Source: Moniliella sp. 'wahieum' (Eukaryota). Taken from it: a stretch of DNA of 64,000 bases. The notes beneath the pieces are model-generated. The model was not told the origin of the DNA. It did no database searches and saw nothing but the letters and a program-made list of their open reading frames with translations. Shown here one piece after another: positions 1 to 64,000 of this stretch (position 1 is its first letter; each line of letters starts with the position of its first letter). The stretch covers positions 124,001-188,000 of the forward strand of contig RSEE01000005.1 in the NCBI GenBank assembly GCA_003971905.1, read 5' to 3'. The translations under genes were made by a program, and so were the position numbers.

Positions 1-285
1 TTCGAAAGAGTCGGAGGCGTCAAAAGCCTGCTCCTCATCCGAGGCGCCAGGGATGTAGTGCTCGACAAAGGAAGGCGAGGTGCCAATGTTCTCGGCGTAG
101 AAAGCCTGGGAGCGGGAGTAGGACCAAACAAGATCCAAGCTGCTCTTCCATGTTGGCTGCTGGTGGCCACGAGTCTCGCGATCACGGCGGCCCGAGGATG
201 GGCCAGGAGCGGCGCCTCTACCACTGGGCCCAGGCACGGGGCGCGGCGTGGGGATGGGCTTGCCACTGGGCGCGGCGGCAGGCAT
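1..285 (-). CDS. 5' end of a gene running off the window; possibly a vacuolar amino-acid transporter (Avt1-like) N-terminus
   Basis: Open frame from ATG at 285 to the window edge: MPAAAPSGKPIPTPRPVPGP...WKSSLDLVWSYSRSQAFYAENIGTSPSFVEHY. The product guess rests only on resemblance of the SLDLVWSYSRSQAFY segment. Confidence 0.4.
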   Translation of the reverse strand, partial: MPAAAPSGKPIPTPRPVPGPSGRGAAPGPSSGRRDRETRGHQQPTWKSSLDLVWSYSRSQAFYAENIGTSPSFVEHYIPGASDEEQAFDASDSFE

Positions 286-804
286 CAAGTCGGGTTCGAT
301 TGGTGGGCACCTCAAGCGAAGGTGGAAGGCGAGCGATGGGGGTGGTGGTGCGCTGGAAGAAGACGAGAAAGAGCAAAGATAAGCGGTGCTGTGCTGATCC
401 TGCCTCCGTTTGTCCCATGCCGTTTGCAACAGCAGCCGACGTTCGCTGCAACCAAACCACGCCAGTGTCATCTGCGTTTCTCTTGCTTTTCTTTTCCCTT
501 TTCGGCTACGGCGGCCAAGCACGCGATTGAAACATTCAGCTGGTGTGATGGTCGGTGGACGCAGATCCTCTGGACCTGGCTAAGAGTAAGAAGTCTACCA
601 CACTGCATGCATTGTGACATGTGACACTCGCTCCAGCAGGCCAGCGTCGCCAAGTATACGCGAGTCACGCGCGTCTCGCCATAGCATCCATGAGCCAGCA
701 GCAGCGCATCCCACTGAGTATCAAATACATCATGCGCCACACCCAACCACCCTCCGCCCGGTCCGGGAGCAGGCACACTGCACTGCACCCGCTCGACCTC
801 ACCC

Positions 805-3755
805 TTACCACCGCCGTGGCCCGGGCCCAGTGAGATACATCTGGTCCAACAGCCCCCGCACCCCGCCTGGGCGGCCGCCATCTGCGGCGTCGGCTCTGGC
901 ATCGACGACGCGGCCAACGCAGCGGGGTCTTCAAAGCCATCCTCCATCATGGCCGGGGTTGTTGGTGCCGGTCCAGGCCCCCCTCCTCCTCCTCCTCCCC
1001 TGGTTCCACCCCTACCTCGCCACTTGGGCGTCCCGAGCGTGGCAAGCTGCCCTGGCTCTCTTCCACCGCCTGGAGCGGGGCTGACCGCACAGCCAAAGGC
1101 GACGTACCGGCCGCCAAACCTGTGCCCATCCTCCCAGCCAAACCCAGCTGGATCGAGTGGGCAATCTCGTCGTCGGCCCCATAGGCATAGGGATTGTACC
1201 CATTGCTTGGGTAGCCCGGGTTCGGGCCCATACTCATACCCGTGCCGGTACCTGCGGCACCCAGCATCACCGAATTCATCGGGGTAAAGTGAAGGCGCCG
1301 CCGCTGCACAAGGGGAGACGATGCGGTACGCACCCCGCTTGCTCCTTCGGGCTTGCCTGCCATTCGTGAGAGGTACAGGTTCAGCGAAGCGCGATGGGGT
1401 TGCCAGTCCGGGTGGGCGGCCTTAAAGTTGAGCACTGATTGCTCCATTTTCCCCTCCTTGGAAGCCATCCGCTGATCCGCGGCTGACTCGGGCGCCCCAT
1501 ACGCATTAGACCCGTTGCGCTCCAGGTTAAAGTCGGCAAAGGCACAAACGTAGCCCAATCCTTCGACATATACAGTGTAGGTCCGGAAAAAATCGATGAT
1601 CGCCTCTGCACTCTGAGGCAGAGAGCACCAGAGGATAAATGGGGTCAGGAGCACCGACCACAGCTCGGTGACAAACAGACTGATCTTCAACTGGCACAAT
1701 CGACCAAACTCTTGGTGCACCTCGGCGCTGTGAAAATGCCCGACCCAGTGCGGAGGGAGGTAATGAATGTAGTCCACCACCTCAGCCAGAGTCTGTTCCG
1801 GGTCAAAGACCAGATGTTCCTCGGGGATCATGCCACGCGCCACGGCGGTAATGGTGGCAAACACGCTGACGTAGAATAGAACACTGCGCTGTCCGCCGAG
1901 ATAAAAGTGGAGGAACAAGTCCGAGTCGTACAGAGACGCCAGTAGTAACACCGCCGTGAACGCACCAGCGACAAAGGCAACGAAGCGGGCAACAATGGCG
2001 ACCGATTCCTTAGGAAACTGGTTGATGTATCTTCGGGCAGCAGGGTAGGATCGATGAATTCGTCGCTTGAAGAGGTGTGGCAGCTCGTTAAATTCGCGAA
2101 ACTTCCAGCGGGCCCATTCAGTGTACTGCCGCGAACCCAGATTGGAAGGATCCTTGTGATACTCTTCAAAGTAGCGGAGAAACGAGTAGACCAACACATA
2201 CAGCACAATGAAGGGAGAGCACAGCGTGTTGACCAACGCCATGAAATAGAAGCGATGGCGTAGACCCCGGATCAACGGCTCGCGGTACCGCTCCGAAAGA
2301 AATTGCTTCCGCAGCACAGAGTGCTCGTCAAACAGAAAGTCCAAGAGACAGTACTTGAGGTTCCACAATAGGCTGCGCGTCAAAATGGGCTCAGGTGTAA
2401 TGCCAACAAAACGGACCCAATAGGCCATGCGCGGCGACAAGGGAGGACGAAGATCCGGAACGTCCTTGTTGAAGAGGGCAATGAGGAAATTTTCTTGCCG
2501 CATGATCCGATTTGCCACATTGTGTGCATCCATCGTGTTCGCCGAAGGGGGGGAGTCCCCCGGACGGCTGCTGCTACCGGCAGCAGCTGGATTCATTGGG
2601 TCAAGGCTCGTGTTACGAGGCTCGAGAGAGACGATAGGATTGGTGGTCCGCAGGTTGGAGAGGCGATTCACAACTTCGTTCCATGAGATGGAGGCCACGT
2701 CCGCCTAAAGAAAAAGAGTCAGCATAAGCATCTCAGCGTGTAGGAATGATGGAGTTTTGGACATACGTCAGGAATGTCGAGAACATAAGTGTAAAAGCGG
2801 CGCATAGCCCAGAGCTGGGGGATCTGAAATGCGGTGGCCCAACCTGCCAGGCAAAGATCAGAAACAGGAAGAAGTAGAGCAGCTTGGAGGAAAAGGAAAA
2901 ACGGGAAAAACATTGGGGGACAATAATGTCGTCCAGCTGGCCATTGTGGCGGATCTTACTGAAGTCGAGGCATCCACCAATAAAGGTGGAGAAGCTGACC
3001 ACAAATGCAAACGTTGCCAATCCGAGAACTTTGGATAGAACGAGGGCGATGAAACCCTTTCCATAGTAGTAACTGTACGCCTCGCGCAGAAACGCGTCCA
3101 GATCGACAATATTGACCCACTGCCATAGCGCACGATCACGCGGGGAGAGTGCAGCTACCGCTCCACGAGTAGCGGATGATCGGGAAGCATAGTGGGACCG
3201 GTACACCGCCGACGTCACGTCGTCTGGTGGTGGTGGTGGAGAGAAGGCAGAGAGAGCGGCGGCGGGAGGTATGCGTGCGGGTAGGGCGGATTGTGTCTCA
3301 ACATCAGCATCAAACAGGGGATCTCCTCACCTTCTTGATGGGTATAGATGCAGAATGGCTCAGTCCGAGCGAGCGCTCCTTCTCAGCGCGTGCAGCTATC
3401 CTGCGACCAACGCTGGCGATGGAGGCAGCCATGCTCTGAGCGGCCGCAGCAAATGAGGCTTGTCCATATCCATCGTCGTACACATCGTCATCGTAATCGT
3501 CAACATCGGCCTGGTCATCGTGGTCTTGGTTGTCGTAGTATTCAGGGCCACGGGCGACGGGCGCAGGTGCGGGTGCCCCCGCAGATGACGACGATGCGGC
3601 ATCCGCTGCGCCGGGGCTGGGGGCACTGGCGGGATGCTCCTCCTCAAAGGGCGATGCAATGCTGGTGTCGGCCAGGAGGGTGTGGGAGTGGGGATGGGGA
3701 TGGGTGGGTGGGGCGCAGGAGCTGGCGATTGGTCTGGAAGAAACGGGTCAGCCAT
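805..3755 (-). CDS. ATG9: Autophagy lipid scramblase Atg9 (frameshifted in the assembly; intron ~2705-2766)
   Basis: Atg9 motifs: ALWQWVNIVDLDAFLREAYSYYYGKG, DAHNVANRIMRQENFLIALFNK, ARWKFREFNELPHLF, GLGYVCAFADF, GKMEQSVLNFKAAHPDW. Intron GTATGT...GCTGAC...TTTAG. C-terminus ...GLLDQMYLTGPGPRRW*. Confidence 0.95.
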
Positions 3756-4494
3756 GGCGGCGGCGGGAGACAAGGTGGTGGTGGCCGAGCCACTGCTAAC
3801 CGCAATAAGCAGCGGCGCACACAGTAGATGGGACAGGAGCCAGCTGACGTCAGCACACCCCGCATTGCGCTATCAACGTCGACATCAATCTCAATATCAC
3901 TCGCAAGGAGTCGGAGTAGGATTGCATTCACATGTCACACAGGCTCGTCGTGCGGGGTTAAATATCTAAGCCAACGCTATTAGCGCCGAAGTACTCAATA
4001 CGCGCGCTCAGCCTTGCTATTAGGGCAGGATGCAGGCGGCAAACGAGAAAACCGGAGGGAACCGGGAAAGCGCACAAACAACCCCTCAGCCGGGGCCCCA
4101 GGCGGAAGCCTGAGCCTCAGGCTCCATTGCTATATCATGCCCTGCTGATTCCAGCCCCCTAGCACCCAGCCCCTGGGTGGTCCGTGCTGTTCCCCGCAAA
4201 ACAGCCAAGCCACAACAGAGCATGCGGAGATGAGAAAACACATGAAAACAAGGATGAGACTAGCGCCGTGCAAGCGTCTTTGCTCCGCAAAAACAGTAGA
4301 AAGCTGTGACCACAGAAGAATGAAAGACCAATGTATCCTCCTCCCTCTTTACTCTTTCTGCTTCTCCCTCCCTCAACATATAACCTGCTCCCCATCTCTC
4401 CTTCACTCCCCCATCCAAATTTTCTTTGCTGCCAAAAAAGAAAGCTCCCCCTTTTCCCAATCTCGATATTTCCCACCCTACCAACCACATCAGC

Positions 4495-5782
4495 ATGGAT
4501 ACGACCACGATTGATCCCATTGCCTCCAGCAGCAGCTTGACCATTTCTGGGCCAACGTCCCGCTCACCCCGCCCGACGCTGTCTTCCGTCTCACGGCCAA
4601 CTACGAAGCCGACACGAGCGATTGCAAAGTCAACCTTGGTGTAGGTGCCTATCGGGACGAAAGGGGCATGCCATGGATTCTGCCAAGCGTGCAAGCGGCC
4701 ACAGAAGCATGGATCGCTGATCCTGAGACGACCCACGAGTACCTGCCCATTACAGGGCTAGAGACGTTTACCCGAGCAGCAGTTCAGCTGATCTTTGGGT
4801 CTGACAGCCCGGTGTTGTCGGCGGGCAGGTAGCCTCCGTCCAAACCATCTCTGGTAGGGGGCAAACCATCTGGGGGCCCTCTTTCTCGCACATTTTTACT
4901 GCTTCCCTGCAGGGCCCGACGGGACCAAGCAAAAACAGATCTACGTCTCGCGCCCATCGTGGACGAACCACGAGGGGATCCTTCAGGCCGTAGGGATCAC
5001 CATGGTAGAGTACCCTTACTACGACCCGCACATCCGCCTCGACTTCACTGCCCTGCTCCATACCCTGGACCAGGCCTGATCACAGTATTCTCCTCCACCC
5101 GTGTGCCCACAACCCCACCGGTGTCGACCCGACACGAGAACAGTGGCAGGCAATCGCAGCTGCTTTATGGCACGCAAACATCATTTCGCCTTTTCGACTG
5201 TGCGTACCAAGGCTTGCCTCGGGCGACCTGGATGCCGACGCAGGGGCCATCAGGCACTTTGCTCAGCGCGGCGACATCCCTTTGCTCGTGTGCCAAAGTT
5301 TTTCCAAGAACGCAGGCTTGTACGGCGAGCGAGTTGGCGCGCTGCATATTCTTGCGCCTAGTTGCACAGCGCAGGTTACTTCCCAACTCAGTACCCTGAT
5401 TCGCACGGAAGTCAGTACCCCTCCGCATATGGAGCACAGGTAGTGCGGCGCCTGCTCACGAATGCAAGGTTCATCAGCCAGTGGCAAGCGGATGTGAAGA
5501 CGATGGCACTACGGATCCAGGAGATGCGGCAGGCATTGTTGCGGCTTTGCAGCGCCGTTGTACCCCCGCCGGCCGGCGTGAATGATTGGTCCACATACTG
5601 GAGCAGATGGCATGTTTTGTTTTACAGGGCTGAACCCGCTGCAGTGTCAGGTTTTGGTCCACAACTATCACATTTACCTAACTGCCAATGGCCGCATTTC
5701 CATCGCCGGCCTCACACGGTCCAATGTGGAATATGTGGCACAGGCCATTGATGACCTGGTGCGCGCCGCCGAGCAGAGCTAG
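4495..5782 (+). CDS. AAT2: Aspartate aminotransferase, cytosolic type (frameshifted)
   Basis: Stitched frames give KVNLGVGAYRD, HEYLPITGL, CAHNPTGVDP, FDCAYQG, the PLP-lysine motif QSFSKNAGLYGERVGAL, GMFCFTGL and HIYLTANGRISIAGL. Confidence 0.93.
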
Positions 5783-6019
5783 GAACTATAGACACATTGC
5801 TGTTTGTCGCTCCCTCTCTTCCATTTCATGTTTAAACCTCGGCATTTGAATCCCTCTGCTCTTGTCTCTCTACCCGTATCCTCCCGTCATCCCATCAACC
5901 TGCTCCCGGCCCATCCAAAGTTTCTAGCTGATCCCAATCTCATGGTTTTCCAGGTCACTCCAATCCCATAGCTCCACGTCCGCACCTCCTCCAGGGCGTC
6001 GCCCCAGTGGCCAGGTGGG

Positions 6020-6855
6020 CTACGTGAGCCGGATCAGGATAAAGATCAAGATCCAGGAAACGACGACGGTGGCAAGGGAGTAGATGGTGAGCCAGGTCAT
6101 GGAGCGAGCGCGGTGGCTCACCTCGCCCAAGCGACCTCGTGTGCGCGTCATAAAGTCCAGGTTGCTCGTCAATTGGTCTCGGCCGCCTCGACGAGGTGAC
6201 GATCCCGTTCCAGTGCCTGAGCCAAGGCTATGCTGTTGCCTTTCAGTGTCCCGGCCATCCGCACCAACTCGCCCATCAGCCCCGCTTGCATTGCGCGCGA
6301 CGAAGCGTGTTCCGCATTGGCCTGGTCCTCTTCCTCTTCCTCTTTCGTATCCGTCTCGTTTTCCCAGCCACAGGTGGGGAGGGAGCCAGAGAGAGACGCA
6401 CCACCATACTCAGCTTCTAGCTCATCCGCATCCAACACTGGCTGGCGGCGGCGAAGACCCCCTGCAAGCCCGAGCGCTGTATAAGACTGGGATGGAGGCG
6501 GGGGGGGGCGAGGGAGAAAGAGGGGCGGAGAGAGAGGGGGCAGAGCCGATGTCGAAGGGACAGATGCTGATGTGGGCGCAGACACAGATGCAGTGTTGGC
6601 AGGACAGACCTTGAAGTGGTAGGAGATGAGGTGCCGGCATCAGGCAAAGAGCGGGAGAAGTAAGATCGACACTACCTCCCAGCTCGGCCAGAAGGTCTGC
6701 AAAGACGGGCTGGGGATGAGGCGACCTGGACAGACGGGCAGAATGGGAGGTGCGGTCAGTAGTCTGCGCTGGTGTCGGTAGGGAGCAACGTGACCTATCC
6801 CGTTGCAGATGGGGCGAACTTACTGGGACGTGAGCAGCATTGGTGCGGCGGCCAT
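6020..6855 (-). CDS. USE1: ER Qc-SNARE Use1/Slt1-like tail-anchored protein
   Basis: SNARE-like helix ELVRMAGTLKGNSIALAQALERDRHLVEAAE..LTSNLDFMTRTRGRLGEVS followed by a C-terminal TM segment WLTIYSLATVVVSWILIFILIRLT*. GTAAGT...CTGAC...CAG intron near the 5' end. The start is uncertain. Confidence 0.7.
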
Positions 6856-7213
6856 GGCGAGGGGGTTAGAGGGAGGTGATGGCAGCGCGGCGGAAATGAG
6901 CGCCACGTTCCAACTTCACTTGGAGGGTCCCCACTTAATTAATGAACTTAGTGATCTGTTCAATGTTTCGACGTTGGCCGGTGTTCAGCGGCTCCGCGCC
7001 TATTCGAAGCGCAATTCTGTCGCAAACTGCATGGTCCTTGGGGGGCCTACTACCACTGGGTTACTGAACCGCCTGAGGAAAGTGAGAACACAAACTACCA
7101 GCCCACGTAACCTCATCCGCTAAATGTACTCTCCATCTATCTTCATCCTCATCCTCATCATCCTCATTATCTTTGCTTGAGGACAAACGGTAGTGCAGTC
7201 GCTTAGGCCCGAG

Positions 7214-8631
7214 TTACGCATCCTCCCGCACCCAATCTCCACTGCGTCCACCGCTTTTGGCCACAACCTTGAGATCGTCAATCACCATCTCGGTACCCGC
7301 CAGGGCCTTGGTCATGTCCCAAACGGTGAGGCATGCAGTCGAACGCCAGCCAAGGCTTCCATCTCGACACCCGTCGGGCCAGTGGTACGCGCGGTACAGC
7401 GGACCACGACATAACACCCTCCCTCCTCTGGCTCGTCCCAGGCCAGATCCACCTCCACTTGGCTCAAGGCCAACGGGTGCACAGCGGTACTAGCTCCGCT
7501 GTTTTTTTGGCACCCATGATCCCAGCCAACTGAGCAGTGTGGAAGATGGGGCCTTTGGTAAGAGGTCCACGACCCTGTTCTGCCGCCTGACCGCCTCCAC
7601 CGTCCCGCTCGGTAGCCAGATCCGGCCTTGGGCTGTGGCGCTGCGCCGGGTAGCAGCTTTGTGCGATACATCCACCATGTGCACTCCGCCCTCTTTGGGC
7701 CCTGGGGGGGCAACGTGGGTTAGGCGTGGGGCTGCAGGTACCGGGCGCGGCACAGATGGGGGTGAAGTGTACATTGATCCTCTCCTGGCCGACGAGCTGA
7801 TGCCTCCATTTGAGTCGAGTCCCGTGCAACCATCTGTGCCACAAGGGCTTTCATGGCCAGCGTTTCGGCGCTGTCCCCGGGGTGAGGGGCCGTGGCAGAG
7901 GCTGCATTCACAGGCGAGGTAGGCGCGGGCACAGGCGCTGACGGAGGCGCAGGTGCATCCCTAGGCGGCGGGACCAACGGCCCACCCAAATTCGAGTCCC
8001 GTGCAACCATCTGGGCCACAAGCGCTTTCATAGCCAATGTCTCCGCGCTGTCCCCCGGTTGCGGAGCCGTGGCCAAGCCCATAGCCAGATCATGTCCGTC
8101 CCACCCTTGCGAGGCGAACGGGGAAGAAGTCGGACCGGAAGGCAGGGGCGCAACGACGGTGGAACTATCGGCAAAGGCATCGAGGTTGGACCAGGGATTG
8201 TCGTCGTCCTGGCTGGTGCCCATGTATTCGGACCAAGTCTGTTGCGCTGGGTTGGGGTTGGACGCCATGCTTGGGGAAGTGGGCCGGGGGTGGTGAGCGA
8301 ATGTGGTCTGGGCTCGGTCCATGGAAGGGGCAGCGCTGAATGAGGGCGGGAACGCGGACGGAGTCAAGGACGAAGGGGACGAGCCAAAGTACTTGCTTGG
8401 GTCTACGTCTTCCCACCCATCAAAGTGCAGCATATCGTTCCATGCGTTGGCGAGGTCATCGTGATCGGTACCGTTGTTGGGGGCGAGCGGGCAGTAACAG
8501 TGGAGGTATGGAGAGTACGAGCAGAGCTGCGCAGTGCTGCTCCGAATGGACGGGAACGCAGGCGCGCGTGGAGCCGCGGGCGGGCCGCGCCCCCGAGCGG
8601 ACGGTAAGAGGCAGGGAAGACGAGGTGGGGG
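7214..8631 (-). CDS. MOCS1: Linker plus MoaC (cPMP synthase, MOCS1B-like) part of the Moco biosynthesis gene
   Basis: RLTHV..GGVHMVDVSHK, KGPIFHTAQLAGIMGAKKTAELVPLC(H)PL, TTGPTGVEMEAL, LTVWDMTKA, VVAKSGGRSGDW. Preceded by a low-complexity linker starting at a splice acceptor (8632). Confidence 0.92.
7815..8073. repeat. Two ~82-nt direct repeats (7815-7896, 7992-8073) encoding ATAP[Q/H]PGDSAETLAMKALVAQMVARDS
   Basis: The peptide appears twice in ORF 7720..8637. The DNA copies differ mainly at third codon positions. Confidence 0.9.
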
Positions 8632-8827
8632 CTGCAAACAAAAGGGAAAATGACGGAATCAGCAGCTACTCGACAACACAACCATCCAAATGTACCTCCA
8701 CTGGGTCCCGAGTGCAGGGGCACCCCCCAAGAGAAATGGGGGAAGGGAATATTAGGAACGGGGGATAAATAAGGGGTCGAGCAACGCTGTAGGTACATAT
8801 GGGCAGGAAAGTGAGGTTGCCGGTTAC
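8632..8827 (-). other. Putative alternatively retained intron whose 5' splice site overlaps the MoaA stop codon
   Basis: The minus strand reads ATT GGC GG|GTAACC ... GCTGAT TCCGTCATTTTCCCTTTTGTTTGCAG|CCCCCAC: a donor, a branch-like site, a polypyrimidine tract and a CAG acceptor (196 nt). Confidence 0.75.
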
Positions 8828-10355
8828 CCGCCAATGTGGATCATGGGTCGATTCTTTTGCCGTGCAATGTCGCCGGCGATCGCATCCCGGCATGCTTGGC
8901 ATGTTTCCGCCCCACCGCCGCGGCAATCACCTCCAACAGTTCCTCGTCCGTTGCCCCGCCCTGCCCAGAAGTCGTTACCCCCCCCTGCCTTCGGCCCCGT
9001 GCCCCGCATCTGGTCGCGGAGGGAGACCTCCGTGTTCCCAAACAAGCACCCTTCAGGTTGCCGTCGGCTGTGATGCGCAATCGATTGCACGTACCGCAAA
9101 AATGGTCGGTCATACTGGATCATCAGTGCCAGTGCGTCAGTACAGCCGAACGCAACAAATTTCTTACCGAGGACAGCACGTACCTTGTGATGAAACCAAG
9201 GCTACCTTGGTACCCAGGGACACGCCAGTGCTTGCTCGTGTCATCTTATCGTCTTGGAGGCGTTCCAGTGGCCCATAGATGTTTTGGAGCTGAGCGAGCA
9301 ATGTCTGATACGGAACCAACTTGGACGTTTGCCATTGGTTGCCGTCAAAGGGCATGTACTATGAGCGGGCCAAGTGGTTAGGACCACCAAGCCAGAACCA
9401 GAAACAGGACAGGCCACAAAAGAGGAAGGTGAACGTACCTCAATAAACCGCACGACAAACATTATGCTCGCGTGTGTAATCAACAAATGCGCGCAATTCT
9501 TCGGGCGAGTCGTTGAGGCCCTTGAGGACGACGACATTGATCTTCACGCTCTGCAAGGGAAGTGACTGGGCTAGTTCAAGCGCGGCTAAAACCTTGTCCA
9601 GTGCACCGGCCGGGCCCGCGTCATAATCTCAAATTTGAACGGTCCATCGTGTCGAGAGAAAGGTTGAGGTGGGTAAGTCCAGCGTCAACGAGCGCGGGCA
9701 GACGGCGGGTAAGTGCCACCCCATTCGACGTCATTCCGATTGATTCCAGGCCATCGGCACGTAAGCCGCCCGAGTGCGGCTGAAAGGGGAGCGAGTTAGA
9801 TGGGGAAAAGAGAGGGAGACAGCGGGAAAAAGGGGGTAGGAATTTGGGAGGCAGGGGCATGGACACGCACTGAGAATCTCGGGCAAGTCGCGGCGAATAG
9901 TAGGCTCGCCCCCTGTGAGGCGGATTTTGGTCACACCGCTGTGCACAAAAGGCGGGCAGGCGACTGAGCTCGTCGGCGGTGAGCAACTGAGCAGAGGGAG
10001 TAAGCGGGACGCCGTCGGCAGGCATGCAGTACATGCAGCGCAAGTTGCATGCATCGCTCGGTCAGGGACAGGCGGAGTAGGTGTGAGCACGGGCGGTGCC
10101 GGTCAATGAGCGCTGGCGCAACCGCGCGGCGGTCGATATCAGCAATGCGTTTGCGAGCGGTGCTAGCGAGGGCTTCGACGCTGGCAGACGGAGATGTGAG
10201 AGTGGAGATGGGGGCAGGGGCAAGTGAGCCGAGGCCTCGCCGCCTCGGCAAGGACGAAGACAAGGGAGAAGCCGGAGCAGCAGCCTTAGCCCTGGCTATG
10301 GCCATCGCCATTGGGCCCATTGAGGACGCGTGGCTTGCATCGACGGCAGCACCAT
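8824..10355 (-). CDS. MOCS1: MoaA radical-SAM GTP 3',8-cyclase (MOCS1A/CnxA-like), several introns, frameshifted
   Basis: LRLSLTERC-NLRCMYCMP (CxxxCxxC), KIRLTGGEPTIR, IGMTSNG, LNLSLDT, PFDGNQW, SMTDHFCGTCNRLRITADGNLK.CLFG and the C-terminal NRPMIHIGG*. Confidence 0.95.
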
Positions 10356-10994
10356 GATGGTGGTGAACGGGGCCGCGCGCCGTTGAGATGGAAGCAGGCT
10401 AAGAAGGTTTGCTGTGGCGGAGTTTTTTGTTTTCGGGTTGAGATCCGAGATACCAAAATCAATATCACACTTGCAATCTCGGGACCATGCGTACGCGTAC
10501 AGCGCAACCCGCTCCGGTGAATCACATGCATCATGCATCACCGTCTGCCGACTGCGGTGATGAATCTTCAATGGCCTAAACCTCTCCCATTCGAGGCCAA
10601 GCCCAGTTGATGGATGGTACCAACTTACAGCCACCACAAAAGAAGATAGGTGTCCACCACGAGGCTCACAGCGCTGACAGCAGCAGAGTCCTTGCGCACG
10701 CCTGCGGATTTTTATGTGGGATGGAACTGTAGTGAAGAAGCAAAAGGCAAAATGGAGAAGAGGTTTATAGAAGAGAATTCATACTGACGCGCATAAATGG
10801 GGAAAGAGGGGACAAAAGGGAGCCTGCCCGAAGAAAACCCAGAGAAGGGCAGAATACCAAGCAGAATCCACATGCCCGGGTAAAATGGTTTATGTGGTGG
10901 GGTCATACGATGGCTCCAACAAACGAACAGAGGGGAGAGGAGCCAAAAAGGGGGGAGAGAGCATAGAAGCGCGATGGTGTGAGGAACAGGGGGA

Positions 10995-13900
10995 TCACTC
11001 CTCCTCGTCGACCTCGATCCGGGTGGCGAAGGAGTAAATGTCAGGGTCGCATCTTCGGACTTCTCATGGACGACGGTGAGGCGCTGCAAGTTGGTAAAGA
11101 AGTCTTCCAGGACCTCGTTCTTGGTCGAACGACCCGACGGCCCATACGGTTGATCCAGCCAATCTTGTTCAGCACGTAGTACACCACCGTGACGATAGTC
11201 ACACCAATGGATACGCCCAAACGCGCACAACAGTAACCACGTCGGTCCAGGTGTGTGCTTGTTGTGGCGCAAGCGGGGGAGTGAATGTACTCGGCAATTG
11301 GCCCGCCGAGCCAACCAAAGAGACAGAAGAGTCGTGGCCAACGCATCAACACCAGAATGGCCCCGACCAGCTCCCAGGATGGGATAGTGTTCTCATCCGC
11401 CGAGCCGGAACCAAGAGGGTGACAAAGATGAGCCAGTTCTCAGTAAGCGAGACTTCCAGGAAGAGGATGAGCTGCAGGTTACCAAAGTTTTGCACAATCC
11501 CACCGTCCGGAAGGAAAAGGGTACCACGAACAATCCACGTGCCGGCCGCAAGCAGGATGCCCAGATGGTGAGATGGTCCAGATCTTGGGCAGTTGCCACT
11601 CGACTGGCTCCTTGGCAGCGGGAGCATTGTCGTAGGCAATGGCGATCGTGGCCAAGTCGGCAAAGAGGGCGATAAAGACAATCAGGTCGGCACGGATCAC
11701 CTCGTCCCGGATGCAGATCGAGAGCAAGAGGTAGATTTCAAGGTGGAGACAGAGCGAGATACGGTACTGGATGTACGCCTTCATACGGTGGAAGATCTGA
11801 CGAGCAACCTTGATCGAGGTAATGATGGTCGACAGACCCTCGTCGAGGAACACCACGTCGGCTGCCGAGCGGGCAGCGTCCGATGCGCCCTCGACGGCGA
11901 TCCACAGTCTGCCTTCTTCAGCGACGGGGCGTCGTTCACACCGTCACCCGTCATGGCGACCAGGTGACCACGGTGCTGGAGCATCTCAACGACCTGGTAC
12001 TTGTGCTCGGGGAACACCTCGGCGAACCCGTCAGCAGCCTCAATAAAGTCGTGGATGGCCGAACCAGCCAGACCGCCAGATCCAATCAGACGCTGCGAGT
12101 CGTACACCTTGGTACCAAGCGAAAGCATCTTGCACGTTTCCTTGGCAATGGCCACCGCGTCACCCGTAAGCATCTTGACAGCAATCCCCAGGTTCTGGGC
12201 CTCGGCAATCGTCGCAGCCGTGTCACCACGAGGAGGGTCAAACATGGGCATGAGACCGAGGAGGTGCCACTCGCCATCGTTGATGGCAACCCGAGGGAAC
12301 GGAAACCACGAGAGGCAAAGTCGCCCGAGACCTTGCGGTACTGGGCAGCCTGCTCAGGGTCGGGTTGGCAGAGCTTGAGGATCGCGTTGGGGGCGCCCTT
12401 GGCGGCGATAAACTGCTTCCCATCCTTTTCCACCTCAGCGTGATGCGTTTGGAAACAGGGTCAAAGGGAGTGAAACGGTGGGTAATCCATCCGGACGCGA
12501 GCTCTTCCTGCGCACCGGGGGGTAGTCCTTAAGGGTGGAGATGGTGACCTTGTCAATGGGGTCGAGCGACTTGATGTTGTGGGACGAAGCGAGGGCAGCG
12601 ACAGCCATCATGAAGTTCACGTCCACACCCTCCGAGGTGAAAGGCTCGTGGATAGAGAGTTTGTTGGCAGTAGGGTACCCGTCTTGTCCGAGCATAGCAC
12701 GTCGACACCGGCCAACGACTCAATGGCGGTGAGCTTTTGAACGATAGCCTGACGCTTGGCGAGGTAGGCAGCGCCGACAGCCATGGTGGTGGTGGTGACG
12801 CAGGGCAGACCTACAGGAACACCGATGACAAGGAAGATCAGTGTAAGTGAGCAAGTTGTTCTCCTTGGGCTCAGCAATGCCAGTGTGGCGGAAGAAACCC
12901 GAGATCCAGAAACCGACAACAAAAGCCATGACCACACGAGCAACGCAGTGCCGATCGAGTCCATAACCTTTTGGAAGTGACCCTTGGAGGTACCGCCAAG
13001 CACAAGGGCAGCGGTGCGGCCCACAAACGTCTGCTTGGCAATGTCGGTCACCAGGACGTAACCCTTTCCACGCTTGCAGCCAGTGGTGTAGAAGACCGTG
13101 TCACCAATGTGCTTGTCGACGGCCAGCGACTCACCCGTAATGGCCGACTGGTCGCAGGCAATGATGGCCGGGCCTTGTCCACGCCCTCGTCATCATCCTC
13201 GTCATGAGCAGTAGCACGTGCCTTCTCAAGAATCGCAGCGGCCGCCGAACCATCCTTGTCATCATAGTCGGCCAAGAGACGGCCGTCGCAGGGAACCGTC
13301 TGACCGTCCTGAACCACGACAATGTCGCCGGGCACAACCTCCCGAGCCTCAATCTCAATCTCTTGACCGTTGCGAATTACAAAAGCGCGGAGAGCAATGC
13401 CAGCCTTGAGCTGGGCAACAATGTCGCCAGCCTGTTTCTCCTGGTACCAACCGACAAACGCATTGAGAGCCAAGATACCGCAGATAACACCCAGGTCGAT
13501 CCAGTCACGAAGACCACCAGCCAGCGCAACCGCCAACTCCATCACGTACAGAATGGGACCCTTGAAGAACCCAAGGAACTTGAGAAAGAGGTTCTCGGAC
13601 GGAGCCTCCAGCTCATTGTAACCAAACTGGGCACGCCGAGTGTGGACATCCGACTCGGACAGACCCTGCTGCATGACGTCTCCAGCCTATGAGATGCGTG
13701 AAAGCGGGATGTCAGTAATGTGAGGCCGAAAGGGATGGGGTGAGGTGTGGCAAAGGCAAAATGAGGGGACAGGGAACACGTACCAGCTGGCGGGGACCTT
13801 GGCAGCTACGGTCTCCTCCTCCCCGTCTTTGTTGACGCGGATCTCACGGACCTTCCAAGGGCGGAGGAGCTCGCGTTTGCGGACGATGGTAACACCGTCG

Positions 13901-14019
13901 ATTTCACCATCGTCGGCAGAAACAGACTTTTGGGCGCGAATAAAGTCGATGAGGGCGGCATATTCGTCGTTGACGTGGGCGCCGTAAGCGCCCTTGGCGT
14001 AGCCTGCGTCGTCGGACAT
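10995..14019 (-). CDS. PMA1: Plasma-membrane P3A-type H+-ATPase (intron ~13687-13783; frameshifted)
   Basis: [44 protein letters not shown] phosphorylation motif, [58 protein letters not shown]. Confidence 0.97.
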
Positions 14020-17000
14020 AGCGAAAGGGGGGAGGCCCGGCGGTCGGGTGGCTGGTGGAGGGAGGGGACGAAGGGGGGAAACGACAGGGAGCAGAAGGGA
14101 GGGTATGGCGGAAGCGGGGTGTGGGCGCAAGGGTTATATATACAACCTAACGCCGAGGAGAACCACTATTAGCTCCGAAGAGCGCACAGAGGAAGAAGAG
14201 GGCCGCGCACAGGCCCCATGAGTGCCCCCACGCTCTGCCGGCGGACATTGCCTGGGAGACACGGCGCCAGTATTGCGGTCGCAGCCGAAACGCTGCTGTG
14301 GAGAAGCGAGGGGTGCAGGGCCAGGGCGCTGCCGTGCGACGCGGAGCAGGCCGGAGGAGGCGCCGCCGGCCAGCAGCTCAAGCGGGAGGGGGTTCAGCTC
14401 GTGCAGCCGGCGCAGGCCGCTGGCAGGGGGCTGTATCCGCCACCGAAGACCCTGCGCACCGGGCAGCCGGTCTCAGGTCGCAGCACAGGCGCAGACTGGG
14501 AGCAGCAGATAGACTGCTCGTGTGCCTGCGCTTTGCATCGTCCCAGCCAGAAGGAAGGGAGTCGCTAGTTGCTAGTTGCGCCCCTGTCGCTGTCAGCCGC
14601 AGGACCAGTGGCTGCTCTCCTCGGTGCTGCTAGGCTCCGCTGCCGCCACCACACGCCGGGTACCGGTTGGGCCTTAGACTAGGCCTAGGCCTTAGGCCAG
14701 CTACTAGTTACCACGTGTCAGTTAGGCGTCTCTGCACGAGCCAGCTCGCGCTCGCGGATCGCCCTCCCCACATACACAGACGCCGTGCGGGCCGCCTGTC
14801 AATGCTGTTCACAGCACCACAGCGCACCTCAGGATATTCCTGCTGCCCCATTGCTCCCTTGGCCCATTAGGGTTGCCCTTGGCCGGGCTGCTTCGGCTGG
14901 ATCTGGACTGCTCCTGTCCCTTTGCCTTTGCCGGCCGGATGCATTCCCACGCCGGCCTCCCCCGACGCGCGCGTCGCTCACAAACGAGTGCTGACACGCC
15001 CTCGCCATACCGTCGCTGGAAGAACCTTGGTCCGATGGCACGACTGCCTTCCTCCGTCCTTCGTTCGCATAGATACGCCCCCGCCGATTGGTGCTATCAG
15101 AGGAGACAGTAAAACGCAGCCGTTGTGTGGAAACCACTGCAACGAAGGGCCAATAAGGATGCCTAATGCTAGGCGCGTTAACGTTACGCGCTATTGAGGG
15201 TCCTAGGCCCTGAGAACATCTGATGAGGGAAGAGAGGTACGTCCTTGGGCGTCTCTCCCACGGCCTGCTAACCAACGGCGAGTGGAAAAGATTTGATATG
15301 CGCGAGAGCGAGCAATCTATAGTGCGCAAGTCTGATGTCATATGCTACAGTCTTCGTAACACATGCCAAACAGCCTCAAACAAAACGATACAGGATCCAC
15401 ATTGAATATGGGGTGTAAGCGCGTGCGAGCCGCAAACGCCGCTATCTAGTACCTATCCCGGTATTTGGGTCTGCGGTCCCGGTATAGGGGAAGATAATGT
15501 GTGCATTAGGTACTAATTGTGGGTACAGGGCAAAGCCGCACATATTATCGCAAAGCAAAAGCAACCCGCATTTTCCCACAACCCCTCTTCCTGCAATACA
15601 TATACTGTTGGCGTCGTTTTGGATCGCGGCCCGACTTTGATATTCGTAACGGGGTAAGTGAGTTAAACCGGTTAAACTGTTAAACGTTAGAAGGTGGATG
15701 GGGTGCAGCCACAACACTATTGTCTTTCCACAGTCTGTATGCTCTCTCCTCGACGGATCGGCGTGCGGCATTGGGTCTTACCGCGGCGGGAGCCGTGGGT
15801 AGCTGGTGTAATGCTATGGCCGGAGGGGCGTCAAAAAGAGTCGGAATGGCAGTTTCCTTCCCATGGGAGTGTCTGTGTGGGGCGGCTGCGGCCTGGAGGG
15901 CTCTCACAGCGCCTGCTGGGACTAGACCCACATGTGGACACCGGTCACACATAGTCACCAGGTTTGCTGGGGCCTGATTTCTTGTTAGGGCTTGAGATCT
16001 GAGAGATCCAATATCTGCCAACCGTGCAATATGGCATGTTGACACATGCGACAGCGTGTGCTGCGCCCCTCTCTCGGCTGTAACATGTAACAAGATGTAG
16101 GGCACGGACTAGCGGTCCATGTACGAGATCATCATGCCCAGGTACGTGTGTGTAGGTACACTATTTATAAGAAAGAAGCTTATATATAGCTTTAGCGTTT
16201 TACCTTTTTTTAGAGTGTTACGTCGATGCCAGCACCGCGCGTCCTCGGGGCCAACGTGTGGTGTGCACGACATGCGGACAACAGACTCGGCCCACAACAG
16301 AAGACGTACTATATACATACAATCCTTTTCTTTGTCTATACGAGAGTAGCCACTCTGCCCTACTGAGGCCTGAGGCTGACAGACAGCCTGACCAGCGTAT
16401 TATATATAAGCATCACAGATCAGATCGAGCGGCTCGTGATGGCCAGCGGCACAAGCGCCTCTCGGTGGCTTTTGTCGATACATCCGAGAGATACTATCAT
16501 GTAGGCAAGAACCACGGGACGAAGGAACAACTGACAACAGATGGCGTCTGCCACTTGGTACTAGATAAATTGACTTTGTGTCGTCACCATGTCCCAGAGA
16601 TGTTTGGGACATTGGAAGTTATTAGTGAGCGGCGTTTAGATAGAGGCTGTTGAGGCTGAGACCGGAGGTCTGGCCTAATACCTAAAACTTGAGAAGTGGA
16701 AAGCGCACCGATGGTCATATTGACCCAGGATTCAGGGTGGCATCATTATGTGGAAAGAAGGGGCAGCCACCCAACCCACACACTCTAGCGGTGCCGCGGT
16801 GCCGCACTGCAGCGTCTAACTCCACCATATAAATAAGGAATCATCAAACCACAAACACTCTTGTCACGCGTCACGGGCGACGGTGGCGGGCCCGGCCGAG
16901 TCCGGCCGAGCCCATCCTCTCCCCTTGTCTCCCTTGCCACGGTTAGGTCCACTTCACGACGGAACAGTGAACTGTGGCTGGTCTGAGATCTGAATGTTGA

Positions 17001-17179
17001 GCAAACCTATGCGCTCCGTTGTGTTTTTAAACGGAGTATGCTCCCTTCGATCTAGGCACTGTGACCAGGATTTGTTAGAGGGTACTGCTAGGTTCTCCTG
17101 CGCGGCCCTCAATGGATCGGTGACGCTCGCCTAGCCGAGCGGAAGCGTTCCGCTCGCAGGCCGCGCACGCCCTGCTCGC

Positions 17180-17215
17180 TCCATCTCCCTTCTCTCTCTC
17201 CTTTCGCCTTCCCTT
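17180..17215 (+). promoter_or_regulatory. CT-rich tract typical of fungal transcription start regions, preceded by the hairpin/palindrome CGAGCGGAA-GCG-TTCCGCTCG (17136-17156)
   Basis: TCCATCTCCCTTCTCTCTCTCCTTTCGCCTTCCCTT lies directly before the structured region. Function is inferred only. Confidence 0.4.
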
Positions 17216-18617
17216 CAGACGTTGCTTGAAGACTTGTGGCTCACCACTTTGCCTTCACGCCTTGTCTGAAGGCTGCTTTGCAGCTGATCCATAGGATCGC
17301 GAGTGCTCCCAAGTCGCACTCTAGCAGGATTAATCCTTTTAGTGCGGCTGCGAGTCGATGATCGAGACCATCCGTACGTGGGCTTCAGAGTCCCTAATTT
17401 GGTCCTACCTCACAATTATTTGGTGTCTTTTTGGTCTTGGACGCAAGTGAGCTCTAAGTGGAGCATATTGAGCCTCCGGGTTTGGACGTCAGTCTCCTGG
17501 CCCGAGCGTCTCGTTTTCGTTGTGAGATCCTCCCCCCATGCCTCGCGCCTTTTGCGTTTCTAGCCGAGGGGGGAGAAGTTGCCCTTTACCATGGGCTTGG
17601 GCATTTGCTCCGACGGTGACCGGTCTCACGGTGACCGGGGGCTGGCTTCGCCGATTGTGGAGCCCTTCGAGCCTCACATAGTTCCGAGACTCTGCGGGCT
17701 CCGAAGACTAGTGATGCATGATGCAAGCGTAGCCACATTATCCCGCGGCTTAGTGGTCTTCTCCTGTCCTGCTGTTTACCACCAATGCATATTTCTCTGG
17801 CGCAATCGATCGGCTACGCTACTGTCCTATCCGCTTTAGCATCCATTGCGGCTTCCATATACCAGGGGCGTGGGTCCGGACGTCACTACACATTTCGGGT
17901 TTTGTCTATTCTCGTTTTCCGGGTTGAGTGTGGGTGCCTTTCCCTAAGATCAACTGTGCTCCTTAGTTCTGGGAGCCAATGCACTGATCTCGATTCCTTT
18001 CCCTTTCTTCGTTGTGTTGTTTATCGTCTGTCCATTATAGATCCTGCGTGGAAGCCCCTAGGCTTATTTGATCCTTGTTCCTTTCCCCCTAATGGCTCAT
18101 TTTGTCGTACTCGTCTTGTCCTTCGTCTATTACATCGTCTTCTTCGTCCCCATTTCGTCTCTTCATCTCGTCCTTCGTCCTTGACAGCGGCATTTTTGTC
18201 AATGCATGATCGTTGACCTCAACCACCGGAAAACACCCGCCTTACTCCTACTAGAATAGTTCACCAGCAGTCCCTTTGACGTGCTTTCAGTGACCACCTC
18301 TTGGTCTTTCCGTATATCCTTTCGACTGTCGAACGTCCATTGTCCATCTCATGCTTTCAGTCCCTTCTCTGTATAGAATCCGCGGCAATCCTACAAGTCT
18401 GTTGAGTTGGTCTGGGACAGGACCTGTCCTCCTTCAGTCTTTGCCTGCGTCACCTTCAGGCATTTGAGCCTATAGGCACGCTGCTAGTCTTGCTCGTTCC
18501 AGTGGATATACGCAACCTTTTGTCAGGCGAGCCAACTCCGACGCCCCAATTGAGAGGTCTGACCTCTTCGCCTCTGCTAAAGGATCTACCATCAGTAGGG
18601 ATCAAGCTCGATCAACC
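17200..18617 (+). ncRNA. Candidate large (~1.4 kb) structured non-coding RNA of unknown family
   Basis: No credible ORF. More than ten mutually compatible nested helices were found by eye, several with G-U pairs that work only on the + strand (details under findings). Confidence 0.55.
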
Positions 18618-18950
18618 GTGAGTGGCCTGCCCTCCTCCAAGGGAAGACTTCTTTAAAGGATACAACAACATGAGGGAAGAAACGCGAATTGACCGCGAGC
18701 AAGTGATAGGCACGTGAGATACCTGAGCTTCGTTAAAACAAGGGGCAATAAGAGAGGATAGAGAAGATACGCTGCGACGAGAAACGAGAGGCTAGTGCGA
18801 ATCACATCACAGAGGGCAGGTAAAAATGGTATTGCAGTGGCCATAGCACGCGGCCTAATGCGAGGATCATCCGAAGCAAACAAAACATACACAACCACTG
18901 CAGTCACGGGAAAGCGTGGTCCAACGGGGCTCAATGGTGGGCTCAATGGT

Positions 18951-20923
18951 TTAATCCTCCCTGCTGTTCAATCCGTTCCGGGAGGCGGGCGTGGAGGGTG
19001 GGCGGTTCCTGCAAAGTGTTGCTCGCCGCCGCCTGGACATGCGCAAGGGCCGCAGCAAGGGGATGGTGTTCGTGCATGGGGAACGAAGGGGGCACCGTGG
19101 CTTCCCATGCCGGTGGCGGGGTTTGGACCAGGTAGCCTTTCGTCTCGCCTCTCCGCGAACTTTTTCGACCCGCAGCTCAAATTGCAAGGCGCCCGCCGGG
19201 TCCAGTCGTACATCGCACCAATTCCGCGCTCCGATAATGTACTTGTCATTCTGTTTCTGGCCATCCAGACCTTCCTCAAACAAGCCCAGCATCGTCTCCT
19301 TGGTCCCAATGTAGAAGAGCGAGCGGTGTTTTTTGGCGGCAAGTTTGTTGAGGATGGTGATGAGCGCCGCGGGCGGAGGGGTATTGACAATGGCCGAGGT
19401 GATCATGGCGAGCATGTGTTTCGGGTCCTTGGGCGCATCCTGGTGCGTGTAGCCATAAAACAACCCTGCTCCCCCAGCGTGCACGTCGCCCGAGACAAAG
19501 GAGATGCGCAACGCACGGGCAGTAGCGAGGTGCTGCAAGTGCTCGACGAGCCAGTTGCGTTCGCGCTTGTGCGGAGCGGCACACCAATGGTCCCCCAGGT
19601 CGTCGAGAAGTTCGGGACGTTCGTCAAACGAGTTGGTAAACCCACTGCTGATGTCTTGGCCAACATTACCAATGGGTTGTGTGAGTTGGACAGCATCTTC
19701 TCGACAAACACCATGCGCGGGTACGCCACGGTACGCCGAGGAGTACCACAAGGTGGGTGACCGAGCTAGGGAGTTGTACAAGTTATACAGGACCTTGTGG
19801 TACGTTGCCTCGCTTACCACCGTGTTGACCGTCCGTTCAGCGCGACAGTCGAGAGAGAGGAGATACTGCTGGGGTCCCAGGTAGGTGAGGAAGGAGTGAC
19901 CGCGAGCACCCTTGATGAAGGAGGCGTCCACCGCACCAAAGATGATCGACTTGTTGGGATGAGTTACCTCGTCGGTGCCATCAACCTCGTCGACGAGGAA
20001 CTGCTGGAAGAGCAGGTACCACCAGTAGCCGCGGGTACCAATGTGGTTAAAGATGGGGGTGGTGGACCATTCGGTTTTCGTAGGTGCCAAAGCCATCGAT
20101 CAAGTCATGATCGTCGGTCATGTTGACCATGGGGATCTGGGCAATGGCACGGCTAAATGCACCCGTGGAGAACCACTCGGTATACCATTGGATCCAAAAC
20201 CGGTCTAGGCCGATGCGGATTTCCTCGGTCAGGGGCATGGCACCCCGCTCGTGGGCATTTTTGCTGTTATGCCAGGCTTGAAGCTCAGGCTCGCGGACCA
20301 TGCGGTCACAGTAGACTGGATCGACGGGTTAAGGTGGGCCGAGGGGAGCAAGAAAGGTGGATAGGACGTACTCTGATCGCCGCCTCCATTAAGCACGTGG
20401 AAAGGGTTGCGCTCGTGCTCGCGCAGCAGGTCGTCCCACACGGGGTTGGGGCCATTGAAGTCGTCGGGTTGACGGAGAGGGAGAAACCGTTGCAGGAGTA
20501 GGCAGCCCAGTGGAAGTTTTGCTGGGCACCGGGGACAGCAAAGGTGTAGGGACGGGTGGGGTCGACCGAGTCGGGCCGCTGCTGGGGCTTGGGGGCAACG
20601 CGGCCCGGGGAGATCTGGTAGGAGCAAAAGGTAGGGGTGGGGGCCATGGGGATCTCGAGCAGGAAGCGCCAGAAGGTCACGTCGCCGGCGGGCCCTGTGT
20701 AGTGATAGAGGGGTGTGGGATGGGCGACAGCGGTGTGGCCGTGGGCGGGGTCGAGGGGCGCGTTGGGCTGCGGGGCCACGGTCCAGACGAGTTCGGGGGC
20801 GAGGCCGGGGGTGGAGTGGGCATTGTCGACAGAGAGGAGGACAAAGATGCGGTAGGTGTTGCTGATGACAGTGTCGTACTTGAGCATGGGCCCAGCGGGC
20901 ACCTGCAGTGTGGGTGCGGCCAT
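18951..20923 (-). CDS. Fungal PhoD-like metallophosphatase family protein (intron ~20316-20371; frameshifted)
   Basis: GPMLKYDT, TFWRFLLEIP, WAAYSCNGFS, PFHVLNGGGDQ/IYCD, IPMVNMTDDHDLIDGFGTY, ELLDDLGDHW, ISFVSGDVH, MITSAIVNTPPP. Confidence 0.85.
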
Positions 20924-21496
20924 GGCGTCGGGGGCGGTGGCGCAGCGGGGCGGTGGGGATGCGCGATGGCTATTGAAACGAACAGGTGCGGCAAGCAGGC
21001 GGGTGCTCGTTCTCTGGTTGAGGCGCCAAGCACGGCAGGCCGACAGGCGCTGGCAGTCGGCGGCTGTCAGTAGATTGTCAGCATGCGGCCGCTGCTGCAC
21101 GGCGCGCGTCTCCCAGCACTCCGATCCCAGCTGAGCCTCAGCGCCCTCCGCGCTGCTTTTCAGTGCGCCGAGCTGCCGTGCCGATGCCGGCCGATGTATG
21201 CTGCTACTCCGCCGGTGCCCCGAGTACCAGTCGGCGTCACGAGCGTAACCCTACTGCTATCGGTCGTACGCTCAATCCTACGATCCCTGCGCTGCACCTT
21301 TTGCCCCACGGGCAGAGATCGTCCTTCATTCCGCCCTTCCCTCTCTTCCGCTCTCCATCAGCGCTCAATGCGCTCAATTCTCAATCCGACGAGCAAACCA
21401 CACCCAGCCGCTCAATTTTAATTACTTCTTGCCTGAGCTTCCGCATTCGAGCCCCCGTCTTCTTGTTCCCATGTCCCCCGCGCCGCTCCTGCCAGC

Positions 21497-22469
21497 ATGG
21501 GCGGCCTCATGCTGGGCGTGGGCGTAGACGTGCTGCAGCTCACACGCCTCCAGGCCCTGCTGCACCGCCACAGCGTTCGCATCGCCGCCAGCAGCCCCAC
21601 CGCTGTCCCCGAATTTCTCCGCCCCGGCCCCGTCCATGCCGCCCCGCCGTACACCCTAGCCGCAGCTGCCAAGCTGGCGCACCGCCTCATGGCCCCGGAA
21701 GAGCTCAAATCCTTCCTTGCTCGCTTGTACGGCGGGCCTCTTCGTCCTGATGGAAGCCCCATCATGCAGTCCCGTCCGCCCGTCCGCACGACCGCGTGGT
21801 GGACCCGGCGATTTTGCGTTCGCTTGCGCTTCGTTGGACCGCCAAGGAAGCCGCTTTCAAGGCCCTCCAGCCCCACTTCACCCTCCGCTGGTACGACCTC
21901 CAACTGACCAAGCACCGCTCTCTCTCCTCGCCGGGGCGTCTGGCCCGCCTCCAGCTGTCCGACGTGCCTGCCACCGCAGCCCACGGCGCCGGCCCCTTAC
22001 CCTGGGCGCTGCAGGACCGGCCCTGGGCAAAAACTTAAACGTTCGGAGCAAGCTGCCACGCCCGCGTTTGAGGAAGGAGCCCACGACTTTATTTTGCAGC
22101 GCGAGCAACAGGACAAGGAGGCCGGACTGCCATCCACGGAGAGAGTGGATGAAAGCCTGCCGTCTTCCAAGTCAGGCAAACCATTTTTGACCTTTACGCC
22201 AGTGTTCCATCGCCGATGGAGCGGGCGCGCTAGCCCGCGGGGGACCCCCTGACAAGCCCGCTGCGGCTGCCCCTTCGGGCGAGGGCACCCTGGACGACCC
22301 CCTGAGCGCGGCCAGGGATTTACCCCCCAGTCACGACCAGCGCATCCAACTTCACCTTTCCGTCACTCACGATGCCGGCCTGGTTCTGGCCCAGGTCACG
22401 GCCCAGTTGGTCCCGTTCAATGCCCCCCAGCCATGGGAGGTGGATGTACTGCGAAATGTGCGATTCTAA
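21497..22469 (+). CDS. PPT2: AcpS-type 4'-phosphopantetheinyl transferase (mitochondrial Ppt2-like) with long insertions
   Basis: LGVGVDVLQLTR, LALRWTAKEAAFKAL and the C-terminal LHLSVTHDAGLVLAQV. Confidence 0.82.
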
Positions 22470-22584
22470 AGGCATTCTACAAGACGCTGATCTTGATGAG
22501 GAGGGTACAGCTGGGTTATCACATACATGCACATACGCTCCTAGGTTCAGGTTAAGCATCGAGATAGGAGTCGCAGTTGTGTGC

Positions 22585-24201
22585 CTAATCGAATGTTGTT
22601 TTCGTTCCGGCGGGCGCTGCGGCCACAGGAGCACGCTGAGCCTGAGCCAGTGCTGCGCCCGGCGCAGGACGGTGGGAAGACCCGCCCTTTTTGGCGGCCC
22701 TGGCGGCGGCACGTTCTGCCTGCGTTGGCTTGTGGGCCTTTGGCAATGGGGCTGAGGATCAAAGGGAGCTGGGGCTGGAGTTGATACCGGTTGGACATCT
22801 CCACCAGTGGCGGGTGCCCCCCATTGGCGCATGGCGGGACCGGACTCTTTCTGTTCTTGGTCTTGCTCTCGCTTCTGCATCCGTGCCGTCTTACCCAAAC
22901 GCATCGGCTTTGGCCGTTCGGTATCCAACAGACGAACAGCCTTCTTTGCCCCGCGCCGAACTGCATCGGGGGACGCATAGGCCACTTCCAATTGTCGCCC
23001 AAGAAGTCGGTGGGTGGCAGGCGCATCGATCAACGACGCCGTGGCATGCTCCAATGTGTGAAAGTCAACAAATGCCCATCCTTTGCACTTTTCGGGTGCA
23101 TCCTCAAATGTTCCCATCCGGATTTTGCGGATCCCAGCACCACGGATCTGCTTGGACCCACTCTCTTGGCAGCCTTCTTATCCTTGGTCGAGGCTTTGGT
23201 CGACGCAGCGGCCTCACCGGCCTCGTCTGCTGCTACTTCGCCATCCTTCATCTCTGAATCTGAATCAGAGTCGGAGTCCGAACCAGAATCAGCGCCTGGG
23301 CCAGATGCAGCCTGGCTCTTCCAGCGGCAGCAGCCTTCTTTTGATTCCGGTTCATCCGCTCCTCGGCTGCCCGGGTCAGCATCATTTCAATGTCGGCTGG
23401 GGTGGTCTTGAAGCTAAGGTTGCCAAAGAAGAGGGTTTCGGCGGGGGGGTGGCGCTGTTTGCGCAGGATGGCAGCTGCCGTTTTGGGCAGACCCGGGCGG
23501 GCCTTTTGGGCCTCACTCAACGCATTCTCACCGGCTTGCACCGCCGCCGAGGGAATGGGGCCGGCCGGAAAAGTCGCCGGCCGACTTGATGAGGAGCTTA
23601 CGTCCGTCCAGCATCAACTCCGACATGCGAATGCCAATCTCCACTTCAGCCTGGGAAGGCACGTCGACATAGCGTACCCGCGGTTCTTTTCCCCCTTGCG
23701 CACGCCCTTGGGCATGGCCACGCGCGAAATGCCGTGGATGCCCTTATCCTCCAACCATTCCACCAGGTGCTCCGACGTGGTCTTGAACGACATGTTGCCC
23801 ACCCACAGAGCAAACGGAGACCGCGCATCTTTTTCCTTCGTGTGTCTACCTGGACTTCCGGTTCAGGCAGACCTTGTTCCGCCGCTGCGCACTCGCTTTG
23901 GCCAACTTTCTCCGTTTGCGTGCCTCCTTATGCGAGATGGCCTCTTCCTCCGTCACCTCATTTGGCTGTTCGGATTCAGCAGCTGCTTCCTCGACAGGTT
24001 CCGTTGCAGCAGCACCATCGGCGTCCGTATCGGGGGCGGGACGCTTACGCTTTTTGGCCTCTTGACCGCGGAGGTCGGGCTTGGCGGGCTTAGCGCAAGC
24101 GCCGCCTTGGCTTCGGCGCGCGCTGCCTTTTTGGCCATGCGAAGCTCCTTATTGGTCAGTGCGGGTGTGTCCGCAGATGCGGCAGGTTCAGTGTCGGACA
24201 T
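22585..24201 (-). CDS. NOP13: Nucleolar two-RRM protein, Nop13/RBM34-like
   Basis: LWVGNMSFKTT...NRGYA (RRM1); TLFFGNLSFKTT...IRMGTFEDAPEKCKGWAFVDF (RRM2); C-terminal GAALAQAQRA...GTKTTFD*. Confidence 0.85.
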
Positions 24202-24770
24202 GGTGCCTGCCGATGTTCACAAAGCGCCTGTCAGGGGTGGTGGAGGAGGGACACCCCGCGCCCCCGCCTTGCCTCCACCAAGCCAAAGCCTGCCCAAGCT
24301 GGACTAAGTTGGCCTGCTTGCTGGCCCATCCCGCCAAAAAAATAGGCTGCTCTTTGCACCGATTCCCCACTGTGCACGTGATGCATGATGTCTTTTCCAA
24401 TCTGAAATGATCACTGGTGTTGAGTTGAGATCGATGATCGGTGGGTCACCATCACGCGCATCACGTGACGAGTGGTGTTGCCACCTGAAATAAGGGAGAG
24501 GGCCGGGGTGGGCAGGTATTAATTGCGCCGTTAACCCTAGGTATATTACGCTAGGAGCCGCAAAGGGGCAGTGACCTTCCTGGCCCACAGGGTTTGTGGG
24601 CACAGGGGCGGTGTGGGGCCCGAGCCGCGCTTGGCCCGGGGTATCGAGCCGCGGGAGTGAGGTGGCCTCGCAGCCTTTCACCATCTACCCAGCTAGTCCG
24701 GAGGTCAAGGTCCGTCTTTCCTCGCGCCACGGTTGGCAGCGCTAGCTAACGTTAGCCCTTTTCTTCGCAG

Positions 24771-25191
24771 ATGTCGACCCAGGCTTCGTCCTTCAAGCGC
24801 TACGTCGAGGTGGGCCGTGTGGTGCTCATCAACGATGAGAAGTCGCCGGTCAACGGCAAGCTGGCGGTGATTGCCGAGATCATTGATGCCAACCGGGCCA
24901 TCATTGACGGGCCTACCACGGGTGGCGCGCCAGCCGTACCAGTACAAGTACTTGCTCCTGACCAAGTTTGTGGTCAAGGACCTGCCGCGCGCGGCTCGCT
25001 CCAAGGTGGTCAAGAAGTACTTCGAGAAGGCTGGTGTGGCCGAGAAGTGGGCCGCGAGCAACTGGGCCAAGACCCTTGCTTCGCGCGCTGCCAAGAAGTC
25101 CACCACTGACTTCCAGCGCTTTGAGATTACCCACCTCAAGCAGCAGCGGAGGAAGCTGCTCGGCGCGGAGCTGAAGAAGACGGCGGCCTAA
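24771..25191 (+). CDS. RPL14: 60S ribosomal protein eL14; 5'-UTR intron ~24710-24770 ends immediately before the ATG
   Basis: [13 protein letters not shown]...[20 protein letters not shown]...[12 protein letters not shown]...TTDFQRF with one frameshift. Intron GTCCGT...GCTAAC...TTCGCAG|ATG. Confidence 0.96.
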
Positions 25192-25569
25192 CCATTCTTG
25201 ACTACCCCTGTCAAGAAACATTCCCGTTGCCCCCTCTCTCTTTGCCCGTCTGCTGGGAACGTACCGCTGCCGTCCCGAATGAATGGACGTGGTGGCTGTC
25301 TCCCAACCGAGTATGGCACTACTTGACGTGACCGTTGATCACGGATGTGGTGTATGCTCATTCCACCCGCCTTTTGTCTCCGACTTCAGGCGACAAAAAC
25401 CTACTCAATTCATTGAGGACGCCTCTCATGGCGTTCATATGATGTCGATGCAGGGCGATTTCCCTGTGATATCTATAGCGTCTGGACAGATAGGGACGCA
25501 TACACTAGTAACGATGTCCGAATTACGTGGGATGGCAGTGTCGGTTGCAGTCGATCGAACAAGGGTGAT

Positions 25570-26696
25570 TTAGGCCCCAAACTTGGTCCCGGTAATCTTC
25601 TCGAACGCCTGGGCATAACGATCCCGGGTCGCCGCAATGATCGTGTCCGGCAGCAAATGGGTTTCCCACCGGCCGGCTGCTTGTCAGGGCCAATGAGTTT
25701 CGTCTCCAACAACCAATCGCGCACAAACTGCTTGTCAAACGAGGTCTGGGACCGGCCCACAGCATACGTGGCGGCATCCCAAAAGCGGGAGCTGTCGGGT
25801 GTCAGCACCTCATCCACCAGAATCAGCACCTCTTCCACCCCCGTTTGGGGGTTGACAAAGCTCGGTTGTGCCTGCACCAGCGGGGTCGAGGGCAGGTGCG
25901 CCCGGGGCACCAGTCCAAACTCGAACTTGGTGTCAGCCAGGATCAGCCACGGGTGGCAGCATGTTCGGCCGCCCGGGTGTAAACAGCTTTGGCCGTCTGA
26001 GCTAGGTGGGCAGCAAGTGTCGTTCCATACTCTCCTCCACCCAAGATCTTGGGACCTGGTCCGGGTGGATGTTCTCGTCATGGTCGCCCTGTTCCGCCTT
26101 TGTGGATGGGGTAAAGAGTGGGCCATTGGGGATCTTAGCGCTCTCCTCCAGCCCGGCGGGAAGGGAAATGCCATGCACCGTACCGGCACGCTTGTACTCG
26201 GCCCAGCCACTGCCAGAAAGGTAGCCACGAACAATTGCCTCAATGGGAATGACGCTGGCGCGACGCACGAGCATCGAACGGCCCTGGGCACGCTCCAGCG
26301 CACCGGCCGACTTGTTCAGAGTTTCCTTGAGAGCGGTAGGGAAGGTTGACACAGAGGTGCTGAGAACGTGGGACGGCACAATTCCATCCTTGTGGAGGTG
26401 AGCAGGTCAAACCAAAAGGTAGAGATGCCAGTCAAGATCTCCCTTGGATGGGACACCCTACATAAATGAATTAGTGTCTCCTTCTCGTACTGATAAGGGG
26501 GGGGGGGGGAAGGACGCACGTTGTCCATCAGAACATCAAAGGCACTGATGCGGTCCGAGGCAACAAATAGCAAGGGTGCTTCGGCGCCCTGTTCACCCTG
26601 CAGCACGGACTTTGTGTCGTATACGTCGCGCACCTTTCCCCGAGCTAGAAGCGGTAGGGGCAAGTCGCTCTGCAAGACAGCGGCGGGCAGACCCAT
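25570..26696 (-). CDS. ADE1: SAICAR synthetase
   Basis: [93 protein letters not shown]. Confidence 0.97.
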
Positions 26697-27096
26697 GTTG
26701 GACGTTGTGATGGTAGGGGAGGGAACGGAGATAAAGCTACGCAAGCGAAGACAAAAATGAATTTGCTGCACGTGCTGAGGTAAGGGCGCACGTGCCATTG
26801 GCGCCTAAGGCCTAAGGCCTAATTGATGATTGCCACCCGAACTAGCAGTTCCTCGTGCGTGATTCGCGTCACGCGTCATGAGTTGCAAGCTCCCTCCAGT
26901 TGGCTCATCACAACGACTGAGAGTTTTGGTATACAAGGGCATACATCCCTTTCCAACATCTCTCGACATCGATGTACCCCGTAGACGCAGATGGGTTCGA
27001 GCAAGGGTGCCTCCATCGATTCCCCGCCACATGACAGATCCATGTCCCACATTCAACTCTCAATCATCAACATCAAAGCATTCAACATTCGCATGG

Positions 27097-28237
27097 TCAC
27101 ACCAGTCCAGCCTCTTGATGAGCCCGCTCAACGTACAAAACGGGGTCAATGCCGGCCTTGTCCAAAAGGACCGAGCGAACAAACGTCTGGACCTCCTCTT
27201 GCTCCGCTGGGTCGCTGGCTGGACCGGTAAAGGATTTGTCCTTCAAAGGTACCCGCACCCCCAAAGGCCCGAGTGTCGTCTCGTCTCCCTTCCACTTGAG
27301 CTCGTCCACCTTGGGTGAAGTGGCGGCGCACAAAGGCGCCCGGGACCCTGCTCAACCGTGACGTAGAAAGGCGTGGCAGCGGTCAAGATCAGCCAGGTGG
27401 TCCAGCTGATATTGGGGCTGTGGCGGAAAAAGTAGGTACCCACGGACCCGGGGTGGAGAGCTAACGCAGTCACTTTGATTCCTGCTTGGCGCAGAGAGCG
27501 CGACAGGGAGGCCGTCCAGGAATTATGGCAGCTTTGCTGATACCATACCGTCGCCACGAGGCAAAAACATCGATCCATGCAGGGGCTGGAGCCAGGCGTG
27601 TTTCGTACTCTTTTAACGCGTGGGGCCGCTTATTGCAGCCATGGCGCTGGAGATGTTAACGATTCGGGGGGAAGAAGAAGCATATTCGGAGCGAGCCCCT
27701 GTGCGCGCGAGCAAGGGGAGTAAGAGGTACGTGAGCGCTGCAGTTCCGATCAAGTTGACACCAATGTTGTTTTCGAGACCTTGTTGCGTCAAGGCATGCT
27801 CCTGCAGACCGACCGCAGCATTGTTCAGGAGGATGTCGAGACGGCCGGAGGGGCCGCCTTGTTCCTGCGGAGCAAGCACTTGGGCGGCACATCCTTTGAT
27901 GCTCTCCAGGTCGCTGAGGTCGAGCTGAACCAATGAAATGCGCTGGCGCACTTCAGGCGAGGACCAAGTGCGCGACGCGAGCGCTTGCTCACCCCTACTC
28001 AGGGTGCGAACTGCAGCGTATACGCGGGCCCCACGCTCAGCGGGGGTGGGTTAGTTCGAGACCGATCCTGCGGAGAAGGGAAGATGTGTTAGAATAAGGT
28101 GGGCGAGGAATATGAGAAGGAGAAAAGACACGATAGACTACCACACACCCTCGATTCGAGCCGGTGACGAGGGCCACCTTGCCTGAAAGGTCGGGCACGT
28201 CGGCCAGGGAAAAAGCGGCAGGAGTCTCAGAGGTCAT
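27097..28237 (-). CDS. Short-chain dehydrogenase/reductase (retinol dehydrogenase-like)
   Basis: VPDLSGKVALVTGSNRG/IG, VQLDLSDLESI, RLDILLNNAAV, GVNLIG, PRIVNISS, YQQS (YxxxK region) and ALHPGSVGT. Confidence 0.9.
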
Positions 28238-29133
28238 AATGTGTCTGGAATACGAAGTGTGTCGGGGGGAGGCGCAAGAGAAAAACGGGAATAAACAGAT
28301 GTGTCGATGAAGGTGGTGGCTCTCCGGGTGTGGGACAAGAAAGAGAGGGGGGGAGTACATGGCGGCCGAAGATTTATATGCGCGTCGGGGTTAGTGGCGT
28401 GCCGGACGTAAGACCGGAGGAACCCAAGGGGTGGGTGAAGAACCTTTGTAAATGTAGAGTAAGCAATCGCGATGGTGGTGGTTGGGTCTAAGCCTTATGC
28501 CACACCTAAAGGAGACAGGGGTTCAAACAAGCCTGAGTATGCACGTGGAGGCTTCGGAGGTCAAATCAGAGGCGAAGGGTGATGAGGCACCTTGGCCTAA
28601 ATACGGGACCGCGGATCCCAACGCCGGATACACTGTTCTCTCAATCTCCTTCTGCAGCTACGGAGAGGACGGGGAGAACGCCGCGGGAAATGGCGCAATA
28701 GTAGTAAGACCCACATGTTCGTGTATACTCCGAAGTGCCAGCCCTCGACTGTGGAGAGCACAGACCCTCTGAGCTTGACTCTTCCAGGTTTAAGCGCCAA
28801 ACGTCAGAGCTTCAGATGTTTTTCGGACCGTTCACGAAGCATTTTCGGGGTTCGCCAAGGGATGTCTGGGTCGTGCTGGTGGGGGCTGGAGGCCAGAGAC
28901 GCATTGTGGCAGTATACCGAACGAGGAGAGCCCCGCGGCCATTGCAACGATTGTAATGACGTTCGCTGGCGGCTCGAATTATTATGTGGGGCACACCAGC
29001 CCTTCAACTTCAAACGTTCAATATCCAACGCCCTCCGCTTACCTCAGCCAGCCCCATCTTCCTGGCAACATTCTTGTTGGCTCCAGCCATCCCCGCCGGG
29101 ACGGCGACGCTGACACCGACATCGACGACGACC

Positions 29134-30590
29134 ATGTCGTGCGGGTGCGTTTCTCGGACGGTGCGTGCACGAGCCGGCGCGCTGGCCAGGGCGCCCTCGC
29201 ATCTGTCGCCCACATCCCCGCTCCTCGCTACCTTACCTCTTCCACACCCGTGGCTGGCAAGAGCATCCGCCGCTTTGCCAAGAAGGACCGCACCATTGTC
29301 AAAGTATCCGACCACATGATCCGTGAGGCTGGCCCACCCATCAAGTGGACCACCGAGTCCGACTTCCGGCGCGAACCGCAGCCCCGCCTCCTTCGGTGGA
29401 ATACAACGCTGCCCACGCAACGCCAACCAGCCTTCATGGCATCTTCCACTGGCCGGACGCTTGTCCTCGTCCTTCTCCACCCTTCGGTCGTACAAAGCCC
29501 GCGGCAAGGAGGTGAGTACCCTCCCTATAATATGTCATTGGGCGTGACATTGACGCTTGTGCACAGGACAACCCCGATTTTCTCGTCCCTGGGTCTACCG
29601 CCCACACTACTACGAGATGGCCGGGACCATTAACAAGGCCTTCGCCCAGGACCCGACTGCGCCCCGTGACCATTCGGCCTTGCTTCTAATGGGCCCCGCA
29701 GGAACAGGGAAGTCCCACCTTCTCGCTTACGCTATTGGCCACAGCAAGTCCAAGGGGGCGGTGGTCGCGTATACGCCCAAGGCTGACACACTCTCCATGA
29801 GTCGGAACGAGTACGTGTACAGCCCGGCGCTGCAGGCGGGTGTGTGCTGCCTAAGCGGGTGGATGACATTCTATTGGATCTACAAAAGACCAACAAGGAC
29901 GTTCTGCCAGATGTGCAGACGATTACCTACCCTGGGCTGGAGTTTGGGGCGGGCAAATCGGTTGCCGCACTGATCCAGGAAGTTGTCAAGGAAGGCGTTT
30001 CCCCGACGCGCAAGCAGGAAGGCCTCGAGCTTATCTTCCGCTCGCTCATCGCCCAGGACAAGGTTCCATTTGTGTTTGCTCTGGACGAGGCGGAGACGTG
30101 CTTTACCCCGACGGAGTACAAGGACCCTAGTTTCCATACCCTCCAGTCGTGGGAGTTTGCCCTGCAGCGCTTTTTCCTTCAGATCTTTAAGGACAATGCG
30201 CGTTCGGCCGATCCAAGCGCCGAGCTGCGGATCAAAAAGGGGCTTGCGATTGCAGCTCAATCCTATGCGCCGTCGTGGTTCCGCATGGCGTATCACTTGC
30301 TCCTCCAGGTCCACGATCAGAAGGCGGGAACGATCTGGGAGGTCTATGACAAGAGGCTCAAGCCCGAGCATGTGGCCCACGCCAAGGCATGTGAGTTTAC
30401 TGTGTTCAACACAGAGCGAGTCATTACCGTGCCCGAGGCGCTGGCGTTCAAGGAAGTGGCAGGCACCAAGATGGTGGGCGGGATGACGCAGGACGACCTG
30501 CGTGCGCGCCTGGTAGAGAGCCAGGGCAACCCCAAGCGTCTGCTGGGAGCACTGCACTCGACTATGTTCCATCTGGGGGCGACGGCCTAA
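29134..30590 (+). CDS. RSM23: Mitochondrial small-subunit ribosomal protein mS29 (DAP3/Rsm23)
   Basis: Basic presequence-like N-terminus, P-loop LLMGPAGTGKSHLL, VPFVFALDEAETCFTPTEYKDPSF, LVESQGNPKRL. GTGAGT intron ~29512-29566. Confidence 0.8.
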
Positions 30591-31192
30591 GCGAATGAAT
30601 GTGGCCACTGCAAATGAGGATGGCGTTAGGCCGGGAGTGACGGGGACTGCGTTGGGCTACTAGTTGCTAGTTGTGTTACTAACGCAGAAGAAACACCAAT
30701 GAATGACATTTCATTCCATGTCATCATTCCATGTGAGCATCTTCAAGCTAGCTTCAAGATCATCCGGCCTGCCGTCGGCGGTGCTTCTTGCCCATACAGG
30801 CTAGGGTTGCTAGGGTTGGCGTGTGCACACTGGCGCAGTGCTCAAAGGCCCCAGCGGCTGGTCTGTGCTCCTGCACATGCTTCAACGCTCCAGTCATGAA
30901 GCTTGAAGCAGCAACCGCGAGCTTCCGGCTGGCAGTCCACCTCCACTAGCGCCATTGCCACCGCCACTGCCCACCATCGCCATCGCCATCGCCATCGACC
31001 TCACCATAATCACCGACATCGTCATCACAACACCGCTTCTCCTGCCATCGGAATCGCTTTCTTAGCCTGACTGGCCTGCACCGCCCGCTACAACCGCCGA
31101 TCGTGCTGTACCTGGCGCTACCAACGCCTGCGCTCTTTTCCCTTACCCCCACTACTGTGCCTTGAGCCCGCCAGCCTGCGGGCACCACGCCG

Positions 31193-34100
31193 ATGGCAAA
31201 GAAGAAGAAGCCTACCCTCAAGGCGCCTCCTGGCATCAACCGTGGGTTTGCGACCACGTCGGTTCCCAAGAAGGCAGCTGCACAACCCCCGTCCGCCGCG
31301 GCTCCAGCTCCATCTACCCGCCCTCAAGGCAAGGACACTGCCGCGCCCGCCTCAAATGACAAGGAAAAGGGCAAGGACGCACCCTCTTGCCAGACGTTGT
31401 ATGGTTTCGATGAAGACGATACTGAGCAGCAGCTTCTGCAAGACTTGGTGAACCAGTACTGGGACAAAGCCGATAAGGAAATTGCCAAATTGTGGAAGGT
31501 GCGTTGGTCTTCCGTGGTGATGTTCTCTTCTCCCAACTGACCGAATTTGAACCCGCCGTACAGACGCTGGCGTTTGACCGTCTTCAGGCTGACTCGCTCT
31601 TGTCCTTTGACCTCGAGCCCGAACTACAGGAGGAACTGCTGGACCTTGTATCGTACCTATCGTGTGCCAGAGGCGGAGGATAAGGACAAGCCTGTTGAGG
31701 AGGAAAAGGACACATCTGCTAATGGAAGTAATGAGAAGCCCAAGCAAGGCGACACTCCGCTTTCAGCCCAAGCTGCCGAATTCGTTCCTGGTGCTGTCGT
31801 ATCCACCGAGACTGTGGCAGCTGCTGCAGAGCCGGAGACTGCAACTGTGCCTCCTCACCCACCGGCACCCGAGTGGGAGACGCTTCCGCCTCCGCCGCTG
31901 AAGGATGCGACCCAGCCGCTGGACAAGGCTTTGTCCCGTGCGCTCGTCACGCGCGGCCTCCTACTCAAGCTTGGCTATTCTCAAGAGCAGACCGAAATGG
32001 CACTGCGCAACGCACCTCGGTTCGAGTTAGAGGACTGCTTGACCTACCTCGCCCTCCGTCTGTCCGAAGAGGAGCTGGAAGCAGCGACCAAGGCAATGGA
32101 AAGCGCCAGTCCAGGGGCTGGGACTGGGGAAGAAGATGAGGCAGTGTTGGATCGCAGTATCCCCCCCTCCCATCCGGCGTATATGTTCCAGCGCACGATC
32201 ACCAAGGCCAGTGAAGCGAAATTTGTGCCTTCGCCTGCCCCCGCAGTTGAGGGGGAGGGAGCACAAGAGCAGGAAGGGAAAAAGAAACGGACGATTCAGC
32301 CTCCTTCGGACGAGACCATCATCCTTCCGATGTTCCGGGTGAGGGAGCTGCTCAAGCATGCGCTTTCTCTTGCAAATGAAGCTCAAGCCCACCTCACCGA
32401 TGAGGAGGGAGAGTTGGATGTAATCACTGCCGGCGCAATCAAGGCCTGGGTGGCAACCAAGATCTGGACCAATAAGGTGGAGGAGGTGTATGCCCAGATG
32501 AAGCGCGCGCTCGGCCAAGCCCACTTGCTCAACCCGCAAGGGGTTGGATTCGAGACGGCCAAGGTTGTTCGGCAAGTCCATGGCAGTCTGTATGCGCGAA
32601 TCGCCGAGGCGGAGAAGGTGCCTCGCTTCAACACTACGGCGGCCGAGAGTGTCTTGACTGCAGCCCTGGGGAAGCAGCGTGCCAATGACCGCCCTCGTGC
32701 TGGGAAGGAGAATTGGGAACAAATCATCGCATTTGCCGAGCAAGAGGCGGCGGAGAAGAAGAAAGAGACAGAGGAAGCGGCAGCGGCTAAGTCGGTTGCT
32801 GAGGATGCTACGCAACCCCCCGCTTCTGAGGAGGAGGCGTCTTCCTCATCCCAGGAAGGAGGGAACAACAAGTCTAGCCCCGATTCAGTTGCACCCGCCT
32901 CCAAGCCGGAGGAGGATGAGGAGGGACTGGGAAGAATGTTCCAAGATCCCGGGGACGCAAGCAAGGACAGCGAGCCCCAAGCAACAGTGACAGTACGCAA
33001 GATGCCCCCCAAAACCAAGAATGGAGGAAACCCCCCAGAGTCTACTGCTACAGACCTTGCGTCGGCTCGATCCCACGGCAACGGCCAAGTACGAGACACT
33101 GAATGGACCAGGCCGCTTCTTCCGCAGTAAGTTGACGGTGCAGTGGACGGGTCCTCATGTGGCATCGGCTCAAGCGGCCCTTCCCATCTCTCAACGGCGT
33201 GCTCCCGACATGGTTTTCATCGACACGTTTGCCATGACAGGCGAGTGTGCCGAATCCAAGGAGCAAGCCCATGACTTGACCGCTACTCTGGCTCTCAACT
33301 GCATTGAACAAGACCGTCCAGTTCAGCGGATGCTCAGCGCAGGCTACCGTGAGTGGTGGGATCAGATTGAGAATTGTCGTTCGCGGGAGCGGAGCACGGC
33401 GGCGCGCCAGACCTTGGCCGGATCAAAGACTTGGTTGAACCGCGGTTGGTTGAGGCGCCTGCCCTCCTCCATCTACTGCACCCCCGTCAAAGCCAAGCCC
33501 GCGGCGGATGAGGGACAAACCACGCTTTCTCTCCAATCCAAGCGCCCGAGCGAACGTACGACGGCACGCCTGCGCGAAGCGCTCGAGACGCGTCAAGCCT
33601 CCCCTGCGTACGAGGCGATGCGGCCTGCCGGGCGCAGTTGCCCATTTATGCTTATCGCGATCACATTCTCGACATTCTCGACCACAACCAAGTGTTTGTC
33701 TTATCAGGCGAGACGGGTTGCGGTAAGTCGACGCAAGTGCCTGCGTACATTCTCGAGCATTGCTTGGGCCGCTCCCAGCCGTGTAAGATTTACTGTACCG
33801 AGCCGCGTCGGATTTCGGCCATCTCGTTGGCCGAACGTGTATCGGCCGAGTTGGGCGAAGCCAAGCATGCAGTGGGTACCGCAGAGAGTCTGGTCGGATA
33901 TGCGATCCGCCTGGAGAGCAATGTCGGCCGGGATGCACGCTTGATCTACGCCACCAACGGTATTGTTCTTCGGATGCTTGAAGGTGACGGCTTCAAGGAC
34001 ATTACCCACATCATTATCGATGAGGTTCATGAGCGTTCGATCGAGTCGGATTTCCTCTTGATCATCCTCAAGAGCCTGATGGCGGCCAAGCCCGAGCTCA

Positions 34101-36141
34101 AGGTTGTGCTCATGTCCGCTACTTTGGATGCGGAGCGGATTAGCGCCTACTTTGGTGGCTGTCCTACCCTCTCGGTTCCCGGACGTACATTCCCCGTGCA
34201 AGTGGAGCACCTCGAGGACGCGGTGGAACTGTGCAAATATGTGGTAGAGCCCAACTCGCAGTACGAGCGGAGGGACGTGAACAAGAACGGAATGTCTGCC
34301 GCGCAGAAGAAGAGCAACCTGGCCAAACTGAAGCGCAGCAAGGACCTTGATGAAGACGTGGACGATGGAGAAGGAGATGGGGAAGAAGAGGAAGATGCAG
34401 CGGCACTGGCCTCCAGCTCGGGTTCGGGAGAAGGCCGCGTCTACTCGCCGAAGACGATTGAGATGATTGATCGGATGAACCAGAATGTGGTCAATCACGA
34501 GTTGATCGTCAAGCTTCTGGAGCAGATCTGCTTTGATACGCCCGAGTACCAGCGGTTCAGCAAGGCCGTGCTCGTTTTTATGCCGGGGTTGGCCGACATT
34601 CGTGCCCTGCACGACGTGTTGATTGGGCATCCGCGCTTTGACCGCGGCTTCCGCATTTACCCGCTCCATTCGTCGCTAAGTAGCGATAGCCAGCAACAGG
34701 TGTTTGAGGTTCCACCCGAAGGGACGCGCAAGATCGTCATCTCGACCAACATTGCTGAAACAGGTGTGACGATCCCGGACGTGACGTGCGTTATTGACTC
34801 GGGGCGGCATCGGGAGATGCGGTTTGATGAGAAGCGCCAAATTTCGCGGTTGGTCGACTGCTTCATTGCCAAGTCCAACGCCAAGCAGCGCCGTGGCCGT
34901 GCGGGCGTGTGCAGGAGGGATTGTGCTTCCATCTATTTACCAAATTCCGGTATGAGCACCACATGGAGGAACATCCACTTCCTGAGATGCTGCGCTTGTC
35001 GCTTCAAGATCTGGCACTCAAACTCAAGGTCATGAAAATCAAGATTGGCACGTCGATTGAGAATGCCTTGTCGCAAGCACTCGATCCCCCAACGGCTGTC
35101 AATGTGCAGCGGGCTGTCGCCGCGCTGGTCGAGGTCAAGGCGCTCACGACAACTGAGGAGATCACTCCGCTCGGCCGGCACCTGAGCAAGCTTCCGCTCG
35201 ATGTGCACATGGGCAAGTTCCTCCTTGTCGCCACGTCGATGCGATGCCTAGATGCGGCCCTGACCATCACAGCGGCGCTCAACGCCAAGTCGCCCTTTGG
35301 GCCGCTAGGGAAGGAGAATCGTGCGGATGCGGCCAAGCAGGGCTTCAAAATTGCCGACTCGGACCTGCTGACGGTGGCGAATGCGTTCAACAGTTGGAAA
35401 CGTGCGGTGGGGAACCACGTGGGTCGGCAATTCTGCCAAAAGAATTTCCTTTCGCCCCAAACGCTGGGCGAGATGGAAGAGCTGCGGCAACAGTACTTGC
35501 TGTACCTGATCGACGCTGGATTCGTCTCGGTCCCGGGAGGTGCACGGAAAGAGCTGGCGCGGGTGCGGGTGCGCGGGTGGGGTCGGCCGCGGTTTACGGC
35601 AGTGCCGCCGGCATACAACGAGTATGGCTCCAGCGCCAGTATCATCCATGCGGCCGCGGCGGCAGGGCTGTACCCCAAGGTGGTGGCGCTCGAAAAGAGC
35701 ACGAATGCGATGCGCACGATTGGCAGCCAGCAACCGATCGCAATCCACCCGGGCAGCGTGAATGCACGCCGGCGGCTGGGGGACGAGTTGCCGTCGAGCG
35801 TGCATCACTTGCTGTACTTTACGCTGCTGCGCAGCCGGCGGTTGTATGCGTGCGAGACGGCGCCGCTGGACGACCGGGCGCTGTTGCTGATGTGTGGGGA
35901 GGGGGAGCCACGGCTGGGGGCGCTGACGCTGGTGCTGGACAAGAAGGTGCGAGTGCGGTTGGGCAGCCTGCGGTCGCTGGTGCTGCTCCTGGCTCTGCGC
36001 GAGCAGCTGGGGCGCTTGCTGCGCAACTCGTTCCGCAACCCAGGCCAGGCCTGGAGTCCCCGCCAAGAATGGTTCTTTGCCGCTGCCATTCGCCTGCTCG
36101 GCATGGGCACCCCCGGCGACGCTCAGTTGCGTCCGGCGTGA
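31193..36141 (+). CDS. DHX29: DEAH-box RNA helicase, DHX29-like
   Basis: N-terminal MAKKKK...NRGFATTSVPKK; GETGCGKSTQVP, TEPRRISA, IIDEVHER, MSAT, STNIAETGVTIPD, QRRGRAG; HA2 segment ITPLGRHLSKLPLDVHMGK. Confidence 0.92.
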
Positions 36142-36453
36142 GTGCTGTTCGTGGGAGCGGCGTGACGAACGTACGGGCAGAGCGGCCGCACCTTCACGCC
36201 CTCCACTTCTCCTCCCACCCCCGCTTCCAACCTCGTCATGAGGTCATGCCTCATGTCAAATGCATTTTATCGCTTGCCAGTCTATGCATACAACTAGGTC
36301 CTTTTCGTGGCCAGTTCCCTCATTCAGTTTACACTCACGGAGATGTAAGGCACATGTAGTACAATTCACACAGCATATATACATTTCTGTTGCTTTTTTG
36401 TAGACAGACTTGCTGATCAACGCGACGTCGCCAGAGACTGGGGCTTCTGGTTT

Positions 36454-38307
36454 TCAAAATGTGATCCGGACCGAGCCCAAGTTAGAGTGCAAGTGCGTCT
36501 CGGATGGCACCTTCTCGGTGTCACAGCGGGATGGCACGAAGAGTAGCATCGAGCTGAGGGGCCTCCGCTTCAAACTGGGCATCATCATGAGAAACGGCAA
36601 AGACGCAGCCTTCGTACTTCTCGCCCAACGTGAACTTCTGATGGTTCCAAGCCCAATCGCGCGACGCGTTCGCTTTCTCCCAGGCAACATGTACACTGCC
36701 ACTGTCCGATCCGGCATCAACGGTACCGGCAAACGAGGAAGGGTACACTGCAGAAACCGATCCCGTTTCGCTCTCCAAATTGGAAATGACGCGCTCAGCA
36801 GGAATCGTCTTCACATCGTCCTCCGCCTCTTCATATTCGTCCGTAAAGACGGCCTTGACCGATCCGAGTTTCGAGGTAAGAGAAACTGTAGCCTCTTCCT
36901 CTTGCTTTTTGGGAACAGGACGGGGGAGACCTGCTGCAGAGACAGAGCCCGTGCTACTGTGAAGCTGAAGGTGCTGGACCACAGCGGCCTTGGTGACCTG
37001 TACTTTTCCCACATCCGAATTCAGGCTCACCTTCGGAGCATGAACCTTGTCCACCGTCACCGACCCCGATTGGAAGGACTGGGCCGAGACCGAGAAACGA
37101 GCATGACTTCGCCAAACCAGATTGAGCCCACTCGCGATTGTGCACGCAGCTTGTCTGTCCAGACGGGACCGGTAACGCGTAACGCCCCGTGCCGGCATCG
37201 AAGAGAAGATCGGCCACTTGCACCGGGCCCTTCACAGTGATCGAGCCAACGTTGGACTTGAGTTGGGCGCGAGGGGCCTGCACACTTTCCACCGTCACAC
37301 TGCCACTTTGTGACTGGAACAGGGCATAGGCCGTCGCGTTCACCTGGCCAAACGTGATCGAGCCTACATCCGACTTGGCCACTAGAGTTTTGGTCTTGAC
37401 CGCTCCGGGTACCTGGATCGAGCCAGTGCTAGACCAGAGCTGCAGGAGCGTCGTGGTGGGAACAACCTATAGAAACAAAGAAAAGTATCATATAAGGTCA
37501 GTGGGTTGAGTTCCTACGCTTATACCGCATCCGACAGGTTGAACATACCCCCAACAATTTGATGCTGCCCACATTGACATTGACATCCATCGCACCCACA
37601 TCCAATGCCGCGTCTTCCGCGGTGAAGCTGGCCGCATCACCACGAACGTCAATTCGCTTGAATACGCCTCGCTCCGCGCCACTGGCATGGGGCAAATGGG
37701 CGGTGAGTTCGACATGGATGTTGTGGTGGAACGAGTGGAAAGGATGATGGTTGGAATAGACACCGACCCATGGGTGCCTTTGGACGAATTGAGGGCAACG
37801 ATGGTCAACTCATTCTCCAGCACCCACGCCTCGTCTGCCCACGCCTCGACGTGTACCGCGACCGATCCGTTGCTTCCCTCGCCGAGAAGGCGTAAAGAGG
37901 TGAAATGGGGGCGCCAAAGCTGTGGAAAAAGAGCTGGTCGGGCGCGTCAAACGTCAAGTCGGCCGTACGCACATAACGGCGGTTCACTCCGTCTCCCAAG
38001 CGGCCTTGGCGCGGCCGACGCACGTCGTTCCACTGCGCGGTGGCAAGGATGGCGCCCTCGTCGGTCGGCACTGCAGGCGGCTTGCTCCGGGGAACATCGT
38101 GCCCGCTGTGCGAGCCACCGAACCAGTGGCCGGACCAGCGAGATAGAACGTAACCAGCATGATCAGGCCCACAGCGTAGCCCAGGATCCGACCCAACGAG
38201 CGCCGCTTGGCATAGGCCCGCGAACTTGGCCCCATCCAGCGCGGCAAGGGGTGGGCGGAGGCCGCGGGCACGGGCTGAGGAAGCAGGCTGGTTTGCTCTG
38301 TGCTCAT
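36454..38307 (-). CDS. Type II membrane protein with DUF4097/adhesin-like beta-strand repeats
   Basis: N-terminal EQTSLL motif and one TM segment (ILGYAVGLIMLVTFYLAG). Repeated xSxxGS[IV] units: KSDVGSI, QSQSGSV, KSNVGSI, HSSTGSV, TSKLGSV, ESETGSV, GSDSGSV, HSNLGSV. Confidence 0.65.
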
Positions 38308-38843
38308 TGGCAATGCTTCCAGCTCTTAAGCGCGATGGGCAAGCGGGTGGATCTGGTGGACGGGATACCGCGTAATATAACCACGAGCGTGGCGCTCCAA
38401 CCCAAAAGACATGGCGAATTATCGACTGCGACGCAACCCTCGCAGCTGCGGGCCGCCCTATTGCCGCGCTCGGGCCCAGGGCAGTGTGGATGGCGCACGG
38501 GCCGGCATCTGGTGATTTTCTGCGTTCGAGAGGCCTCTCGCGAACATGGCTGCCCTCGCCACGGCAGCAATGGCAAGCCAATGCTTGTAATGCTCTTCAG
38601 CCGAGGCAGTGGGCCCACCATTGCGGCGGACTGGGATTCGTTCCATTTCCTCCGCCCCGGAGCTCGTGCCGGAGAGTCCAGCGACGGGGGACGCGGATAT
38701 CACGGAACGCCCTCCGACGGGGAGGCTCTTTGCACGTGAGATTACGTAATCGCCCCGCCTCCGCTCGCTTGCAACCGCTGCTAGTTGGTCGTGTTGATGC
38801 AGGTGCCCAGTCCAACACAACGCCACCAGCAGCGGGAGGGAGG

Positions 38844-39291
38844 ATGAAGGTGGACGTGACGGCGTGGCGCCCGGTGGGGTACTGGGTATGGGACGTGAAG
38901 GATCCGGACGAAGTGTGCGGCATCTGCCAGAACAACTTTGATGGCACCTGCGCCACCTGTCGCGTCCCGGGTGCCGACTGCCCCGTGTCGGTCGGGATGT
39001 GTTCGCACGTGTTCCACACCCACTGCATCGAAACTTGGCTTGACTCCAATGAGTTCTGTCCCATGTGCAAACGGTCTTGGCGTACGTCAGGTGCCGTCCC
39101 CTCCTCTCCCTTCTCTTCTCCCCTTATATATGTACCACGGCGAGATTAACGGTAACTTGTCTCTGGCAGATGATGATCCGGCTGCCACCCCGGAGGGGCA
39201 GAGATGCAACAGTAGTCAGATCGACGGGTGGCCTGGGATGTCTTGTGTCGACCTTCTACCCTGTATCCAGAATCCTGCCTCAACCCACTGA
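38844..39291 (+). CDS. APC11: Anaphase-promoting complex RING-H2 subunit Apc11 (intron ~39082-39169)
   Basis: MKVDVTAWRPVGYWVWDV..DEVCGICQNNFDGTCATCRVPGADCP...CSHVFHTHCIETWL...CPMCKRSW. Confidence 0.92.
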
Positions 39292-40507
39292 GCGTACAAC
39301 TTCCTGGTTATTGATTGTTCCTGTCGCTTTCGTGATACTGCACATTACTCGATCCGTGCGATCGGCTCGCAACTGCTTAGAGCGGGCCACCGCATCGTCT
39401 TCCCTGTAACACAGTACATGGGGATTAGTACTGTTCGCTCGGGACAGCGAAACAGCGGGGAAGGGAGGGGGGGAGTGGGAGTGGGGGGACATACTTGGTT
39501 TTCATGACGGCCAAGACGTGGCGTAGAGGACTGCCTTGTTGATCCCATAGGCGCCCTTAGCCGCCAGGGGACGGAGCTGGTTGGCGAGATGAGAGAGCGG
39601 TGGAGGACTAGGAGGCCAAGTGGGGAATGTGGTCTTCGGGGACGAGTCTCCCTTGGCCGGGACGAGGTAATCGACCAACATCCTGTTCCGCTTCGGTCCA
39701 GTAAATCGATGTCCCTCCAACACAACTTTGCGTTGGACCTGGCCATCCGTCAGCTTGGCCTTGGTCATGGCCCGCCATGGCAGCTGGGATGCGAGCGCCA
39801 AACAAAATTTCATTCATGAGGAACCCGCGATGCGCGTTCATCACCCGGTAATCGGCGCCAACACCAAAGCCAACGCACCAGCAAACGCATGCCCCCCCCA
39901 CCGAGGCAATGGGGGAATGGGAAACGCATGAGGCGGTGCAACGTTGCAGCAAATGGATGGTCAAAAAGCCAGGCGTACGCAAGGCTAGGTCCAGATCGAG
40001 CCCATTGGAGAAAAATTTGCTCCCTGTACTTGGCCCGTGGTGATCATAGCCGCTCCCTTTCCTTGTTGCTGGGGATGAGGCAAAGCGGTGCCAAGCCTGC
40101 TCAATGTGGTCCAGCGCTTCGAGGTAGGCATGGAGAAAGTATGGGGTAAGACGGTTGTCGGGAGTTTGCGCCCCGGTAAACGTTACCACCCACACTCCTT
40201 CCTCGGCCTCCGTCACAATCAATACCGATGGCTCGGACGTGCCCGGCTCCGGTACCCCGCCAGGGAAGTAGAGCGGAGCACTGATAGGGGTGTAGGGCTT
40301 GATTTCCTGTCGTGCAACAGGAGTGGTGTGCAATGTCCGAACCATCTGTGTGAGGGCACGTTGTTTCGGCGCCGCAGCCATGGTGCTGGTGCGCAGAGCA
40401 TAGGCACCGCTTGGGGCATTCCGGACCAGAGGACGGACGCCCAAACGTGAGTGGTTCAGACGGATGCCAGTGCGCGACTGCAGAAAATGAGTAGGACGGA
40501 TCGCCAT
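39280..40507 (-). CDS. Crotonase-fold enoyl-CoA hydratase/isomerase with mitochondrial presequence
   Basis: Arg-rich N-terminus with RTLHT; TPDNRLTP, KFFSNGLDL, ADYRVMNAHRGFLMNEILFGA, VVLEGHRFTG. Confidence 0.85.
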
Positions 40508-41185
40508 TTGTGGTCAGTGCGGTGAATGGGGTGGGGTGGAAGAAGGTGAGGGGTTAGTGTGGGGGTGGAAAACGATGAGCGATTGGTGTGGGGTCCGCCT
40601 TCACCGGTCACCGGTGAGACCGGGACGTGGGGACAAAGAGAGCCGGTCTGGATTGAATATGGAGCGAATGAAACTTTAAAGCCGATGCTGTTATTATAGA
40701 GGCTCGAGCGCGCAGCTCTGAAACCATGTCACCGCATGGTTCATTTTCGAGGACAGCATGCATGTCTCTCTCGACCATATATATCACCCAGATGGAGCTT
40801 CCTGGTACGTCTGGTCTTCGCTATCACGAGCAAACATCGCATAGAACAGGGAGCCTGGTGCATATCAATCAGGGGCTTCAACTTGTCCTAAAGAGAGACG
40901 AATGAAACTGGAGGAGCGGAGCACAGAAGGGCCAACAGGGGAAGGGAGGATCGGAGGGGGGGGAAATGTACACAGTTGGAAGGATCGTAAGAAGCCTGTT
41001 GCAGGCCTGATGCGTAGGAGAAAAAGGGAGGGTGCGGTCAGGTCGACCAGTGAGGCATAGTACCGGGAGCAGGTTTTGTGGTATACTGAAAATGATAGCG
41101 GAGGGATGGGAAAGCCCGGTGAAAAGATATGTATGCAGATGCGAGATATCCTGCCCCGCCCCCCACACGCTGGAGGCGTGCAGAG

Positions 41186-42917
41186 TTAGGCATCAAGTTT
41201 CTTCTCATCCAACTGCTGATCCAACTTCTCGTCGCTGGGCCGGTCGCTGGGCGGGAGGGCATCAACAGCCGGCGCCATAAACTGATCGCCCACGTGCTCA
41301 ATCTGATCTTCGCCTTCAATTCGCTGGGTGCCCGAGGGTCTTGTGCCTACCACCGCATCCTCTTCAAACTTGGCACCGTGCTCTTCCCTTCCCACCACAA
41401 TCACGGCCAACAGGTAAGCACACACGACACCCAGCAGGATACCCGATACATGGCGTAATCGGGCAAGCGGGGTTCGTTGTTTGGCCCAGAGGGCTTACTT
41501 GGATCAAAGCGGGGGTTGGCAATCGTAATGCCCTGACCACCGCGCGTCTCGATCTGCGCGGAGGAGGAGGAGACCATGTTGCCCAGTTGGTAGGCCAGGC
41601 CGGCATACGTTGCCCGAAACCCAGGGGGTGAAATCTCAGAGAGGTAGACGGGCACCACACCCCACGCGCCTTGCACGCCAAACTGGATCCAGAATGCGCC
41701 AGCAGCCAAACCACTAAAGCTGGTAGGCAGGATCCAGGCAGGGATGAGTACACCTGAGATAACGACAAAAATGGCCATGGTCAAACGGCGGCCAAGCCAT
41801 TGTGAAATGTATCCGCCCAGGGTACCACCGACAATGGCCCCACAGTTGGAAATGATGGTGGCCTTGGAAGCCAGTTGGTTTGCCTCCTTAGTGGGCAGCG
41901 TGGCAAGCTTGACTTTCTCGATCATGGTAGGGTACAAGTCCTCTAATTGCATAATGGGGTGCGTCAGCCAAAGTCGCATATAGAGAGAGGGAGGAAAATG
42001 GATATGGACGTACGAGAGGAGTGGCTGAGCCAGTTAAAGCCTGACATGAGTAGGATACCATAGATGCAGCGGACCCAATGCTGCTTGAGCATGTCGCCCA
42101 TGTCAGCGAGATACTTGCGGACCTTGGTCCGGATCGAAGTATCGACACCCGCTTCGGCTGCTTCCTGCTGTGCCTTCTTGTGTTCAAGGAACAGTTCCGA
42201 CTCCCACACGATTGCGCGCACGCCAGCAGCAAAAAGCGAGACGGCGGAGCCAAACCAGAAGAGGATCTTCCAGTTGCCTGTCCTGTTGACCACAGATACA
42301 TTGACCGAGGCCGCCAAAAGGTAGCCCACGGCATAGCATTGCTGTATCACACCGCTGAACAGACCACGAGGGGCAGCGGGCATGTTCTCCAGTGCAGTGG
42401 CTGTGGCCATGCCCCAAATTCCACCTGGCAAACGCGATCACGTTAGTTTCGACCGAGTTTTTTTTGGGAAAGGAGAGGATTGCATACCCATAAAGATGCC
42501 AAAGAGTGATCGTACAGCGAGGAAGGGCCCGTAGGATTTACAGAATGAGGTGGAGAGAGAGAGGGCGGAAATACAGAGGAGATTGACAAAGAGGGGCCAC
42601 TTGCGTCCAAAACGGTCGGAAACGAGGCCAAAGATGACGGCACCAAGGGGGCGGAAGAGGAGGGTTAAGGTGATGGAGGTGGTGATGTCGTTGGTCGACT
42701 TCCCGTAGAGAGCGGAGAGGTGGGTGTTGGCGAGACTCACAGAGAAGAAGTCGAGTGCGTCGCACGTCCAGGCAAGCATGCCGGTAATGAGGTAGATATA
42801 CTGTTTGAGGTTAAGCATGCAGGCGAGCTTGATCGGGTTGTTGGTCTCGCCGTGGCGGTCGGCCGCGCGCTGGTCGCGCGTGGGCAGCTTGAAGAGACCA
42901 TGGGTAAAGTCGTACAT
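41186..42917 (-). CDS. JEN1: Jen1-type carboxylate:H+ symporter (MFS), introns ~41943-42013 and ~42425-42487
   Basis: AWTCDALDFFSVS, LLFRPLGAVIFGLVSDRFGRKWP, ATALENMPAAPRGLFSG. The spliced signature NWLSHSSQDLYPT matches NxxS/THxS/TQDxxxT; also GLAYQLGNMVSS. Confidence 0.93.
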
Positions 42918-44626
42918 GGCGGCACCGACGAGGGTTGTGGTGGGGGAAGGGGGGGGGGGGGGGGGGGGGGCCGGAGGAGTTTATAAAGCCGCGGGAGAGA
43001 GTGCGGGCGATCATTATACGAAGTTGCACCTTATTCGACACGCGGGCATGTTCCTGCTCTGCCCTGCCAGGGCCCTGCTGCGGCCCAGCGCATTCTCTGC
43101 ACAGGGGGGCAGTTTCCCCGCTACCTCTCAATCCCCGCTCCGCCCCCGCAGGCCCTGCCCGCACGTGGGGATCACACACAACACTGCCCCCGCGGCGGTT
43201 GCAAGTGCGAAAAAGCCGCCGGGACAACGTTCTGGCTCGGCCTGGCGGCAGCAGCTGCCGTGGGCCATCGTGCCGTGTGCCGCGATGCCTCTCTTGTGCT
43301 GGGCTCGCATCGTCAGAAAGGCCTTGCAAGGCCCCGTCACCGCGTCACCACGACACTAGTCCCTGGCTTAGTCACCCATCCAGAAGCACCACATGCAACA
43401 GCAACATGCATCATCGATCATCCATCACCGCCCCTCATTGATTTGCGCGTACCGAGGCCCTCGTCTGCGGACACTGCCGCCTGGCCCATGGTGCTTCAAT
43501 CGAGGCCTTGTCCCCTTTTGCCGAGCAGTCGAGCGGCAGATGGATGATCCATCGGATCGATGAGCTTCGGGAGTAAGAGTGCTGTCCTGTGGTGCCGCAG
43601 GGTATCCACCATCGATCATCGATCATCCATTTCATCGGCTGCACCGTTTTGCCTGCGTCTCAACTCCGTATGCAGTACTCACATGTCATGTCACAGAATA
43701 TTCATCTCCATCCCAGCGGCTCAGGCGCTCAGAAGAGCCCAAAGCCCAGCCGCGTTTTGCCGCCCCGACCCGCCCACTCCATGCCCGACGGCGGCAGCGG
43801 CTGTTTCCTCCACAGATATCAGCACCGGAGGAGCCGGCGCGTTTCCCGGAGAAAAGGATATAACGCGACACTGCCGTTTTTTTGCTGCCCAACCTCCGGC
43901 GGTCCATAATTTTCTTTGCGTTCCATGAGCTCCTGAGGGGATGCTAATGCCACTGGCGGATCGATGCCGTGACAAGTACAAAGCGCGTTCCCGTCGGCTA
44001 GCCCCTAGCGCTTAGCTAAAAGCACTTAGCGCCGAGAGCCTGACGCACGCATACTGCGGGTTAAGCTTTAAGCCGCCCCGCGCTGATACAGGGATGGGGC
44101 CGCCCGAGTGCGACACTCCGCATTAGTTCAGCTTGCGCGGTGCAACTCTCGCCGCATCTGGGGAGTGTCCGCACCATGTTTTCTGTCCTGCAGTGCTCTG
44201 CGGGTAGGCAGTGCGCCACAGTGCCCGCTTTGCCTGCCACGCGAGTGATCGAGTGAATCACGATGGATGATCGGTGATCGAGCTAGTGATTGCTAAGAGA
44301 AAGCCTTAGCGCATAGGCTAAGTGCGCGGGACGCAGGCAAGTCGAGTCACTGATCACTTCGATCGATGATTGATCACCAGTCAACCTCGTAGTACCTGTT
44401 GCCTGGCTTCCCTGCCTCAAGCGAAATACTAATCCTATGCACCGAAAGCTGAATGAGAGACCCTCATTTAACTGATTGCCGAGTTGCCTTCGCTTCTCTG
44501 CCCCTTATCGCTGCCAATCCCCGTCCCCCGTCCACTCCCCTGCCCGCGAGCGATGGAGATGGGATGACGCCCATCTTGTTGTCGTCATGGAGCGCTTCGC
44601 CTCTCCCTCGCCTGTTGCGCCGCACC

Positions 44627-47326
44627 ATGCCCGGGCCCATGTGTGCCCTGCCCTCTTGGCTCAGCCTGAGCACCAAGCCTGCGATTGGGAACCCCCGCCC
44701 CCACCGCTACCCTCGTCGCTGCTAGCACCCGCCTCACCCACCTCGCCGACGTTGTTCAGGCCCTCATCCCCAACGCGGTTGCCGCTCACGCAACCCGTGT
44801 ATGTGTCACGGTTCACCTGCATGACTGGCGCTTCGAGTGCACCGACAATGGCCGTGGGATTCCCCTTGATACCCTCGCCCAGCTGTACGAGGAAGTGGAA
44901 GCGAACGAAGCGCCCCGCCACACGTTGCTCGCCGCGGCTGTTCCAGCCCAGCTGGACATATGGAGCCGTCCGCCTGGACAGCACGGTGCACGTCTGCTTT
45001 AATTACTCTTCGTTCGGGAAGAACCACTTTTCATTCTGTCCTGCTAGACGTCGATCCTCATGTGCGGACCAAGGTGGTGGTGCGCGACTTGTTCCACCAC
45101 CGCTTCCCATTCGCCGCAAGGCGTTTCCGTGTCCTGAGGACAAGGCTGCACTGCGTGCGCAGTGGGAACAGATCAAACACCCGTCGCATTCGTGTGCGTC
45201 CCACTGGCCTCGGCACCAATCAAGGTAGAACTGGGTACAGGCGTTGTCCTTCTCCCAAGGAAGGTTCTCTCCCTTTCCGGCGGGTGCGGGTCTGCCTGGG
45301 GGTTACCGCTCCTGCTTCAGCTTTCCTCGCCCGGGCTCGACCTCACTTGGCTTGAGACGGCGGTCCATGTTCGTCCTGACCCTTCTTCCCTCCAGATGGT
45401 AGGATTGGTGGCATGGCCGACAGTGAAAGCTCCTAGCCTCGTATGTCTCAATGGCGAACCAATCCAGCCTGACGCACTTCTGTCTCAGTGGCTTGCCGAA
45501 CGGGAACCTCATCTGAAACCACATGCTCCCGTTGCCCTCAAAACTAAAGCCCTCCCTTCCCACCTGACGCAGGGGATGGTCACTCAACCGCTCACTGCCT
45601 TCCTCGCCTCCCTCGGAGCCTCCGTACTGGATAGGACAGCCCCTATGGTCGTGGTTAGTATTTTTTGCTTGACTTGACATGATACCGGAAGGACCGGGTC
45701 AAGTCCAATTTCTCCAAAAGGCTATTGGGGCGGAATGGTATTCTCTCTTGCACCCTCGCCGACCTCTCAAGCGTCAGCGCGATCCCCATCAAGAGGTTTT
45801 CACACTGCCCACACTGCTCCTACCCATCCTGCCAGGCCCCCACACTGTCACCCGTCCTCCTCTCCTCTGCTGTGCCGAGACGCTCGGCGCGCCTGCAAAA
45901 AGTATTCGTGCCCCCTTGCCTCCTGTGCCCCCGTGTGCACTGGCGTGGAGGGGCCCAAGTACTCAACAAGTGCACCTGGTCGATGCACGACCGGTAATCG
46001 AGTCGACCTCGAATCCCCCTCCTCACGCAGTCAAACGCTCCGTAAACGTTTGCGGGAAGGATCCATTTCAAGTACTCGTCACCCATCTTCCCGGCCGCGT
46101 TGGTTGGACGACAGCCTTGCGTCGATTCATCGTCCTGGGTCGGCAATTGGGCCACAACGACGACAGTGCAACCGGAAGGGCAGGACGATCCGGACCCTGA
46201 ACTAGAGCGGGACTGCATGGTGGCCGATGCAGCCCTGGAACTTCCCTGCGCCGACGCGGATGGGATGCGTGCTGATGCATCTGCAGCCGACACAACTGTC
46301 CTCGCTGACTTGGCCATCACACATCCGGCTCTTGCCTCTGCCCGACTGGTGGGCCAATTTGAGCGGAAATGCATGTTGGCCGTGTTGCTGCACAAGGGGG
46401 CAGCATCCTCGTGCTGGTAGACCAGCATGCCGCGGACGAACGAGTGAGGGTGGAAACGTTTTTCCGTTCGTACCTACAGGATTGTCGGGGCGGGGCCATG
46501 TGGGAGGCGGGTCGGATCGAATTAGTGGGTGGCAAGAGGGGTGACGAGCCCATCCGAAGTCGCACCTCCCCTGGACGCTGGCCGGGGGGCATGCCCCGCT
46601 CTGCCCTGCGCTCCCATTGGAGCCCCAACTGACGTCTTCGGTCTTAACTCGCGTTCGTACGTTGTGCGAAGGACAGGTGGACCCGGGCTTGGCGACTGTG
46701 TTCGGAGTATGCTTGCCTTTTTCGGTTCCAACTCCAGCTGCACGAAAGGAGCGCAGGACTGTGCTTGGCCCCGGCTTTGGTGACCGAACGGCCGGAGCGC
46801 GACGCGCCCTCTCTCTCGCGCTGGTCCCACCCCTAGCAGGCAACATTGTGCTCTCCATCCTCTCTCGCTCGCGAGGGCAGCGTAGGCACAGGCGGGAGGG
46901 GTGTGCAAGAGGGATAGGCGTGGATGGTTCCTGTGCTATCTCCCCCACCACGTGTCGATCAAGAACACGACGGGGAAGGACAAGAGACGGACGAAGAGTT
47001 AGCTACGTTTCTTCGGTTCCTGCCGCCCCCGCTGCGTCACCCTGGAGAGCAAAGCGTGCCGCGGTGCGATCATGTTTAACGATCGGCTGGACCAGGTCGA
47101 GGCCACCGCTCTCTTCACCCGCTTGGCCCAGACTCAGTTCCCTTTCCAGTGCGCACATGGTCGGCCTTTTCTCGTTCCGCTCCTCCGGCTCACACGGCCC
47201 GTGGACAAAGCCACGGACCAGCCGTCAACGGAGGCGGAGGCGGAGGCGGAGGCGGAGACGGGCGGGACAACAGGGGTGGACTGTGTCACAGTCGGGGCTA
47301 AGGCGAGGAGACCAGAATCGGACTAG
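44627..47326 (+). CDS. MLH3: MutL homologue Mlh3 (frameshifted; start approximate)
   Basis: N-terminal GHKL remnant ECTDNGRGI; endonuclease motif VDQHAADERVRVE; SKACRGAIMFND; FPFQCAHGRP. Confidence 0.9.
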
Positions 47327-48002
47327 GCCAAGGGGTGTAGCAATCGTTCGTGGGGAAAGCAAGAACAGAGGACATGGTGCGAAGTGGAAGAAAACAGGGA
47401 AGGAGCGAGACGCTCGAGACGAAGAAATTGGAAATGGGGAGTGAGATCAGCCAAACTGTGACAGACTGGGAGGCGTTTGCAAGGGAGGGCATGATAATGG
47501 CTTGAGCTGTCGGTTGCAAAATATGGCATTGGCGAAGCTCCCAGAACCAGCACGAAGTGGTAATTCACACAGTACTATACCACCCCCATGTCCACGCCAG
47601 AAGGACCACGCGAGTACCAATGGTGTTGGAAGGTGTTGCCTGCTGTGTATTGGCCGGGTATATAATCAAGGTCAGAACGAGCTGCCGACCATACGTTGAA
47701 CCCGCGTCGACACAGTTGCTGTGCCTCGAACGTTGCAGATGCAGATCCCAAGGATCGACCGGTGAGGTGGTTAGGTAAGGGCGGTGATCGATCTACGGAC
47801 GCCGGACTTAAGGCGGTCGTAGCATGGGGTCTGTGTCCCCAGGACCAAGTCCGCGCGGTACTGGGCGCGTATCCGTGCGCAATGGGGCATTTGGGACAGG
47901 ACTCGATTCTCTCTCTACCTGTGGCAAGCTGTTCGATGTAACCTTGGTGCAGCACAGCCAGCCCAGCATTTTTGCTTTCTCGTCTGACCGCCACCACCAG
48001 CC

Positions 48003-48735
48003 ATGCCCGCCACGCGTCCGATGCTGCACACGCTCAGTGTCAAGGTCACGTCCGACACCATCTGCCCCTTCTGCTTCCTCGGCCTGCGCAAACTCGAACA
48101 GGCCCTGCGTCTCTCGCCGTATATCGCGCTCCACTCGTCCTCGCGGATCTTTGAGCCGGCGGTAGAGTACCTGCCGTACCAGTTGGATCCTACTTTGCCC
48201 GACACGCCCATCAACAAGCGCGAGCACTATGCCTCTCTCTTTGGTGCGGACCGCGTGGCGCCCATGGAAGCTTCGATGAAGGCCCGTGGGGAGGAAGTGG
48301 GCATCCACTTTTCCTATGGCGGCGTGCTGCGTAGCACTGTGCTTTCTCATCGCTGTTGCTCCAGGCTTACAAGACGGGGGGGTGGCCACTGCAACATGCG
48401 TTCCTGAACAAAGTAATGCCGTTTTACTTCGAGCAGGAGGGCGATCCGGGGGACCCCGTGGCACTTGCCCAGCTCGCGGTCGAGGCTGGTGTATTCCCCT
48501 CTTTGAGCGAGGCGACGGCCTTCGTGCAATCGGACCAGCTCCTCGCCGAGGTGGAAAAGGATTTGCTCGGGCTCGTAAGGCTGGCATTCGCGGCGTGCCC
48601 AACTTTGAAATTGTCGCACACCCCAATCGGGATGCTCAACCGCTCAAGGCGGAGATCCAGGGCGCTCAAGACGTGGCAACGTTCGTGTCTGTGTTTGAGG
48701 AGATGGGCAAACGGGCTCAGGCTTGGAGCCGTTGA
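48003..48735 (+). CDS. DsbA/FrnE-like thioredoxin-fold oxidoreductase
   Basis: VTSDTICPFCFLG (CxxC), YLPYQLDPTLP, YFEQEGDPGD, GIRGVPNF, IQGAQD. Confidence 0.88.
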
Positions 48736-48969
48736 GGGGTCGAGGGGCTGGAGACTTGCAATGGCTATTATTCGGACTGTTCCCCCACTACTTTTGCGCT
48801 GATAGTTGATTCCATCTCCATTGCCCTCTATGCCTCGAATGACTTCTGAGCCTTACTGTCTGTAGGAGGTATAAGTACCATTTGGCGCAGCTGACACAAT
48901 GATTGACGATTGATTTTGGATGACGATGAGGAGACTCTGGCTGATGGGTAGCATCTGTCGGGGATCGAA

Positions 48970-49722
48970 TTAGTCATTCTTGCTTGGTGCCGCGCGCGCA
49001 GCAGGGGCGGGACCCGGCAAGGCCGACGACAACACGCGCCAGGAATCGTACATGAGCCCAGCTGGGACTACCACCCAAACAGTGTTCATCACGACGAGGT
49101 AGATCCAGAAGAGCAGAACGTCCGTTGCGGGAGGCAAGCTGGGACTGCCAATCAACCCTCGGGCGCGAACGTCATCTGGAGAAGAGGGGGCAGGTCAGGA
49201 ACCGTTCTGAGATCTGATGGGCAAAACACCCAGGTGACCGAGGCGTACGTACCGCATCCATAAATCTCTCCAGTACCAAGACCAAATTACAAAAGTGTGC
49301 TTGGCCCGTCTTGCCCCGCGCAAAGAGGTAGGCGGTGAGTAACGCCAAGGGTCCGGCGCCCGAGGACGGTGATGAGCTCAATCGATACCACACAGGGATC
49401 GGCATGCGCCCATCGGCTGTCTGCCCGAGCATAGTCGGACCACATGTGTGCGGTAAACCCGAGGGACCTCCATGGTTCAAGGAAGTGGCAACGGTACGCC
49501 CACCCAGACTCCAATAGACAAAGCTCGCCTCGAGAACAAGGTGGGTCAGCGCGTCAAAGCAGTACCACAGGCCGGCTAGTAGGCCCAGCGTGTCCGTTTC
49601 GTTCCACTTTGCGCAGCGATCCGGTCAAAGAACAAGTTCAACACCCAGCCCCCGATCACGAGGAGCACCACAAATGTCAGGCTACCCAGTGAGAGGGGCG
49701 AGATGAGGGGGACGTCGGCCAT
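48970..49722 (-). CDS. EBP/EXPERA family sterol isomerase-like membrane protein
   Basis: FDALTHLVLEASFVY, MWSDYARADSRWAHADPCVVSIELITV, FWIYLVVMNTVWVVVP. Confidence 0.88.
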
Positions 49723-50160
49723 GGCGCCAAAAAGGGTGTCGTCGATGACAGCGCCCAACAAAAGCGGCCAGACGATATCGCGAGGCATGGCACGCACGCG
49801 CGCATTTGGAATCCAGTAAATGTTCAATTTGTTTGATCTTTGATCCCTCCCCCACGTCGCCTCTTCCCTTCCTGTTAGGCTACCCTCTAATAAAACCTAC
49901 CTCTGATCTCCCTTCCTCTTTCCTGGCCACACATGCATTATGAAGGGGGCGTAGGATACATGAAACACCCACTTTTGAACACCAAGCCTCCTTCAGGCCC
50001 AACGTATCGGGTGAATCGCAAGGGGAAGGGAAGGGTATGCTTCGGCCGGGGGACCAAAGTGCCCAGTCAAGTTCGATCGAACGACTGGCGTAGTAGCAAG
50101 GGCGGACAACAAATGATTGCAGTAGGGAGCTTTGGAGCATGAGAGAAAATGTGCTACAGA

Positions 50161-51107
50161 TTATTCGTCGGGGAAGCGGAAGAGCGTGATCTCCTGCTGC
50201 TTAAAGTACCTTCTGTTCTCCTCGTCAATCAACACCAAGTTGAGATAGTAGCGCTCGAGAACTTTTTGTTCACGTCACGAACGTTGGCGTCAACTCAAAG
50301 CCTCCCAAGAAGAGGCGGATGGGAATCGTTTCTCCACGAACCGGTGCCCCATCCATAATCTCAAACTTGGTGATCGTCTCGCTCTCATTGTACTGGTTGG
50401 GCGCTGTCGAGGGGTTAATACAAAAACACGAAAGCAAAAAGGCACATCACGTACCCGTCCCTGTTGTCTCGCGGCGATGATGGAGAGTTCCATGTTCTTG
50501 ATCTTGATGCGGACCAGCAGGAAGTAGATCTTTCCGACAATGACGTCCTTGAGGTGGTACTTGGACTTGTTGTATTCAAATTCAATGTGGAGACAGTCCT
50601 CAATGCCCACCTCCATCTTGATGGGTGCATTGGACTCGGGAGGGACGAGGAACTGATGAACCCACACTCCTTCTCGTGCACCACGTCGGCCATCCTGCGC
50701 GATAGACGGTGGCTCGGAGAAGTAGCGGAGCTTGACATTGATACCGTTGTAGCTCTCAAATTGCTTTTCCACTTGCTTGAACTCAAACGGCAAGGGTAGG
50801 GTGACGAGGGCTTGACCTCGCCGGCACCTGAAAGTTGCTGAACGAGGGAGATGAACTCGTAGTGATTCCCTCGGTCGTGAGAAGCTCGAGAGAACCAATG
50901 AATTCAATCTTCACCCCTTCGTGAACAAGCTTCTTGCCGTCCTTGGCCCGGAGGATGACGACGCCCTTAACACTCTCCCCATCCACATAGACGGGACACC
51001 GCTCCGCCGTCCCGTGCGACCTTGACTTCGACACCGGGACGCTCCTCTTCGCCATCAAGCCGGACCTCGATGTCTACAGGCGCTCCAAAGCCAAAAAAGG
51101 ACGCCAT
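50161..51107 (-). CDS. VPS26: Retromer subunit Vps26
   Basis: [86 protein letters not shown]. Confidence 0.97.
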
Positions 51108-51506
51108 GGCAGCGAAGAGTTGTTGGTGGAGGTGCTGGTGGCGGTTGTGGGCTGGATTTGCAGCGCTTGTTGGGTGGTGTGGCAGTACCCCCACCTTGAT
51201 AACTCCACGACGCCGCGCTGGGTTGCTTGAGGCTGAGGTCAGCAGGAGAGGATCGTTGCAACTTTCAACATTCTAAGTTGCTCCTCTCGCCTCCCTTGGG
51301 ATACAGCGAAGAGCATTCCTCCATTTGCAATGGGAAAATACCCCGGGGGCGGGACTCCATCAATCTACGCTGGGAGGGACAAACATGTCGCGTCCTTCAT
51401 CGTCACCATGGCTAAGCGAGCCTGACCAATGTGGCATGGGCCCGATACCTGCCCCTATAGCTCCAATCACTCCAATAGAATTTTGGGATAATTGGCTCGG
51501 CTCCTT

Positions 51507-52335
51507 TCAGACCTTTGCCCGCTGCCTATTCCATTCAACCAGCTCGGCCAACGTCACCCCGGATCCGCCAAAGATGTCGAGCGCGGAACCAAATGTCAAG
51601 TCGACTGTACCGCGGACAGGCGATCAACGAGCTCCATGTCACCCACGTGCCGCGCACCCCCTGCATAGGTCACGCCAAACTCGGGGCGCTTCTTGTGGTA
51701 CTCAACCAGCCAGGCGCCTAACTTCGAGACCAGCTGCTCGTCAATCCCCCCACACCCTTCAACATCCGCAGCGTGAATGAGGAACTCGCTGCAGTGCTCA
51801 GCAAGGCGCGAGAGGCTTTCTCCTTCGATAGCTAGGTCGGTAAGGTCTTGCCACCGGTTCATCGCCACTCTCCACTCCGCCTCTTTGCCCGGCACACGGC
51901 GGCAGCTCAGGTCGACCACCAGCTTGTCCCGCCCCACAGCCTGTTCCAGGGCCAGCAGACGTTCCATGGAAAACCCTGCGCCAGGGAAGAGGTACGAAGT
52001 GACAATGACTTTGCCGGCGCGCGCATCTTGTGGCTGTCCACCCAGGCCGCTGCGTTTTCCAGTGTGATTCCACCCCCAACTTGGAGATGTAGGCCACGCA
52101 GCGAGCGCTCCTGGGCGCGCATCATTGCGGGGGCCGAGCTTGATGACGTGGCCACCTTCAAGCCCGTGCTGGGCATAGAGTCGCGCAAAGTGGGCTGGCG
52201 GTAAGGTGGATGTATGGTTGGTCTGCAGGGACTTGGAGGCCGTGTCGTCGCGCAGGGTGCCGCCTACAATCTGCTTGACCCCCGTCATGAAGATCGATGC
52301 AGGGGCGGAACAGGCTTGGCGGGTGGACTAGCCAT
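51507..52335 (-). CDS. HIS6: ProFAR isomerase (histidine biosynthesis, eukaryotic His6)
   Basis: RPCIDLHDG.VKQIVGGTL, GGHVIKLGP, LQVGGGITLENA, KVIVTSYLF, LVVDLSCRR, EFLIHAADVEG, VTYAGGA, DLTFGSALDIFGG. Confidence 0.96.
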
Positions 52336-52707
52336 AGCGGAAACGGCAAGAGAATGGTGGGGAGGGAACAAGTGATTGGCGTCGCCAACGCTTGTTAACT
52401 CCGTCACTTCTGCACTGTACTGGAGCGGTGGTGGTGTGTCCATCTTCCGCGAGAGAGAGAATCCGACAAGAAATCAAAAAGGAAAAAGAAATTCAAAATC
52501 CCTCCATGCCCGTTTAGTTACCGGTTACCCCTGTTGCGCGACCAGATGCCAATGATGAAATGAAACTTTGACGCCATCGTTGTCTTGTCGGTGATCGATG
52601 ATCATCGATCGCCGCTATCCCTCCAACCAGCTTGGGCGAAAAAAAAATCGTGCTGGGCTTGTCTGGCTCTCGACCACGACCGAACGACACGTACGCCAAC
52701 GCTTGCG

Positions 52708-54096
52708 ATGGAACCAGAGTACGAGAACAACGGCAACGCAGCTCAGGATCACGCCGAGCTGGAGGAGCAGGAGATGCTGCTCCTTTCCGGCCAGAGGATG
52801 TTGAGGAGGTGGTGGAGCTAGATGACGCCGAGCCCATGTCCGACGACGACGACGATGTGCCCCCCGCCTGGGGCTGGGGATCAAATGAATTCCCCGACAC
52901 GTCATTGCTGCGTTCCATGGCCATGGTGACAAGTCCATGTTCACTCTCTCGCTTCACCCTCGCTTCCCCTCGCCTCCTCTTGCCATTTCTGGTGGCGAGG
53001 ACGATGCGGCTGGATTTGGTCGACGTTTGATGGGACCACTAGTGCGGCTCAGTGGACACACCGACTCGGTGGTGGCTGCCGCATTCTCTTCCGACGGCAA
53101 GTTTGCCGCAACGGGTGGGATGGATGGTCAGGTGCGAGTGTGGTCGCAAGTAGGCGACTCGGTGGAGCGTTGGACGTTTGCTCATTCCTTTACGGGGCCC
53201 GATGAGGTGGTTTGGATCGCCTGGCATCCCACTGCCCCAATTCTTGCCGCGGGCGCGACCGATTCGACAGTGTGGATGTGGAACGTTCCGCGCGGTGGCC
53301 ACATGGGCACGTTTATTGGCCACACCGCAGCTGTCACCTGCGGCTGTTGGCTGCCTGATGGTACGTCCTTCCCCTTCGCACGAGCTAATGAAAAAGCTAA
53401 TCATTACCTGTCAGGTCGTCGGTTGGTGACCGCGTCCGAGGATGGATCGTTGATTGTATGGAACCCGCAGGTACAGTCTGCGCTCGCAAGTTGCAAGACA
53501 CGGACCCACGATTCAAGCTTCCCGGTGGTATCACCTCCCTCCGGGCCGCCGCCGAGAGTGGGACGGTAGTGGTGGGTTCGGCCACGGGGAGGTGAGGGTG
53601 GTGAGCCTTGCGCGAGCGGATGTGGAAGGTGTTTTGTCGGTCGTTGCCTCGCTCGAAGGCCACCTCCGGAGAGAGCGTGGAGGCATCCAATTCATTCACC
53701 TCGGTCTTGTTCCAGAAGGGGTGCAAACTCCTGCCTCGGGGCTGGTGACGGGAGCGTCGGATGGCCAAGTGCACATTTGGGATTTGACTACGGGCAAGGT
53801 GCGGACCACTGTCTCTCATGAGGACTCGATCACCTCCATCGCGGTGCATGGGGCGACGCCATACTTTACAACAACGGCCATGGACGGCCAGTCAAGACGT
53901 GGGATGCGCGGTCAGGCGAGCAGCTGGCGGCACACCTGGGCTTTACGGCAGGCGTGCTGGCTGTGGCGGTGGGGCGGGACGATGGCTTGACACAGGGCGC
54001 CGACACAGGGGTGTGGGTGCGTATGCTACGCCTGGCCACGGATGGAAGGTCATCGCCGGTGGCGACGAGGGGGTGGGTCTGGTGTTCCGCTTCTAA
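52708..54096 (+). CDS. SQT1: WD40 ribosome-assembly chaperone, Sqt1/AAMP-like
   Basis: Acidic N-terminus, then WD repeats: PPLAISGGEDD, GHTDSVVAAAFSSDGKFAATGGMDGQVRVW, EVVWIAWHP, AAGATDSTVWMW; ends IAGGDEGVGLVFRF*. Confidence 0.85.
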
Positions 54097-54350
54097 GAGG
54101 CGGGAAATGGCATGCTCGCATCAAAGGAAATGGGGGTTAGAAGTGTGGGTGGCTCATAATCGGTTCGTAGCAGTAGCCCCTCTGCCTGTTGGAAGCAGCA
54201 GAGCGCCACACAACCCTACCCTGCACATTGGGTAATGTTGAAAGTTGAAGCCGCAGAGGCGCAGAGGCGGTCCGGGGGAGATGGGCGGCTCCACCTCAGC
54301 CTCTCCTTGCCCGCTTCTCTGCCCCTCGCCGCCTCGCCCGCAGGACCAGG

Positions 54351-55557
54351 ATGAACAAGTTCAGCAACCTCCCTGACATCGACACTGCCCCCGACGTGTA
54401 CGAGACGGAGGATGTGCCATCGGTCCTGAGCCTCCTCTCCACGAACCCGCCCTGCCTGCTGGCATCAATGCCCTCCATATTTCGCCCGCTCAGGCCGCAT
54501 CTGCTTTCGGCAAGCCGCTGGGGCCCAAGTGACTTTAGCGGTACGCTGCGGACCCGAGAACGGGTCGAGTGCGGCCTGCGGTCGCGGTACCACCCCCGGG
54601 CAGCAAGGCACGTCGCATTGCTCGCTTACGCGCCGAAATTGACACTCTCGCTCGGGACGGCGATGGAGACGAAGACGAAAAGGAGCTCGAGGCGCTGTAC
54701 CGGGCTCTTGCCCGAGCGGAAGGGAAGTCTGCCTCGCACCGGTTACCTCGACCATCCGAACTCCCTGTTGGGAAACAGCAAAGTTGGAACCAGCGCACCC
54801 AACAGTTGCTCAACTCGGTCGCCCAAACCCCCACGCCTCCTCCTGCCGTGCATCCACCTGCCCATGCAAGCCACCAAACGGTGGAGGCAAGTCAAATAGA
54901 GGCTCAACTTACTCAGCTCGAGCGCGCTGTAGGTAGTACCCCTGGGAACGTATCGGTTGAGGGCTTTGGTCCTGCTCTGTCCGTGGGCGAAGGACTGGCC
55001 CCCACACTCGACAAGATTGAGCACTGGCTCACGCTCCTGTCCCAGCCCAAGCACACCGATGCGGTGGTACGCCGGATCAAAGTTCTCAGCACCGAACTGG
55101 ACCGGGTACATGAGGCTAGCCGCCGCTCTGCCCCTTTGGCCGGGTCGCTCGGCCCGCCCCTGTAGGCAGTGCAATGGCTACGGGTGTCCCACGCGGTAAT
55201 TTGGCCCACAGCGTGCAGGCGACTGACGGTTCGGCTAAGCCTCTTGCCGAGGGTCCAGAGGCGGCAACGCAGCCGCCCAGGTGGCGCGCCTATGGCGTGT
55301 TCAGAGTGCCCTTGAGCCCATTCTGCCCATTTCAGCACCACTGTTGACGCGCATGCGTGCCTTGGCTGCCCTTCATGACCAAGCAGCCACCTTTGCCCCG
55401 CGCCTGGCCGGGGTCAAGTCGAAGCGGACCGACTGGCCAAGCGCAGCAGGCTACCGCTCGTCCCTCGCGGAAGCGAACAAGGAGGGCGGCTTTGCTGAGC
55501 AAGATGGATGAGTTGGCCAGCTTGGATCAACGTCTAAGCTCCTTTCTGCTCAGTTGA
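54351..55557 (+). CDS. DCTN2: Dynactin p50/dynamitin
   Basis: MNKFSNLPDIDTAPDVYETED; RIARLRAEI; LLSQPKHTDAVVRRIKVLSTELDR; PLLTRMRALAALHDQAATF. Confidence 0.88.
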
Positions 55558-55850
55558 ACCAATGGGAGGGGAGGAGTGCCGCATCTCCTGCCGTCGCTGA
55601 GCCAGCCGAAGGACAAGTGGTGTACGAATAGATCGATCTAAGAGCGTAGCATACGCCTTGTTGATGGATCCCTTCATCCTGTAGCCTCGCAGAACGTGCT
55701 GTCGATCGAAGCATATATACATGCTGCGGGACGAACCACACTCCGCAGCCAACATGGACATGCAGGCATCACCACTGGAGAAATATATTTGTCTACCAAA
55801 CCGAGCACGCAGTCGTACTCATTGCCAGTGACAGGGCAAAGCACCAAGCG

Positions 55851-58800
55851 CTAGGTCGCAAGGGAACGCACCAGCGAAGCCACATACGTCCGTGGCACCT
55901 TGATCACCAATCCGCGCTTGCCATTTGGCGCCAGCTCACGCAGCAAGCGCGTTTGATCGGCCTCTGACAGGGACAGGAAACGCTTCAGCAACGTGTAGTC
56001 CAACACGCCCGTAGGACTCGGGTTCGGGTAGCGCCACTGGGCATACGTCTTGTTACCCACGGACGGCAGCTGGGCTAGCGCATATTCCACTGCGCGCAGC
56101 AGCGCCGTCGCTTCGCCATCCACTTTGCTCAGCATGCCCAGCGCCCGCCGGCGGTGGTGGAAAACAGGGTCAAGGCTCTGGTTCTATCCACTCCAGCGGG
56201 GCATGCGCCTGAGGACCGAGCTTGCGCAGTTGTTTGCGCTTGGCATGGGCACCTTGCAGCTCAATTTGGAGGCGGGAAAGGGTTCCGGTCAAAGTGTCAA
56301 CTTGCATCTCATCCACGTCCATGTCACCCAGTGCAAACTGGGCCGGGCGCGGTAAGCAGGGCTTGGAGATGAAGGAAACAGGAAGGTCTATTGTAGCATG
56401 CACACGTCAGTTCTCTGCTCAATGGGTCCTCTCAGGTGGCCAAAGTACGTACCCGAACAAAGGTGTTGACCACGTCGCCGTAGTTAAATCGGGAGACGCG
56501 CTGCACCTTGTTATCGAACACCATGTTCTCCTCCAACGAACGCTGGCCGCGGGTCTGCCAGCTGTTGTACTCATATGTGTGTCCTCGGCACAAAGGGACT
56601 TTCTCAAACTTGGCTTTTAGGGGGCGATGCGAGAGCAATAGATTCCCTCAGCATCCGAGGAAACGTACGTCTGCGAGAACAAGTCGGCGTGGCTCACCGC
56701 ATTGGTCCATGTGGGCTGGGCATCGGTCGTTTCTTGGCGCAGGAACCTGCCTTCTCCACCCGCACCACCGTCAACGACCGCATTGCGTCCCCTACCAACA
56801 GAGCCGTCGTGTCTGACTCCATCTCGTCGGGAGTATGGTCCTCACCGCAGCTTCCGCCCGAGGCTTCCGAATGCGCGTCGACATCGTCCCACGCCGGATC
56901 GTCCGGGTCGTCGTCCGCAAAAGAGGCCAGTTCTCTCGCATGGCATCCGCCCGCAAGGAGACGTTTGTATCGCCGCTCGGCCGCTCCGACGCGGTCATAA
57001 TGGACGACATCGGGGGCCTTGTCGGTAGATTTGAATCGCCTGGTGGTATAAATGGGGGAAAGGCTGGTGGCCAGATAAGACGAAAAGAATTCCCCCCGCA
57101 AGAAGGTCTTCTTGCCTTCAGGGCCATCACAAACCAAGAACGAGCTAACGACGCTGTTGTGCGCGACCAACAGGTTTGTTCCTTCTTGCGTCATGGCAAA
57201 TACGTTTCCCATGATTTCTGTACTGAACACGGAGGGTCCCTCCCAATTGGGACCTTTGAAGGAAAGAAGGTGGAGCCGGCCCTCGGTCACTTCGGTTTGA
57301 TGCGGGCGCATAAGGCCGGTGCCCACCACCAGATACACTTCGCCGTTGTCGCGTCTGAAACGCAAAATGGCATTGGGCCGTTCCAGCGGCGCAAGGGAAT
57401 CACCGTCGAGGGGATCGCAATGTCACCATACTCATTGGGAAGGAACAAACGCACGCTGCCATGAGGCCCCTTTGGAGGGGGCCTGAACGGCCTGTCCGAT
57501 CCCTTGTGGATGAGGTTGGGGTCACCCTCGAGCGGTGGGTTTTCAGTTCGCGAGCCAAAGCGGAGGAACGGCCAGGTGCCGACAACCAGCCCTTCGGGGG
57601 TTTCCTTAATACACACTGGTTGATTGTCGCCTAATGGCAACGTGTGCACGCTCCATGGCTCCACATTGCCCCACCGCACGAAGGAACAGCATTGGCTGGT
57701 AAAGATCGCTGCCACTGGATCAGCCTCGTTCGACACCAGCGTAGCATAGTCGGCGTCGCAATCGACCACGTGGACATTGAGTGCCGGCACCCCTGTCCAG
57801 CCTTGGTCGTTCACCGTAGGAGGGTGCGAGGCCAGCGTGAGCATATTTGGGCGCGTTTCGGGTTGACCGACAAAAACTCCACTCTTCCCATCTGGAAGGG
57901 CGATCGAGCTCAGGTGGACCTCACACTTGCTGATTGGGACCGAGGTCCAGTAAGCACTTGCTTCCTCCAAGCAGGGGAAAGCCAGGTGCAGCGGGGCGTA
58001 GTGCACCGTCCCATCCGGCCCGGCAGTGAGGAGGACAAGACCTTTTCCATCCTGAAACGGGTGTAGCAGCAGGCTTGTTGGCCGCACGGGTGTATAGTCC
58101 ATCTTAAAGTCAAACTCCACATCATACACGCGGATACGTGAAGGTGGAGCAAGGAAAAAGTCACGAACGTGGGGCGGCGTCCTGTCCTCGCCCGCAAAGT
58201 TGGTGATCTTTACTTGTTCCGTCTCCGCCCAGGTGCCGAGAACCACCAGCCCCTCTTCTTGCCTGGAGGAGAGAGAGCGAGGGCACTGACTGGAGCAGAG
58301 GTAAAGGAGGCCACTGGGGTAAAGCCCTCTTGCTTAGTCCACGTCAGAGTCTGCACCTGGGATTCATAATGCCCAAAGGCACCGCTTGAGGCCAACACGA
58401 TCCGCCCATCTTCACTGACTGCAGCAACAGAGACGAACACATGCGAGCCAAAGGGCATGCAGCTGTCCACCACCGCTTGCTTTCGCTCTGTAATGCTGGC
58501 CAGGTCCACGACGCAGATCAGCGTCCGAGTCACTAGCATGGCTAAACGGCGGTCGGGGTGATCAGGACTCGCTTGCAACTGGACAACCGTGAGGAAGGGA
58601 TCGGTCCCCAAAGGTCCCATGGACGGAGTCAAGTTCAATGGCTTCGCCCCCGGGCGAAGGAGGAACCAGGTGGCAAACCCTTGAGTGTTGCGCACGAGAA
58701 TCTTATGCTCGCCCGATGGATGCAAGAGCCACTGCTGCTTACTCGGTTGGTTGGGGAAGTCCACTTTGTAAAAAGGGAGGACCGAAAGGCCACGCCGGAT

Positions 58801-60459
58801 GGTACGAATGGACCCGGACGATTCCGTTCCTGAGGCGGTGATGATCCGCTCGGTGCCAGTACCCGTGCGAGAGCCTGGGCCTTTGCCGACGGGAATTTCT
58901 CGGGGCCCCGCCACCGTCATATCGATCACGGGGCCAATCTGGGGCCAGCGCTGCACTACTGTGCACGTATACTTCTCGAGAGAAGGGTTAGCCTTTTGCC
59001 TCCCCTTTGATGCAGGTTGAGTTGCAGGAGGTGCAATCGCAAGCTGCAACACCAACATCCCCCGATGAGGAAGCAATGTGGACGTATCCGTCTCCCAAAT
59101 GCGTAAGGCCATCGGGGCCAGAGGGTTTGCTCGCACTTCCTGCCCATGTGACGTCCATCGAACGTACTGGCCCGCGTTCATAGAAGGCGGATAACATAAA
59201 GGTCTCCCGCATGAGTGGAGAAGACAACGTGCCCTGGAGCGCTCCCCAGGTCAAGCGGAGTAGCAGCAACGACCTGCGCTGGAGAGCTGAGGACTACCTT
59301 GATCACCTCTGGCTTTTGCTGGCTGCCACCAGGAGGATTTTTCGCTTTCCCACCCCGTTTCCCCTTCCCTGTGCAGGAGGAGAGGAATATCCCTCGGGAG
59401 GCGACACGTATAACACTGCCGATTCCGTAAATACTGCAACTCACCTCCCATTTCAGGTGGGAGGGATAGGACCAAGTGGGCGGTCAGCGCTTCATAGCGG
59501 TCCAGAGGTACATGCGCATCATTCCAGGCAATTTGTTCGGGGTCCAGCGGGGCAGGTTTTTTGCCCTTGTTCTGCTGGGACTGGCGCCATTCTTTGGCTT
59601 GAAATTGGCCATTAGTACCTCCATGGGTCGGACGGGTTGGGGGGGGACTCCTCGAGCACGCCACCCCAGCGTTCAGGAACAACAACGGCGCTCGCATCTT
59701 TTGTGGACTTTCCTTCCTGTAGACGAAGAGTGATGAAGAAAAGGACAGTCATGCCTTGTGGTCCAGTGCCAATGGGATCGTCCGCAACGCGAGTGGAGGT
59801 GCCAAGCACTGCGTACATTGCCGGTTCTTCCAGAGAGGAGCGGTAGAGGGGGTAATAGAAATCACGTCCGCATGGGAAAAGGGGAACTCGATTTTGCCTT
59901 CGGGTCCCAGTAATCGGTCGGATCCCAGTTGGAGCGGCAAGAAGCGCAAGATGCGCGATCGCGTGTAGACGGCCACGTGGGCATGGGCACGAGCGGCATT
60001 TCCACCACGCAAGGAACCAAGGTTCTTGTCGATCCACATGCCCATCCCCGATGGCGCCGGTACCGACGAGGCAAGGCTGAGGTCCACATTGGCTTGGACG
60101 TTGAACCGGTAACCAGTAGGCAGTTCCGCCCGCTCGGCTGTTACGACCAATAGATGCTCCTGCCCTGGGTCGACGAGGAGAAGCAGAGCGCTGGTGGTCA
60201 TGCCGGGGCCCAAGACCGGACGGATGGAGATAATGGAACCAACGACAGGGATTGCCGCGACAAGGGAGAGAAAGCGCAGGGTAGGGTCGGCGGCGGTAGT
60301 GGGGCCGGGACGGGTGGACAGAGCATCGGGCAGGGCGAGCAGGTCAATCTGACCCTTTTTAGCCACGGCCAGGACGGCGGGGCGGCCGGGGAGGAAGTCG
60401 AGAGCGACGGCGGACGCATGCGCCGCCTGGGACTCGAACACATCCGCTACCACGAACAT
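55851..60459 (-). CDS. DDB1: DDB1-family triple beta-propeller protein (divergent)
   Basis: IGPVIDMTV...IITASGTESSGSIRTIRRG, YLVVGTG..P...EVTEGRLHL, LLVGDAMRSLTVV, SRFNYGDVVNTF, GVLDYTLLKRFLSL all match DDB1/CPSF_A family motifs. Confidence 0.78.
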
Positions 60460-60688
60460 GGCGGGTGGGTGGGGGAAGGAGACGCGCGACGGTGGAGACG
60501 CAAGATGGGCGAGTGTACTTTCTGCTTTGGCAAGTGTCCAGTCTGGCGTGTGACGCGGAAAGGCGAAGACTGATTACGTATTACGTCAACACAGCTGGAT
60601 GGCGGGCGTCTGTGCTGGGGCCATATTGGAGGCGGATGGATATTGGATAGGCTTTATCGCGCTCCCTCGCTCCTCCTGGCCCACCACC

Positions 60689-61217
60689 ATGTCCACCACC
60701 GTCGACATCCCCGAGTCGGTCAAGGCTGAGCTGAAGAAGTTTCGCTACCGCAAAGCCAGTGCTGGCGATACCGCTGTGGTGCTCAAGATCGACAAGAAGA
60801 CGCTCACGCTCGACATTGATGACACACTGGATGGTGTGACGCCGGACGAGCTCGCGGAGGAGCTGCCCGAGGTACGTTTTCCGTCTGGCGCACTAACTGC
60901 CAACACTGACCATATCAAAGAACTCACCGCGCTTTGTCGTGTACTCTTACAAACTCAACCACAAGGACGGACGGGCGCGTATCCTTTGTATGTCCTATTT
61001 CCCTGGTTGCCTCATGAAGCATAGCTGACGCCAAGCAGCCTCTGGTGCTGATCAACTGGCAACCGACCACGTCGCCTGTGGCACTGTCGACGCTGTACGC
61101 ATCGGCCTTATCCCAGTTTGCGACTACGTCTGACGTTCACAAGTTGTGATGTACGTGGGGAAGAAGACGCCGAGTGCTGCTGACGAAAGAGGGGTTGGAC
61201 CAGAAATGGGGGCGTAA
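60689..61217 (+). CDS. AIM7: Glia maturation factor (ADF-H domain, Aim7-like), two introns
   Basis: VDIPESVKAELKKFR, DELAEELPE|NSPRFVVYSYKLNHKDGR, PLVLINWQP, STLYASAL. Confidence 0.9.
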
Positions 61218-61342
61218 AGGGCAATCTACAGCACAACCGTTCGTTGTTATTTCTCAGATTAGAAGGGGGCAGAGTGTGCATTTACATTTGCGACCTCTGC
61301 CCGGCCAGGGAAAGCGGAAGAAGAAAGGTATGACGTTATGTC

Positions 61343-62371
61343 TTAGGGAGCCTGAAGCGCTGTCCCCATCAGTCGGGTTAGTAAAAGCCAAAAAGGGGAA
61401 GGAATGACGCACCCAATTCAAGGTACTGTTGGTACGACAGCGTTGCTGAGCCGCGCCGCTCAGGATCGTACTTCTGGAAGCCCTGGGTAAGGGAGCGGAT
61501 GGCGACGCACGTGCGAACAAAATGATCAAAAGTGATGCCCTGCTGGGCCGAGGCGCCAGCCGGTCCATTCTTCGCGTACTTGGCCACAACCAGGTGCAGC
61601 AGCTGCGGCGAGAGGAAGAAGCCAAATTTGTTCAACGCATTGCCCAGCTCGGCCTGGTCGATAACCCCACTGCCATCGCGGTCCGACTGGCGGAAAATAG
61701 CTTGCCATTGTTCGATATACCTGCGTCCGAGTCGTGGTTAGCCAGCTTCGAACGAGGCAAGAAGGGAGAGGGTACATACTGGAAAAGGCTGACAAACTCT
61801 TGGAACGACAGCACCCCCGACCGATCCGCATCGTGCATCGACAGGAGAAGCTTGACCGTATCCAGGTCAAACGGGCTCCAGTCACCATTGACAAGCGCCT
61901 GCTGCAGCTCCACCGCGCCAATCGTCCCACTGTGGTCTCGATCGACTGCAGAAAACCAGCCCCTGCGACGAGTCAGCTGGGTGGCACAAGAGAAGAACAG
62001 GCAATAGCGATAGGACATACCAGAGCTTAGGGTCGGCACCGGGAGGAGGACCGGACTGCGCATTAAACACCTGCGGCCGACCGGCTGGAGGAGAAAGGTG
62101 GGTTAGGGCCCAGCATACCGCACTCGTTCGCGGAGCGTGTACAAGAGTTGAACTTACCACCATAGCCTGGAGGGGCTCCATAGCCTTGAGATTGCGAAGG
62201 AGCGCCATAGCCTTGCTGTTGCGGGGCGCCATAGCCCTGCTGCTGTGGAGCACCATAGCCCTGCTGCTGTGGAGCACCATAGCCCTGCTGCTGTGGGGCG
62301 CCATATCCCTGCTGCGGCGCACCGCCATAGCCGCCGTATCCTTGAGGAGCACCGTAACCGCCGTAGCTCAT
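61343..62371 (-). CDS. PEF1: Penta-EF-hand Ca2+-binding protein (peflin/ALG-2-like), several introns
   Basis: GYGAPQQQ-repeat N-terminus; WFSAVDRDHSGTIGAVELQQALVNGDWSPFD, DADRSGVLSFQEF, ITFDHFVRTCVAIRSLTQGF. Confidence 0.93.
62199..62325. repeat. Coding tandem repeat of ~24-nt units (GYGAPQQQ), about five copies
   Basis: ccatagccctgctgctgtggagca-like units; translation in ORF 62063..62560. Confidence 0.92.
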
Positions 62372-62808
62372 GAGGAATGAAGGCAATTGGTGGCGGGCGG
62401 AGTGGTAGGCAACAAACACCTCAAAGCAGAAGGGCTGCGCTGGTTTCCGCGGGAGGCTGTGGGGCTCTGCCGCCTTCTCCTGTTCATCAACCAGCGCCAA
62501 GGCTGAGCTCAGCACCTCTCCTGCCGCCCCACCTGTCGCACCACATGTCCCAGTGATCAATGATCGACGAATCGATGATGCCTGGCTACCTCCTGACTAG
62601 TTGACACATACGAAACTGTCCACGTGATGGAAGCACGTGACTGGATGTCATTTCTGAATCTGATTTCGGATTTCTGCGTGATCTGCAATCTCTCGTTGAA
62701 TTTGTTCGAGATCAACGCTCTGGAGGACGCGAGATGGTGTATGGCTGTGGGGTGGCAGCTGGCAGGCAGGCATGTCTACTGCTCTACCGGAAAATACCCC
62801 CTCGCGCT

Positions 62809-64000
62809 CTACAGCCGCACAGCTCCATGGTAAAACACGGCATTTTTAGGCATGGTCGTCCGCTGCGGCCGAGGCATGCTCGAGGATGGTGTAGGTGGGT
62901 GGTCTGGGGACAGCGACGGGGACGGGGAGGGGGGTCGCGATGACGAAGACAAAGCCGAGGACGATGGCAATGGCAATGGCGATGCGGACAGGGGGACGGA
63001 AGAAGCAGGGTGCAGGTGTGTATGCGGCTCTCCTGGTTCCGGTACGAGACCTTGGTGATCAATTGGTTCGAGCAGGATGCGGACCTCCTTGACGCCCTTG
63101 ACGGAATCCACGCAGGCCTGCTGCACTGCGCGCTGCACCTCCCACGCGCGCTGCAAACAAATTTCACCGGCCAACTGCAGTCGCAGATCCACAAACGTCG
63201 ACACACCGCTCTTGGTCGCACGCAAATCGTGCCATCCCTTGACCAAAGAAGCGTTCTCGGGCTGCCGCACCACCCGTGCCACGGCCTGCTCCAACGAGCT
63301 CAGCACCGGTTGGGGTACGCTCCGGTCCGACAACTCAGCCATGGAAACCAAGAACAGATCAAACCCCTGCTTGCCAATCAACCCTGCCACCAGCAGCCCT
63401 CCGAGCGGATCCAGGACAGGGAACCCGGCCCAGGATCCAAAGATGGCAAGTGCCGTGATGCCGCTGGAAAGCGAGTCGGAGCGATGGTGCATCGCATTGG
63501 CCTCGAGCACATTCGAGTTCTCTCCTTGGCCACCTTGAGCGTCGCATAGTACAACCACTCTTTGACGCCGATGCTGGCCAGGGCAAACCAGATCGCACGT
63601 GGGTCGAGCACGCCATGGACGTGTCCGTGTGCATGGTCGTGCGCCGCGAAGGAGGCCAGGTCGCCCGCAAAGGAGCAAGGGCCTGCAAAGCCGCGGGTGC
63701 ATGCTCAATAGTGGGCAAGATGGCATCGAGCAAGAGGGTGTAACTGTGTGCCCCAATGCCCACTGCACCAGCTACGAGCGAAATGGACACGCCCAGCGAA
63801 CCAAACGTTTCGTACTTGCCATACCCGTGCGGGTACATCTCGTTCGGAGGCCGTTGTGACAGTTTCCAAAAGAACAGCGTGGCCACATCGGAAAACATAT
63901 CGCTCATCGAGTGCCCTGCATCGGCCAGCAACGAAGCCGAGTGCAGATACAACCCTGCCACCCCCTTGGCCGCACAGAGCACTACATTCGATAGCAGGCC
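62809..64000 (-). CDS. MMT2: Mitochondrial cation diffusion facilitator (Mmt1/Mmt2-like), 5' end outside the window
   Basis: SASLLADAGHSMSD, YPHGYGKYETFGSL, SIGVKEWLY, ANAMHHRSDSLSS, LDPLGGLLVA. Confidence 0.92.

What the first reader, a model, noticed from the sequence alone, without database searches (positions are those of the whole stretch)
17200..18617. Candidate ~1.4 kb highly structured non-coding RNA between PMA1 and the PhoD-like gene
Seen: no credible ORF, but many nested, mutually compatible helices. 5' part: CCTTCAGAC 17212-20/GTCTGAAGG 17264-72 (inner TGAAG/CTTCA, GTGG/CCAC) and AGTCGCACT 17312-20/AGTGCGGCT 17341-49. A ~400-nt domain is closed by TCCGGGTTT..CTCCTGG 17475-500/CCAGGGG..GGGTCCGGA 17862-80. 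Inside it lie GCCCG 17500-04/CGGGC 17695-99, GTCTCG 17508-13/CGAGAC 17685-90, TGTGAG 17521-26/CTCACA 17673-78, CTCCCCCC 17530-37/GGGGGGAG 17568-75, GCTCC 17607-11/GGAGC 17659-63, CCGGTC/GACCGG 17620-38 and AGCGTAGCC 17726-34/GGCTACGCT 17812-20. A second arm pairs CTATTCT-C-GTTTTCCGG-GTTGAG 17906-28 with CTCAAC-CA-CCGGAAAAC 18218-34 and AGAATAG 18253-59. A third pairs GAGTTGG 18404-10 with CCAACTC 18532-38 and holds internal hairpins. G-U pairs in several stems favour the + strand, and a CT-rich tract precedes the region. Established: fungal telomerase RNAs are 1-2 kb, multi-armed and poorly conserved (about 1.3 kb in Ustilago maydis). Inference: this is either a telomerase RNA or an undescribed large ncRNA. 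I could not find a 1.5x TTAGGG template, only CCCTAA at 17392, 17942 and 18087 and a terminally redundant TACTCCTACT at 18243-52 in an unpaired segment, nor a convincing pseudoknot or P6.1.
Basis: partly seen in the sequence, partly recalled or inferred. Interest (0 to 1): 0.85.

Follow-up and report, generated by a model that had tools for sequence, protein, structure and literature searches.

The report
Non-coding spacer, not telomerase RNA
The stretch between a proton-pump gene and a phosphatase gene of this smut-related fungus is non-coding, but it has no telomere template and only its first third folds better than chance, equally on both strands, so it looks like ordinary spacer DNA that may hold an unproven promoter.

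Summary
Complementary words are no commoner than in shuffles (6-mers: 222 against 197±17.5).

**Folding.** The 1418-nt stretch folds only modestly better than shuffles, and better on the minus strand (z -3.3) than on the plus strand (z -2.1). The excess is confined to about 17000-17720. Windows starting at 17700-18500 fold like shuffled sequence. Only 5 of 15 proposed helices have high pairing probability; both closing helices and the third arm have about 0.

**Non-coding status holds.** There is no 3-base periodicity, no Pfam domain in 88 ORFs, and no homologue of the longest ORF.

**Telomerase RNA fails its defining test.** No permutation of 1.5x CCCTAA lies inside the finding, there is no Emi1-like ORF upstream, and there is no Rfam hit.

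**A plus-strand transcript is possible.** Hints are a TATAAATA box (16828), CT-rich tracts and pyrimidine skew up to about 18600. No RNA run, genome or alignable relative could be reached, so this stays untested.

**Earlier scan notes.** This scan noted another telomerase RNA candidate on a different piece of this genome; I did not check it.

**Verdict:** ordinary non-coding spacer, possibly an unannotated transcript; low interest.

The parts
16828..16835 (+).
   Evidence: one of only 2 exact matches in 64 kb (expected 0.10+-0.30). The other is at 16162-16169 on the - strand. That it works as a promoter is inferred.
16911..16938 (+). First CT-rich tract downstream of the TATA-like box
   Evidence: Read from the sequence. 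It has the same TATA-then-CT layout as the PMA1 promoter on the other strand (TATATATA at 14135-14142, then pyrimidine-rich sense strand to the ATG at 14019).
17013..17157 (.).
   Evidence: The 200-nt windows starting at 17000 and 17100 give z -3.1/-0.8 and -3.5/-3.1 (+/-).
17178..17216 (+).
   Evidence: Read from the sequence.
17212..17349 (.). Hairpins 17212-17272 and 17312-17349, which contain the 12-nt palindrome 17326-17338
   Evidence: inverted repeat I1: 20-nt arms, 80% complementary; mean pairing probability 0.91 and 0.92. Both also form on the - strand.
17490..17705 (.). Imperfect inverted repeat (arms about 17490-17526 and 17673-17705) enclosing the G/C hairpin 17530-17575
   Evidence: z -2.49, 3 of 200 shuffles as stable (+); z -3.28, 0 of 200 (-). 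The inner hairpin has P 1.00, but the outer arm helices have P only 0.05 in the full-length ensemble.
17720..18617 (+). Pyrimidine-rich body with no excess folding. It holds three 13-15-nt odd palindromes (18321-18334, 18415-18430, 18553-18568)
   Evidence: AT skew to -0.41 and GC skew to -0.25, flipping at about 18600; z about 0; 5 short hairpins against 1.7+-1.2 expected (3 of 100 shuffles reach it). Palindromes listed.
17712..17725 (.). Perfect 7-bp tandem duplication. Others lie at 18168-18182 and 18335-18347
   Evidence: Period-7 self-redundant words in 17200-18617: 19 against 6.9+-3.0. This is the same kind of micro-duplication that earlier scan notes describe genome-wide.
18618..18623 (+). 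GTGAGT (splice-donor-like hexamer) at the point where the strand skew flips
   Evidence: Read from the sequence. Significance untested; such hexamers occur by chance.

Best explanation
17200-18617 is part of a 4.9-kb non-coding spacer between the start of a PMA1-type proton pump gene (ATG at 14019, - strand) and the end of a PhoD-like phosphatase gene (stop at 18951, - strand). It is not a telomerase RNA, and it is not shown to be a highly structured RNA gene.

Most of the listed helices are the complementarity that any 1.4-kb sequence offers. The real excess is a cluster of short DNA-level inverted repeats at about 17000-17720, which fold equally well on either strand. Some of them belong to the small palindrome-forming 7-bp duplications that mark the non-coding DNA of this genome; others could be protein-binding palindromes of a promoter region.

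The pyrimidine-rich + strand, a TATAAATA box at 16828 and two CT-rich tracts make it plausible that RNA polymerase II starts near 16.9 kb and reads rightwards. Any such transcript would be a low-constraint non-coding RNA rather than a folded machine.

Shown: non-coding status, lack of a template, location of the folding excess, and its presence on both strands. Inferred: the origin of the palindromes, promoter activity, and lack of RNA function.
For: Non-coding:
- 3-base periodicity is 1.0-1.4 across 14000-18700, against 3.2-4.9 in PMA1, PhoD and other coding stretches.
- The codon-usage scan never exceeds 0.08 there, against >=0.25 in exons.
- 0 of 88 ORFs >=40 aa and 0 of 11 small ORFs reach a Pfam cut-off.
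- The 164-aa longest frame has 0 hits among 1.84 billion representatives.
- PhoD homologues end at about 19105, so no exon lies hidden below 18950.

Structure:
- z is -2.1 (+) against -3.3 (-).
- k-mer complement counts are at chance.
- The excess occurs only at 17000-17720, on both strands.
- In the baseline of 80 windows across 1-32000, mean z is -0.13 and sd 1.1.
- 10 of 15 helices have P<=0.18.
- Short-hairpin density is 12 per 1.6 kb. That is high (window median 6, 95th percentile 10) but is equalled or exceeded at 23.4-26.2 kb, up to 14.
- 7-bp duplications occur inside the stretch at about the density of the rest of the spacer (3 in 1.4 kb against 6 in 3.5 kb).

No known RNA family: 0 Rfam matches at gathering score. 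Only 3 matches appear at E<=10, all with E>=1.3. No tRNA.

Promoter hints.
Against: - The 5' third (17000-17720) does stand out. z<=-3 is found in 1 of 80 (+) and 2 of 80 (-) baseline windows, and one of these on each strand is the 17201 window itself.
- 17000-17420 folds better on the + strand (z -3.88, 0 of 100 shuffles) than on the - strand (z -2.70, 1 of 100).
- A 4.9-kb interval without a gene is the longest stretch without coding periodicity in this window.
- The TATA/CT layout plus 1.5 kb of strand skew looks like a real transcription unit.
- Neither conservation nor expression could be examined, so a functional lncRNA is not excluded.
Confidence: 0.6

Rival explanations
1. A real + strand RNA polymerase II long non-coding RNA gene, about 16.9 to 18.6 kb, with a hairpin-rich 5' domain (17000-17720). 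It would act in cis on a neighbour, for example by running convergently into the 3' end of the PhoD-like phosphatase gene, or by influencing the PMA1 upstream region.
For: - TATAAATA at 16828 (+) is one of 2 exact matches in 64 kb, against 0.10 expected.
- CT-rich tracts at 16911-16938 and 17178-17216 mirror the TATA-then-CT layout of the PMA1 promoter.
- T>A and C>G skew runs over 17000-18500 and flips at about 18600.
- There is no coding signal.
- Local folding excess occurs at 17000-17720, with z -3.88 on + for 17000-17420.
Against: - No transcript evidence of any kind could be obtained.
- Structure is not strand-specific overall.
- Two thirds of the body fold like shuffles.
- 7-bp insertions are tolerated inside it.
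- Promoter motifs are consensus matches only.
Confidence: 0.22
2. An orphan protein-coding or small-ORF gene on the + strand, with short exons or a peptide of 30-46 aa, missed by composition tests.
For: - Small ATG ORFs lie on the + strand: 16994-17134 (46 aa), 17358-17450 (30 aa) and 18092-18184 (30 aa); the last two are hydrophobic..
- A weak periodicity bump of 3.8 occurs near 18000.
- A GTGAGT donor-like site is at 18618.
Against: - There is no periodicity elsewhere.
- 0 of 11 small ORFs and 0 of 88 longer ones match Pfam at cut-off.
- The longest frame has no homologue.
- T-rich DNA yields hydrophobic ORFs by chance.
- The bump coincides with a degenerate direct repeat (family D1).
Confidence: 0.08
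3. A decayed mobile element or pseudogene remnant that left a gene-free, compositionally odd block.
For: - The interval is unusually long and gene-free.
- An imperfect inverted repeat lies at 17490-17705.
- Earlier scan notes mention solo LTRs in this genome (not checked here).
Against: - None of the 88 ORFs matches any Pfam family at its cut-off, so none matches a transposon-protein domain.
- No second copy or similar stretch lies in the window or among scanned windows.
- No terminal repeats were found.
- RIP-type indices are unremarkable.
Confidence: 0.08
4. The telomerase RNA of this fungus.
For: - Its size (about 1.4 kb), non-coding nature, and single CCCTAA hexamers at 17392, 17942 and 18087 fit.
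- UmTER is 1,291 nt (PMC9564094, abstract and passages).
Against: - In 16800-18700, 0 exact matches and 1 single-mismatch match to the six 9-mer permutations of CCCTAA were found. The one match is on the - strand at 16939, outside the finding, and 69 of 100 shuffles do as well.
- TAACCCTAA, the Ustilaginales template, has no match with <=1 mismatch inside the stretch.
- No other C-rich 1.5x word is convincing.
- Terminally redundant words such as TACTCCTACT are at chance frequency (period 6: 32 against 25.6+-6.1).
- No twin-Cx9C (Emi1-like) ORF lies upstream.
- No Rfam telomerase family matches.
- The nearest relatives by protein are Tilletiaria and Tilletia. Exobasidiomycetes outside Microstromatales are reported to have canonical repeats (PMC13234504, passages).
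- An earlier scan note places a better candidate on another piece of this genome (unchecked).
Confidence: 0.02

Closest known systems
Ustilago maydis telomerase RNA (UmTER/ter1; PMC9564094 and PMC10035886, passages read)
   Same: About 1.3-1.4 kb, non-coding, in a Ustilaginomycotina genome, lying between protein genes.
   Different: UmTER carries the template 5'-UAACCCUAA-3' and is cut from the 3' UTR of the Emi1 (twin Cx9C) mRNA. Here there is no template in any permutation and no Emi1-like ORF upstream. Pseudoknot and P6.1 could not be anchored.
TATA box plus CT-rich tract core promoters of fungi. The general pattern is recalled; the in-window example is the PMA1 promoter at 14024-14142.
   Same: TATAAATA at 16828 is followed by CT-rich tracts on the same strand, as in the PMA1 promoter on the opposite strand.
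   Different: No ORF follows. The second CT tract lies about 350 nt from the TATA-like box. Activity is untested.
Cis-acting lncRNAs at phosphate-regulated genes of yeasts (for example upstream or antisense transcripts at PHO genes).
   Same: A possible non-coding transcript lies next to a phosphatase gene.
   Different: The arrangement here is convergent (3' end to 3' end), no transcript has been shown, and the PhoD-like gene's regulation is unknown.
7-bp palindrome-forming micro-duplications at TNA sites, described by earlier notes of this scan in the same genome
   Same: Perfect 7-bp tandem duplications lie in and around the stretch. Several are of the form TNA-[4-bp palindrome]-TNA, for example at 17712, 16079, 16363, 16863 and 14686. 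Period-7 words are enriched, 19 against 6.9+-3.0.
   Different: They explain only some of the hairpins. The strongest stems (17136-17157, 17212-17272, 17530-17575) are not of this type. Short-loop palindromes are not enriched window-wide (89 against 80+-12).

Membership tests
Telomerase RNA | Template of about 1.5 copies complementary to the telomere repeat (UAACCCUAA in Ustilaginales) | tested here: not met
   0 exact matches in 16800-18700 on either strand. The only single-mismatch match is at 16939 on the - strand, outside the stretch and at chance level. The species' own telomere repeat could not be read because no genome is held. TTAGGG is assumed from relatives.
Telomerase RNA | Template-pseudoknot domain with a boundary element | not tested
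   Without a template there is no anchor, and no pseudoknot search was run.
Telomerase RNA | CR4/5 domain with a P6.1 stem-loop | tested here: inconclusive
   No Rfam family matched, telomerase families included. I recall that none of these is built from basidiomycetes. No dedicated P6.1 model was available.
Telomerase RNA | Ustilaginales locus type: downstream of the Emi1 (twin Cx9C) ORF on the same strand | tested here: not met
   2 twin-Cx9C patterns in the six frames of the window, neither within 14020-18950. Outside Ustilaginales this is a lineage trait, not a strict requirement.
Telomerase RNA | Expressed RNA bound by TERT | not testable with these tools
   No RNA run is listed.
Structured non-coding RNA (any described family) | Match to a curated covariance model | tested here: not met
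   0 matches in 64 kb at gathering score; 3 matches at E<=10, best E 1.3, all far below gathering.
Structured non-coding RNA (any described family) | Strand-specific folding energy below shuffled controls | tested here: inconclusive
   Whole stretch: z -2.1 (+) and -3.3 (-). 17000-17420: -3.88 (+) and -2.70 (-). 17440-17720: -2.49 (+) and -3.28 (-). Windows starting at 17700-18500: about 0.
Structured non-coding RNA (any described family) | Compensatory base changes in relatives | not testable with these tools
   No genome is held. No look-alike exists in scanned windows. One 1,361-bp metagenome contig covers only the PhoD gene. The nearest protein relative is only 52% identical.
RNA polymerase II lncRNA gene | Core promoter elements on the proposed strand | tested here: met
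   TATAAATA at 16828 (+) and CT-rich tracts. These are consensus matches only, not evidence of activity.
RNA polymerase II lncRNA gene | No coding capacity | tested here: met
RNA polymerase II lncRNA gene | A transcript with defined ends | not testable with these tools
   One search lists no RNA holder. laid only DNA contigs.

The most novel reading that the evidence does not exclude
An unannotated + strand RNA polymerase II lncRNA of about 1.7 kb (about 16.9-18.6 kb), with a TATA/CT promoter and a hairpin-dense 5' domain. It would run convergently toward a PhoD-like phosphatase gene and sit upstream of PMA1, regulating one of them in cis.
Probability: 0.2. Interest if true: 0.35.

Novelty: not a real feature. 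Interest (0 to 1): 0.12.

Why it matters
Telomerase RNAs are known from very few basidiomycetes, so a new one in an unsampled smut relative would have been valuable. This locus fails the template test, so effort should go to the other candidate that this scan noted in the same genome.

What remains is a hint of an unannotated transcript beside a highly expressed pump gene, which is a routine annotation matter.

The check also shows that in this genome short DNA palindromes can make non-coding DNA look like folded RNA. This is a useful caution for similar findings.

Tried and rejected
- **Sequencing runs.** One search listed no RNA holder. The single DNA run X1 held 5% of the sampled words. Laid, it gave PMA1 exon pieces of other fungi (12 of 15 laid records under 90% alike) and a few small patches (bins 14107-14708, 17117-17417, 17719-18019, 20127-20427) with long unlike tails. 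I draw nothing from it.
- **Whole genome.** None is held, so telomere repeats at contig ends and other copies of the stretch could not be sought.
- **Relatives.** There is no look-alike in other scanned windows. The metagenome scan with the PhoD-like protein returned one 1,361-bp contig without flank.
- **Repeats.** No similar stretch lies elsewhere in the window.
- **RIP-type decay.** The indices are unremarkable.
- **tRNA.** None found.
- **First coding map.** The codon-usage map proved insensitive in this intron-rich genome, so I relied on periodicity and homology instead.
- **Small hydrophobic ORFs.** I considered them as possible pump-associated proteolipids but did not pursue this, because there was no way to test conservation.
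- **Spliced-ORF search.** An exhaustive search was not run.

Full report
**Context**

The window comes from a fungus. Its PhoD-like protein is closest to that of Tilletiaria anomala (52% identity) and Tilletia species (46%), so it is a smut relative without a close sequenced neighbour.

- On the minus strand, exon pieces at 11781-13686 match the plasma-membrane proton pump model TIGR01647 best (E 1.9e-58, 1.4e-49 and 6.5e-39). They also match the Pfam E1-E2 ATPase, hydrolase and Cation_ATPase_N families.
- The likely start codon of this PMA1-type gene is at 14019.
- Also on the minus strand, the frame 18951-20099 matches PhoD_2 (E 1.2e-31).
- The C-termini of four homologues align down to about 19105, so no PhoD exon lies below 18950.
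- The finding therefore sits in a 4.9-kb interval (14020-18950) between the 5' end of PMA1 and the 3' end of the PhoD-like gene.

**The observation**

The ten arm pairs I tested by script are all at the stated coordinates. Nine are perfect Watson-Crick and one has a G.U pair. The CT-rich tract is at 17178-17216.

The number of complementary words is what a sequence of this length and composition gives by chance:

| Word length | Observed | Dinucleotide shuffles |
|---|---|---|
| 6-mers | 222 | 196.6+-17.5 (17 of 200 shuffles reach it) |
| 7-mers | 54 | 47.5 |
| 8-mers | 16 | 11.1 |
| 9-mers | 4 | 2.7 |

*Whole-stretch folding.* The plus strand folds to -444.6 kcal/mol, with z -2.1; 2 of 45 shuffles fold as well. 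The minus strand folds to -463.9, with z -3.3; 0 of 45 shuffles reach it. The claim that G.U pairs favour the plus strand therefore does not hold overall.

*Where the excess lies.* In 200-nt windows across 14000-19200, z<=-3 occurs on the plus strand only at starts 17000, 17100, 17200 and 17500. On the minus strand it occurs at 17100, 17200 and 17500, plus one outlier at 15700. The nine windows starting at 17700-18500 give z+ between -0.8 and +1.5.

*Baseline.* Eighty windows spread over 1-32000 have mean z -0.13 and sd 1.1. z<=-3 occurs in 1 of 80 (plus) and 2 of 80 (minus), and one of these on each strand is the 17201 window itself.

*Larger pieces.*

| Piece | Plus strand | Minus strand |
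|---|---|---|
| 17000-17420 | z -3.88 (0 of 100 shuffles) | z -2.70 (1 of 100) |
| 17440-17720 | z -2.49 (3 of 200) | z -3.28 (0 of 200) |

*Pairing probabilities.* In the ensemble of the full stretch, 5 of the 15 helices tested have high probability (0.83-1.00). Two have about 0.18 and three have 0.05. Five have about 0, including both halves of the helix said to close the 400-nt domain and the third arm.

The multi-armed architecture is therefore not supported.

**Nature of the local signal**

- *Short perfect hairpins (stem >=6, loop <=12).* These are enriched in 17000-17720 (7 against 1.8+-1.5; 0 of 100 shuffles) and in 17720-18620 (5 against 1.7+-1.2; 3 of 100). They are not enriched in 14000-17000.
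- *Density in context.* The density of 12 per 1.6 kb is in the upper tail of the window (median 6, 95th percentile 10). It is matched or exceeded at 23.4-26.2 kb, where it reaches 14.
- *DNA palindromes.* Several are palindromes with loops of 0-1 nt, which RNA cannot use as hairpins (18321-18334, 18415-18430, 18553-18568, 17326-17338).
- *7-bp duplications.* Period-7 self-redundant words are enriched (19 against 6.9+-3.0). Perfect 7-bp tandem duplications lie at 17712, 18168 and 18335, and six more lie in the rest of the spacer. Many have the form TNA-[4-bp palindrome]-TNA. Earlier notes of this scan describe the same pattern across this genome. These insertions are as frequent inside the stretch as outside it, which argues for weak constraint.
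- *Limit of this explanation.* Short-loop palindromes are not enriched window-wide (89 against 80+-12), so this process explains only part of the signal.

**Coding capacity**

- There is no 3-base periodicity: mean 1.0-1.4 in 14000-18700 against 3.2-4.9 in coding stretches.
- There is no codon-usage signal. That measure is weak in this intron-rich genome.
- 0 of 88 frames of >=40 aa and 0 of 11 small ATG ORFs reach a Pfam cut-off.
- The longest frame (17722-18213, 164 aa) has no hit among 1.84 billion representative proteins.

**Telomerase RNA**

- *Expected template.* The Ustilago maydis RNA has the template UAACCCUAA and is processed from the 3' UTR of the Emi1 mRNA, which encodes a twin-Cx9C protein (PMC9564094, abstract and passages; PMC10035886, passages).
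- *Template search.* In 16800-18700 no permutation of 1.5x CCCTAA occurs exactly on either strand. The one single-mismatch match lies at 16939 on the minus strand, outside the stretch and at chance level.
- *Other candidate words.* No other C-rich self-redundant word is convincing. Words like TACTCCTACT occur at chance frequency.
- *Locus context.* No twin-Cx9C frame lies in the interval.
- *Rfam.* No match at gathering score, and only three matches at E<=10, all with E>=1.3.
- *Telomere repeat of relatives.* Exobasidiomycetes outside Microstromatales, Tilletiaria included, are reported to keep canonical repeats (PMC13234504, passages). Malassezia shows that templates can drift (PMC12506658, passages). 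The species' own repeat should therefore still be read, which I could not do because no genome is held.
I did not check it.

**Hints of a transcript**

- *TATA-like motifs.* Of 16 TATAWAWR matches in the window (expected 1.54+-1.27), 10 lie between 14135 and 16835. The only two exact TATAAATA matches are at 16162 (minus) and 16828 (plus).
- *PMA1 layout.* TATATATA at 14135-14142 is followed, on the sense strand, by a pyrimidine-rich tract down to the ATG.
- *The same layout on the plus strand.* TATAAATA at 16828 is followed by CT-rich tracts at 16911-16938 and 17178-17216, and then by 1.5 kb of T>A and C>G skew that flips near 18600.
- *What this suggests.* By inference only, RNA polymerase II may start near 16.9 kb and read rightwards.
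- *Expression data.* No RNA run holds the stretch, and the only DNA run gave nothing usable.

**Verdict**

The stretch is non-coding DNA that does not meet the defining test for a telomerase RNA. It does not show the strand-specific, global structure that was claimed. The hairpin cluster at 17000-17720 and the promoter-like motifs leave room for an unannotated lncRNA, at about one chance in five. This is an ordinary result and scores low.

Noticed in passing
window 14135-16835: TATA-like motifs are concentrated here. 10 of the window's 16 TATAWAWR matches lie in this span, and the only two exact TATAAATA matches point in opposite directions (16162 minus, 16828 plus). It looks like a divergent promoter hub inside a gene-free interval. 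The minus-strand box would drive a second ORF-less unit toward 14.3 kb.
   Followed up: partly
window 14564-18789: Nine perfect 7-bp tandem duplications lie in 5 kb (14564, 14686, 16079, 16363, 16863, 17712, 18168, 18335, 18777). Most have the form TNA-[4-bp palindrome]-TNA, the pattern that earlier scan notes report genome-wide.
   Followed up: partly
window 14024-14142: PMA1 core promoter layout. TATATATA lies 116-123 nt upstream of the ATG, followed by a strongly pyrimidine-rich sense strand. A block of 68% G+C lies at 14000-14900 just upstream.
   Followed up: no
window 23400-26200: This region has the highest density of short perfect hairpins in the window (12-14 per 1.6 kb against a median of 6). 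One 200-nt window at 24401 has z -3.6 on the minus strand.
   Followed up: no
window 18321-18568: Three perfect odd palindromes of 13-15 nt with a single central base (18321-18334, 18415-18430, 18553-18568) lie within 250 nt. They could be sites for dimeric DNA-binding proteins or mutational products.
   Followed up: no
window 18653-18844 (minus): A 63-aa ATG ORF in the presumed 3' UTR of the PhoD-like gene ends in a Cys-rich CaaX-like tail. It is probably chance.
   Followed up: no
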